Assembly: GCF_006345805.1 (NCBI RefSeq)
Contig: NC_043018.1
Span: forward strand, 22,320,001-22,384,000
From: Octopus sinensis
Lineage: Eukaryota
Direction: 5' to 3'
Length of the DNA stretch: 64,000 bases
In this document: positions 1 to 64,000 of the stretch, one piece after another
How the letters are laid out: each line of letters opens with the position of its first letter
Numbering within the stretch: the first letter of the stretch is position 1
Made by a program: the position numbers and the translations under genes
Notes under the pieces: generated by a model
Databases searched by the model: none
The model's input: only the letters and a program-made list of their open reading frames with translations
Told to the model about the DNA's origin: nothing

Positions 1-149
1 ACAATAGCCTAAAGACTAAAGACACACACTACCTATCAATCATTGTTTCGTTTGTTAATCACCTGAAGGTTAACCAGAATGGATGCCAGAGAAACCCGAG
101 TCTCAGTGGGTTAGAACCCAATATTCTTATTTATGTTGCTCATAGAAAG

Positions 150-684
150 TAATTCTCTGTGTTGAGTTGTTTCTTTCCGGCATCCCGTGTTGAAGGCCAT
201 ATCAGGAATGCCAAAGAAAGCCAAGTAAAGAAATTCGAAATTTGTTAGTTTAATCCCAAAATGAATTATGTCTCGAACTGTACCTGGCGCCAAGTACCAA
301 GAATGAAGTAAAAGAAGCCATTAGATATATTTCCTTTCAGTTGCATTTTCATGGCCTCCATCTACTTCTAAATTTTTGTTTCCATTAACACAGCAACTTG
401 GTTTTACAGATGCCACTGTTGATATTGCAGACTACATTGAAATGTCTATTGAAAAACTCTAGAACCTGTGAAAACCATTTGACATTCTGCTGACAGAATC
501 AAAACACGTCGTTTACAATCAACAAATTGAAATAAAATAAGAAGGGAATGACAGAAAGTGATAGAAACTTTCTGAGGGAAATCAGTCAAGTGGTGAAGGC
601 CAAACAAAGGACATTTGACACGTAAATGCAGAATCATAATTTCGGAAATCTGTTTTTTTTGTCCTTTTTTTTTGGGCCGTTCTG

Positions 685-719
<35 letters not shown>

Positions 720-950
720 AGTCTTACTAAAAGATTTTGAAGCTGCAAAGAAAGTTTCCGATGCTTTTTCATTCCTCTGGCAATTGCTGTCTACATCGGA
801 AAATCTTTTGGTCAGGAACTACGAGTCATTTGCACAAAATTATAATGTTGATGTAAATAGCGAAGAACTTTAAGACGAATTATTCGACGCGAAAACTTAA
901 GTACACTGGCACATTTCGAAAATTTCTTCAGAAACTCTTCGGCTTACGCA
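150..950 (+). pseudogene. Decayed hAT (ZMYM1-like) transposase remnant, interrupted by a poly-T tract
   Basis: Manual translation gives QQLGFTDATVDIADYIEMSIEKL and KDFEAAKKVSDAFSFLWQLLSTSENLLVRNYESFAQNYNVDVNSEEL*DELF, resembling the C-terminal half of hAT transposases; it has stops and frameshifts. Boundaries approximate. Confidence 0.55.
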
Positions 951-1052
951 ACAAAGTATACAACTACGACAAAAGAATTTAGAAACTTCGAGAGATATCA
1001 ACTGAATTATATTTTAACGGCAGAACACGAAGTAGATAAAGTTATAAATAAT

Positions 1053-1464
1053 CCTTTCCATGAGCACAAGGCCAGCAATTTTAAGGGAGGCCCAAGTCGA
1101 TTATATTCGACCCCAGTATATGACACATTTTATCGATCCCGAAAGTTCCCTTCATCCTCTGTAATATCAAATCAATGCTGTGTTATTCCGCGGTGGATGT
1201 TGAACTCAGAACGTAAAGACGGACGAAATACCTATTTCTTTATTACCCACAAGGGACTAAACACAGAGGGGACAAACAAGGACAGACATAGGTATTAAGT
1301 CGATTACATCGACCCCAGTGCGTAACTGGTACTTAATTTATCGACCCCGAATGGATGAAAGGCAAAGTCGACCTCGGCGGAATTTGAACTCACAACGTAA
1401 CGCAGACGAAATACCGCTAAGCATTTCGCCCGGCGTGCTAACGTTTCTACCAACTCGCCGCTTT
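1053..1464 (-). mobile_element. SINE A composite: head, one young-tail unit, then an older SINE A body with the ancestral tail
   Basis: tRNA-like head at ~1410-1462; junction AAGAAATAGG|TATTTCG at ~1231; flanked by GATAAAGTTA(TA)AATAAT at 1035-1052 and 1465-1480. Confidence 0.85.
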
Positions 1465-1570
1465 GATAAAGTTAAATAATAGTATGTAGAACATTGGGTT
1501 AGGGCAACCTTAGACTTTCTTCTATCCATGGGATTTTCAAAAACCCAACATTTTACACATCGTTTTATTA

Positions 1571-1790
1571 AGGCGATGAGCTGGCAGAATCGTTAACGCG
1601 CCGGACAAAATAATTAGCGGTACTACTTCCGACTTTACTTTCCGAGTTCAAATTCCACCGAGACCGATTTCGCTCTTCGCCCTTCCGGGGTTGGTAAAAT
1701 AAGGTACTAATTGAGCAACTGGAGTCAAAATAAACGACTCTCCCGCCCCACCACAAATTTCAGGCATTGTGTTTACAGTAGAAAGAATTA
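1571..1790 (+). mobile_element. SINE A, old copy with ancestral tail
   Basis: AGGCGATGAGCTGGCAGAATCGTTA head, GAGTTCAAATTCC B-box-like motif, tail CAGGCATTGTGTTTACAGTAGAAAG. Confidence 0.75.
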
Positions 1791-1844
1791 ATTATAAGCA
1801 TTAATAAATCTCCGAACGAGATATAAACAGTAACCGCTCGACAA

Positions 1845-2084
1845 CGTAAAGTGTACTAGCCATCTGAATGTACCATGCGTTGACGAGAGGCAAATACCTT
1901 GAAACTATAGTCCGTATGTATCACTTAGGTTTTCGAGGGAGGATGACCTCCCTTTGCAAATAACACAAGGGCACTGAAATTGTGTCCAAGGCAAGCTGGA
2001 GACGTTGATCTCCTGGGGCTAAAAGCGTCAGTAACACCCCACCCCCAGTGGCTAGCCACATTCAGATGGCTAGTACACTTTACG
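1845..2084. repeat. MITE-like element bounded by a perfect 27-bp inverted repeat
   Basis: CGTAAAGTGTACTAGCCATCTGAATGT at 1845-1871 and its reverse complement at 2058-2084; no TSD seen. Confidence 0.6.
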
Positions 2085-2631
2085 AATTAATTATAGTTTT
2101 ATCGCTATTAAAAAAAACAATTTACTTCAGCACAAGATGGAATATATCGTCCAATAAAATGGCGCATCACTCCGCATTTTTCTCTCGAAGCCAGCAGCGG
2201 CACCACAAACAGAAAGTTCATTCAGTAGGCTAAAGAAATAAAAGTGATGAACAATAACTCAGAAGAAGAATTCTGTACTCTAAAGGACACGCTGAGCGCT
2301 TCTACTAAAGCAAAAAAGAAAACAGTTTAATGTTCTGATACGTTCCTAAAACTATTTTTAGCCAAAGTTTCTTTTGATCAAGTTCCTAATATCAGAACAT
2401 ATTTTCTCAGATGGTGTTTTCGGAAATAGAAATCTCTTTTGAATCTTAAATTTATAATCTATACTTTAAAAAGGTAGTGTAAAAAAATTGAAATTTCATC
2501 GCTTGTCTTTTTTTTTCTCCCATCGGTGGATGGGGGTCCGAAAACATTTCTCTTGATCGCAAACATACTCAAAGATTTAGAACATATATAAAGACACGCA
2601 CAAACACACACACATGCACACACACACACAC

Positions 2632-2670
<39 letters not shown>

Positions 2671-2727
2671 GGATATGTAGAAATACATACACGACCATAC
2701 CTGAATGTATGTATACATTCATAAACG

Positions 2728-2862
2728 CATAGATGCAGGTGTGATTTTGTCGTAAGAGGCTTACTTCCCAACCGTATCGTTTCGAGTTCAGTCCCATTGC
2801 GTGGCACCTTGGGCAAAGACTTGCGAGTCGATTTGGTAGAGGGAAACTGAAAGAAGCCTGTC

Positions 2863-2893
<31 letters not shown>

Positions 2894-3040
2894 CATACAT
2901 ATATGTGTGTGTGTGTGTTACCCACCACAGCTTGGCAACCGGTGTTGGTGTGTTTAAAATCTGTAACTTAACCTCTTTAACTTCGGCAAAAGAGACGGTA
3001 GTACTGGGCTCGATTTGTTCGACTAAAATCCTTCAAAGAC
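2728..3040 (+). mobile_element. SINE B (CORE-like, internal microsatellite), diverged
   Basis: GGCACCTTGGGCAAA core, GGAAACTGAAAGAAGCCTGTCG, (GT)n, then the TAACTT..TTCGGCAAAAGAGAC module. Confidence 0.8.
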
Positions 3041-3104
3041 AGATAGATAGATAAGGTGTTTGGGGGTAAATTTGCCAATTTTTATGACCCTTTATGACCC
3101 TTTT

Positions 3105-3700
3105 TTTCAGGAACAGCTTGATATAATGGTGAACAGTCAATGGAATTAGAGAGCATAAAGATTAAAGTTGTAATTGAGAAAAAGTGAGCTGATATGGAGA
3201 ACTGGAAGCCATCTGAGTGTTAGAAAAGAGTTCTCAGTATCATGATGATTCGGGCCAGGTATCAAAATTCCATCATGTCTGTTGTTCAATGCTCTGCGAA
3301 CACTACAAAGACTGTAAGACGTGACGTGGACAGCTGCTACGAAGCCGTAGCCAACATGAAGAGAAACAGCTGCTACGAAGCCGTAGCCAGCAGGAAGAGA
3401 CACAGCTGCCGTTCTGACTGCGTCCGCATGCTCAGATTCATTCAACAACAACAACTGCAGGATAAGGAGACGGAAGATTCGAGCTAGGGAATCTGGGCTT
3501 TTGGCGATAGAGGTGGGTGCTGGAGTTGCCACCATGAGGCTGGCCTTCTTTCATACCATTCGTATAGGAGGCACAAGGGACAAATTCTGAGAGTCAAGAC
3601 CCTCTTCACGAAGGCAAAGAAGCTTCTGAAGAAGCCGAGGCATCCTGTTGAACCGGGGGTGATCTGGTTCTTCTCAGACAAAAAGAAATTCTGCTGAAAT
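3105..3700 (+). pseudogene. maT/DD37D-like (Tc1/mariner superfamily) transposase N-terminal relic
   Basis: YEAVASRKRHSCRSDCVRM, then KAKKLLKKPRHPVEPGVIWFFSDKKKFC (first catalytic Asp region); 36-bp internal tandem duplication near 3328-3400; 5' region homologous to 33843-33980. Confidence 0.65.
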
Positions 3701-3874
3701 TTTCGTAAAGTGAATATAGGAGAGAGCTCACGATACGTTATGCACACTGAATAAGTTTTAGCCATTGTAGGTGGGGTATGATTGACTACAGTGAATAAAT
3801 GCCATCAAATTCTGTAAGTATCGTTTCGTAAATAGAGAAAAGGAATCTGTTTACTCACATATTATACGACATTA

Positions 3875-4212
3875 AAGGCAGCCGTGTGGTCAAGAGGTTT
3901 GCTTTGCAATCACGTGTTTTGGGGTTTAGTTCCACTGCGCAGAAACTCGGGCAATATCTTCTGTTATAGGCCCAGACCAATCAATGCCTTCCGAGTGAAT
4001 TTGGTTGACGAAAACTGTGGAAACCCATCGAGTAGGTATGTCTGTATATGTCTCCTCACCGATACTGGTTTGTTTTCGTCCCTATAACAGTTTCTGCCAA
4101 TGAGACTTATAATACGTACTAGACTTAAAAAAGATAAGTACCAGGGTTGATTTGTTTTAAGCTCTTCAAGGCGGTGCCCCAGTATGGGCATAATTTAATG
4201 ACTAAAACAAGG
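3875..4212 (+). mobile_element. SINE B, diverged
   Basis: Head GCCGTGTGGTCAAGAGG; 3' end CTTCAAGGCGGTGCCCCAGTATGG..ATGACTAAAACAAG. Confidence 0.75.
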
Positions 4213-4613
4213 TGTGTGTGTGTGATGGATAGCAGCGGTGCCACAGCGTATCTACATTGATATGAATTATGAGATGTCAATGAAATTTCAATAATCGGGG
4301 GAGAAAGAATTAACTGTTGACGTTATTGGATGGTAATATTATTGTAGTACATGGCTACACAAATGTAATTTCAATACAAATATTTATAATTATTTGGGAA
4401 GGAAAATTAATTCGAGGAGTGTGCAGAGAATAATTCATTTTGCAACTAAATTAGTGTGTAATGTACTGCGAAGAGAAAACTAATTAAATTGGTTAATTTT
4501 AGAGTAAAAATCTCTCATTTAACTTCACACACACACACACACATACATACATAGAGTGTGTGTGTATGTATGGGTATAGATGATTGGTTTAAAAAGTTTT
4601 GCTTCGCTACCAT

Positions 4614-5031
4614 ATATATTTCTTTACTACCCACAAGCGGCTAAACACAGAAGGGACAAACAAGGACAGACAAACGGATTAAGTCGATTACATCGACCCC
4701 AGAGCGTTACAGGTACTTAATTTATCGACCCCGAAAGGATGAAAGGCAAAGTCGACCTCGGCGGAATTTGAACTCAGAACGTAACGGCAGACAAAATACC
4801 TATTTCTTTACTACCCACAAGGGGCTAAACACAGAGGGGACAAACAAGGACAGACAAACGGATTAAGTCGATTACATCGAACCCAGAGCGTTACAGGTAC
4901 TTAATTTATCGACCCTGAAAGGACGAAAGGCAAAATCGACCTCGGCGGAATTTGAACTCAGAACGTAACGGCAGACGAAATACGGCTATGCATTTCGTCC
5001 GGCATGCTAACGTTTCTGCCAGCTCGCCGCC
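4614..5031 (-). mobile_element. SINE A dimer (head plus two 184-bp units) inserted in an old SINE B
   Basis: Units repeat with period 184 (TATTTCTTT at 4617 and 4801); 16-bp TSD TTTGCTTCGCTACCAT at 4598-4613 and 5032-5047. Confidence 0.9.
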
Positions 5032-5278
5032 TTTGCTTCGCTACCATGGTGCGACACCATGGAGAAGCGTGTTCAGCTATAAGCCTCGGGTTGACCAGAA
5101 TCTGCGTGAAAGCCCATTGCATATGTGTGCGTGCGTGCACAAATTCACATATGTACACACAGTCAGATACAGACACGTACAAGTAGTCATATAGTGTGTG
5201 TGATATAGTCTTGATATGTACTTAGTGTTGTCTGCGTTGAGAAATAGATCGACTTTGGCTGCTGCCTCCTCAAAGGAT

Positions 5279-5386
5279 GTTAACAGCTACGGCGGTACAT
5301 ATTCTAAACTTGGAACGATACAGTGAAGGTTAGCATGCCCTCTACGTAAGGGTGACACGCAAATTCGGAAACGTTCCATATTTTTT
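5279..5386 (+). pseudogene. RNU6: U6 snRNA pseudogene (full length, ACAGAGA box mutated)
   Basis: ACATATTCTAAACTTGGAACGATACAGTGAAGGTTAGCATGCCCTCTACGTAAGGGTGACACGCAAATTCGGAAACGTTCCATATTTTT aligns by eye to metazoan U6 with about 10 substitutions and 1 gap over ~90 nt; ACAGAGA has become ACAGTGA. Confidence 0.88.
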
Positions 5387-5387
5387 A

Positions 5388-5651
5388 TAGGCGCAGGAGT
5401 GGCTGTGTGGTAAGTAGCTTGCTTACCAACTACATGGTTCTGGGTTCAGTCCCACTGCGTGGCACCTTGGGCAAGTGTCTTCTACTATAGCCCCGGGCCG
5501 ACCAAAGCCTTGTGAGTGGATTTGGTAGACGGAAACTGAAAGAAGCTCGTCGTATATATGTGTATGTATATATATGTGTATGTATGTATATATACATATA
5601 TATATATACATATATATATATACATATATATATATACATATATATATATAC

Positions 5652-5701
<50 letters not shown>

Positions 5702-5893
5702 TTGTGTGTGTCTTCCCTACATCGCTTGACAACCGATGCTGGTGTGTTTACGTCCCCGTAACTTAGCGGTTCGGCAAAAGAGACCGATTGAATAAGTACT
5801 AGGCTTCCAAAGAATAAGTCCTGGGGTCGATTTGCTCGACTAAAGGCGGTGCTCCAGCATGACTGCAGTCAAATGACTGAAACAAGTAAAAGA
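5388..5893 (+). mobile_element. SINE B, young full-length copy with an expanded internal (TA/CA/TG)n
   Basis: AGGCGCAGGAGTGGCTGTGTGGTAAG head, GGGTTCAGTCCC B box, core, ~170-bp microsatellite, 3' end GGCGGTGCTCCAGCATG..CAAATGACTGAAACAAGTAAAAGAG. Confidence 0.9.
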
Positions 5894-6367
5894 GGTCTTG
5901 CACTTCACACGTTTGAAGGAAAAATCATCAGCCACATTGTCAAGTTTAGAGAGGAACACACTCTGTTAATGTCATGTTTGTTTCTGCTTAATGATGAGGC
6001 CGTTGCTCCGGATAGGATCATTAATTTGCGTTAAGATGTAGTCCATGAAAGTCAAGGAAAAAAAGGGGGCGAAGATGTCATCCTGAAGGAATCCCGTGGT
6101 TGGAGACTCTTCACTTGCACCGTCCTTGCATTACATAAAGGTTACTCTAATTAATCCAGTTCTTTCTACCGAAACGTTGTCAAGGTGAACAAGGTTGCTG
6201 TATACGATACGCCCGGAAACAACCCCTGTGGTTCAGAAACCTTGATTTTGTTGCAGCAAAGAGTTATTGCTTCACGAAGTTCCTCATGTGCTTTCCATTT
6301 TTACTGGTGTTTGTATTGGAAATGAAGAGTGAGTTTGCAGGGCCTAGAAGTCACCTTTGTGCATGTA

Positions 6368-6398
<31 letters not shown>

Positions 6399-6689
6399 TG
6401 TGTGCGTTAGATTACAAATTTTCCATCCTTCATTTTTCAATGAAAGTTGTCTTGCCTTCTCAGGATTGAATGCATCTTTGTTATTACAACAGAAAGGAAA
6501 CATTCTGAAGCAATAACAGAAATGAATCGATTTCTACATAGGAAGATAATTTCCATCGCAAAAGCAAAAACAAAAACAAAAAAAATTAAAAATTCATCCG
6601 AAATTTGAAATTTCCCATAAACTAAAAAAAAAAAATGAACATGAATTGAAAGTGCGAGTGTGTTTATTAACTGAGATATTAATAATACT

Positions 6690-6900
6690 TTTTTACAATA
6701 GGAACAAGGCCTGGAATTTGATTGGAGTGGGATAGTCGATTTCATCGACCCCGGCGCTCGACTGGTACATAATTAATCGATTCCATAAAGATGAAAGGCG
6801 AAGTCGATCCCGGCGGAATTAGAACCCAGATCGTAAAGACAGATGAAATGCCGCTAAGTATTTTGTTCGGCGTGCTAACTATTCTGCCAGCTCGCCGCCT
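6690..6900 (-). mobile_element. SINE A, ancestral-tail monomer
   Basis: Reverse-strand head ending ...CTGCCAGCTCGCCGCC, with core and ancestral tail. Confidence 0.8.
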
Positions 6901-7119
6901 TGAATGGAGCACTAAGAATATCGTGTTGGAATCAGTTGAAAAACATTGCACATATATATATATATATTTATATATATATATATTTATATATATATATATT
7001 TATATATATATATATATATATACTTTTGATGTATTTAAAATTATATAAATTAATTAATTTTATGTATTGGCTTAAGTTTTTCATTGTTTGATTTGCCTAA
7101 TAGTGGTTTTTATCTCTAA

Positions 7120-7168
<49 letters not shown>

Positions 7169-8542
7169 ATATTTGACACCTTCTGGTGCATTCGGACATG
7201 AGAAGCTCTTCCGATGAGGAAATAGTCGAGGGAGAAAATCCACTTTCTCTAATCGTGTGTGAAAAGTCATGTGTGTGAAAATTATGTCACTAGATCATTG
7301 GAAGTATGAGGTTTTGCGTTCTTCAACCACACACACACACACACACACACGCACACACACACATGAAACAGAAACAGTGTTAACCAAAATTGTTACAACA
7401 CTAAACTCGAAGAAAGAATAAAACGTTAAATAGTCAAGAATCCAGACAATCTGACAATCTTCTTGAAGCAATTTCGATACAGACTACACCAATTCAACTA
7501 GCTTGATATTAGTGGTTAGTTTATTCTCCACTTGAAAAACCTTAATACCTTCAAAGAAATGCTGTGAGTGAATCAACGAGTTCTAATTAAAACTTAATAT
7601 TGCTACGACTCCTTTCGAAAAAAACCAAAAGCCATTCGAATGATGAAAACAGAACATTTTCAGTTGATGAAATTAAAATAATAAACGAGCCGTTAAAAGC
7701 AACATCGATGTCTCTTATGTGTTATATAATTTATCGATCGTTTAACTTTGCAATTTATGTAAGACAAAACTAATTAATATTTCTTTATCTTGGATGATCG
7801 ATATAATTCCCTTCGACATTTTTAATTAACTGTGAAGATGATTGAATAGTAACCTGCATTAGCCATGATCAATGCATCTAATTGAGAGTAAAGAAAAAAT
7901 TTTCTTGAAAATGTTTACGACAAAAGTAGATTTAAATAAGAACTTGTGATTAAATGCCTGTTAATGCAGTTCCAATATTTTAACAAAAATGCAAATTTCT
8001 GATTTATTTCAAGTCAAGAACAAAATTGTTTGAAGTGAGCTGCCCTACTTTGTTCTGAATTTAATAATTTTGTAATTTGGATTCTTGTCAAATACAATGT
8101 TTCCTAGGATAATATATTGAAGATGATATATTAAGAAAACTTGCAGTTTCCATTGGTGATATCGCATTATAATTCTTCACTTAACAAAATAATTTATATC
8201 TTTAGAGTCAGAAAAAATGGCGGAAGATCTTTGGATCTTTATAGTTTTTATATTGTAACATCTTAATTTGAAACTAGTGATATTGAAAAGTAATCTCAGC
8301 CTCGATGCTGAAGCCTAGTGAAGATTACAGACCTGGACAAACATTTAAATTATCTTAGATTTAACATTTGGCATCTCAAATCTTCACTGCAATATTAAAT
8401 AACATACCAGTTATTTCATTATAATTCTTATAATAAAAATCGCTAGAGATTTTGTGCAGAAGACAATATGACATTATTAAGAATAACTAATGCACTGAGG
8501 TGGCCGCGTCGTTATATAAGAGGGAAAAAAACAAAGGCCTTA

Positions 8543-8688
8543 CACTCCGAGTTCAAATTCCAACGAGATCAACTTTACCTTTTATTCCTCCGGGGTCAAT
8601 AAAATCAGGTACCAGTCACGTATAGGGATCAATTTGGTCGACTAGCCCCTATCCCAAAACTACTGGGTTTGTATCAAAATTGCAAAGT
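8543..8688 (+). mobile_element. SINE A, 5'-truncated and diverged
   Basis: GAGTTCAAATTCCAACGAG...GGGGTCAATAAAATCAGGTACCAG. Confidence 0.65.
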
Positions 8689-8779
8689 ATTAACCCATAT
8701 AAACCCCTAGTTGCGTTTTCACAACGCAAAATCTGCTCCTGACTGAGCAGACGAAATGTTCAGTAGGTAGTCGACACCC

Positions 8780-9043
8780 GTCATCTCTTTAAGGAGCTGC
8801 CTTGGCGATTCACTCCAGGTCCTCATAGAATTCCACAGCATATGGTGATGAGTCTACTGGATACTGGTTTACAGACGATGAGTGAATCTACTCTGGTTTT
8901 GTTAACATTGAAGCCCTCTCCATGTCCATGCTTGGCGTTATCTCCACTGTTCCACAGTTCACAACCTTCATCCATGGTTTCGTCGCCAAATCCAGTCCAC
9001 CTGACAGCCAACCCTAAGATATCGCGAATGTACTTTCGTCCTT
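8780..9043 (-). pseudogene. RTE-clade LINE AP endonuclease fragment, inverted relative to the adjacent RT
   Basis: Minus frame DILGLAVRWTGFGDETMDEGCELWNSGDNAKHGHGEGFNVNKTRVDSLIVCKPVSSRLITI, then AVEFYEDLE; typical APE N-terminal motifs. Confidence 0.75.
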
Positions 9044-10142
9044 CCATCACCTCATCGACTTCAAAAAGGCCTTCGACCGTGTTTGGCACGACAGGTTGTA
9101 GCAGGCGATGAGGATTTACAACTTCGTCAACAACCTTATCGAAGTACTCCAAACATTGTATGAAAACTCATACAGTGCAGTTCTGAGAATTCTTCAAGAT
9201 CGGAGAATTCTTCAAGGCAACAGTGGAGGTTCCTCAAAGATATCTCCTCTCTCTAGTGCTTTTTAACATATTCGCGCGGAATATTATACAGGAGGCACTT
9301 CAAGACCTCCACCCCTTGGTTTCCATTGAAGGATGGCCCATTTCCAACTTGTGTTTTTTGCTGATGATGTTGACATGCTGGGAAGCAGTGAAGCAGAATT
9401 ACAGGAGCTTGCCACTAGACTAGATAAAGTATCAAGAGCATACAGGATAGAGATCAACCCAAGATCTTGGTTAATTATATCCAAACCATGAACATCATGC
9501 TAAACGGACAAAGACTTGGTGGACACCTTCAGGTACCTCGGGTCCACTTTGACCAAGAGCGGCAAGTCTCAAAGGGAGATAAGACTCAGCTTAGCCTCTG
9601 CTGCCATAACGAAGCAGAACAGCACAAGGAAAAAGAACTCCATTAGGCTTCCAACAAGACTCAGAGTGTACAAGTCCTGGGTGACTTCCATCCTTCTGTA
9701 GAGGTGTGAGAGCTGGACTCTAACAGCTGACAGAGCGAAGAGTCCAGACATCTGAACGCAAATGCTTCAGAAGGCTGTTACACATCCTGTACATTGACGA
9801 CAAAATTAACAGCTTTGTCTGGCAGGAAATCAACAAATATGCTGGTAGACAGGAACCATTTCTTGTGCTGGTTAAAAAGACGAAAGCCTGCCTGGTACGG
9901 TTATGTATCTCGCCACGGCTCCCTGTCAAGAATCTATTCTTCAGAGCACATTTGAAGGAGGGCGAAAGAGGGGACAGACGGAGAAAAACCTGGTTTGACA
10001 ACAAGGACTGAATAGGCCACAACATAACGAACCTGCTACGCATGATAGAGAACTGGGACCAGTGGCGACAGTTGTCTACTAAAGCGCTTAGAGTGGAACT
10101 CAATGACTGGCTGCATCATTTAAGGGATCTTGATGATGATGA
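9044..10142 (+). mobile_element. RTE-clade LINE 3' portion (decayed reverse transcriptase) with (GAT)n tail
   Basis: IDFKKAFDRVWH, LSLVLFNIF, an ADD-like motif, FRYLGS, LRVYKSWVTSILL, CESWTL, ERKCFRRLL; tail GATGATGATGA at ~10132-10142. Confidence 0.88.
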
Positions 10143-10144
10143 GC

Positions 10145-10826
10145 TAGTTAGTTAGTTAGTTAATTTGGCTCAAAAGCAAAAGCAAGGCCATGTAGGGGAC
10201 ATGGAGTTAAATACAGGGTGGTGTTCATGTAAAGAGTTCAGGCCACTTGAGGTCCAGGGAGGCTTTGAACAAAGCGGTCGTCGGCATCTTCACCATCTCG
10301 TCTGGCAGCTTGTTCCACGGATCCGCAACCCGGACGGAGAAAGCTCCTCTCCTTCGATTGAGATGAAATCGTCGCAGGTAGAGCTTTTCGGAATGACCCC
10401 GCAGCCGACGCTCCGGAGCAGGAGTGAAGAACAGCTCTTTCGAGAGGTTACACTTCCCGCTTATGATGTTGTGGGCGAGAATGAGATCACCACGGCGGCG
10501 CGCGTTTTTCAAGAGAATAAAGGTCGAGCGTCCTCAGCCTTTCTTCGTAGGACAAATTTTTGAGACCATGAACCATGCGGGTAGCCAGCCTCTGGACTCT
10601 TTCGAGATGCTGTATGTCTTTGAGAGATAAGGAGAAGAGGCTTGAATCCCATACTCCAATATGGGTCTCACCAGCGTGACATAGAGTGGCAGGGAAATGG
10701 CTGCTGTGAGCATTCCGAATGACCGTCGAATCAAAAACAGAATTCCGCGCGCTTTGTTGGCAGCATGGACGCACTGGGCCGAAGGCGAAAAGGAGGAATC
10801 CACCAAGATACCCAGGTCCTTTAGTT
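10145..10826 (-). mobile_element. CR1-clade LINE 3' end, 5'-truncated, with (TAAC)n tail
   Basis: [73 protein letters not shown]; tail TAGTTAGTTAGTTAGTTA at 10145-10162. Confidence 0.92.
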
Positions 10827-11059
10827 ATAAAAGACGCTATTTGATGTCAGTGGTTGCTAAGCCGAATTTTTAGATGCTCAGAGTTCGATTCTCTTTAGCA
10901 GCCTGCTGGCCACTTTCCGTCTTCTAAGGGTATATAGCCGATCTTCTAAGCTATTTTTACCGTTATTCTACGTTCGAGAATTCCTTTATTTTCTGTAAAT
11001 ACCAACTCACTCGGCGCTTCAAAGTTTGTTTATAAAAAGGTATTCAAACTGTCAAAACA

Positions 11060-11660
11060 AGCACTTTGTGTGTCAATGAAGTCGTTGCCGTTAATGAACA
11101 TTTTCACCACCGATTACAAGCTCTGAGGAATAAAGTGGTTTTGGCAGAAAGCAATCCAATTTTTGGCAACAGCACAATTATTTTTTGGAAAATAGAGTAT
11201 CAACAAAGAGAAGCTCTGCATGTTCATATGAAAATTTGGGTGGATCAAACACATATTTATGACAGATTCTCCAGAAAAAATTCCAAACATTATAGAGCAC
11301 TATATTACTTGTAGATCGCCATGTTCAGTTTCTAGCCTCACTCTTTAGAATTTGGTCAGTCGTTTTCAAAACTTGGAGAATTTATGGAAAAGGAAAACAA
11401 TGGGGTAAAAAATATATATATGGCTTCCCTAAGGCTGAAGGAAAATTCAATTTCTTCACTGTTGCTGAAAGTACAAAATTAAGAAGAAATGGTGAAGGTT
11501 TTTAAAAGTTTCATTAGCCTCAAGGAAGACCGTTTGGTAAAAATGGTCAATGGTTACAATTCTTTACTGGCAGGCAAATGTTGACTTATTGTCTATTGGA
11601 GAAAACAGTACGATACTGATCAGGTGTGTGACTAGCTTCCAAACAAAAACTGAAAAATGA
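11060..11660 (+). pseudogene. Helentron/Helitron2-type Rep (HUH) domain remnant
   Basis: IFGNSTIIFWKIEYQQREALHVHMKIW (HUH motif 2, cf. EFQxRGxPHxH), YGFPK, and VNGYNSLL..WQANVDLLSIGENSTILIRCVTSFQTKTE (cf. NxYNPxLLxAWxANMDIQFIGE..Y.TKxE). Confidence 0.75.
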
Positions 11661-11876
11661 AGCACAAGTGTTTGGGAAAATTAATTTCTGAGATTGTTCC
11701 AATAATGTGTGTACATTTTCTTCTTTTGTTTTGTATTTATAGCAATTTTTTCGAAAACTGAAGTTAACAGATTTGGTTTAAAAATTCCTTTGTTTTAAGT
11801 TAAAACATTTCTGTCCTCATTTTTTTTTTGCTATAAATGGAATGAAGAACATAATGGTAAATATAATTAATTATAA

Positions 11877-12270
11877 CTAGCAGTATTCCCCGGCGTTGCT
11901 CGGGTTTGTAAGAGAAATAACTATATAAACATTTTTAGAGAGTTATAGCCCAAAAATAGCAAAAAAAATGCATTAAAAATGGAAAAAAATTATGGTAAAT
12001 TTTTTTTAATGGTTGACTCATCGTAGACATTTTTAGAGAGTTACTTCCCATATATAATAGCGAAAAATGCATTAAAATGGAAAAAAATGATGGTAATTTT
12101 TTTTTAACTCGTAGACTCATCGTAGACGCGCGCTAATACCCAGAAGGGCTCGATATGAATCACGACTATAAGATACCCGGTTTTGGTTAAACTGCACCGA
12201 AAAATGTGGGAGTAGTTAGGAATCTAAATCGTAGGAGACAGACACACAACCTCTCTCTTATATATAAAGA
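11877..12270 (-). mobile_element. Non-autonomous Helitron, 394 bp
   Basis: On the minus strand A|TC...CTAG|T, subterminal CCCGAGCAACGCCGGG hairpin, internal ~100-bp repeat; near-identical to 30765-31157 and 39645-40036. Confidence 0.88.
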
Positions 12271-12934
12271 TATAAGCGTCGTCAGGTAAAAAAACAAAAG
12301 TGGACTTCAGTGAAAAATGTGGACGCAGAGTGTTAGAATATTCTTAAGTATTGAATCTGGAGATACAGGTAAATAGTGATTAAGCCGGGTAAAGTATAGA
12401 AGAAAATTACTTAGTATACTGCTGCTTGAGTTGGATTTTAAAACTAAGATAGTTTAAATCAAAATACTCAAGAAGCTATTTTCAATTTTCGTGAAAAGAC
12501 TAACTGCCACCAAGTTTGCACATTAAAAATTTAATATTACAAATTTAGTGCTTTCTATATTTAAAAAATCACATAATAGCAATTTAAGCAAAATTGATAA
12601 TGTTTTACAACCCCTAAGTGTTCTTTCAAAAAGAAAACGCTAAAGATTCATTTCTATATTTTGCACTCAATTTGTTCATTAGCTTCCATCTCTTTAAATA
12701 TTCGTCTGATTGCAAATAGAAAAGACTTTGTTATCTGATAATACAAACTTTAAGAAAATTAGTTCTTTTAAAATGTTTTTTTTTACTCTTATTTTTTTAA
12801 TTACATATATTGTATATGAGGTTAACACAATATCTGTGATTTAAAGTTTTTGAATGATGAGATTTTTTTAAAGAAAATAAAATTAAAAACATAATACGAT
12901 ACTAAACATAGGACAGAAGTGATTTAGCTTAATA

Positions 12935-14196
12935 CGGGGGGCGTTCAATAAGTAATGCCCCTGACCCACTTTCAGTTGTTTGATCTAGCTGAAATTTTGC
13001 AAATGCAATTATCTATATCTCTATAGATTATGTAACAAATTACAGCTCTGAACTCATTGTGGTTTCTGATTTACAGGTGTTTTAACTGAGTCAAGTGTGA
13101 AATAGAGCCTGTTGAGTGTCGAGCAGTGATCCGGTTTTTGTATTTGAAAGGACGCACACCACGGGAGACTTTTGATAAAATGAAAGTAACTTATGGTGAT
13201 GATGCCCCATCATATGACCTTGTAAAACGCTGGTATCGTGAATTCAAACATGGTCGGAACTCTGTGGAAACAGCTCCCAGATTTGGTCGCCCCCCTTCTG
13301 CCATTGATGAGGCATCTGTCCGTCAAGTTGAGGCTGCCATTCTGGAAGATCGACGCATAACTATTCGCCAAATAGCCCATGAGGTCAAGATTAGTACCAA
13401 GTCTGTGGAAACTATCATTCATGATCATTTGCATATGCAAAACGTGTCTGCCAGATGGATTCCCAGGCTGCTCACACCTTTCCAGAAGCAAGAACGCGTC
13501 GAGTGCTCGATGATGAATTTGGAGATGTGCCAAGAAGCTGAGTCAAAACTTTTCAAAAGACTGATTACACAGGATGAAACCTGAGTCCATCACTATGATC
13601 CAGAGAGCAAAGTCCAGTCAATGCAGTGGAAGCACCGTGACTCACCTCCTCCAAAGAAGGCAAGGGTGCAGCCCTCCGCTGGCAAGGTCATGCTCAGTCT
13701 TCTGGGACCAGGACGGAGTAGTGATGACAGATTTCTTGGCAAAGGGTACCACAATTACAGGAGCCTATTATGCTTCATTTTTGAGGAAATTAAGAGAAGC
13801 TATCAAAATCAAGAGGCGGGGCAAGATCAGCAAAGGCATCCTCCTCCTGCAGGACAACGCTCCGGTCCACAACTCGCGTGTCGCCAGATCAGAAGCACAG
13901 GCGTGCGGCTATGAACTCCTCCCCCTCTGATTTTCACCTCTTCCCATCTATGAAGTTGTTTTTGAAAGGAAAGCGTTTCCCAGATGATGCACCCTTGATT
14001 TCTGAAGTCACGTCGTGGTTGGAGGACCAAGCTGGGGTCTTCTACAAAAACGGTCTCCATAGCTGCATCAAACGATAGGAGAAATGTGTAACTCTGGGTG
14101 GTTCCTATGTAAAAAAAGACTAATAACTGTGCCAAGTTTCGTTACTCTACTGCTATGGGAAGTGGGTCAGAGGCATTACTTATTGAACGCCCCTCG
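12935..14196 (+). mobile_element. Full-length mariner (DD34D) element
   Basis: ~37-bp TIRs CG(G/A)GGGGCGTTCAATAAGTAATGCC(C/T)CTGACCCACTT; TA target duplication at 12933-34 and 14197-98. Confidence 0.95.
13102..14123 (+). pseudogene. Mariner transposase pseudogene
   Basis: HTH region RAVIRFLYLKG..., WIPRLLT, ITQDET*, VFWD, LQDNAPVH, PSDFHLF; ATA in place of ATG, TGA in DETW, frameshift near 13700, YSPDL motif deleted near 13920, TAG near 14077. Confidence 0.93.
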
Positions 14197-15320
14197 TACA
14201 AAGAAATTCTTAAACCAAAAATATTAACTTAAAGTTTTAAAATTTCTAAAAAAAAAAAAATAAAAATAAAATATAAAAAAATATTCATAGTATTTTATGA
14301 ACAATTTCAGAAATTTATTTAGCAAATTCTAACTTTAGTAGCAATATTTCAAGTCCCTTTTTTCTTGTCCTGTACTTTTCCAGGCTTAACCACTTCTTGC
14401 CTTTATTTGTCCAGATTCAACACTTCAGAATATTCTAGCACTCTGCACCCGCATTTTTCCTTCTAGTATAAGAATGAAATAACCAAAGCCGTGAAAACTA
14501 TTTTCTTTAGTTTCATTTACGTACTCGTTCATTCACCAGGATGCATGTTACTCCACCTGGAGGAAATCTCTCTTTCTTGACTCCATTCAACACCATTTTA
14601 TTTGGTGGTTTGCCTTTATCTCGAGGATTTGCCTTCCTCACCCTGCTAATACCGCAGGTTGTTGATGATGTCTCCTTAGGTACCTTGGCAAAATTTGAAC
14701 TTAGAACGTAGAAAACTGAAAACAAATACTTCAAGTCATCTGGTTCAAGATTCTTTTACCGTGTCTTCCAGCATACAAGTGGACGGAGTATGTAAAGATT
14801 CAAACATCGCTACTGTCTTTCCCAATCATGTTGCATTTAACATGGCGGTTTGATCCTCCAAAGACGTCTCGGTGTATGGGTCGACCTAGCTTATTTGGCT
14901 GTAAATTTTTATCTGAACTCGTATTCCGCAGAAAAATGATTGTTCTGCTAATCCATCGCCCCAGATGCTACTTTTTTTATTTTCATCGATTTCGAAAGAA
15001 CAAAAAGGTAAAGTTGATCTTGGTGGGATTTGACCTCAGAACGAATACCGTGAGGCATTTTGTTGCACATTGTTTCCGTATTGCCATTCCACTGTCTCAT
15101 ATTCATGCTTTTTACTTGATCTTGAATGGATGAAAGACAAAGTTTCCCATGTCAGGAATTGGATTCAGAACGTAGAGAGCCAGAATAGACATCGCGAGGC
15201 TTTCTATCCGATGCTCTAACAGCTCTGCCAGTTTACCCCATAAAACAGTAAATAACTAAAAAAGAAATAAAAAAACTTAGGGAGTATTTAGTCACGTGAT
15301 TCTTCACTAAAATTCGTAGT

Positions 15321-15707
15321 GGATGGAAGCACTCCGTCGGTTACGACGACGAGGGTTCCGGTTGATCCGATCAACGGAACAGCCTGCTCGTGAAATTAAC
15401 GTGTAAGTGGCTGAGCACTCCACAGACACGTGTACCCTTAACGTAGTTCTCGGGGAGATTCAGCGTGACACAGAGAGTGACAAGGCCGGCCCTTTGAAAT
15501 ACAGGTACAACAGAAACAGGAAGTAAGAGTGAGAGAAAGTTGTGGTGAAAGAGTACAGCAGGGATCACCACCATCCCCTGCCGGAGCCTCGTGGAGCTTT
15601 AGGTGTTTTCGCTCAATAAACACTCACAACGCCAGGTCTGGGAATCGAAACCGCGATCCTACGACCGCGAGTCCGCTGCCCTAACCACTGGGCCATTGCG
15701 CCTCCAC
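15321..15707 (-). mobile_element. SINE E, full length
   Basis: tRNA-like head GGAGGCGCAATGGCCCAGTGGTTAGG...GGTTTCGATTCCC; 12-bp TSD AAAATTCGTAGT at 15309-15320 and 15708-15719; homologous to 49435-49807 and 58180-58563. Confidence 0.92.
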
Positions 15708-16344
15708 AAAATTCGTAGTAATCAGTAAAATAGAAAATGTTTGATTGATATGACGATTTAAGAATCGAAGCAAAAGCAGCTTTCGTTTCAATGTGTTACG
15801 AATGTAACTGTCAATTTCCAAACCTTAATTCGAGTAATTCATTAAGAAATCATTTAATGTTTTGTTATATTTCAATTAATTTTGTATACAATGTGTCATT
15901 TTTCAATCTAATCAACTTCTAACACCTGAAGGTAATGTCGAAGGAAATTGTGTTAGAGATCGGAAACGAAATGTAACTGGTACATTGTCGCCAATTGTTG
16001 TATTATTAAATCAAATATGATGATATATGGAAACGGAAATAACAAAAGCATTGGAGATTTTTCTTCGTATTAAAATTGAGAAAATTACGTTTATGACAGA
16101 CAGCTAATCTTATAGCAGATATTCTCTAAAGATATCAACGAGTGAAAAATATGAATATATTTATTAGAGTGTCTTTATAGTACTAACATTTCATACGGAA
16201 GAGACGGAGAAAGTGATAAAATAGTTTGTAATGTTTTAAAGTTGTTTTTCTCTGTAAATCTTTTTACTGTTTATGCTTTGCAAGATGAAGAATAAAGCAA
16301 TATGTCTTTATATCATGGCTTGAAACAATGGCATCTGACAGTGG

Positions 16345-16945
16345 CTGCTGTGGCCGTGTGGTTAAGCTCGCTTTGCAATCACATAGCTTTGGGTTCAATC
16401 CAACGACGCAGCACCTTGGGCAAGTGTCTACTATATCTCCCCAGGCTGACCAATGCCTTGTGGTGGAAACTGTGTAGAAACCCGTTGGATGTATATATTT
16501 ACACGTGTGTGTTGTGTGTGTGTGTTTGCTCTCCCCTCACACACACTACTACCTATTTCTTTATTACCCACAAGGAGCTAAACATAGAGGGGACAAACAA
16601 GGACAGACATAGGTATTAAGTCGATTATATCGACCCCAGTGCGTAACTGGTACTTAATTTATCGACCTCGAAAGGATGAAAGGCAAAGTCGACCTCGGCG
16701 GAATTTGAACTCACAACGTAACGACAGACGAAATATCGCAAAGCATTTCGCCCGGCGTGCTAACGTTTCTGCCAGCTCTCTGCCGCTTGACAACTAGTGG
16801 TGATTTGTTTACACCTCCGTAACTTAGCTGTTCGGCAAAAGTAACCGATGGAATACGCATCAGACTTCAAACAAAATCGTTCAACTGAACCCTTCAAAGC
16901 GGCACTCGAGCATGGCCTCGATCCAACGACTGAAACAAACGAAAG
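16345..16945 (+). mobile_element. SINE B, old copy split by a nested SINE A
   Basis: Head, core and (GT)n before 16553; GCTTGACAAC..TAACTTAGCTGTTCGGCAAAAG and 3' end after 16786. Confidence 0.8.
16554..16785 (-). mobile_element. SINE A, young-tail monomer nested in SINE B
   Basis: Minus strand ends AAAGAAATA and continues into GGTAGTAG; ACCTATGTC tail subtype. Confidence 0.9.
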
Positions 16946-17367
16946 ATTCTTGAGTCTTTAGAACCTAATGTAAGTCGAAGAGAATCCAGCAACAGCCCTG
17001 ACGAGCATCATCCAAGCGATATCGATGCACCATGGATGTGGAAATTCTCGATGGTTAAACAACCAGCCAGAGTTGAAAAAGGAACCATTGCTAGATAATT
17101 AATCTTAAGGCTTTAAGACTCGTGGATCTTAAACAATATATGTAATTTGCATCGGTAAAATACACACACGCACGTATATATACAAGCACGTATACATACT
17201 TTTTATATACACACACAGGTAAAATAACAGAAATGAAATAAGGGGAACAAGAGGCGGACAGTTGGACAACGTAAGAAGTTTTAAGAGTTATTAAAAATGT
17301 GGTGGACAAAATATTAACACAGAAACAATTTACACAAATTTGTATCCCGAAAAGAAGGAAGAAGTAG

Positions 17368-17530
17368 AAGTGCGCAGGAGTGGCTGTGTGGTAAGTAGCT
17401 TGCTACCCAACCACATGGTTCCGGGTTCAGTCCCACTGCGTGGCATCTTGGGCAAGTGTCTTCTGCTATAGCCCCGGGCCGACCAATGCCTTGTGAGTGG
17501 ATTTGGTAGACGGAAACTGAAAGAAGCCTG

Positions 17531-17573
<43 letters not shown>

Positions 17574-17754
17574 TCCCCCTAACATTGCTTGACAACCGTT
17601 TACGTCCCCGTAACTTAGCGGTTCGGCAAAAAGAGACCGATAGAATAAGTACTGGGCTTACAAAGAATAAGTCCCGGGGTCGATTTGCTCGACTAAAAGC
17701 GGTGCTCCAGCATGGCCGCAGTCAAATGACTGAAACAAGTAAAAGAGTAAAGAG
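17368..17754 (+). mobile_element. SINE B, young full-length copy with internal (GT)n
   Basis: Near-identical to 5388-5893 except for the microsatellite. Confidence 0.9.
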
Positions 17755-18296
17755 AACTAGTTATCAAAGAGTGAGAAAGAAAAAAAGCAAGAAAAAAATA
17801 ACCAAACAATGGTAACTGTTTAAAGCATGTGCGTACCTTTTGGCTACAGGTAGTGAACAGGCCAACCCGTGTGCTTGGCTTCTTCAGCTCATTTATGACA
17901 AATTGAATATTGAGAAAGAGGTGTATTAATGAGACACCTACTAAGTATATTTTGGGTTTTTGTGAAATGCCAACCGGTCAGGATTGATTGCTTGCGTCCG
18001 ACGACTTGATTAAAATTTATGTTCTGCTGATGACTTTCACTACACCGGTGTACGAAAATGGCGTTCAGATTAGAACAAGGCAACGTCACTAGAAGGCGGT
18101 AGGGGTTCGCTCTCCTGTTCGCAACACATCGGATGCAATTGTGCATCGTTATTCAGCTAGAGGAAATGTCATCTTGGGGTTAAAAAATCGTAGTACAGTC
18201 CGTTCGAACGGAACAGCCATATTGAAGTGGCTATGGACATCACTTGCTTATACAACTACTATGCCTATCTCTTAGATTTTAGAATTAGCTTTTTTG

Positions 18297-18345
<49 letters not shown>

Positions 18346-18811
18346 CACGCTATAAATCGTCTCAAAAAATTCTAAATCTTTGGAATATTTCTGCCTTCTC
18401 TGTTGAACCATTTTCAGAAAGAAAAACAAAACCAAATAACATAACCTAATTTCGATTCTTTCTCACATTCGAAACCAATACCTTTCAATGTTTCATTTTC
18501 TTTTCCCAAAATTCTCATTGCATATTCTCTCTCGAAGTAAAGGAGAAAAAGTTAAAATGTTGTAAAAAAAATGGTGATGGAGTGCTTCAACAATTGTTAG
18601 CTCTCAATGGAAATCGTAGGAAATTAACTTAGAGCAAAAGAGACTCGGTGATATTAATAACCTATTACTTTTTTAGATTCGCCATCCCCCCATGCCCACC
18701 TCCTCTGCACTATCGTACGAGGAAGATTTCTGGACGCTGGTTAAATTCATTGAGTATTATTGACGTCAGGAAGTGAATAGCCTTTTCATTATAATGTTTA
18801 ATGCATAGATA

Positions 18812-19160
18812 GTAGTGACCCCCTTCGGTCAGACACTGACCATGAGTTTGCACCTAGAGAGTTACTCTCCGAGGCACAAGTCTGGGCAAGGTTGTTTCAT
18901 GGAAGACCAGCAGTCGCCCATGCATACCGGCCTCCCCTCTCCACGTCACCGATGTTGTCCAAGGGAAAGGCAAAGGGGCCGATACAGCTTGGCACCTGTG
19001 ACGTCGCAACTCATTTCTACAGCTGAGTGAACTGGAGCAACGTGAAATAAAGTGTCTTGCTCAAGAACACAACACGCAGCCCGGTCCGGGATTCGAGCTC
19101 ACAACCTCACGATCGTAAGCTCGACGCTCTAACCACTGAGCCACGCGCCTTCTATGCCTC
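18812..19160 (-). mobile_element. SINE D, full length
   Basis: Minus strand GGCGCGTGGCTCAGTGGTTAGAGCG head, GTGTTCTTGAGCAAGACACTT central motif, tail TGACCGAAGGGGGTC; ATGCATAGATA repeated at 18801-18811 and 19161-19171. Confidence 0.88.
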
Positions 19161-19682
19161 ATGCATAGATACATCAGCTGTTATACTGCAAGATTTCTAT
19201 TCGTATACATATATTAAGATTCCATTTACGAGTGGGTGTTTCAATGAGCACATACATTGCTCTTATACATATGTTTAGCACATTTTCAATGCTGTTATTT
19301 ATAAACACTTTCTAGCATTATTTACTGTTTGACTATACAATAAAATCATCTTTATGCGTCAAAACATCATATACTATAGTCTTTGTTTTATTTTATCTTA
19401 TTGAATAAAGAACACAAATATTTTTATTGAATTATGTATATAAACTGACTGCAATAAATTTTACATCTGTTTAAAAAAAAAAGTATTTAAACGAATTCGG
19501 CAATTTTGCATTGAGAGAGTAAAAAGTGTTTTGATCTCCAGGCTTAATCTATTCACATCCATCTCTGTAATTAAAATTATTTGTAGTTTTCAACTAAGCC
19601 GACTGCATTCGTTTCAGTTCATTAAAAATAATGATTTGGTTTAAATGACAAAACAGATTATTGTTTTCTTACTAAACAAAGC

Positions 19683-19719
<37 letters not shown>

Positions 19720-20984
19720 GTTGTTATTATTTACCGTCTGCTCCACCCTCCTGAACTTGCAGACGACTGTTGTGTGAATCTTTTAATATATACACTGTAA
19801 ACAACTTATTTGGAAATCGCAGGAAATTAAATAACTGCAAACGTACTTTTATTTCATTTTATTTCCTAATTTTTTTATTTCAAATTTTGCTTGATATAAT
19901 TTTGGTCAATATACAACTTACAAAATAATGTTAAAAAATTTTTGTTCGTCGTGAATCAAACAGTATTATTGACATGAAATATTTTTTCAAAAAATATCAA
20001 TGCAAAATTGAAAAGCATATTTTCTAACAATTGAGACATTAGCTTTGTAACTGCAGCCTAGATGTAACTACGAAATGAACTTCCTATCACATATACATAT
20101 TTAATTTTCAAACATTTTCCTCGATATAAAATTCTTCCATTTTTTAAAAAAATTCACAATGGAAATTTATAAAAGAAATAAACCGAAATATCTCTTTCAT
20201 CCAACGCCGTTGTCAGATATAGCGTTGTAAATAAGTGAAGCCAGTTCCCCGATAACTAAAATTGGTTCCTTAGTCACTTTTCTAAAACGATACATACGAA
20301 CAAAATTCATATTCAAATGTGTATTGATTATATTTAAACAGAGAAATGTAAAAAGATATTTGTCATGGCGTATACATGCGCACGAATATGTAGTGTATAT
20401 TTGTTGGCAATATCTTTGAAGGTAAATAATGATTTATTTTATTCTCTACAAGTGAAAAGTGCGTAATCGATCCACACGCCGTAATATCTTACTAGTATTT
20501 AATCAATCGATTGCAAAGAGATGAAAAAAGATATATTATGAGAGAAATACCAAGATAGGTCTTCGCAAGATAGGTAAAGCTTGCTAAAATATCCTGATCC
20601 TGAAAGCTAACATTTTACTACAAATAGTAGAGAGCTTCGTTGGAAAAAGTAACTCTTGCTAAATGACATTCAAATCAGTGGTCTGAAGCCGGATAGATCA
20701 CGAGTTTCCAAGAAATGTTTAAGCACACAAATTCCTTCTAGGAATTGTTAAAGGGTGGGGGTCGATAAAAAAATATAGTAGACATATTTAACAATTGGCA
20801 AATTCAGAAATTGAACCCGAGATCACTTTATCCTATGCAGACAAAAGCAACTCAAGACTACGATCGCGATTCGCGAAAATATTACTATCGCCACGAAAAA
20901 AAATCTGACCATTCAAGACAGTGTGGAATCAAATCTAACAGCAGTTTCATCTTTGGTGCGCTTTTTCTGGCCAAGACCGTCGTC

Positions 20985-21578
20985 GCTGGCAGAAACGTTA
21001 GCACGCCAAGCGAAATGCGTAGCCGTATTTCGTCTGCCGTTACGTTCTGAGTTCAAATCCCGCCGAGGTCGACTTTGCCTTTCATCCTTTCGGGGTCGAT
21101 AAATTAAGTACCAGTTACGCATTGGGGGTCGATGTAATGACTTAATACTTATGTCTGTCCTTGTTTGTCCCCTCTGTGTTTAGCCCCTTGTGGGTAGTAA
21201 AGAAATAGGTATTTCGTCTGCCGCTACGTTCTGAGTTCAAATCCCGCCGAGGTCGACTTTGCCTTTCATTCTTTCGGGGTCGATAAATTAAGTACCAGTT
21301 ACGCACTGGGGTCGACGTAATCGTCTTAACCCGTTTGTCTGTCCTTGTTTGTCCCCTCTGTGTTAGCCCCTTGTGGGTAGTAAAGAAATAGGTATTTCGT
21401 CTGCCGCTACGTTCTGAGTTCAAATCCCGCCGAGGTCGACTTTGCCTTTCATTCTTTCGGGGTCGATAAATTAAGTACCAGTTACGCACTGGGGTCGACG
21501 TAATCGTCTTAACCCGTTTGTCTGTCCTTGTTTGTCCCCTCTGTGTTTAGTCCCTTGTGTGTAGTAAAGAAATATATA
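20985..21578 (+). mobile_element. SINE A trimer: one head plus three ~184-bp units
   Basis: Units start (TATTTCG) at 21026, 21210 and 21393; junctions AAAGAAATAGG|TATTTCGTCTG; ends GAAATATATAT. Confidence 0.92.
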
Positions 21579-21899
21579 TTCAGTGCATTTTAGCGACTGT
21601 AAGAAATAACACGCAGACAGTAGACCGGACACAGAACACGACAGTCAGCGGACAGCAGCAGAACCAGTAGAAGCCACAAACAATGGACAGCAGCGACGGC
21701 AGCTAACCTGAAGAAACTCACGATAGCGACTGCTATGATAGTCTAAGAACAATAAGCTTTGAACTATCTCGGTGTTTGTCGTTCGATGTAACTTTTGTTT
21801 TTGTTTACGATAAAAAAAAATTTCTTTATCAAAAATTTTAAAAAGATTTCTAAATTCTTTATCGTAACAAGACAAAAACCACTCAAGGTTTGCAGTCAA

Positions 21900-22510
21900 T
21901 ATATCCAGTTGTTCCCGCCTCTCAGATTTAGGGTCGATAAAATACAGTAACAGTCAACGTAACCGATTTGCCTTCCCCTCAAAATTGCTGGCTCTGTGCC
22001 AAAAACCGTTTACACGTGCCAGGAAGAATGCTTAACGGCTTTCATACGTCTTTAGGTCCTAAGTTCAAATTCCGCCGGGGTCAACTTTGCCTTTCATCCA
22101 TTCGGTATCTATTAAATAAGTACAAGTTGAGCACTGGGGTCGATGTAATCGACTAGTCCCCTCCCCCAAAATTGCATTTCTTGTGACAAAATTAGCGGTA
22201 TTTCGCCCGTCGCTCCCTAAGTTCAAATTCCGCGAAAGTCGACTTTGCCTTTCATCCTTTCAGGATAGATAGATTAAGTACCAGTGAAACACTGGTGTCG
22301 ATGTGGTTATTAAGGGGGCGAACTGGCAGAATCGTTAGCGCACCAGACAAAATGCCTAGCAGCATTTCTTCTGGCTCTTTATATTCTCTGTTCAAATCCC
22401 ACCGAGGTCAACTTTGCGTTTCATCTTTTAGGGTCGATAAAATACAGTAACAGTCAACGTAACTGATTTGCCTTCTCCCTCAAAATTGCTGGCTCTGTAC
22501 CAAAAATTCA
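21900..22510 (+). repeat. Cluster of decayed SINE A fragments with a local ~90-bp duplication
   Basis: Several AGTTCAAATTCC/CTTTCATCC motifs; TAGGGTCGATAAAATACAGTAACAGTCAACGTAAC..AAAATTGCTGGCTCTGT occurs near 21930 and near 22430. Confidence 0.7.
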
Positions 22511-23062
22511 ATGAGATTTTATTAATATGTGTTGGCAGTGGACGGAAGTATATTTTCTTCGCTGTTTTTTTTTTCTTTTAGATATTTAACACAAGCGTAA
22601 GTTTTAAAAAACATCTTTTAAATATATTCTTCAAAGAAAATTTCTGAACGTCTTTCCACACCATGTAGAAAAGCATGTATTGTCTTTGCTGGACATTTGT
22701 AACAGTCTTGTTTACATTCAACCTAAGACGACTTCGAATCAAAGAGACAACGCCTGTCGAGAACGTTAATTAAAACACCAGCAGAGAAAAACAAACAAAC
22801 ACACAAAGCGAAGACAAATTTAATCACTAATTTAATAATTACACAGCATGACGTAAATATTCAACAGGATAAAAGACGTTTACAAAGATACAATAACAGT
22901 ATTCTGGATATTTTCAGCGATATGGCAAATAACAATAAAGACAATGATTGTGCACGCGTTCATTTTCTCAAATGAAAAATAGTGAAAAAAGTTTTTCATT
23001 CGCCTGTACCGCTAGTCTCAAAGATGTATTAAACATGAACCGCCAAAAAAGAAATATATATA

Positions 23063-23230
23063 TCTTATATAAAATCCGTTCTGTCTGTCCTGTGTGTATG
23101 TCTTCTCAGATCTCGGGCATCCTCCATCCGATTGCGCTCAATTTTGATATGTAGATACCGACGGTATCAGGGCGTGAATAAGTCTTGAAAAAATTACAAA
23201 AATCGATTCCGTGTGAGAATGCGAGGGATA
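23063..23230 (+). mobile_element. Putative 5' end of a second non-autonomous Helitron family
   Basis: A|TCTTATATAAAATCCGTTCTGTCTGTCC...TCCATCCGATTGCGCTCAATTTTG resembles Helitron-N 5' ends; 3' end not resolved. Confidence 0.4.
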
Positions 23231-23539
23231 AAGCCATATTTGTCCTGCTTTTCTTCCGTCAACCTGTACATAACTGCACCTTCCATTTTGTTGTTTTGTA
23301 CTACTTAAAGTCACGTTTCTTTCCGGCCAAGCTTACTGTTTAAACCATGTTTGTGTTCTCCCAGTCAACAGCCTTATCATTACTGGTACTTTAAACTCTT
23401 CTGTTGCATATTTGTGTGAATAAAATCGTTTTTCTTTGGAATAGAAAAAGTCTATCTTTATTTCTTCTTTTGCTGGTGTCTCAAATTTAGGTTAAATCAG
23501 TGTTTCTCAAAGGCAAAGCCTATGGGACGGTCGGACAAG

Positions 23540-23800
23540 TTGCTTTGAGAAAATTTGGCCGAAATGCTTGACAACTCAGCACCGTCCATTGGACGGGGGG
23601 CGTTTTGCTCGTATATATATATATATATATATATTTGTAGGATTTTGTGAAGAGCAAGGCCTGTCTCTGCCAGAGTTCATTGCTCAAAAGCAAAATCATG
23701 GTAAGGTTTATCCTAGCATCAATTGTCAGAAGAACATTTATCGATGTGAGCAGCGATATTTTCCCTACTGGTCGGAACAAGTTTGACGGGGTCGTATGCC
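23540..23800 (+). pseudogene. Possible Helitron Pif1 helicase remnant interrupted by (TA)n
   Basis: EKIWPKCLTTQHRPLDGGRFA and KVYPSINCQKNIYRCEQRYFP loosely match the LW..LTTNMR..FA and KVFPNI..WLCERAIL motifs. Confidence 0.4.
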
Positions 23801-24289
23801 TAGAGTTTGAAACTGAATATATAAAGTAAAAAAGGCGCGGACACCACCTCTTCAGGAGAACAGTCGTGAATTTCACGACTGTCTGGAACGGTAATAAGCT
23901 CTTGATTAAACTAGCGCAAGGTTTTCAGATGATGAAGTTGATGTACTGACTGAGGGAAAAAGGAATAAAACCAGAATGCAAAAGGAACTAAATTGATGCG
24001 CTATTGGTGAACACCTTCGCGATGGTCTATAGCATGAAACCCGCCTGCTTAAGTGACGCAGGATACTTATTGCTTCATCCAATGTAAATAACAGTGTCAC
24101 TTTCAGATGTATTATGTCATTGGTCGAAGAGTAGAAGGCGGTGATGTTAGGGTGGTTCTCTGACTCAGAATAAAGTGGCTTCAAATTTGGTAGATTTCTT
24201 CATTTCCTTTACTCTTTAGCGCCTCTGTTCTTCCTGGGATAACGTTGTTGTTCTGGCAAATTGTTTTCCGTTTCAAAAAATGGTCATGT

Positions 24290-25160
24290 GCAATAATTCT
24301 AGTAAAAAGTTAACACCTTATAGGAAGGCATGAGAATTAGATAAGAATTATCGACAGCATTTCCTTTTGATGTCTTTGAACACTAAAATAGTCCTTTCGA
24401 ATGTCAATTCTTGCAGGCAACTTATATTCACTGATTGTTGTTTTATTCAATTCCACGGATATTCTATCATGTAATTATTTGAATTTCCTTCAATCAATAT
24501 ACTTCAACACCAAAATGGCCAGGGGCTTTACAATTTGTAATTTTAATACAATTCCGACTTCCCATAACCCATACAAGGTGTCTTTTCCTGCATATTAACT
24601 TATATTTCATCTCTGTATTTCACTATTCAGCTTCGGTAATATATTTCCTTTGCCCCAAAACATCTCTCCAAAATTTAATTTCTTGTACCTTTGGGATGAC
24701 CTGTTCTTGATGTATTTTCCCCATTCAATTCCTTACCCATTTCTGATCCATATTGAATATGTTTTGTCTATTAGTTTATTCTTTATTCCTATCTTTTGAC
24801 CAAAATCCTGTTGCAACCCACCTTACAGAAGTTTCACCTCCCTTAGAATTTCAACTGACCTTTTCTTTATCTTTCCAATAAATTTACATCAGATCCCAAT
24901 ATTTTTGCATCTCCTTCAACATCTCCTTTGCCGCCATAGTTCTCGCTTCACAAACCTATACTTGATGTCTTTCAAAACGTAATTCATTCATCACACATGT
25001 ATTGTCTGCTTTTATCAAATTCCTGATTTCACATACATTCCTTGTTTCCACATGATAGATAATTCCATTTAAAGTTTCGATTATCTCTTCCAGTTTAACC
25101 CGATCAGCTTTCGAAAATACATTCCCTGCGACCCTTCCCAAAATCTTTCTTTTCCATGAT
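24290..25160 (-). pseudogene. R4/Dong-like non-LTR retrotransposon remnant (pre-RT and RT domain 0-1)
   Basis: Minus frame NELRFERHQV, FWRDVLG, TNCKAPGHFGVEVY*LK (cf. PNWKAPGPDGVQGYWLK), KGNAVDNSYLILMPSYKVLT (cf. KGNAVDNYRPISCLP..KLLT). Confidence 0.65.
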
Positions 25161-25479
25161 TTAAACAGTTTTTCTCATCTTGTTCATTTTCTTCGCCTAA
25201 TCGTTTACAACCATTCAACGCGGTGTTACTTGCCTCTTCTTCCTCAGACATTGGCTTTAGCGGTTTTAAGTTGCAGGTCTTTGTTCTGCTTTTTCACTTT
25301 GTCATGCCGAATTCTCTCCCCTATTCTTGGAGTTTAACGATGTCACGTGTGGTGGAAGGAGTTAAATGGCAAATTAATACATGCAAAGAATATAAAATAC
25401 TATACTTGCACTCTCTACCACTCCATTATACACTTACATCTGTGTGTGCTTATGCGTGTGTTTAGGTTTGTTTATAGAT

Positions 25480-25493
25480 ATGCATGTATATAT

Positions 25494-25525
<32 letters not shown>

Positions 25526-25708
25526 ATATATATATATGTGTGTGTGTATGTATTTGTATATGTGCGTGTGTGTATGTATGTATATCTGCATATGTGTATT
25601 GTTGTGTGTGCGTATGTTTATAGATGTTCTACCTACAAACATTCATGTGCCTGTATATATGTGTATACATACATGATATATATTAATATATGTAGACGTG
25701 TATATATA

Positions 25709-25741
<33 letters not shown>

Positions 25742-25880
25742 CGCACGTATATCTTAATACATATGTGCGTGCATATATACATATATATATATATATATAT
25801 ATGCACGCACAAGCGTACACAAGTGCGCATGTATGTATATGCGAGTGTGAGTGTATATATGTATGCGTGCGCGCGTGTAT
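25480..25880. repeat. Compound (TA)n/(TG)n low-complexity tract
   Basis: Seen directly. Confidence 0.9.
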
Positions 25881-26454
25881 GGAAACAGTTTAATCTTCAA
25901 TTTCGTTTCATTCCTATCAATCATATATAAACAGCTGCTAATAACAAACAACTGTTCGCGATTTTTATCAATAAAAAAACACACACAAAAAACAAAAGGT
26001 TAATATAAAAAAAAATCGAGGAAATATTTCGTTTTTCACCCATTATTTTGAAATACGATAAAAAAAACAACACCCACACACAACACTAGATAAAAATATT
26101 TTCTGCAAACAGAATTGATATTCATAATTCTTATGTCTGTTTTATTGGTTTAGAATATAGGGATTGATTTAGTTGGTAACATCATGGGAAAAATAGAAAG
26201 GTAGAGAAACGGTGTTATAAAAAAGAAAATGTAGTTAGGATATTTGTACTTTCAGATGGTTTTGTTTAGAGATGGAGCATTGTTTTCCTTGGTGGAAACT
26301 TTGAAGAAGCAGATCAAACATAACTCGGCTCACGCAAATACATTGCGTGCACACAGACATGCATACATACATGCATACACGTGCATACACACAGGCGTAT
26401 ACACAAACATGCACACGCACTCAAGTGCACGCATGCACAAAGAAACAAACACAT

Positions 26455-26822
26455 TATATATACACATATATACGTATATATACACATATATACGTATATA
26501 TACGTATATATATACGTATATATATACGTATATATATACGTATATACGTATATATATACGTATATACGTATATATATACATATATACGTATATATATACG
26601 TATATATATACGTATATACGTATATATATACGTATATACGTATATATATACATATATACGTATATATATACGTATATACGTATATATATACGTATATATA
26701 TACGTATATATATATACGTATATACGTATATATATACATATATACGTATATATATATACATATATACGTATATATACATATATACGTATATATACATATA
26801 TACGTATATATACATATATATA
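26455..26822. repeat. TACG(TA)n compound micro/minisatellite
   Basis: Repeated TATATACG/TATATATACG units. Confidence 0.92.
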
Positions 26823-27161
26823 TTCGTCTTTTTAACAAAATATAATAGAAATTATTCCGGAAACTTTAGTTCTAATTGATAAAAATGATTAATTTCTTCC
26901 GGAAACCATAATTCTCCCCACCCCTTTTCTTTTAGAGAGAGATTTGTCTTTATTTTTGTGGTTTTTTTTCATCTTAGTTTGAATTTCGTTGCTCACACAG
27001 CTATTGTCATCGCTACATGTTTATATGCGTGCCTCTTTATTTTGTTTTTATTTTACCCTATTTACCGTCAGGAAAATGATACAGTATAATTTTGTTATTC
27101 AGAACAGACACACGAAACCGGATAATTGTTTACACGATGCAGTTTTTACTGGAAACAGCAA

Positions 27162-27510
27162 AAAATAAAATAAAATAAAATAAAATAAAATGAAATAAAA
27201 TAAAATGAAATAAAATAAAATAAAATAAAATAAAATGAAATAAAATAAAATAAAATAAAATAAAATAAAATAAAATAAAATAAAATAAAATGAAATAAAA
27301 TAAAATAAAATAAAATAAAATGAAATAAAATAAAATGAATAAAATAAAATAAAATAAAATAAAATGAAAATAAAATAAAATAAAATAAAATGAAATAAAA
27401 TAAAATAAAATAAAATAAAATAAAATAAAATAAAATAAAATAAAATGAAATAAAATAAAATGAAATAAAATAAAATAAAATAAAATAAAATAAAATGAAA
27501 TAAAATAAAT
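27162..27510. repeat. (AAAAT)n pentanucleotide array with GAAAT variants
   Basis: Seen directly. Confidence 0.95.
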
Positions 27511-28191
27511 TTCATGAATTCGGCAAATTTTTTTTTGGGTTTTGTATTGTTTCTTGTTTCAACATTCTGTCAAAGAATATTATAAAATATATCCAGAGGC
27601 CCAACAGGGTTACAAAACTGATTTCTTTAATTGTACAGAACTAGAATCAATGATATAACTATCTAGGTTAGGGGATCAAATGTAAGAAATGTTGACAATG
27701 TATTCTACAATAAACGGAAAAAATACAAGAGGGGAAATCAGCCTTCATAAATTACTATTAAAGTTTTGGCTTTAAGAAATGACTGAGGAAAAAACAAGAA
27801 AATAAATCATGAAGTATCGACTGTATTTTTATCCTGTGTATTATGCTAGAACTAAATCTTGATATTCAAAGTTGAACCAGCTTGTAGACATGCGTATTGA
27901 TTTGTTATTTTTGTTAAAATTGATTTATTATTTTTATTTGTTGAAAAACATTTAGTATTCACAGTTTCTCTTACGCCATTTGTGATAAAATGGAAGCCTG
28001 AATTTCGTTTTTATTTTTGCATTTTCAATACCTTAAGATTTCTTTTGAAGCAATTTTAACAGAATGTTTACAGAGTTCATAAACAAGTTGGCATAACTCC
28101 TTCAGTTTCAAATTTGAAACCAACTTCTTTGAAATCTTCACTCTTTGATATTACACGAAATTCCTTAAAGATCTAATAATTGAGGTTGTTA

Positions 28192-28585
28192 CAGCGGCGG
28201 ACTGGCGCAGTCCCTTCTACTATAGGCACAAGGCCTGAAATTTGGTGGGAGGCGACTAGTCGGTTACATCGCCCCCCCTCCAATGTTTCACTGGTACATA
28301 ACTTATCGACCCCGAAAGGATGAAAGCCAGTCGACCTCAGTGGAATTTGAACTCAGAACGTAGCGACGAGTGGGCTGGCGCAATCGTTACGACGCCGGAA
28401 AAAAATGCTTCGCGGCATTTCTTCCCACTTTGCTTCAGAGTTCAAATTCCACAGAGGTCGACTTTGCCTTTCATCCTTTCGGTGTCGATAAAACAAGCAC
28501 CATTGACCACTGGGGCTAATAGAGTCCACTTAGCCCCGTCCATCGAAGTTGCTGGCCTTGTGCCAGAATTTGAAACCAATATTTT
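28192..28585. mobile_element. Minus-strand SINE A fragment (~28213-28369) nested in the head of a plus-strand SINE A
   Basis: CTGGCGCA(G/A)TC duplicated near 28203 and 28376; opposite-strand core motifs. Confidence 0.65.
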
Positions 28586-28619
28586 TAGTCGTCATCAAAG
28601 TGTTTTTATTCCTTTATCT

Positions 28620-29010
28620 TTATTCGTTCCCATCATTGGACTGCGGCTCTGCTGGGGACGCCACCTTCAAGGATTTAGTCCTTGAACAAACCGATTCCAG
28701 TACTTATTGCTTTTGAAGTCTGATAATTATCCCATCGGTTCTCTTTTGTCAAACCACTAAGTCACAGGTGCTTAAGCAAACCAGTGCCAGTTGGCAAGCG
28801 GTGGTGGTGTTGGCAGGCAGGTGGGTGTTTGGTCGAATGCAAACACACATGCGACGGGCTTCTACACAAGTTCCGTGTACCACATTCACCCAAAAAGCAT
28901 CGGCCAGTCTAGAGATACTGCAAAAGACACCTGCCCAAGATTCCGTGTAGTGGGATTGAACCCGTAATCACTTGGTTGCAAAGTAAACTTCTTAAGCATA
29001 CAGCCATGCG
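28620..29010 (-). mobile_element. SINE B, old
   Basis: Reverse 3' end CATTGGACTGCGGCTCTGCTGGGGACGCC, through to head CTTAAGCATACAGCCATG. Confidence 0.7.
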
Positions 29011-29063
29011 AAGAATTCAAATGTACCATTTTTTAATGCCGTTTGAGCACCATTGCGAGCGTT

Positions 29064-29234
29064 CTTTTACTCTTGTACTTTCTTCAGTCATTTGACAGCA
29101 GCCATGATGGACCACAGGACATTCTTTGTAAGCCTAGTACTTATTCTGTCGGACTCTTTTGCCGAACCGCTAAGTTACGGGGACAGAAACACACCAACAT
29201 CGGTTGTCAAGCAATGATGGGGGGACAAACACAT

Positions 29235-29266
<32 letters not shown>

Positions 29267-29422
29267 TATATATATACATACACACACACACGCGACGGGC
29301 TTATTTCAGTTTCCGTCTACCAAATGCACCCACAAGACACTTGCCTAAGGTGCCACGCAGTAAGACTGAACCCAGAACCATGTGGTTGGGAAGCAGGCTT
29401 CTTACCACACAGCTACGCCTGT
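29064..29422 (-). mobile_element. SINE B with internal (TA)n(CA)n and internal deletions
   Basis: CAGTCATTTGAC..., TTTGCCGAACCGCTAAGTTACGGGG, TTCAGTTTCCGTCTACC, CTTACCACACAGC. Confidence 0.8.
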
Positions 29423-30279
29423 CTAATAGGACTAAGGTAGCGAGCAGGCAGAATCGTTAGCATTGCCTGACAAAATGCTAAGTGGCATTTCATCCGTCTC
29501 CAAGTTCCGAGTTCAAATTCTGCCAAGGCAGACTTTACCTTCATCCTTTGGCGATCGACAACATGAGTACCAGCTGAACACTGGTGTCAATGTAATCGAC
29601 TTATACCCTTCTTCGATATATTTCCGTGCTTGTAAATATCGCACACAAACCTCTTCGTTTCTTATCAATCAAACTACTTGAAAATGTCATTTGTACAACT
29701 GCGCTCATTTCTAAAGAAATTTATTGAATTCACTTGAAAGTTAACTTGTTATTTCTGGTTGTTTGCTGATATAATTTCTAAACAGCAAAACATATTTAAC
29801 CATTTTCCAAAATTATACAACACAACGTTGATTATATTTTCCCCAATCACCTAGATTTTTGCATATTGTAACTGTAACTATCTAAAGCTAAGAGAATATT
29901 TTATTTTGTCGCATCATAAATTTGATAAACCACAAGACGAAATTTCGAGCAAGATCTTTTATCATCAGTTATGAACGAATGAATAATTTAATAATCGGCA
30001 TAGGTGTGGAGTTAAGAAGCTCGATTAGTAACCATGTGATTTCAGGTTCAGTCCCACTGCGCGGCACTTTGGGCGTCCTATGTCTTCAATGAATTTAGTT
30101 GACAGAAACTGCGAGGAAGCCCGTCGTGTATGTATTATACATGTGTATAATACTGGAATGTATTATTAAGAATACACTTGCGGGTGTGTTAAAACATTCC
30201 TGCAGGCTTTACCGAGGCTGGTCAACGAGGAGATTTCTCTATAGTGTGTGTGTGTGTGTGTGTGTGTGAGACGGGGGGG

Positions 30280-30500
30280 GGAGATCACCCGATTCAAAAA
30301 TTGGAATTATCACTTCGGATTGTCCCTGCTTTGGTGTCTCTTTCTAGAGATCAAAGCCACCTGGCCTAGACGAGACAGCCAGAATATACTGTCTTTATTT
30401 ATAAAAATCTGTAGCATCTCAGGTCGAATTTCATCCTTTCCATCTTTGAGCGCTTTAACTTTTTATGACTTTAAGCATTTGTGCACCTCGTGTCCACCAG
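30280..30500 (-). pseudogene. RTE-clade LINE RT N-terminal fragment
   Basis: Minus frame GKDEIRPEMLQ..FWLSRLGQVAL..VIIPIFESGD (cf. GVDEIRPEMLK..WLTRL..VVVPLFKKGD). Confidence 0.6.
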
Positions 30501-30764
30501 AAAGTTCCATTGTGACTGGACTTGGAAGTAACTCGAGAACGGTGGTTGGGTAATATCCGTAATCTCATTTGGTCACAGTTGGGAATCCAACCGAATATGC
30601 AATGACGGTTGCTTTTTATATTACCCTGTGGAAGAGGAGGTAGTTGAGGTCTCTTGGACCACGACTCAGTCCCCGGGAATTGTGGGCGGATAAGATGGAT
30701 GAATGGACGCTCCGACAGACTGGAACATGAACATGCTAATCGCTGTTGTGTATATAATGATTTA

Positions 30765-31157
30765 TCTTTATATATAAAAGAGAAGTTGTGTGTCTCCTAC
30801 GATTTAGATTCCTAACTACTCCCACATTTTGCGGTGCAGTTTAACCAAAAGCGAGTATCTTATAGTCGTGATTCATACCAAGCCCTTCTGGGTATTAGCG
30901 CGCGTCTACAATGAGTCTACGATTTAAAAAATAATTTACCATTATTTTTTCCATTTTAATGCATTTTTTCGCTATTATATAAGGGAAGTAACTCTCTAAA
31001 AATGTCTACGATGAGTCAACGATTAAAAAAAAAATTTACCATCATTTTTTTCCCATTTTTAATGCATTTTTTTGCTATTTTTTGGCTATAACTCTCTAAA
31101 AATGCTTATATAGTTATTTCCCTTACAAATCCGAGCAACGCCGGGCGATACTGCTAG
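30765..31157 (+). mobile_element. Non-autonomous Helitron, 393 bp
   Basis: A|TCTTTATATATAAAAG ... CCGAGCAACGCCGGGCGATACTGCTAG|T. Confidence 0.88.
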
Positions 31158-31199
31158 TTAAATATAAAGAGAAAAATATTTCAGTAAAAGAAAAACATA

Positions 31200-32200
31200 A
31201 AACGTTGTTTATACTTTGCCAACCTGGAGCCGACATGGACGACTGAAAGCTCTCTCAATATTGGAAAACAGTCACCCGTGTGTGATGACTTATACTGAGT
31301 ATAAAAAGGCTGACATCATGATTGATGTTCAGTGCTTTGTGAACACTGTAAAGGCCGTGAGATATGATATGGACAGCTGAAACGGAGACTACGAAGCCAG
31401 CAGAAAGGGACAAAGCAGGTGGTCTAACTGCGGCAGCACGCTGGAGTTCATCTTCACATCTTTGAGCCTTATGCTCAACTCAGACGTCTGTGTGAAGCTA
31501 CTGAGCTCTATGGTCAATCCCTTGTTGCTGAGTATCGTTGCTGGAAGGTCATATGTGAAGCAGTAGGATTCAGCTCCTTGTTCTATCTCCGTAAGTGTTA
31601 GAAGTGGTTGACGGAGAATTTCTATGACTTCACAATGGAATTTACCATGTTACGCCAGACTTCACGGTCCATCATGGCATTACGGAGGTCCTGTTGCTGG
31701 ATGCCTATATCCCTGGAGATTACATCAGGGTAGGAGAGTGTGCGCCCTCTGGCACACACACTCTCCTACCCTGATGTTATCTCCAGGGATATAGGCATCC
31801 AGCAACAGGACCTCCGTAATGCCATGATGGACCGTGAAGTCTGGCGTAACATGGTAAATTCCATTGTCTCGACCACGGTCGAACAATGATGATGACTTCA
31901 CCAGATCCAATTCCTGGCCTACTAATCCCGCTGATTATAATCCCATGGATTACTATGTGCGGCACGCAGTTAAGACAGACACCAACCACTCTGCCTGCAA
32001 AACCAAGACCGAGCTGGTCACCAAGATCAAGCTGTTGTTCGAAGATCTTCCCAGGGTCACTGTGAGGAACCCATACACAAGATCCCGGGGGCGGCTTGAG
32101 GCTGTGGTGGAAACTGACGGCGGATACTCTGTGTAAACTGTTATTTCCCAATCATAATCCGGTTGATTTCTTTTTTGAATTAAAAAAAATATATTTTTGG
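31200..32200 (+). pseudogene. maT/DD37D-like transposase relic, internally deleted and split by a fold-back RTE insert
   Basis: N-terminal region homologous to 3240-3480; ENFYDFTRSNSWPTNPADYNPMDYYV..RGRLEAVVETDGGY (cf. WPPNSPDLNPLDY..RIEAVIEAEGGY). Confidence 0.7.
31634..31891 (+). mobile_element. 5'-truncated RTE LINE 3' end preceded by a mirror copy of itself (fold-back insertion)
   Basis: Plus arm encodes LSYPDVISRDIGIQQQDLRNAMMDREVWRNMVNSIVSTTVEQ* with a (TGA)n tail; 111-bp inverted arms 31632-31742 and 31757-31867; 10-bp TSD ATGACTTCAC at 31624-33 and 31892-901. Confidence 0.85.
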
Positions 32201-32894
32201 AAGCGATATTGTTTTCTTTTCCTATTATGCAAATTGTCAGATTTAATCAAAGCACCCTTTTTAAACCTTAACATATGTTTAATTAATGTTGAGGTTATTA
32301 AACCAGCCACGAAAAAAAACAAAAACAATCCCTCTCCCTCCACAAAATCATGCGAGTTAATACACTGAAATTGAATTGTTTTTTTTTCTATCTTTCCATG
32401 GTATAACAACGAGAAACAGTTATTTGTCGACTTTTGTCTCGACGTAAGTTTATTAATCACTTATTGACGACGCTTGTATTGAAAGCTGTGTGGTGGGGGT
32501 TAAACTAATCATAGATTAATACCCAGCAGGAGAATCGTGCGAACAGAACACAAGTATCTTTTAATATGATTTTTACATCTGATAGATCTACTGTGACAAT
32601 ATACAAATGTAGACATTTATCCTGACGAGAATGTGCGCGCACACACACACAGAAAAAAATTAATAATTTTGAATGTTATCTCGTCATTTCTTTTTTATCT
32701 CTTTCTACTATACGAGAACACACGCGTGTACGCAGGCGCAGTTCAGATGATCAAATAACTGAACATAATTGGAAATTCTGACCGAGACTACACACACACT
32801 CACGTTGGTAGGGGTGTGTGTATGTATATATACAACACCTCTCTCTCATATATATATATATATATATACATACATACACACACACTCATATGTG

Positions 32895-32937
<43 letters not shown>

Positions 32938-33086
32938 TAAGCCAATGGTGATTTTATTGAATAAATTTACTCTTTTGCCTTTCAAGATATATTTACCAAA
33001 ATTACATAAAACTATCTTCAGATGATACGTCAGTGTTATTTACATCTTCAGGGAATTTAGGCGACAGTGCATTCATCGCACCCTTG

Positions 33087-33151
<65 letters not shown>

Positions 33152-33664
33152 TAATAAATAAAACATATGCATATATGTATACATATATGTACGTACCTAC
33201 CTCTACATGTATATATACACGCATATATGAGTACAGGACACCAAAAAAACGTCGAACACAATGAGAAACGAAAACAGACACAAACCCAAAGAACTGGACA
33301 TTTTTCTTAAACAACAAAAAATTAGAGTACAGGACAAATAACACAAGGAAAAAAACCTTTCTTCAGTCGCCATGGTTTCATCTACTCTACGTTTCGAAGG
33401 TGAAGGCGAGACGTATCTTCGATAGAAACTTTCCTTCCTGCGATATAAATATATATATATATATATAGGGTTTATACAGTGTTATTGAATCAAGAGTTTT
33501 ATTTAAAGTGACCTAAAAGTAGGGAATGTATTAGAAAGGTCAAATCGAAAACAGGAAGAGATGAATAAAGAAAAAGAAAAGACAAAGAAAAGAGAAAAGA
33601 AAATAAGGAAAATAAAAAATAAAAATAAGTATATACACACACGTACATATACATACATACACAC

Positions 33665-33712
<48 letters not shown>

Positions 33713-33842
33713 GTACGCACGTGTATATACATATATACGCACGTGTATATATACATACACACATATATACTAACACACACACACACACACACACATACTT
33801 ATACGCGTGCGTGTGTTCGAGCTAAATTCGACGATTTTCTGT

Positions 33843-34935
33843 TTCGTCAGGAAGAGCATTGGTGAACAGTCAACAGCATTGGAGAGCATAAATATTAAAA
33901 CTGTAGTTGGGGAAAAATTTAGCTGACAAGGACGGCTGGAATCCCTCTGAAGATTGGAAAACTATCATCTGTATTCGTATTGAATACCAAAATGCCAACC
34001 TTATGTCTGCTGCTCAATACTCTGAACATTATAAAAACGGTAAGAAATGTAATGGGCAGCTGAAACGGAGGGTACGAACAAGAAGGGACAGAATAGGGGT
34101 TCTGATCCCAACATCTTTGAACAGCGCCTTAGGCTCAACTCAGGAAGCTATGAGAAGCTACTGGAGAATACGGGCAATCCCTGGCTGGAGAGGGTTGCTA
34201 CTCGAAGGCCCTGTGTGTGGCCCGGGATTCGGTTCCTTACCATATTTTCGGTAAGATTTATAATTGTTGTTGGAGAATCTCTACAACTTCACCAACGCCA
34301 ATTTCTAGCCTCCTTTCCCGAATTGTAACCCCCGTAGATTACTGTGTGTATGGCACAGTTGAGAAAGGCACAAACCGCTCTGCCTGAAACACTGAGGCTA
34401 ACTGGTGGCCAATATCGAGAAGGTGCTCGAAGATCTTATCAGGGACAAGTGAGAAATGCCTGTGTCAGGTTCCAGATCTGTCTTACTCTCTTTTTTACTC
34501 TTTTACTTGTTTCAGTCATTTGACTGCGGCCATGCTGGAGCACCGCCTTTAGTCGAGCAAATCGACCCCGGGACTTATTCTTTGTAAGCCCAGTACTTAT
34601 TCTATCGGTCTCTTTTGCCGAACCGCTAAGTGACGGGGACGTAAACACACCAGCATCGGTTGTCAAGCAATGCTAGGGGGACAAACACACACACACACAA
34701 ACATATATACATATATATACATATATACGACAGGCTTCTTTCAGTTTCCGTCTACCAAATCCACTCACAAGGCATTGGTCGGCCCGGGGCTATAGCAGAA
34801 GACACTTGCCCAAGATGCCACTCAGTGGGGACTGAACCCGGAACCATGTGGTTGGTTAGGAAGCTACTTACCACACAGCCACTCCTACGTCTTGAGGCAT
34901 TGGTTGAAGTTAAGGGCTGCTACTTTGAGTCAACT
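33843..34935 (+). pseudogene. maT/DD37D-like transposase relic, internally deleted and split by SINE B
   Basis: 5' region homologous to 3105-3230; EKLLEN..PWLERVA..RPCVW..DS, ENLYNFTNANF*PP..NP.DYCVYG; resumes as LEALVEVKGCYFE after 34889. Confidence 0.65.
34485..34889 (-). mobile_element. SINE B, young full-length copy
   Basis: Reverse complement of the 5388 and 17368 copies; GTCTT on both flanks. Confidence 0.9.
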
Positions 34936-35350
34936 GTGATATCCCAGCCACAATGTAATCGAAATTTAAAAATATTTTTAAGAAACATCTTTAGGGAGTG
35001 AGCTTATGTGTACACAAACATTTGATCCCTAAAAACAAATCATATGTGTGGTTGTTCGATAAGAAATTGTCGAACCCTTATACGTTGTCTAACGACGGGG
35101 GAGTCCATCACATAGAAACATACATACGCAGACTTCCACAATTCCTGTGAACCAAATTCACTCACAAGGAATTGGTGGATCCGAGGCTATAATAGCAATC
35201 ACCTCCCCAAGGTGTTACATGTGCAGTGGAACTAAACCCGAACCCTCGTGGTTACACACCAAGCTTTTTATCCACACAGCCATGTATGTGTGTGTGTATT
35301 TGGATATAGAAGTCACTAAAGTGACTATTTACAAACACACGTATACAAAC

Positions 35351-35762
35351 AGGCGTAGGAGTGGCTGTGTGGTAAGTGTGGATTGCAAACCACATGGTTC
35401 CGGGTTCAGTCCCGCTGCGTGGCACCTTGGGCAAGTGTCTTCTACTATAGCTTCGGGCCGACCAAAGCTTTATGAGTGGATTTTGTAGACGGAAACTGAA
35501 AGAATCCCGTCATATATATGTGTATATATATGTATGTGTGTGTGTGTATATGTTTGTGTGTCTGTGTTTGTTGCCTCCCCAACATCGCTTGACAACCGAT
35601 GCTGATGTGTTTACGTCCCCGTAACTTAGCGGTTCAGTAAAAGAGACCGATAGAATAAGTACTAGGCTTACAAAGAATAAGACCTTGGGTCGATTTGCTC
35701 GACTAAAGACGGTGCTCCAGCATGGCCACAGTCACATGACTGAAACAAGAGAATAAAAGAGT
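35351..35762 (+). mobile_element. SINE B, full length
   Basis: AGGCGTAGGAGTGGCTGTGTGG through CACATGACTGAAACAAGAG. Confidence 0.9.
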
Positions 35763-36331
35763 AATCGGAATCTCCATTTTGTGTTGTTTTAGCGAGAGAC
35801 AGGCTCCCAGTACGATGTGGCACCCTAGGGGTACCAATTTCATAGTAACAGAGAAAACTTACAAATCGTTGTCTTAAGCGAAAAGAATGTATTTCATTAT
35901 AACTTATTGCTGATTCTCGAAGTGGGTGGTCATAGCTGGGTACCTTCTTTTGCCGGGGGATGAGCGAACCTGCTAAGATATTTTAATGGGTCTACTTGCT
36001 AGAATTAGTATTTTAAAAACAATTGAGAATGGCATTTCAATAATAGGGGATTGTACGGTCCCCTGAATAGAGGTATTTCGCAATTATGCTGGGAAGATGG
36101 TAAATAGATCGTGTTGGAATTGAATAGTATAGCTACTCAGTGGTTTTATGTAACATCTTGAATTTCTACAAGGCTCGAGTGAAACCCGAAACCTCTAAAA
36201 CGTAGCTCAATAATTTATGGGGACACTAAGTCGGCGAGTTGACAGCCGGGCAAAATGTGCAGTAATATTTCGTTCGTCATCACCGGGGCGAATTCCCCTT
36301 TAATCCTATCAGAGTCAACGAAATAAGTACC

Positions 36332-36565
36332 TATTTCTTTACTACCCACAAGGGGCTAAACACAGAGGGGACAAACAAGGACAGACAAACGGATTAAGTC
36401 GATTACATCCACCCCAGTGCGTAACTGGTACTTAATTTATCGACCCCGAAAGGATGAAAGGCAAAGTCGACCTCGGCGGAATTTGAACTCAGAACGTAAC
36501 GGCAGACGAAATACCGCTAAGCATTTCGCCCAGCGCGCTAACGTTTCTGCCAGCTCGCCGCTTTT
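36332..36565 (-). mobile_element. SINE A, young-tail monomer nested in the core of an old SINE A
   Basis: 15-bp TSD AACGAAATAAGTACC at 36317-36331 and 36566-36580. Confidence 0.93.
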
Positions 36566-36928
36566 AACGAAATAAGTACCAGTTGATCATTGGGGGCGCG
36601 GGGGGGGACGACGACGATGCAATCAAGTTATCCCTACTCCACCGAAATTGCTGGCCTTGCATCAAATTTTGGAATCAACTTATGGGAACACTGCTTGACG
36701 TCTTCGACTTGGAGGAGATACAATTAATTGCTTCTCAATCTTCATTCGTGCAGCGCAACACAATGAACAGGAAAATATTGTCAAGTCGATTTCTGGACAC
36801 AAGGAGCGCATCTGCCAGATGCTGTGTCACTCGAAGTATCACAGTGTAATAGCTTTCCTGCTAAGATTTATATACATAGGGCAGTGTTTCTCAACCGTTT
36901 TCATCCAATTTACTCTTTCACTATATAC

Positions 36929-37347
36929 AAGGCGGCGAGCTGGCAGAAACGTTAGAACACCGGGCGAAATGCTTAGCGGTATTTCGTCTGCCGCTACGTT
37001 CCGAGTTCAAATTCCGCCGAGGTCGACTTTGCCTTTCATCCTTTCAGGGTCGATAAATTAAGTACCAGTTACGCACTGGGGTCGATGTAATCGACTTAAT
37101 ACCTATGACTGTCCTTGTTTGTCCCCTCTGTGTTTTACCCTTGTGGGTAATAAAGAAATAGGTATTTCATTTGTCGTTACATTCTGAGTTCAAATTCCGC
37201 CGAGGTCGACCTTTGCCTTTCATCCTTTTGGGGTCGATAAATAAAGTACCAGTTTCGCACTAGGGTCGATTTAATCGACTTAATCCGTTTGTCTGTCCTT
37301 GTTTGACCCCTCTATATTTAGCCCCTTGTGGACAATAAAGAAATATA
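36929..37347 (+). mobile_element. SINE A dimer carrying two different tail subtypes
   Basis: Units start at 36980 and 37163; unit 1 tail TAATACCTATGAC, unit 2 tail TAATCCGTTTGTC. Confidence 0.9.
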
Positions 37348-38435
37348 TATATATATATAGGAATGCCACGTCCTGTTTCTAAGTGTACCTCACTCAAAAG
37401 GTACTTTCCATGTGTTAAGCATATAATACAGAGAATCCTATTTTTACTGCCACATCGTGTTAGGTACAGTTCAACTGCGTAGTTCATTCGGCAAATGTCG
37501 CTTTCTATAACCCCAGGCTCACCGATGCGTTGTGAGTGAATTTAGTAGACGGAAACTGTGTTGAATCTCGACGCATATGTGTATGTGTGTGTTCTTGTGT
37601 TTGTCTCCTCCCCCACCTGACAACTGGTGTTGGTTTATGTGCGTCTAACCAAGCAATTCGGCAAAAGGGTTCGATAGAATAAGTACCAGACTTTCAAAAT
37701 AAGCTCGGGGTCAATTTCTGCAATGGGGGATCCCTTATCAGTGAAAAGACATTACGGCAATAACCGACAAGGTTCGAAATTCATTGCATCCAAGTAAAGA
37801 ACTTGGAAGCAAATAGAGAACGGACTAAATATTAGACAATAGCGCATTTGTTGAAGGAGGAAATATATATTTAATAATTAAATATTTCAGACACGCCATC
37901 CGCATAAACAAACGATAGGCAAATGACGTTTACATATATAATACACGGAACTTTAAACCCTCAAAAGTGAATGACTAAAATTATTATTATTATTTCAGCA
38001 AGGATAGGAGAAAATTTTAGATGTGTTTTACAAGTATTGTACCAGAATACTTGTGTAAATGTACAAAATGTTCTCAAAGCGCCCAGAATCCTCTGTAATA
38101 CATAGCAACACAGTATGGTTTCAGAATTGATGGAAGCACGCTAAGAATGCTATTCTGCCTGTGTAATCCCCAAGAAAAATACTTAGAACATAATATGGCA
38201 TTAATCATTCAATTCTAAAAATTTTGCAAAAATGTTCAAGTCACGAAAAGGGGATAAGATTCTTTAAAAAAAAAAAAAAAAAAAAAAAGGAAAAATTGAC
38301 AGTTTTGAATAATTTAAAAAATCCATCGTTTGACGATAAATTCTTAAAATGGTGTTACAGACATGGCTTCAAGCTAGAGATAAACTTTTATTAATGCAAT
38401 ATATATGAGCATGCGTGTATGTATGTGTGTGTGTG

Positions 38436-38466
<31 letters not shown>

Positions 38467-38749
38467 GGAGAGAGAGAGAGAGAGAGATGTATGCGACCGT
38501 GTATGTGCATGAATATATTATATAAGCGCACAAACACAACTCGCACATTCATATGTTATAAATACATGTATACACATATCCATTCATGTACTAACTACAC
38601 ACATGTATATAATAGCATATATATATATGCGTGTATATGCATATATATATATATTCCTTCACTGCGTCATTTTACAGCCCGGAAAGCCTTTCGCATAACC
38701 AGTGAAGAGAATGTATTATTCAGCTTCATGTGTGTGTGTGTGTGTGTGT

Positions 38750-39330
38750 GAAAGCGTGGGTGTGTGGATAGAAGTTTACTTCCGAAGCATATAGTTCCAG
38801 GTTCAATTCTACCGCGTGGCACCATGGGAAAGTGTCTTCTATTATAGCTTCTGGTCAACTAATGCCTTTTGATTGGATTTGATTGAGAAAACTGAAAGGA
38901 GCTCATCGAGTATATATAAATGTGTGTGCGTGACCCACCACCGCTTGAAACCGGTCTTGGTGTGTTTACGTCTAGTTATCTAGCGATTCGGCAAAAAAAA
39001 AATAACGATAAAATATGTACGCGGCTTTACTGAGGTCGATTCGTTCGACTAGAGCTAGCAGAAACGTTAGCACGCCGGACGAAATGCGTAGCCGTATTTC
39101 GTCTGCCGCTACATTCAGGGTTCAAATTCCGCCGAGGTCGACTTTGCCTTTCATCATTTCGAGGTCGATAAATTAAATACCAGTTACGCACTGGGGTCGA
39201 TGTAATCGACTTAATTCGTTTATTGTCTGTCCTTGTCTGTCCCCTCTATGTTTAGCCCCTTGTGGGTAATAAAGAAACATAATATACTTCAAGACGGCGC
39301 TCCAGCATGGCCGCAGTCAAAGAACTGAAA
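38750..39330 (+). mobile_element. SINE B, old copy split by a nested SINE A
   Basis: Core GGCACCATGGGAAAGTGTC; 3' end CTTCAAGACGGCGCTCCAGCATGGCCGCAGTC resumes at ~39290. Confidence 0.75.
39053..39277 (+). mobile_element. SINE A, young-tail monomer
   Basis: AGCTAGCAGAAACGTTAGCACG through GGGTAATAAAGAAA. Confidence 0.88.
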
Positions 39331-39367
39331 CATGAACGTTTATTTTCAAAGAACTTGTATTTATGTC

Positions 39368-39413
<46 letters not shown>

Positions 39414-39644
39414 GCAGATGTTTGTTCACTCAGTCTTTCGACGTCTGTAGCCAATAATCTCTGGAAGATTGCTCCAAAGTCTGATAGACGTCTGCAGAAA
39501 GTTTCTTTCCAGACAGTGCTTCTGGCATCGGTTGTAGTAGAAGCCATGAGCAGGAATTAACGAACTAGTTTTTCTAAAACTGCGTCAATAATGTTCTGGT
39601 GCTAGCATTATGTTATTCAGAAAGGTATGCGTTTTATAAAAGAA

Positions 39645-40036
39645 CTAGCAGTATCGCCCGGCGTTGCTCGGGTTTGTAAGGGAAATAACTATATAAGCAT
39701 TTTTAGAGAGTTATAGCCAAAAAATAGCAAAAACATGCATTAAAAATGGGAAAAAAAATGATGGTAATTTTTTTTTTAAATCGTTGACTCTTCGTAGACA
39801 TTTTCAGAGAGTTACTTCTCTTATATAATAGCGAAAAAAATGCTTTAAAATGGAAAAAAATGGTAATTTATTTTTAAATCGTAGGCTCATCGTAGACGCG
39901 CGCTAATACCCAGAAGGGCTCACTATGAATCACGACTATAAGATACCCGGTTTTGGTTAAACTGCACCGCAAAATGTGGGAGTAGTTAGGAATCTAAATC
40001 GTAGGAGACACACAACTTCACTTTTATATATAAAGA
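39645..40036 (-). mobile_element. Non-autonomous Helitron, 392 bp
   Basis: Minus strand A|TC...CTAG|T; same family as 11877 and 30765. Confidence 0.88.
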
Positions 40037-40559
40037 TATCAACCACGTTGAGTCTTAAGCTTTTGACTCCGCAGTTTAACGCTTTTAGCTCCGTCAATTG
40101 TAAAGATTCCAAGAGATTTATTTTGGACTGTAACGAGTTGGTTCAGTGTGATCTGTAACGGATTTATCCGGCATAGACAATCAAGATTGTTTCAGATTTG
40201 CACTTCATAATATCCTTCCTTCCACAGCATCCCAGCAATATTCTATAGCACCTCTGTAAAAGTATGTTTTGTCTAAACCAGTTTATGACAGTTTATAACC
40301 AGAAACATGTTTATGGTTATCCCCACCCCCCTCACTCTTCCAAGGAACCGGCCCTCTGTTTGCATTTAATAAACCATTTCTGATCTAGTGTTCAGCATTT
40401 ATGCTACCCATAATTTGGTATTTTTTTTTAGATCCATTAACCAGCATGGCCGCAGTCAAATGACTGAAACAACAGAAAAAAAGTACCGCATGGATTTTTC
40501 TACGATTTTCCATTTGATTGTATATGGCATGGAGTTGGTCCTTAAGCCCCATACGTGCT

Positions 40560-40800
40560 CTGCCAAGTTAGTAACCTTACTTTTGTTCATGTGCCGAAAA
40601 CTGCCTCATATACGACGGAGTTTATTGTATAAACTCAACTGCAACTTTTTCATAAAAAATTCAAATTTTTCATCCAATATCCTCTATTCTTTTCTCGTCA
40701 TTTCTCTATTTCTAGTGTCCTGGTTTCTAACTTGTATAGGCCGCGTGCTCAAAACCCGAAGATTATTCAGAGACAGTAAGCATATTATTAAAAATTGTCT
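40560..40800 (-). pseudogene. Possible Penelope-like GIY-YIG remnant
   Basis: Minus frame NNLRVLSTRPIQVRNQDTR..KFEFF weakly resembles the PLE C-terminus. Confidence 0.3.
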
Positions 40801-41238
40801 AGAAAATATCTCCAGCGTATGAAACTACTAGTTCATAACCATATATTATTTACATTAAACAATATTTATCTCTCACTGGACGAAGTACTTTTTTTTTTGC
40901 TGTTATTACTTTAATGGTAAAGTAGACTATGCACCCCCCCCACACACACACATGATATAAATATAGGCATTTATAAGTTTCATGCTCTGATAGTATAATT
41001 AATAGTCGGATGATACTAATAAACTCGGTGTTAGAACTCAGTAAGCGTATCCTTCAGAGAAAGGCGTTAGTCGAGTACAGAGCGTAGTAAGAGATAATAT
41101 AAAGGACGAGGAAACAATAACTTACATAATAAACTACAACTGTTTCTGGTGTGAGATGCAATGCACTCATAATAGCATACATTGCATCTTACAGCAGAAA
41201 CAACTGTTTGCTAATGAATTACATAACCTGTTCCCTTA

Positions 41239-41281
<43 letters not shown>

Positions 41282-41299
41282 ATAATAATTATTTGAGGG

Positions 41300-41700
41300 A
41301 ATATTATTCCTAACTTACAGGGAAAAATTCAATTTAGAAATACTAAATAAATAAAAACACCTTTTATTTTCTAGACGGTGTAATTTAATTGTTCATTTTG
41401 AATTGATAAAAGGTGTTTTTTTTTCTAATTTATATATGTATGTATATATATGGATGAATTTTTCTCATAAGGTATTGGAATCATACCATTCTGCCTAAAA
41501 AATGGATCTACAAATTCAATATCCCTACATATCTCACATCTGTTTTCTTTCCTCCACCTCACTCTCTATTTCGTATCCTATCTAAATTAACTATTACTTA
41601 ACCATCCTCTCATACCGTCTCCGATGAAGGGATATATTAAACATCCTGGAAACAGCTGTAAGAACCTCTATCTATAAATTTTCAAAAACCTACTCAGCCT
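41300..41700 (+). mobile_element. Possible Penelope-like non-autonomous repeat
   Basis: CCGATGAAGGGATAT..CCTGGAAACAGCTGTAAG resembles the CTGATGAAG..GAAAC terminal motif of PLEs. Confidence 0.35.
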
Positions 41701-41733
41701 TGGTTTTTTTTTAAATCTCATTACGATATATAT

Positions 41734-42070
41734 AAAGGCGCGTGGCTCAGTAGTTAGAGCGTCGAGCTTACGATCGTGAGGTTGTGAGCTCGAATCCCGG
41801 ACCGGGCTGCGTGTTGTGTTCTTGAGCAAGACACTTTATTTCACGTTGCTCCAGTTCACTCAGCTGTCGAAATGAGTTGCGACGTCACAGGTGCCAAGCT
41901 GTATTGGCCCCTTTGCCTTTCCCTTGGACAACATCGGTGACGTGGAGAGGGGAGACCGGTATGCATGGGCGACTGCTGGTCTTCCATAAACCAATCTTGC
42001 CCAGACTTGTGACTCAGAGGGTAACTCTCTAGGTGCAAACCCATGGTCAGTGTCTGACCGAAGGGGGTCA
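41734..42070 (+). mobile_element. SINE D, full length
   Basis: AAGGCGCGTGGCTCAGTAGTTAGAGCG through TGACCGAAGGGGGTCA; homologous to 18812-19160. Confidence 0.9.
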
Positions 42071-42719
42071 TTTCATTTCAATCATCACTGACCTCTGTGC
42101 CAAAAATTCTTTTCGCGAAAATCTATTTTCGTTATATCAGTGACAAACGCACATATATAGAGACACAACACATAAGCTCTGATATACTCGGAAGCACGCA
42201 TAGATATACTCACATACACCCATATGCATACGCTGCGTAGAAGTGCGTAAGTGCTCTGATGTGTACAGCGTCGCAAACTTCCACGAACTCCTTTATGACA
42301 TCGCTATTGATAATAGAAACACATTTGTTTATTCTATTCATTTACTGTTAGTTTAATCAGTGGAATACAAGGAAGCAAAGACGGAGGCGTGTTTTCGATC
42401 GTATACAAGCGACTCTGAGATCATTCTAGCTGTTCTGTTCAATCAATGAATAACAGTTGTGCTGTGAAGCTGGTTGCATGTACTTTCTTGTTTGATTCTC
42501 ATAACACACACACCTATGAATATATGAATATATGAGGACTATAGATGGAGAAGAATATGGTATATTCTGTGATGTGTACTTGTATGTGTCTATATTATAC
42601 ATATATATATACATACATACATACATATACAACTATACAAATTATATACGTATATACACAATGTTCTATCTACAAATTATATACAAACATTTCTGTGTGT
42701 GTATGTGCATATATTTGCA

Positions 42720-43135
42720 TACGTATATGAACATAGACACACACACACACACAGGTATATATACACACATGAAGGCAAGCAAATATATATATACATGAAC
42801 GAATTCATACACACACACAAACGTATATCACATGACATAAATGCGTTTAAATACACAGATATATTTATACACATGTACACATATATACGTATGTATTTGT
42901 TGCTACATGTGTCTGTGCGTATGTTTGCATACATATATGAACATAGACACACACACACGTATATACACACACATGAAGGCAGGCAAATATATACATACAT
43001 GAACGAATTCATAAACACACACACAAACATGTATATTACATGACATAAATGCGTTTACTTATGTACACAAATATATTTATACACATACATGTACACATGC
43101 ATACGAATGTACTTGTTCCTACATGTGTCTGTGCG
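42720..43135. repeat. Diverged ~210-bp tandem duplication of low-complexity sequence
   Basis: TATATGAACATAGACAC at ~42724 and ~42934; GAAGGCA.GCAAAT, GAACGAATTCAT and CATGACATAAATGCG recur. Confidence 0.8.
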
Positions 43136-43232
43136 TCTGTTTGTCAATTCCTATTTTCAAATAAATATTTGTACCTAAAAATTAGTTTTATTATTTACAT
43201 ATTCTTGGGCTTTTTGAATAAATACATTCATA

Positions 43233-43287
<55 letters not shown>

Positions 43288-44105
43288 AACACACGCATAT
43301 ATATGTATGCATATGTGCAATATACTATGCATTCATATGTGTAATATATGTAAGATTCGTATATTATTTATTCATATGGATTTATGCATATATACATTTA
43401 TGTATAAGTGTGTGTCCATTTTATAAATGTGCGTAAGCTTGGGTGTCTATGTGTGTGTTTTGTACAGAAGTAACTAGTTTGAAGTCAACAAATTTAACAG
43501 AAAACTTTTCTTGATAGTAGCTGACATTTTTATTGGAAATGAACTTGCAAAATATATATATATATTTTTTTGTTTTCCATATAAATATCCAATGTTTTTT
43601 AAAACTGTATAAAATTTAAGATTGTATACACACACAAAATCTTAAATTTATATATATAACAAAAGAGGCGGATAGATTTATATATACACACACAATTTAT
43701 TTATGAGGATATATCAATTTACATTTGTTCGTATCTTAAACAGATGCGTGCGCAAACACACAAAAATCTGTATTTGTCTATACACTTTGTCTTGTACTTG
43801 TTACAGTCATTGGGCGGCGGCCATGCTGGGGCATCGCCTTGAAGGGTTTCAGTCGAATAACTCGAGCCCAGTACTTATTTTTCTGAATCTCGGTAATTAT
43901 GCCGAATCTCTTTATCATGGGAATATAAACAAGCCAATACCGGTTGACAAGCAATGACGAGGGACAAAGAAACAACTACACACACACACACTACGAGCTT
44001 CCTATCTACCACATTCACACACAAGGATTAAGTGGGGCCCGAGGCTTACAACAGAAGAAACCTTGTTGCTAAGCAATCTTACCACTCAGCTACGTGTGTG
44101 TGTGT

Positions 44106-44462
44106 GTACTCTTTACTCTTTTACTTGTTTCAGTCAGCAACTCGACTCCGGGACTTATTCTTTTTGTAGGCCCAGTACTTATTCTATCGGTCTCTTTTGC
44201 CGAACCGCTAAGTAACGGGGACATAAACACACCAGCATCGGTTGTCAAGCAATGCTAGGGGGACAAAAACACACACACGCATATATAAATATACATATAT
44301 ACGACGGGCTTCTTTCAGTTTCCGTCTACCAAATCCACTCACAAGGCTTTGGTCGGCCCGAGGCTATAGTAGAAGACACTTGCCCAAGGTGCCACGCAGT
44401 GGGACTGAACCCGGAACCATGTGGTTGGTAAGCAAGCTACTTACCACACAGCAACTCCTGCG

Positions 44463-44467
<5 letters not shown>
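44106..44467 (-). mobile_element. SINE B, young copy with a deletion in the 3' module
   Basis: Reverse head CAACTCCTGCGCCT followed by (TA)n; an older SINE B lies at ~43790-44095. Confidence 0.88.
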
Positions 44468-44503
<36 letters not shown>

Positions 44504-44574
44504 TCGGGGTGAGTACTTGATAATTATAAGCACCTGTGTATACCGTTTGGTGGTGTAGGTGGTGGAGTAAATTG

Positions 44575-45065
44575 ATCAAAATAAAAACATGATGCCAAGG
44601 ATTCAGCGGTACATATGTTTCGGGCCTTTATTAGACAGATTTATAACAATGCATAATGTATGTCTGTGGCCTTCTTCAGCCGCGCACAACAGCTTCCACA
44701 AGGACATGTGTTACATCAAAAATTCTTGGTTGGGGATGCAAATCCTCTCATTCGCGTACGACATAATGCGGCAACAGCATAGAATTGAAGCGTCCATCTC
44801 TTTCTTCTCTCAATGTAGAATGAGGAAATTTGGATGTTGAAGTAATGTAAATAAATTCTATGCTGTTGCCGCATTATGTCGTACGCGAATGAGAGGATTT
44901 GCATCCCCAACCAAGAATTTTTGATGTAACACATGTCCTTGTGGAAGCTGTTGTGCGCGGCTGAAGAAGGCCACAGACATACATTATGCATTGTTATAAA
45001 TCTGTCTAATAAAGGCCCGAAACATATGTACCGCTGAATCCTTGGCATCATGTTTTTATTTTGAT
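44575..45065. repeat. Perfect 212-bp inverted duplication with a 67-bp spacer
   Basis: Arms 44575-44786 and 44854-45065 were reverse complements at every position I checked. Confidence 0.93.
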
Positions 45066-45066
45066 T

Positions 45067-45125
<59 letters not shown>

Positions 45126-45127
<2 letters not shown>

Positions 45128-45419
45128 TTGGAGAGCAAGCCACTATGCGGTCGGCCGTATGCTAGAAGTAGATCATGCTTTAAATTTTTGGCTCAAGATC
45201 AGTAATTTCAGAGAAGGGGATAAGTCGATTGCATCAAACCTCAGTGTTCAATTGGTACTCGTTTTATCATCTCCGAAAAGATGAAAGCCAATTAAATCGA
45301 GGTTTATTCGATACATTTGGTAGAGTACAAATTTATTATTATTCAACAAAAATATTGACAGACACTTCAAAGTTTCGGCTAGCTGACCAATGACTGGACT
45401 GTATATATAACACCAACAC

Positions 45420-45468
<49 letters not shown>

Positions 45469-45984
45469 CATTGTTTTATGCACTTTACGCTGTATGTGTT
45501 TATCACAGCTGTGATGGTTGAGACCGCAACTCATGATCCAAGATTGAATTATAGAGAGATAACAAAGCAGTTGCACATCATAAACTTGGATTTAAATGCA
45601 TATTATATATATATATATATAGATATATATATATATTATATATATATATATCTATATATATATATATACACACACATATAATATATATATTTGGAGAGCA
45701 AGCCACTATGCGGTCGGCCGTATGCTAGAAGTAGATCATGCTTTAAATTTTTGGCTCAAGATCAGTAATTTCAGAGAAGGGGATAAGTCGATTGCATCAA
45801 ACCTCAGTGTTCAATTGGTACTCGTTTTATCATCTCCGAAAAGATGAAAGCCAATTAAATCGAGGTTTATTCGATACATTTGGTAGAGTACAAATTTATT
45901 ATTATTCAACAAAAATATTGACAGACACTTCAAAGTTTCGGCTAGCTGACCAATGACTGGACTGTATATATAACACCAACACAT

Positions 45985-46020
<36 letters not shown>

Positions 46021-46170
46021 ATATATATATAGCATTGTTTTATGCACTTTACGCTGTATGTGTTTATCACAGCTGTGATGGTTGAGACCGCAACTCATGA
46101 TCCAAGATTGAATTATAGAGAGATAACAAAGCAGTTGCACATCATAAACTTGGATTTAATGCATATTATA
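45126..46170. repeat. Near-identical 563-bp direct tandem duplication bounded by (TA)n
   Basis: GAGAGCAAGCCACTATGCGG at 45131 and 45694. Confidence 0.92.
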
Positions 46171-46175
46171 TATAT

Positions 46176-46239
<64 letters not shown>

Positions 46240-46910
46240 TATATATATATACACATATACACACACTTAAATTACAGATGTTCACAAGCGCACACACAGA
46301 CACAGGCTTATACACAGGCCTACACAACCATGCACATATGCATATATACATACCTCTGTCGTCTCTTTCTGTGTACGTGTGTATAGAGACATATGCACTT
46401 ACATACGTATGCATACACTTGTACATATATAGATATGCATACACATAATATATATATACTTATACATTCACGTATACATAAGTACGTACTCACCCACACC
46501 AAGCGCTTTATGTGAGACGTGTTTTCATACATACGAGTATCGGAAAGTGTAAACATAGAGGTGAGGCACATTAAGATAAGATATATAGATAGACACATTC
46601 ATATCTGTGTATGTATACATACAGACATAATGTAGATACGCGTGGAATCAAGTGTATGTAGGTGCGTCGTCAATTATTCGTTATTAAAACAAAACCAGCA
46701 ACTTTTTAATATAATTCTTACACGCTTCGTTGAACATGAATAGATAAAGAAACTCTTAGAGGAGAGAGAAGATTCCACTTGGAATAATATCTGATGTTAT
46801 ATATACAAACAGAAACGGCAGACATACGTACCTACACACAAACACACATACCTTGTGTGTAAGTATATGCATGTATTTATATATGTATGTATGTATGCGT
46901 GTATGTATGT

Positions 46911-46949
<39 letters not shown>

Positions 46950-47142
46950 GTGTGTGTATTACAGGTGTTTTGTTTTTACTTATTTATAATAAAGGGAAAG
47001 GCATTTTTTTTATATGTATTATAATATATCTAAAAAATGACTTAAATGCGCGCGTGCGTCTCTGTGTGTGTATTTGTGCGTAAGAGTGTGTTCGTGTTTG
47101 TATGTCTATAAAGAAATTCAGGCTTATTTCTTATATACAATA

Positions 47143-47437
47143 TAGGCACGGCTGTGTGGTTAAGAAGCTTGGTTTGCAACCATGCACTTTCGAGTTCGAT
47201 CCCATTACGCAGCATTTTGGAAAACTGACTTACAACACAGCTCCGGGCCCGACCAATACCATGTGAATGTATTTGATAGATGCAAACTTTATAGAAGTTT
47301 CTATCGAATGACTGTGTATGTGTGCGCATGCGCACGTGTATCCGCATTTATTCCATCCACCACCTGACAACCGGTGTTGGTTCGTTTCTGTCCCCGTAAC
47401 TTTGTGGCTCATCAATGACTGGGGTCCATTTGTTCGG
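47143..47437 (+). mobile_element. SINE B, diverged and 3'-truncated
   Basis: AGGCACGGCTGTGTGGTTAAGAAGC head, TGACAACCGGTGTTGG module. Confidence 0.75.
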
Positions 47438-47439
47438 TA

Positions 47440-47630
47440 ATGGTTCTCAACCATATTTTTGCCTGTGGACCCCTTCCATTCTTATTTTACTCTACTGGTC
47501 CCTAATAAATATCTAATGCTTCAAAATGTCTCTTTTTTAATATCTAAATATTAGGAATTGCATTAAAAAATTGTTAAAATACTTTGTATAGAAGTAAAAC
47601 CAGTTTATTGCGAATCTTATATGGACCCTC
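47440..47630 (+). mobile_element. Possible hAT non-autonomous element end
   Basis: TAATGGTTCTCAACC..TTTTTGCCTGTGGACCCC resembles CAGTGGTTCTCAACC hAT termini. Confidence 0.4.
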
Positions 47631-48850
47631 CACCACCAGATTCTACTAAACAGATCCTTCTAATAAACATAAGAATTAACAAAATTTAGAATGAAAATTA
47701 CTTCTATGTCTGATACTCTAAATAGACTTCAGGGGCACAAAGCTGCGATAGAATCAAAGTATCTTTATGGCAAATTTAAAGGTTTACTCAAAGTACATTC
47801 ACAATGAAGTATTGTAGTATAAGAGACTAAATCTCTCATGACACGTACCTGGTGATATGCGGTTCATCTGGTCGTAGAAAAATTCGTCTCAAAACCATTC
47901 AGCCCGACCCATGCAAGTACGGGAAAATGGACGTTAAAACGAACGAACCTTACTCTTTAAGCGCACTGTATTGCAAATCGGACCGACAGCCTCCCACATC
48001 CTTAAACGATGATTCAAGTAAATACATCACCTTCCTCCGACACCTTCAATCTAATCTTCAATAATAATAATAATAACATAAATAACAATAATGATGCTAA
48101 TATAGTTCTGTTGCATGATATCTAAATAAGCCTTTCTCATTTTCACACCATAAAATCATTGAGTTTCTCATCTGCAGCACAAAACTCGTAAATTTCCGAT
48201 TTCGGAAATTGCTCTTCACTGAACAGAAGGAAGGCAAGCTAGGTTTAACCGGGAGAAATAGATTGGCGCAGTTTTGATCAATCTGACTCAAACGAGAGAA
48301 TGAAATTTCGAAGAGTGAGAAATTCTAAACAGTCGGCTTCATTCTCACCTTAAAGGTGTTCCAGATTTAAAATTTAAGACCAGTGTCAGAACTAGGTGGC
48401 TCATCATTAAGAAATGTTTGGATATTTGCCAAAGACCCGCGAAATCGAACTTTCTCTTGCACACCGAATTAAAAGATCAAAGATCAAATCGTAAGGTCCC
48501 CGTGTTCCAGCCTGGTCACAGTCTACGATTGACATCATCTTTTACTTGTTTCAGCCATTATACTGCGGCCAAGCTGGGGCACCACATTAATGGGTTTTAG
48601 TCGGACAGTCGATCACAGAACTTATTTTCTTAAATAAAAATTTTAAAATGGTACCTATTCTATCATTGTCTTTTGTTGAACTTCTAAGTTACAGGGATGT
48701 AAACAGACCAACACTGGTTGTCGAGCGGAGGGGACAGACATAAACATCTACCTACCTACACACACAGGAAGGACTTCTTTCAGTTTCTGTCTAACATTCA
48801 CAAGGTCTTGATCGGCCCGAAGGTATAGTATAAGATACATACATATATAT

Positions 48851-49006
48851 GAGTGGCTATGTGGTAAGTAGCTTGTTTACCAACCCCATGGTCCCGGGTT
48901 CAGCCCCACTGCGTGGCACCTTGGGCAAGTGTCTTCTACTATAGCCTCGGGCTGACCAAAGCCTTGTGAGTGGATTTGGTAGACGGAAACTGAAAGAAGC
49001 CTGTCG

Positions 49007-49039
<33 letters not shown>

Positions 49040-49175
49040 CGTGTGTGTGTTTGTGTGTCTGTGTTTGTCCCCCTAGCATTGCTTGACAACCGATGCTGGT
49101 GTGTTTATGTCCCCGTTACTTAGCGGTTCGGCAAAAGAGACCGATAGAATAAGTACTGGGCTTACAAAAGAATAA
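48851..49175 (+). mobile_element. SINE B, young copy truncated at both ends
   Basis: GAGTGGCTATGTGGTAAG through AAGTACTGGGCTTACAAAAG; an older minus-strand SINE B lies at ~48538-48830. Confidence 0.88.
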
Positions 49176-49434
49176 ATAAATGCTCAAGATGTCACGCAGA
49201 GAAACTGCATCCGAATGCATGTGGTTGGGAAGCAAGCCTCTTACCTCACAGTCATGTCTATTAGAAAACAATACGAATGAAAAGAAACTATACTGAATGT
49301 CCAGAGGAAGGTGAGCTCAACATTACTTTTGCCGTAAAGAGTAGCTAAGTATTTTAACGTAAAACCACATAAAGGCAATGCTTCTAATGTCCCCAGACTG
49401 CTTTACGGCAGTTACAGTTATTTTGCGAGGTGAT

Positions 49435-49807
49435 GGATTGAAGCACTCCGTCGGTTACGACGACGAGGGTTCCGGTTGATCCGATCAACGGAACAGCCTG
49501 CTCGTGAAATTAACATGTAAGTGGCTGAGCACTCCACAGACACGTGTACCCTTAACGTAGTTCTCGGGGATATTCAGCGTGACACAGAGAGTGACAAGGC
49601 TGGCCCTTTGAAATACAGGTACAACAGAAACAGGAAGTAAGAGTGAGAGAAAGTTGTGGTGAAAGAGTACAGCAGGGATCACCACCATCCCTGCCAGAGC
49701 CTCGTGGAGCTTTTAGGTGTTTTCGCTCAATAAACACTCACAACGCCTGGTCTGGGAATCGAAACCGCGAGTCCGCTGCCCTAACCACTGGGCCATTGCG
49801 CCTCCAC
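49435..49807 (-). mobile_element. SINE E with a 14-bp head deletion
   Basis: 13-bp TSD TTTGCGAGGTGAT at 49422-49434 and 49808-49820. Confidence 0.92.
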
Positions 49808-50003
49808 TTTGCGAGGTGATATGCTACAAAGAAACAAAATATTAATCCACAAATGAGAGTGATGCAGCATAGACGAATCTATAACAGTCCCGTTTCAATG
49901 CCATCGCGGCTTTTAAACAATCATAAACTACAATAGAGAACAGAATTTGTGAATAATGCCCAGTACTGCAACTGTCATCTTGAGGTAAGTGTTTGACACG
50001 ACG

Positions 50004-50226
50004 AGCTGGTAGAAATGTTAGCACGCCAGGCGAAATGCGTAGCCATATTTCGTCTGACGTTACGTTCTGAGTTCAAATTCCGCCGAGGTCGACTTTACCT
50101 TTCATCCTTTCGGGGTCGATAAATTAAGTGCCAGTTACACACTGGGGTCGATGTAATCGACTTAATACCTATGTCTGTCCTTGTTTGTCCCCTCTATGTT
50201 TAGCCCCTTGTGGGTAGTAAAGAAAT
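50004..50226 (+). mobile_element. SINE A, young-tail monomer
   Basis: 21-bp TSD AGGTAA(G/A)TGTTTGACACGACG at 49983-50003 and 50227-50247. Confidence 0.93.
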
Positions 50227-50646
50227 AGGTAAATGTTTGACACGACGTCGACAACATAACCATCAAAATTGAAAATGGCGTCGATAGAGAGAAACAAACA
50301 ATGGCCGTGTCACAATTTAGATAAACACAGAAGCAAATGCCTTGGTGTTTCTGCAAGAACGAATGTATGCAAGGCGTGCAGGTACACGCATGCAAACACC
50401 CACGCACGCCTGCACGTTCATGAACGATTAACATAGCAGAATGCATACACTTTCACGCTTACTATACCAGAATGCATATATTAATATTATTTAAATATTT
50501 ACACAGATACACATTCGCAACCATACAATTTGCTGGGTTATCTTTCCAGCTACATTTCTAAACTATTAAATATATATATATATTCTGAAATGTTTAACTA
50601 CATAAAAACAGATAGCTTTACATTTTACACGCACTCGCACATACAA

Positions 50647-50701
<55 letters not shown>

Positions 50702-50949
50702 TATATATTATTATATATAGATATATATATTACGTGTGCAGTATACAGACATGCACATGTATTGATACACACAAAAATGTGTGCGTGTGTATAGTAAGAA
50801 AGTATGTGTACACATAAATATACAGTTAAATAACGTGTATGTGTAGTTTTAATAGCATATATGTATATACACACAGAAAGTTATATAACATTCTACTCGC
50901 ACACACCACGCTACATATATCTGTACACAAACACAATTATGCACAACAG

Positions 50950-51505
50950 ACATACATACATATATATATATATACATATACACATACTTATATACATATA
51001 TACATTTATACATATACACATATACACATACTTATATACATATATACATACATACATATACTTATATACATATACATATATACATATACACATACTTATA
51101 TACATATACACATACTTATATACTTATATACATATACACATACTTATATACATATACACATACTTATATACATATACACATACTTATATACATATACACA
51201 TACTTATATACATATACACATACTTATATACATATACACATACTTATATACATATACACATACTTATATACATATACACATACTTATATACATATACACA
51301 TACTTATATACATATACACATACTTATATACATACACACATACTTATATACATATACACATACTTATATACATATACACATACTTATATACATACACACA
51401 TACTTATATACATATATACATACTTATATACATACACACATACTTATATACATATACATATATACATATACACATACTTATATACATATACATATACATA
51501 TATAA
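50950..51505. repeat. 20-bp minisatellite (CATATACACATACTTATATA)n
   Basis: Seen directly; most homogeneous at ~51130-51410. Confidence 0.93.
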
Positions 51506-52484
51506 GCAGTTAAAGAACATAAACTGTGTGTGTATTTATACATATACACACACATATATCTATATACCTATGTATATAGATATATATTTATGCGCACGTG
51601 TATGTGTGTGTGTGTGTGTGTATGTGTGTGTGTGTGTGTGTGTGCGTGTGCGTATGTGTGTGCATATACACACTTTTAATTATATGCAACGTGTATTATC
51701 TTCCCGAATAAGTTTATATGCATGTTTTGATGTTCATACGCATGTTTCGGAGAAGTTTTTTTCATAGGCTTCACAATAACTTGTTTAGTTTGTTGTTTTT
51801 ATTTATACAATTTATCCTTTCGTTATTTACTTATAGGAATCTTTGAATATTTTTCTACGCATATATGTGTGTGTGTATGTGTGTGTGTGTGTAATAATAA
51901 CTTTATGCTTGTGTGTATCCGTTCGATGGCTTTCAGAAAATTCTTCAGATGGATTATGAAGAACAAGATTAGATCTATGACTAGTTTTTTTATGTCCGTT
52001 GAGAAAAATCTTTCTTACGCATGGCTGACCAATTTTCATTTGAGATTCGTTTTTTTCCTATCATCATCATCATCGTCGTCGTCTTCATCATCATCATCAT
52101 CATCATCGTATTTAATTTCTTTTCTGGTTTTTTTTTCTCAATCTATTATAAAAACACACACACACACAAAAAAAATTTTCTCCGATTTTATTTTCCTTAC
52201 TGGCAGCTGTTTTTCGTAATTCCCATCAAGTAGCAGATAGCTGAGTTTTATAATGTGACTTACTTGCATAAAACAAAAAGCATTTCACGTAGTTGTTTGT
52301 TTTCAGCAATAATAATAATAACAATAATAATAATGATGTTCAAGACGTAGTTTACTTTAGTGTCTTCTGTTTGCTGTTGCCATCAGCTTAGGAGATATAT
52401 GGATTTTTATTCAATTAAACCAAATCCACTGAAGGCTAATACACACTTTATATCCACATAGGAAGCCTATACCCGTATGTGTGT

Positions 52485-53065
52485 GTGTATACATAATACA
52501 AATATATATACTCACATATATGCATGAATACATACATAATACAAATATATATACTCACATATATGCATGAATACATACATAATACAAATATATATATACT
52601 CACATATATGCATGAATACATACATACATATATATATACTCACATATATGCATGAATACATACATACATATATATATACTCACATATATGCATGAATACA
52701 TACATACATATATATATACTCACATATATGCATGAATACATACATACATACATATATATATACTCACATATATGCATGAATACATACATACATACATATA
52801 TATATACTCACATATATGCATGAATACATACATACATACATATATATATACTCACATATATGCATGAATACATACATACATACATATATATATACTCACA
52901 TATATGCATGAATACATACATACATACATATATATATATACTCACATATATGCATGAATACATACATACATACATATATATATACTCACATATATGCATG
53001 AATACATACATACATACATATATATATACTCACATATATGCATGAATACATATATATATATATAT
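52485..53065. repeat. 40-46-bp minisatellite CTCACATATATGCATGAA(TACA)n(TA)n, 13 copies
   Basis: CTCACATAT counted 13 times between 52511 and 53029. Confidence 0.92.
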
Positions 53066-53199
53066 ACATATATTTGTTCCAATATATACACTCCTGCATA
53101 CTTATACATATGTATACATATAAACATACCTACACAAACATTTGTATATTTATCAAAAAATTCTTGCCGCGTCTCAAGATGGATGACAAACAAATGCTT

Positions 53200-54480
53200 T
53201 TTTCGTCTTAATTGATGTATTTAATCAAGATAATATTTCCCTTCATTACTAACATAATCCCGAGTATTTGATAAATTCTTGATTTCTCTGGCGTAAAATT
53301 CTTCAGACATCGAAGCAAGAAAAAGGACACCCCAACTCCTACACATTATTGTTAACCTCTCCACAATTAAAAACAAAACTTTTTTTTCCTAAATAACGTT
53401 GCAATGATACGAAACGATGGTAGCCAGATAGAGCAAAATCAGAGGAATAAGAAGGATGGGCGCTCTTCCGATTAATGTTTGTGCAATGCTTCCAACTGGC
53501 GACAAAACTTCGCATTAATAAAATATTTTTTGGGTTTAACACTAACACTTCATGATAGACACTATCTTTCATATCTCACAAAACAGATCATAACTTTTTT
53601 CTTGTGTAGTCTTGGTTTGGGGATGGACTCCTTTTCCACTGGGTGCTAACCATTGTTGATTTCATTGGATACAATTACAGATAATCTATTTTTCATCACT
53701 TGTGATGATTCTACCCAAGAAAGGCTCGGCAGCAAGTCTACTCTTCGTTGTCGACACGAGGGCAACACTTTGATTAAGCTGAGAACCGGTCAGATGATGA
53801 GGTGGCCCAGTAACCAAGTTTAAACACTGCTCCAAAGTCATGAGAGGTGTTTATGATGAAAGTGTGACTTGAATTCAACAGTTTTGCTAATTGTCGAGCA
53901 CTTTGCTTCGGATTTTCCTTAAAACTACGATTTTTAGAACCTTAATATTGATGGAAGTTGGTCGTCAGATCGAAGGAAATCTGCAAGAGAGGAATTTCCA
54001 AAACGAAACTCGCCAAAACAATTGTTGGTAAGTCCGAACACCGAAGGCTTTATTTCTATAGACGACGACAACCATGGGATTGCACCGAGAAAGTTGCCCT
54101 CCGAGGCACATGTCCGGGCAAGGTTGTTTATGGAAGACCAGCAGTCGCCAATGCATAACAGCCTCCCCTCCTCTCCATGCCACTGATGTTATCCAAGGGA
54201 AAGGTAAAGGGGCCGATACAGCTTGGCACAAGTGACGTCACAACTCATTTCTACAGATGAGTGAACTGGAGCAACGTGAATAAAGTGTCTTGCTCAAGAG
54301 CACAACACAGCCCGGTCCGGTAATCGAACTCACTATCTCACGATAGTGAGCCTGACGCTCCAACCACTGAGCCATGCGTCTATAGAAGAACAAATACTTC
54401 TTGCCGTTTGCAAAGCTGAAGAAACCGTTTTGAAGTCATACGCTACACAGTGTCTGATATGGGTCTGATGTAAACTCCTT
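53200..54480 (-). pseudogene. Decayed mariner transposase, split by SINE D
   Basis: Minus frames HIRHCVAYDF, VRTYQQLFWR, LGRIITSDEK, KKVMI, HPSYSSDFALSGYHRFVSLQ. Confidence 0.75.
54063..54378 (-). mobile_element. SINE D inserted in the mariner relic
   Basis: 8-bp TSD TCTATAGA at 54055-62 and 54379-86. Confidence 0.88.
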
Positions 54481-54938
54481 TTAAAAGGGGAAAAATCGAT
54501 GTTAATGTAACTACTGTGGCATAAAGTCAGCTACCAAGAAAGAAAAAACCCCGTTAGAATGTAAAAATTAATAGTTATAAAGTAAGTATTGAAAAGGTAC
54601 CCTCAGATGGATCATGTCAAAAATGCTACAGGACTTTCTTTCCAACCTAATTCATATTTATACTCACATGTAGAATAAAAAAGAAAATTAGTAGGAAAAT
54701 GCTCAAATTTTATGTTGAAAAAATACATTTATGAAATAGGTTTCTCCAACATATATTTCTGTGTTCTTCTGAATCCTTTTTACAATTCCCTGCGTGGTAT
54801 TTTTTTCTCGAATCTTTCTATTATATAATAAAGAAAAATATGTCATGACCATTATATATATATATATATATAAAAGCAAACTAGCTAGTTGTAAAATCTT
54901 GAGAAGAGAGTAGAGTAATAACTGTACCAAAAAGTAAA

Positions 54939-55160
54939 GCCAGTCGCCGTATCAAAGCGTCTGTTGAATGTTACTACTAGTTTAACTCCGGGTAGATTCT
55001 CCGCCAGCTGGTTATCGGTGTGACTCTGCACCCTCTATATAATACAATATATTGTTAACAAGGGAAGCGAATCCCTCGCACTGACAATCAGCTGGCGTAG
55101 ATTCTGCCTGGGGTTAAACTAGCAGTATCATTCAACAGTCACTTTCATGTGGCGACTGAC
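54939..55160. mobile_element. MITE with ~70-bp imperfect TIRs
   Basis: CAGTCGCC..CTGTTGAATG..CTAGTTTAAC.CC.GG..CGCCAGCTG mirrored at the right end; related pieces at ~62528 and ~63025-63055. Confidence 0.7.
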
Positions 55161-55857
55161 TATATAATACACACACACACACACACACACACAAATACAC
55201 ACATGTATGTATGTATGTATATATGTATGAATGTTGTATTCACTTTGTAAACTTGAAATATTTTCGCCAAGACTTTAAGAATACATCAACTCTTTGGCAA
55301 AGCCAGAATTCGAAGGAAAAAATCGAGGACATTTAAGGCTGATGTAAGATTTGAAGTCATTCCAATTTAAAGAAGTGTTGAGCTCCAAGGTGGTAGATAC
55401 GTAAATCTTACTGGCATTAATTTCGCTACAAGTATATTCGATGAGATTTTTAACAGCAGTCCTGCTTAAATAGTTTTTTGAAAGGCCACTTCACTTAATT
55501 GCTAAAGTTCCCGCGTTGTTATTGACAATATCATACAATGAAACGCAGTAAAATGTTCGTTGTTTGCTATAATTATTTCTATTCCATTCACAATTCTGTC
55601 GTAGGGCTTCGGTGACCGATGACATTTCATTGATAACCGAACAATGAACATAGCTGTCTCTATTCTCTTAACTTTTATCTCTCTGTCATAAAATGGCAGA
55701 ATGATATTTGTTAAGTTAGGTGAAATATTTGACACATCAGTCACCAGTAAAGAAATAACGCGGTTCACGCATCTCTTTAATTCTTTTCTTTTTTTTTTTT
55801 TAGCTGTATATTGAATAATAACATTAAAAATTTGTTGTTGGTGGTGGTGGTGGTGGT

Positions 55858-55858
55858 G

Positions 55859-55944
<86 letters not shown>
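55858..55944. repeat. (ATT)n microsatellite preceded by (GGT)n
   Basis: Seen directly. Confidence 0.95.
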
Positions 55945-55946
<2 letters not shown>

Positions 55947-56690
55947 AGGCGGTGAGCTGGCAGAATTGTTAGCACGCCGGGCGAAATGCGTAGCCGTATT
56001 TCGTCTGTCTTTACGTTCTGAGTTCAAATTCCGCCGAGGTCGACTTTGCTTTTCATCCTTTGGATTAAATAAGTACCAGTTACGCATTGGGGTCGATATA
56101 ATCGACTTACTCCGGTTGTCTGCCCTTGTTTGTCCTCTCTGTGTTTAGCCCCTTGTGGGTAGTAAAGAAATTGCTATTTTGTCTGCTGTTACGTTCTGAG
56201 TTCAAATTCCGCCGAGGTCGACTTTGCCTTTCATCCTTTCAGGGTCGATAAATTAAGTACCAGTTGCGCACTGGGGTCGATATAATCGAACTGATCCCTT
56301 TGTCCTTGTTTGTCCCCTCTGTGTTTGGCCCCTTGTGGGTAATAAAGAAATAGGTATTTGGTCTGTACGTTCTGAGTTCAAATTCCGCTGAGGTCGACTT
56401 TGCCTTTCATCCTTTCGGGGTCGATTAAATAAGTACCAGTTACGCACTGAGGTCGACGTAATTGGCTTAATCCCTTTGTCTGTCCTTGTTTGTCCTCTTG
56501 TGGGTAGTAAAGAAATAGCTATTTTGTCTGCTGTTACGTTCTGGGTTCAAATTCCGCCGAGGTCGACTTTACCTTTCATCCTTTCGAGGTCGATAAATTA
56601 AGTACCAGTTGCGCACTGGGGTCAATCTAATCGACTGGTCCCCTACCCCAAAATTTCGGGCCTTGTGTCTAGCATAGAAAAGATTATTAT
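55945..56690 (+). mobile_element. SINE A tetramer: head, three young-tail units, one ancestral-tail unit
   Basis: Units start at 55997, 56175, 56355 and 56520; the last ends in the ancestral tail GGCCTTGTGTCTAGCATAGAAAAG(ATT)n. Confidence 0.9.
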
Positions 56691-57560
56691 TAAAGGCAAC
56701 GAGCTTAAAGAATCGTTAGTACACCGGGCGAAATGATTAACAGTATTTCGTCTGTCTTTACGTTCTGAGTTCAAATTCCTCCGAGGTCGACTTTGCCTTT
56801 CATTCTTTCTGTGTCAATAAATTAAGTACCAGTGAAACACTGGGGTCGATGTTATCGACCAGTCCCCTCCCTCAAATATCAGTCCTTATGCCTTTAGTAG
56901 GAAGGAGGAGGAGGAGTAGGATCATCATCATCACCATCACCATCATCATCATCATGAGGAATCCTTAGTGCGCTCGGTGGAATTTGTCTCTTTACGTTCT
57001 GAGTTCAAATCTCGCCAGTCACCTTTGCCTTTCTTCCTTTCGGGGGTTGATAAAATAATGCATCAGTGAAGTACTGGAAGCTGATGTAATCGACTTGTCC
57101 CCACCCCACCACCCTGAAATTTCTGGCCTTGCGTCAAAACCTGAAACTATTGTCAGCTGATAGAATCGAGAGTGTGCCGGATCAAATGCTTAGCAGCTTT
57201 CCTTCCAATTCTTAGCGTTCTGAGTTCATATGCAACCGAAACCAACTTTACCTTTCGCCGTAGTTGATCACGGGGTAACATGTTTTCCACTTGTCTCAGT
57301 CCTCTAAACTTGCTCACCTTTAGTCATAATTTGAAAGCATTATTATTATGAGAGCGATAGAACAGGCAATTTCTTTAGCGCGCCAAACAAAATGCTTACT
57401 TACATTTCTCCGACTCTTTACATTGCGAGTTCAAATGCCGCCGAGGTCAAATTTGCCCTTTCGCCCCTTCAGAACCGATGCATTAAAGTACCAGTTGAAC
57501 ACTGAGGTCGGTGCAATCAACTTCCTTTCTCTAAAACTGTTGCCACCCTTGTGCCTATTG
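56691..57560 (+). repeat. Run of about four more same-strand SINE A copies, progressively decayed
   Basis: TTCTGAGTTCAAAT-like motifs near 56765, 56997, 57218 and 57427. Confidence 0.75.
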
Positions 57561-58179
57561 GACAAATAATTATTATTTCAAGTGAATATGAATAAAATCT
57601 AGTCTCACACATGACTGTTTCTAAAACGTTTTAGCATATTGCCAGCATTAGGTTTTCATCTATCACCATTATTATTATTATTATTATTATATTATTATTA
57701 TAATAAGCACAGAGAAACTACTCCGTCGTATAATCCATTTATTCCTAGCAACAACCACAGCATCTCTCTCGTGTTTGCGATAGAATATCTAATGAAATAT
57801 GAAGCTATTAACTTTGAAAAGTTCCATTCCTTAAGGATCAAACAATCCCCGGTTAATTCGCTTCTTTAGAACTTCACACCCCATTTAACTTTGATAGTTG
57901 GGAAAAGCAAGCTCAAGGCGCTTCAATGTCGGATTTAGACCGTGCAGACGACCAGTTAATCAACACCACAATTTACAATCCCGAATCGAACGACAGCAAA
58001 GTCAAGATCGAACGCCTTACATTATACGAGAAATACAATTTATTGAAAAATATTTTCCTACAATACCCAATAGAAATTAAAAAAACAAAGCTCTACTTTC
58101 TAGAGATTCTGTTCAATTTCTCTATTATTTATTAAGAATGCAATTGTCTGGTGGTGGCGGTGGTGGTAGTAGTAGTAGT

Positions 58180-58563
58180 GTGGAGGCGCAATGGCCCAGT
58201 GGTTAGGGCAGCGGACTCGCGGTCGTAGGATCGCGGTTTCGATTCCCAGACCGGGCGTTGTGAGTGTTTATTGAGCGAAAACACCTAAAGCTCCACGAGG
58301 CTCCGGCAGGGGATGGTGGTGATCCCTGCTGTACTCTTTCACCACAACTTTCTCTCACTCTTACTTCCTGTTTCTGTTGTACCTGTATTTCAAAGGGCCG
58401 GCCTTGTCACTCTCTGTGTCACGCTGAATATCCCCGAGAACTGCGTTAAGGGTACACGTGTCTGTGGAGTGCTCAGCCACTTACACGTTAAATTCACGAG
58501 CAGGCTGTTCTGTTGATCGGATCAACCGGAACCCTCGTCGTCGTAACCGACGGAGTGCTTCCA
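58180..58563 (+). mobile_element. SINE E, full length, inserted in (GTA)n
   Basis: Homologous to 15321-15707; AGTAGTAGT on both flanks. Confidence 0.92.
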
Positions 58564-58654
58564 CAGTAGTAGTAGTTTATTTTAACCCCAGGTCAACTGC
58601 TATAGTGTTGACCAATGTTCAAAAATGATCCAGCAGTAACTAGCTTTCTTTTCT

Positions 58655-59365
58655 CTCATATTCTTTTATTTGTTTCAGTCACTTGACTGCGGCCATGCCA
58701 GAGCATCGCCTTAAAGGATTTTTTAGTCGGAGAAATTGAACCCCGGGACTTATTCTCTGTAAGACTAGTACTCATTCTATCCTCTTTTGCCGAACCGCTA
58801 AGTTACGGGAACGTAAACACACTAATATCAGTTGTCAAGCAATGGTGGGTGGGGACAAACACATATACTAAGATACACACACAGTGTACATAAAGGAATG
58901 TACATAAAAGAGTAATGTTGTTTAATAAGTAGAATATATATAAAAAAAGAGAATGTAAATATAAGTAAATATAAATATATATATATACATACACAAGATA
59001 AGAAAATGGAGAAATACATCTAAATCAAATATCAATTACCAGATAATAATCACATACTTTATTAAACCACCACATAAGAGCCTGTAGGGTTAAACAAAAA
59101 AGCAGATCAAATCAGTGTACATAAAGGAATGTACATAAAAGAGTAATGTTGTATAATAAGTAGAATATATATAAAAAAAGAGAATGTAAATATAAGTAAA
59201 TATAAATATAAGTATAGATTACATCTTACAGATGTCTCCCAAATCCACTCACAAGGCTTTGGTCGACCCAAGGCTATAATAAAAGACACCCGTCCAAGAT
59301 GCCACGCAGTGGAAATGGACCCGGAACCATGTGGTTGGGAAGCAAGTTTCCCACCACACGGCCTG
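58655..59365 (-). mobile_element. SINE B whose microsatellite position holds a ~350-bp insert with a ~100-bp duplication
   Basis: 3' module at 58660-58865, core and head at 59235-59365; CAGTGTACATAAAGGAATG at 58882 and 59113. Confidence 0.75.
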
Positions 59366-60739
59366 CGTTTTTTTATTAAGTGACTTCTGTTGGTCAATGC
59401 CGATCATATAAATGTACATATCGGTGCAGGCCTGGACAAGATTTTTTTCCAAAATGGCCAGCAGTTACCCACGCATGCAAGCTTCCTCTCATCAGGTCAC
59501 CAACGTTTATCCAAAGACGTCGACTTGGGCCAATAGAGCCTAGTACCATTGTTTGGAAGGCACTTTGTCAGAATGTAAAGAGTTGGAATAGCTATTGATG
59601 GATTCCATTAAACGAAGGTCTCTATCGGGGCAGAGTTGAGGCTATAATAATCAAGATATCACACGAACAACCCTTCTCGCTTGACTCCCTAACATTTCCG
59701 CTAATCCACCGCCCTGGATTGGTGATTTCCTTAACGACCCTGAATGGATGAAAGCCAAAGTTGACTTCGAGTATTTGAACTTAGAATCAGAAAAAATACC
59801 TCAGAGCATTCTGTCCATCGCTCTAACGATGCAGATAATTTGCTGCTTCTTTTGTTTTTGCAGGTTTTCATACTTATATTTCTTTTAAATTTATAATCAC
59901 CATTTAAGATGGATGAGAATTGTTCAATGGTTTTTGGCGGTAATCGATAAATTCCTCTTTAAAAGCCACATTTGTTTTCGGGTTTTCAACTGAAACAACA
60001 CTAACTATAGCTGTATCACATCTCAATTCCAACACAAAACGCGGACCTAATCTCAAACACTTTGAAAAAGAAACCAAAAAATCTGAAAGAGGTTCAATGT
60101 ACGAAAGTAACAACAATAGGAAGGTGTGCTTTTGTAAAAAAAAAAAGGTCTCTGAAAATAAATGTTTCCAAAAGTACAAAAAGGTTCTTAAAAATAGAAA
60201 AATTGTCAAATTAACTAGGGGTTTTTCTCACGTATATAGATTCAATTTGCAAAAGCCACATAATACTGGAGCGTGCTTTTCTAACGAAAATATTTCCTAA
60301 ACTGTCATGTCTTCAAAATGAGAAAAGGTGTCTAAAAATGAAAACAACTTTCAATCTGTTTCTCTTTTTTGTTTATATATATATATATAACAGTCACATT
60401 TACATAGACTCAGACATCTGTACAGAAATATTTGTAAAATTGACTTGATAATTAGTTAATTGTATCAGGCTATTTCCGATTGGAGTGAAAGAAAATCAAA
60501 ATATAACAAAATTAATATTTATGTGAAATGAGTGAAGTCGTTCCGGAAGCTTCTATTTTCATGATGCGTTAAAACGTCTGTAGTTAGCATCTCATGTTTA
60601 CAAACAACATCAAAAGGACTAATGTTTTCAAGTTATTCTTACCGTGTCAAAGTATCAAAGACTACCAAAGTTCAAATTTCGATATATACTATTTTAAACT
60701 ATACACACACACACATGTGTGTATATATATATATATATA

Positions 60740-62314
<1,575 letters not shown>

Positions 62315-62369
62315 CTTTTGTTTCGGTCGTAAGAAAGCGGTTCCGCTGGGGGGAGGGGTGTTGCCTTCA

Positions 62370-63300
62370 AAGGGTTTAGCCAAACAAATGGAGACCAGTG
62401 CTTATTGCTTTTGAAGTCTGGTACGTGTTCTATCCATATCTTCTGTCGAATCGTAAGTTACGGAGATGTAAACAAACCAACACCGGCCATGAAGTGATGG
62501 TGACACCCACACACACACACACACACAAGCTGGTTATCGGTGCAACACTGCACCCTATACATATATATTGCCAGCAACTAGCTATTTTGCTTGCAGTAAA
62601 TCAGTGACCGATGGTCGCTTTGTTTATAATATATTGCTGGCTGGAGCGGACTCTGGCCATCTCTCTGGCGACCAAGTGTTCGTGACTGAGGATGAGGAAA
62701 CTAGCTCGAAACCGAATCGGTCTCGCGATCCTTTTGTCTGCTGGAAGATGGTATTGGTTTGCTTTCCTGCTGGCAATATTTACGTACAGGATGCAGTGAT
62801 GCGCTACGCCGGGCGAAATGCGCAGCCGTATTTCGTCTGCCGTTACGTTCTGAGTTCAAATTCCGCCGAGGTCGACTTTGCCTTTCATCCTTTCGGGGTC
62901 GATAAATTAAGTACCAGTTACGCACTGGGACCGATGTAATCGACTTAATCCGTTTGTCTGTCCTTGTTTGTACCCTCGATGTTTAGCCCCTTGTGGGTAG
63001 TAAAGAAACAGATAATGAACTGACAGATCTGCCTGGGGTTAAACTAGTAGTAACATGGAACAGCCACATTGTTGTAGAGATTAGCTTTACTTGTTAGTAT
63101 ACTTACTTCTCGCATCTCATTGAGACTTTACAACTAGCTATTCTGAGTGTGTGTGTGTGTGTGTGTGCATCCGGCGACCTTTCACGCATAGTTACTATCT
63201 ATTTCATCCACACACGCAAGGTACCATGCAGTCGGACTGAACCCAAAACTAAGTGGTAAAAAAGCGAGTTCCTTAACCGCACAGCCATGTCTGCGCATGC
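62370..63300 (-). mobile_element. Old SINE B containing nested MITE pieces and a SINE A
   Basis: 3' module at ~62370-62505, (CA)n, MITE-related sequence ~62528-63060, (GT)n, then B head ~63200-63295. Confidence 0.55.
62806..63008 (+). mobile_element. SINE A, young-tail monomer, 5'-truncated
   Basis: ACGCCGGGCGAAATGCGCAGCCGTATTTCG through GGGTAGTAAAGAAA. Confidence 0.88.
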
Positions 63301-64000
63301 ACGCGTGTGCGACCTCAGGTCAATTCACATCTTATTAAGCCCCAAAATAATCCTCAGACGAAGATTTTTTATTGGTAAAAAAAACCCTGATTTCTGGAGT
63401 TAACTACACCCATATACCTTTGCTGAAACCCACACACAATACATCGCCCCGTATCCATCCAGGGCCCGAATATTTCTTCGATATTTAATGAAGTATGCTA
63501 CATGTATTTAGGCATGAAGGAACACATTTCTTTTAAGAAACATATCGTAAACAAGGAATATAACCGCAGAATAAAACAATAAGATTTTCAGCACTTTGCG
63601 CAAACAACCAGTTGACACACGATGCATTTCTATAGACCGTAAGTGAGAGCGAGGTTATTGATGTTAAAACATGAAAAGTATTAACCCATAACAGAAATTT
63701 CCCCTTCAGTGAAGTATATCAACCTAACTTAAAACGAAAAAATGCCAAAGGCTTATATAACGCTTTAAACAGCTTTCGCATGTAGCTTCATTTCCCTTCG
63801 GCAACATCTGACCAGCAAAGACGATACTGCATCTGAAAACCAAGTCTACACACCTGAGGCAGAAATCTTGAATATTGAGTAAATAAATGTGTGCTAACCA
63901 GATCAGGATATATCTTGATGTAGGAGTCGTGCGTATCGCGATCGTTCGAAATACGTATTAGTGAGTCTACGCAGTCGTAAATACGTTGTTAGTGGCATAC

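What the first reader, a model, noticed from the sequence alone, without database searches (positions are those of the whole stretch)
20985..21578. SINE A multimers with one invariant junction: a candidate self-targeting ('homing') SINE
Seen: at five separate loci (1053, 4614, 20985, 36929, 55945) SINE A appears as ONE tRNA-like head followed by 2-4 head-less units, mostly ~184 bp. Every junction joins the tail end AAAGAAATA to (GG/GC)TATTT, the same point ~25 nt upstream of the B box, and the head is never duplicated. Here unit 1 has the TAATACTTATGTC tail subtype while units 2 and 3 have TAACCCGTTTGTC, so the array mixes subfamilies. Inference: new copies prime at the GGTA site inside a resident SINE A (CTTAGC-GGTA-TTTC, or the junction site itself) and resolve their 5' end by homology with the resident head, adding exactly one unit per event. 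That would be an RNA-mediated route from SINE to satellite. Alternatives are a multimeric master gene or rolling-circle reverse transcription of a circularised SINE RNA.
Basis: partly seen in the sequence, partly recalled or inferred. Interest (0 to 1): 0.8.

Follow-up and report, generated by a model that had tools for sequence, protein, structure and literature searches.

The report
Octopus SINE multimers, one fixed junction
A short mobile element in an octopus genome often occurs as one promoter-bearing head followed by two to four body copies joined at exactly the same base, most likely because its reverse transcription is primed on copies of itself. Similar arrays are known from a clam and from reptiles, so this is a new variant of a known thing, with a mechanism that can be tested.

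Summary
The window holds ten loci of 'SINE A'. Five are arrays with one head plus 2-4 units, and all 8 junctions join the last base of the tail (AAAGAAATA) to position 51 of the head (GGTA six times, GCTA twice). A ninth junction of the same kind lies in an Octopus sinensis locus.

New findings:
- Position 51 is the first base after the loop of a conserved 13-bp head hairpin.
- Arrays A1 and A2 and the O. sinensis array are each flanked by one target-site duplication (TSD).
- Three of five monomers are followed directly by GGTA, and in two of them GGTA starts the TSD. The junction therefore looks like a normal 3' insertion junction.
- Units within an array are as different from each other as copies from different loci, so arrays are not mainly local duplications or rolling-circle products.
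- In three arrays the last unit belongs to another SINE family and carries that family's kind of TSD.

Most likely mechanism: the arrays are built at the reverse-transcription step, where a DNA end at the GGTA of a SINE head primes copying of a SINE A RNA. I cannot tell whether that end is a nick in a resident copy (homing) or the growing cDNA (template switch). Array A1 shows that multimeric templates are also copied. The sample is small. This is a new variant of known SINE-derived tandem arrays.

The parts
20985..21023 (+). Array A3: head (positions about 11-50 of SINE A), holding the A-box-like part and the 5' strand and loop of the head hairpin.
   Evidence: Sequence read. The hairpin folds at -16 to -17 kcal/mol and is 89% paired across 40 heads, with a covarying closing pair.
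21024..21207 (+). A3 unit 1 (184 nt): hairpin 3' strand, B-box-like GAGTTCAAATCCC, central domain, and a tail of subtype TAATACTTATGTC ending AAAGAAATA.
21208..21390 (+). A3 unit 2 (183 nt, head-less). It starts GGTATTTCG directly after the tail of unit 1. Subtype TAACCCGTTTGTC.
   Evidence: It is 5.5% from unit 1 and 1.1% from unit 3.
21391..21574 (+). A3 unit 3 (184 nt, head-less), followed by TATATTCAG and a T4 run 14 nt downstream.
1053..1464 (-). Array A1: young head, young SINE A unit, the junction, 33 young nt of a next unit, then an old diverged unit with a C/D-type tail. TSD copies at 1465-1480 and 1035-1052.
4614..5031 (-). Array A2: head plus two units. The perfect 16-bp TSD ATGGTAGCGAAGCAAA lies at 4598-4613 and 5032-5047.
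36929..37345 (+). Array A4: head, unit of subtype TAATACCTATG, and a more diverged unit of subtype TAATCCGTTTG, followed by (TA)n.
55945..56682 (+). Array A5: head, three SINE A units, and a fourth head-less unit with a C-type tail (..GCATAGAAAAG ATT). It sits inside an (ATT)n tract. Junctions read GCTA, GGTA, GCTA.
16554..16787 (-). Monomer M1. The tail is followed directly by GGTAGTAG.
36332..36565 (-). Monomer M2. The TSD GGTACTTATTTCGTT lies at 36317-36331 and 36566-36580. The target is the antisense core of an older SINE.
39044..39277 (+). Monomer M3, with tail variant AAAGAAACA and no GGTA.
50004..50227 (+). Monomer M4, 5'-truncated by about 10 nt. The TSD GGTAA(G/A)TGTTTGACACGACG lies at 49984-50003 and 50228-50247.
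62806..63011 (+). Monomer M5, 5'-truncated at about position 19, with tail variant AAAGAAACA and no GGTA.

Best explanation
SINE A arrays are made at the reverse-transcription step of retrotransposition, not by DNA duplication.

Shown:
- Every unit runs from position 51 to the very last base of the tail. Position 51 is the first base after the loop of a conserved head hairpin.
- The junction tail|GGTA is the same as the 3' junction of monomers that inserted at GGTA targets.
- Arrays carry one outer TSD.
- Units lack T4 runs, so RNA polymerase III could read through a multimer.

Inferred:
- Many SINE A RNAs carry GGUA(UUUCG...) directly 3' of ...AAAGAAAUA, because they come from multimers or from GGTA-flanked copies.
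- cDNA synthesis starts where a DNA 3' end pairs with those bases.
- In unique DNA this gives a monomer whose TSD starts with GGTA.
- In a SINE the same bases sit at positions 51-59. A DNA end there primes another round on a SINE A RNA. That end is either a nick in a resident SINE of any family with this head (homing) or the growing cDNA that has just copied the hairpin's 3' strand (template switch).
- The 5' end closes on the head by homology. Whole units are therefore added and the head is never duplicated.
- Finished arrays can themselves be transcribed and copied.

I lean slightly to addition onto resident copies. I cannot separate that from template switching within one event.
For: - The junction is identical in position at 9 of 9 sites, 8 in the window and 1 in O. 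sinensis locus L008.
- No junction has a tail extension, whereas 10 of 13 free 3' ends do (TATAT, AATA, poly-A and so on). Fisher p = 0.0004.
- Three of five monomers are followed directly by GGTA, p = 1.4e-7. GGTA starts the TSD in M2 and M4 and lies 2 nt inside it in A2. TSDs of other SINE families start with A/T-rich bases and never with GGTA.
- Position 51 is G at 9 of 9 junctions but in only 5 of 13 heads, p = 0.004.
- The hairpin folds at -16 to -17 kcal/mol and is 89% paired in 40 heads. Its closing pair occurs as U-G 21, G-C 7, U-A 5 and C-G 2.
- A single TSD flanks A1, A2 and L008.
- The mean distance between units within an array is 8.2%, against 8.8% between arrays. Permutation p = 0.27.
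- In the mixed arrays A1, A5 and L008, SINE A units lie 5' of a C/D-type unit and the TSD starts with ATT-like bases.
- The 3' unit is older in A1 (Fisher p = 0.01) and possibly in A4 (7 versus 15 private changes, p = 0.07).
- The consensus units and the junction contain no T4.
Against: - The sample is small: six arrays, nine junctions and four clear TSDs of the family.
- There are no RNA data, and no partner LINE was found in any sequence held.
- The O. sinensis monomer in L006 has a TSD that starts TGTA, not GGTA.
- The GGTA inside every tail is never used, so 4-nt pairing alone cannot explain the site.
- In A1 the junction plus 33 nt were copied from a multimeric template with the crossover at the B box. 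Its near-perfect TSD fits a retro-copy of a composite source at least as well as a graft in place (note).
- Repair of a DNA break using another SINE copy as template could give the same products.
Confidence: 0.45

Rival explanations
1. Multimeric source genes. The junction arose once or a few times, for example when a SINE A inserted at the GGTA of another SINE's head and transcription read through. Arrays are retro-copies of multimeric transcripts. Monomers followed by GGTA come from internal priming at the first junction of such RNAs. Unit number then changes by recombination.
For: - The junction is invariant, with no extra bases.
- One TSD surrounds A1, A2 and L008.
- Units contain no T4. 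A3 has none at all and has a terminator 14 nt downstream.
- A1 contains a junction plus 33 nt that must have been copied from a multimeric template, and its TSD looks young although its last unit is old.
- Arrays A2-A4 end in TATAT, while monomers M1, M2 and M4 end in GGTA.
Against: - Each of the six arrays has a different composition and order of subtypes.
- Distances within arrays are as large as those between loci.
- Three different non-A units close three arrays, so many independent masters would be needed.
Confidence: 0.25
2. DNA-level processes such as unequal crossing-over, replication slippage, or break repair that copies from another SINE locus made and spread the arrays. This is the explanation favoured in the literature for clam and squamate SINE arrays.
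For: - A3 units 2 and 3 differ by only 1.1%.
- A2 units share a 9-nt cluster of three private changes that looks like a short conversion tract.
- A5 has mosaic units: unit 2 combines a C-type core with an A tail.
- The literature invokes this mechanism: PMC11481361 and PMC10702118.
Against: - The left breakpoint is the exact 3' end of the retroposon in 9 of 9 junctions. That point is an end only in RNA or cDNA.
- The flanks of A2, A3, A4, A5 and L008 do not start with GGTA, so there is no repeat on which to start a duplication.
- Units within arrays are not more alike than unrelated copies, p = 0.27.
- These processes probably do act secondarily, as in A3 units 2 and 3.
Confidence: 0.15
3. RNA-end models. 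SINE RNA is cut in the anticodon-like loop, and the 3' half is then circularised and copied by rolling-circle reverse transcription, ligated to another SINE RNA, or copied to its 5' end and followed by an end-to-end template jump.
For: - The junction lies exactly at the loop/stem boundary of the hairpin.
- The junction GAAATA-GG-TATTTC is palindromic and folds at -7.3 kcal/mol.
Against: - A rolling circle predicts identical units. Observed differences within arrays are 4-14%, with mixed subtypes and even different tail families.
- Cleavage of random RNAs predicts C at position 51 in about half of junctions. The observed count is 0 of 9, p = 0.004.
- There is no scatter of junctions within the 4-nt loop.
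- Rfam finds no self-cleaving ribozyme or other family in the array.
- No array lacks a head.
Confidence: 0.05
4. Ordinary independent insertions of 5'-truncated copies into the tails of earlier copies, or an assembly artefact.
For: - SINEs of other families in this window do pile up head to tail in each other's ATT tails (55860-57580 and 21960-22510).
- One 5'-truncated unit starts at AGCGGTATTTCG after an ATT tail (22194).
Against: - Nine junctions are identical to the base, with no TSD between units and no tail microsatellite at junctions.
- Units differ by point changes, and the same structure is present in an independent assembly of O. sinensis.
- The one real assembly artefact seen (L001, a run of ten N) looks different.
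Confidence: 0.03

Closest known systems
TSD1-(SINE)n-TSD1 multimers of tRNA-derived SINEs in the blood clam Scapharca broughtonii (PMC11481361)
   Same: One pair of TSDs surrounds the array. The first element has a complete head, and the following units are truncated in the head at one and the same position. Other SINE families can be included.
   Different: In the clam the first and internal units are also truncated in the 3' tail, and only the final one has a complete tail. Here every unit carries the complete tail to its last base. The clam authors propose unequal homologous recombination and report no link to a target motif.
SINE-derived satellites (sSat) of squamate reptiles (PMC10702118)
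   Same: Both are tandem repeats of part of a SINE, with a longer terminal unit that reaches the SINE terminus. They arise independently from several SINE families.
   Different: sSats reach up to about 1000 units and become homogenised. The octopus arrays have 2-4 units that are as diverged as dispersed copies. In sSats the unit borders are not tied to the retroposon's 3' end.
Multimers of full-length SINEs (Dip/B1 in the Gobi jerboa, cited in PMC10702118) and fixed dimeric SINEs such as Alu
   Same: SINE sequences are joined head to tail and can be propagated.
   Different: Those units are complete elements including heads, or a fixed dimer that is the same in all copies. Here there is one head, a variable number of units and a variable composition.
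Template switching by non-LTR reverse transcriptases (U6/LINE-1 chimeric retrocopies, tripartite chimeras in Magnaporthe; papers listed, abstracts only) and, from my own knowledge, R2 priming guided by 3' flanking rRNA sequence
   Same: A DNA 3' end primes on the 3' end of a second RNA, giving chimeras inside one pair of TSDs. Pairing between target DNA and RNA sequence 3' of the element sets the start point.
   Different: Those chimeras join different RNAs at variable points. Here the same family is joined to itself at one fixed point, and the product is a repeat.
Target/tail relation of RTE-related SINEs (PMC6007223)
   Same: The first bases of the TSD correlate with the sequence at the 3' end of the SINE, which implies that primer-template pairing selects the site.
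   Different: That work concerns single bases and microsatellite tails. Here the motif is 4 nt long and also occurs inside the element's own head.

Membership tests
tRNA-derived SINE (LINE-dependent retroposon) | Dispersed copies of variable divergence flanked by TSDs of variable sequence | tested here: met
   The window holds ten loci that are 82-94% identical to the query. TSDs of 15-20 bp flank M2, M4, A2, A1 and L006.
tRNA-derived SINE (LINE-dependent retroposon) | Internal Pol III promoter (A and B boxes) | tested here: inconclusive
   The B-box-like GAGTTCAAATTCC is conserved in 69 cores. The A-box region (GAGCTGGCAGAA) matches the consensus only weakly, judged by eye. No transcription data are available.
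tRNA-derived SINE (LINE-dependent retroposon) | Head folds as, or scores as, a tRNA | tested here: not met
   ARAGORN finds 0 genes. Rfam gives no tRNA match even at E<=10. The anticodon-like arm is a 13-bp hairpin with a 4-nt loop.
tRNA-derived SINE (LINE-dependent retroposon) | 3' tail shared with a partner LINE | not testable with these tools
   No tail-only match and no reverse-transcriptase ORF was found in the window or in the octopus loci.
TSD1-(SINE)n-TSD1 SINE multimers (bivalve type) | One TSD pair around the whole array | tested here: met
   A2 has 16 of 16 bases matching. A1 has 16 nt plus one 2-nt indel. L008 has 13 nt with 1 mismatch.
TSD1-(SINE)n-TSD1 SINE multimers (bivalve type) | Complete head only in the first unit, and the same head truncation in all later units | tested here: met
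   Nine of nine junctions are at position 51.
TSD1-(SINE)n-TSD1 SINE multimers (bivalve type) | First and internal units also truncated in the 3' tail | tested here: not met
   Every unit ends with the full tail ...AAAGAAAT(A/T).
Satellite DNA / SINE-derived satellite | Long arrays with homogenised units | tested here: not met
   The maximum is four units. Distances within arrays are 1.1-13.8%, with a mean of 8.2%, against 8.8% between loci.
Ribozyme-bearing circular-RNA repeats (retrozyme-like) | Self-cleaving ribozyme in each unit | tested here: not met
   No Rfam family matches in 20900-21650 apart from one chance-level match to an unrelated phage hairpin at E = 6.3. No ribozyme reaches the gathering threshold anywhere in the window.
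Site-specific (homing) non-LTR retrotransposition | Insertions at one defined target sequence | tested here: inconclusive
   GGTA lies at the start of the TSD or flank in M1, M2 and M4, and 2 nt inside it in A2. L006 has TGTA. The sample is too small. The tail-internal GGTA is unused.
Site-specific (homing) non-LTR retrotransposition | Sequence-specific endonuclease of the partner element | not testable with these tools
   The partner LINE was not identified.
Fixed dimeric/composite SINE (Alu-like) | Same number and kind of monomers in all copies | tested here: not met
   Unit number varies from 1 to 4, and the composition differs in all six arrays.

The most novel reading that the evidence does not exclude
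A SINE lineage whose transcripts carry the first bases of a SINE body just beyond the tail. These transcripts therefore use SINE heads as primers for their own reverse transcription, either in resident copies of several families or in their own nascent cDNA. That would be self-targeted, RNA-mediated addition of whole units at a hairpin-defined site. It would be a positive-feedback route from a dispersed repeat to a tandem repeat, the seed stage of a satellite.
Probability: 0.35. Interest if true: 0.75.

Novelty: new variant of a known kind. Interest (0 to 1): 0.55.

Why it matters
How dispersed repeats turn into tandem repeats is an old open question. Published cases of SINE-derived arrays (a clam, squamates) are attributed to unequal recombination, without direct evidence. 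In this octopus family the unit border coincides with two things: the retroposon's RNA 3' end, and a 4-nt motif that also heads the TSDs of single copies. This points to reverse transcription as the step that makes the arrays, and it gives concrete predictions that can be checked genome-wide. If it holds, it would add a self-priming or homing mode to SINE biology. It would also explain why about half of the loci of one family are multimers. Each added unit brings another B-box-like motif, so arrays could also multiply TFIIIC-type binding sites. That last point is inference only.

Tried and rejected
1. Searches for more copies. Two exact-pattern scans of metagenome contigs gave nothing and then two chance AT-rich hits. 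A protein search with the ORF that runs through the array, and one with a six-frame composite of the SINE, gave only O. bimaculoides proteins. A search with the window's mariner remnant gave three O. sinensis and two more O. bimaculoides loci, plus one non-octopus contig. In total this added only one array and a handful of monomers. No orthologue of the window was reached, so the monomer-versus-multimer test could not be run.

2. Partner LINE. None was found.

3. tRNA or ribozyme identity. None was found.

4. Model of 3' growth by insertion into the GGTA inside the tail, with 5' truncation by microhomology. Rejected because the flanks of A2-A5 and L008 do not start with GGTA, and because the predicted 15-bp tail duplications are absent.

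5. Deletion between the GAAAT of the tail and the GAAAT of a following full head. Rejected because it predicts GAAAT|GCTTAGC, which is not seen.

6. Using the head type (C versus G at position 51) to exclude homing. Abandoned, because heteroduplex resolution could give either base.

7. My first guess that the central domain is the MIR-type CORE (octopus OR1). Withdrawn. The CORE motif is in a different SINE at 5392-5545. From memory, the SINE A domain resembles Nin-DC/Deu, but I did not test that.

Full report
**Observation.** The region 20985-21574 is a head followed by three units of 184, 183 and 184 nt. BLAST with the first copy finds ten loci of the same element in the window.
- Arrays: A1 1053-1464 (-), A2 4614-5031 (-), A3 20985-21574 (+), A4 36929-37345 (+), A5 55945-56682 (+).
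- Monomers: M1 16554-16787 (-), M2 36332-36565 (-), M3 39044-39277 (+), M4 50004-50227 (+), M5 62806-63011 (+).
- All eight junctions join the last base of the tail...AAAGAAATA (once ...AAATT), to position 51 of the element. The sequence there is GGTATTT six times and GCTATTT twice. No internal unit has a head.
It needs two corrections: the last units of A1 and A5 carry the tail of another SINE family, and the units of A5 are shorter (165-180 nt).

**Anatomy.**
- The element has a 50-nt head-left, then a unit. The unit holds a B-box-like GAGTTCAAATTCC about 25 nt in, a conserved central domain (...GACTTTGCCTTTCATCCTTTCGGGGTCGATAAATTAAGTACCAG...) and a 65-nt tail.
- ARAGORN and Rfam do not call a tRNA, and Rfam finds no ribozyme.
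- Positions 36-66 form a 13-bp hairpin with the loop UAGC, at -16 to -17 kcal/mol with z about -3.
- In 40 heads from several families and three genome sources, 89% of cells pair. The closing pair occurs as U-G 21, G-C 7, U-A 5 and C-G 2.
- Head-less units begin exactly with the 3' partner of that closing pair.
- The tail|GGTATTTCG junction itself folds into a weaker mimic of the hairpin, at -7.3 kcal/mol.
- Consensus units and the junction contain no T4. A3 has none at all and has a T4 run 14 nt downstream, so Pol III could transcribe it whole.

**More material.**
- Protein-based look-ups gave about 91 kb of O. sinensis (L006-L008) and about 120 kb of non-N O. bimaculoides (L001, L003, L010, L011).
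- SINE A tails are rarer there: three loci in O. sinensis and two in O. bimaculoides, plus one on a 543-bp metagenome contig.
- One O. sinensis locus (L008:3714-4115) is an array. It has a SINE A head and unit, the junction GAAATA|GGTATT..., and a head-less unit with a C-type tail, all inside one TSD.
- The O. bimaculoides copies are monomers whose tails continue AATA... or poly-A.
- I could not identify the species of the window, and I could not reach an orthologous locus.

**The junction looks like a 3' insertion junction.**
- M2 has the TSD GGTACTTATTTCGTT and M4 has GGTAA(G/A)TGTTTGACACGACG. Both start directly after ...GAAATA. M1 is also followed by GGTA. A2 has a perfect 16-bp TSD, ATGGTAGCGAAGCAAA, after GAAATA+TAT.
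- GGTA has a frequency of 0.0024 per position. Three of five monomer ends being followed by it has p = 1.4e-7.
- TSDs of other SINE families start with A/T-rich bases.
- The O. sinensis monomer in L006 has a TSD that starts TGTA.
- None of the nine junctions has any tail extension, whereas 10 of 13 free 3' ends do (p = 0.0004). Position 51 is G at all nine junctions but in only 5 of 13 heads (p = 0.004).
- The left side of every junction is therefore the point where reverse transcription starts on the RNA. The right side is the motif that heads the family's TSDs.

**Relations between units.**
- Distances within arrays are 1.1% (A3 u2/u3), 4.3% (A2), 5.5 and 6.6% (A3 u1 against u2 and u3), 10.7-13.8% (A5) and 12.6% (A4). 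The mean is 8.2%, against 8.8% between loci, with permutation p = 0.27.
- Arrays are therefore not mainly local duplications, and they are not rolling-circle copies of one RNA. A3 u2/u3 is the one clear recent duplication.
- The three private changes shared by the A2 units lie within 9 nt and look like one conversion tract.
- Every array has a different composition, so a single multimeric master is excluded.

**Mixed arrays.**
- In A1, A5 and L008 the SINE A units lie 5' of a C/D-type unit. The outer TSD is of the ATT-rich kind typical of those families.
- A1 is the most informative array. Inside the TSD ATTATTTA(TA)ACTTTATC it has a young head, a young SINE A unit, the junction, and 33 nt of a next unit with one mismatch. 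From the B box onwards it has a unit about 20-26% diverged, with two 12-nt insertions (1/33 against about 21/100, p = 0.01).
- The junction in A1 must have been copied from an already multimeric template and joined to an older SINE by homology at the B box.
- The almost perfect TSD fits a retro-copy of such a composite at least as well as a graft in place. I could not resolve this (note).
- A4 also has an apparently older 3' unit (7 against 15 private changes, p = 0.07).

**Mechanism.**
- DNA-level duplication fits poorly as the origin. The left breakpoint is an RNA/cDNA end in 9 of 9 cases, and the array flanks offer no GGTA repeat.
- RNA cleavage with ligation, or RNA circles, fit poorly because of the G51 bias, the lack of scatter within the loop, and the diversity of units.
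- What remains is priming of reverse transcription on the 3' end of a SINE A RNA by a DNA end that terminates at the complement of GGTA at position 51.
- Four bases cannot be enough, because the GGTA in every tail is never used. I therefore infer that the RNAs concerned already carry GGUAUUUCG... after the tail, having come from multimers or GGTA-flanked copies, and that they pair over a longer stretch.
- The hairpin may also help, by releasing the cDNA end once its 3' strand has been copied. This is inference.
- Three things lean towards addition onto resident copies: the mixed arrays, their TSD type, and the older 3' units.
- A1's young TSD and the read-through capacity show that arrays are also copied as multimers.
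- My confidence: about 0.45 for the reverse-transcription model as a whole, 0.25 for multimeric masters as the main source, and 0.15 for DNA-level processes.

**Comparison with what is known.**
- Arrays of the form TSD1-(SINE)n-TSD1, with one complete head and head-truncated repeats, were described in the blood clam and attributed to unequal recombination (PMC11481361). There the first and internal units also lack part of the tail.
- Squamate SINE-derived satellites have partial-SINE units with a terminal unit that reaches the SINE end. They grow to hundreds of units and become homogenised (PMC10702118).
- A correlation between the TSD start and the SINE 3' end is known for RTE-related SINEs (PMC6007223).
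- I found no paper describing these arrays in octopus.
- The new elements here are the complete tail in every unit, the hairpin-defined site, and the shared GGTA between junctions and TSDs.
- I file this as a new variant of a known kind.

**Limits.**
- There are nine junctions, six arrays and four clear TSDs of the family.
- There are no RNA data, no partner LINE and no orthologous comparison.
- The statistics treat related units as independent, so they overstate significance somewhat.

Noticed in passing
window 5280-5545: A diverged U6 snRNA copy (Rfam RF00026, 74 bits, full length) ends in TTTTTT. After ATA it runs straight into a full-length SINE of another family (5392-5545), which has a MIR-like CORE motif, CACCTTGGGCAAGTG. 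A (TATATG)n tract follows. The arrangement is that of a U6-SINE chimeric retrocopy, a hallmark of template switching. I found no TSD.
   Followed up: partly
window 13126-13930; L009:9842-10900: A Mos1/mariner transposase remnant (HTH_48 and Transposase_1 domains, with a frameshift). An 88% identical DNA copy lies on an ENA eukaryotic contig that has no octopus SINEs, which suggests horizontal transfer of this mariner.
   Followed up: partly
window 55860-57580: An (ATT)28 microsatellite is followed by array A5 and then four more SINEs of other families. All are head to tail, and each starts in the ATT/ATC-type tail of the previous one. This is a pile-up of insertions targeted to tails.
   Followed up: partly
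window 21960-22510: Just downstream of the finding lies a cluster of four pieces of B/D-type SINEs. One is a 5'-truncated unit that starts AGCGGTATTTCG (in the hairpin loop) right after an ATT tail at about 22194. It is the only tail-to-head-internal junction seen outside SINE A.
   Followed up: partly
window 36317-36331 and 36566-36600: Monomer M2 sits antisense inside the conserved core (AAGTACCAG) of an older, decayed SINE. The GGTAC of its TSD is the reverse complement of that core.
   Followed up: partly
window 11929-12127 and 30904-31104: There are two short arrays with periods of 98 and 100 bp, each of two copies. Their consensus units are reverse complements of each other, so they belong to an unidentified repeat family present in both orientations.
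   Followed up: no
window 27162-27509; 52489-53072; 26455-26823; 50969-51504: Large simple repeats: (AAAAT)70, a 44-bp-period array of 13.5 copies at 95% identity, and two arrays of about 20-bp period made of TA/CA-rich units.
   Followed up: no
L010:2003-2430 (O. bimaculoides): A D-family SINE dimer of the other known kind, TSD1-SINE-partial TSD1-SINE-TSD1. The second copy keeps most of its head.
   Followed up: partly
L001:40784-40798 (O. bimaculoides CM046612.1): A run of ten N inside a SINE A copy is flanked on both sides by the same 55 nt of SINE sequence. This is an assembly artefact that mimics a tandem repeat.
   Followed up: yes
L008:3942-3968 (O. sinensis): The junction of the O. sinensis array reads GAAATA GGTATT GTATTTGTC, with GTATT twice in place of TCGTC. 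This could be a footprint of out-of-register priming or a later slippage event.
   Followed up: no
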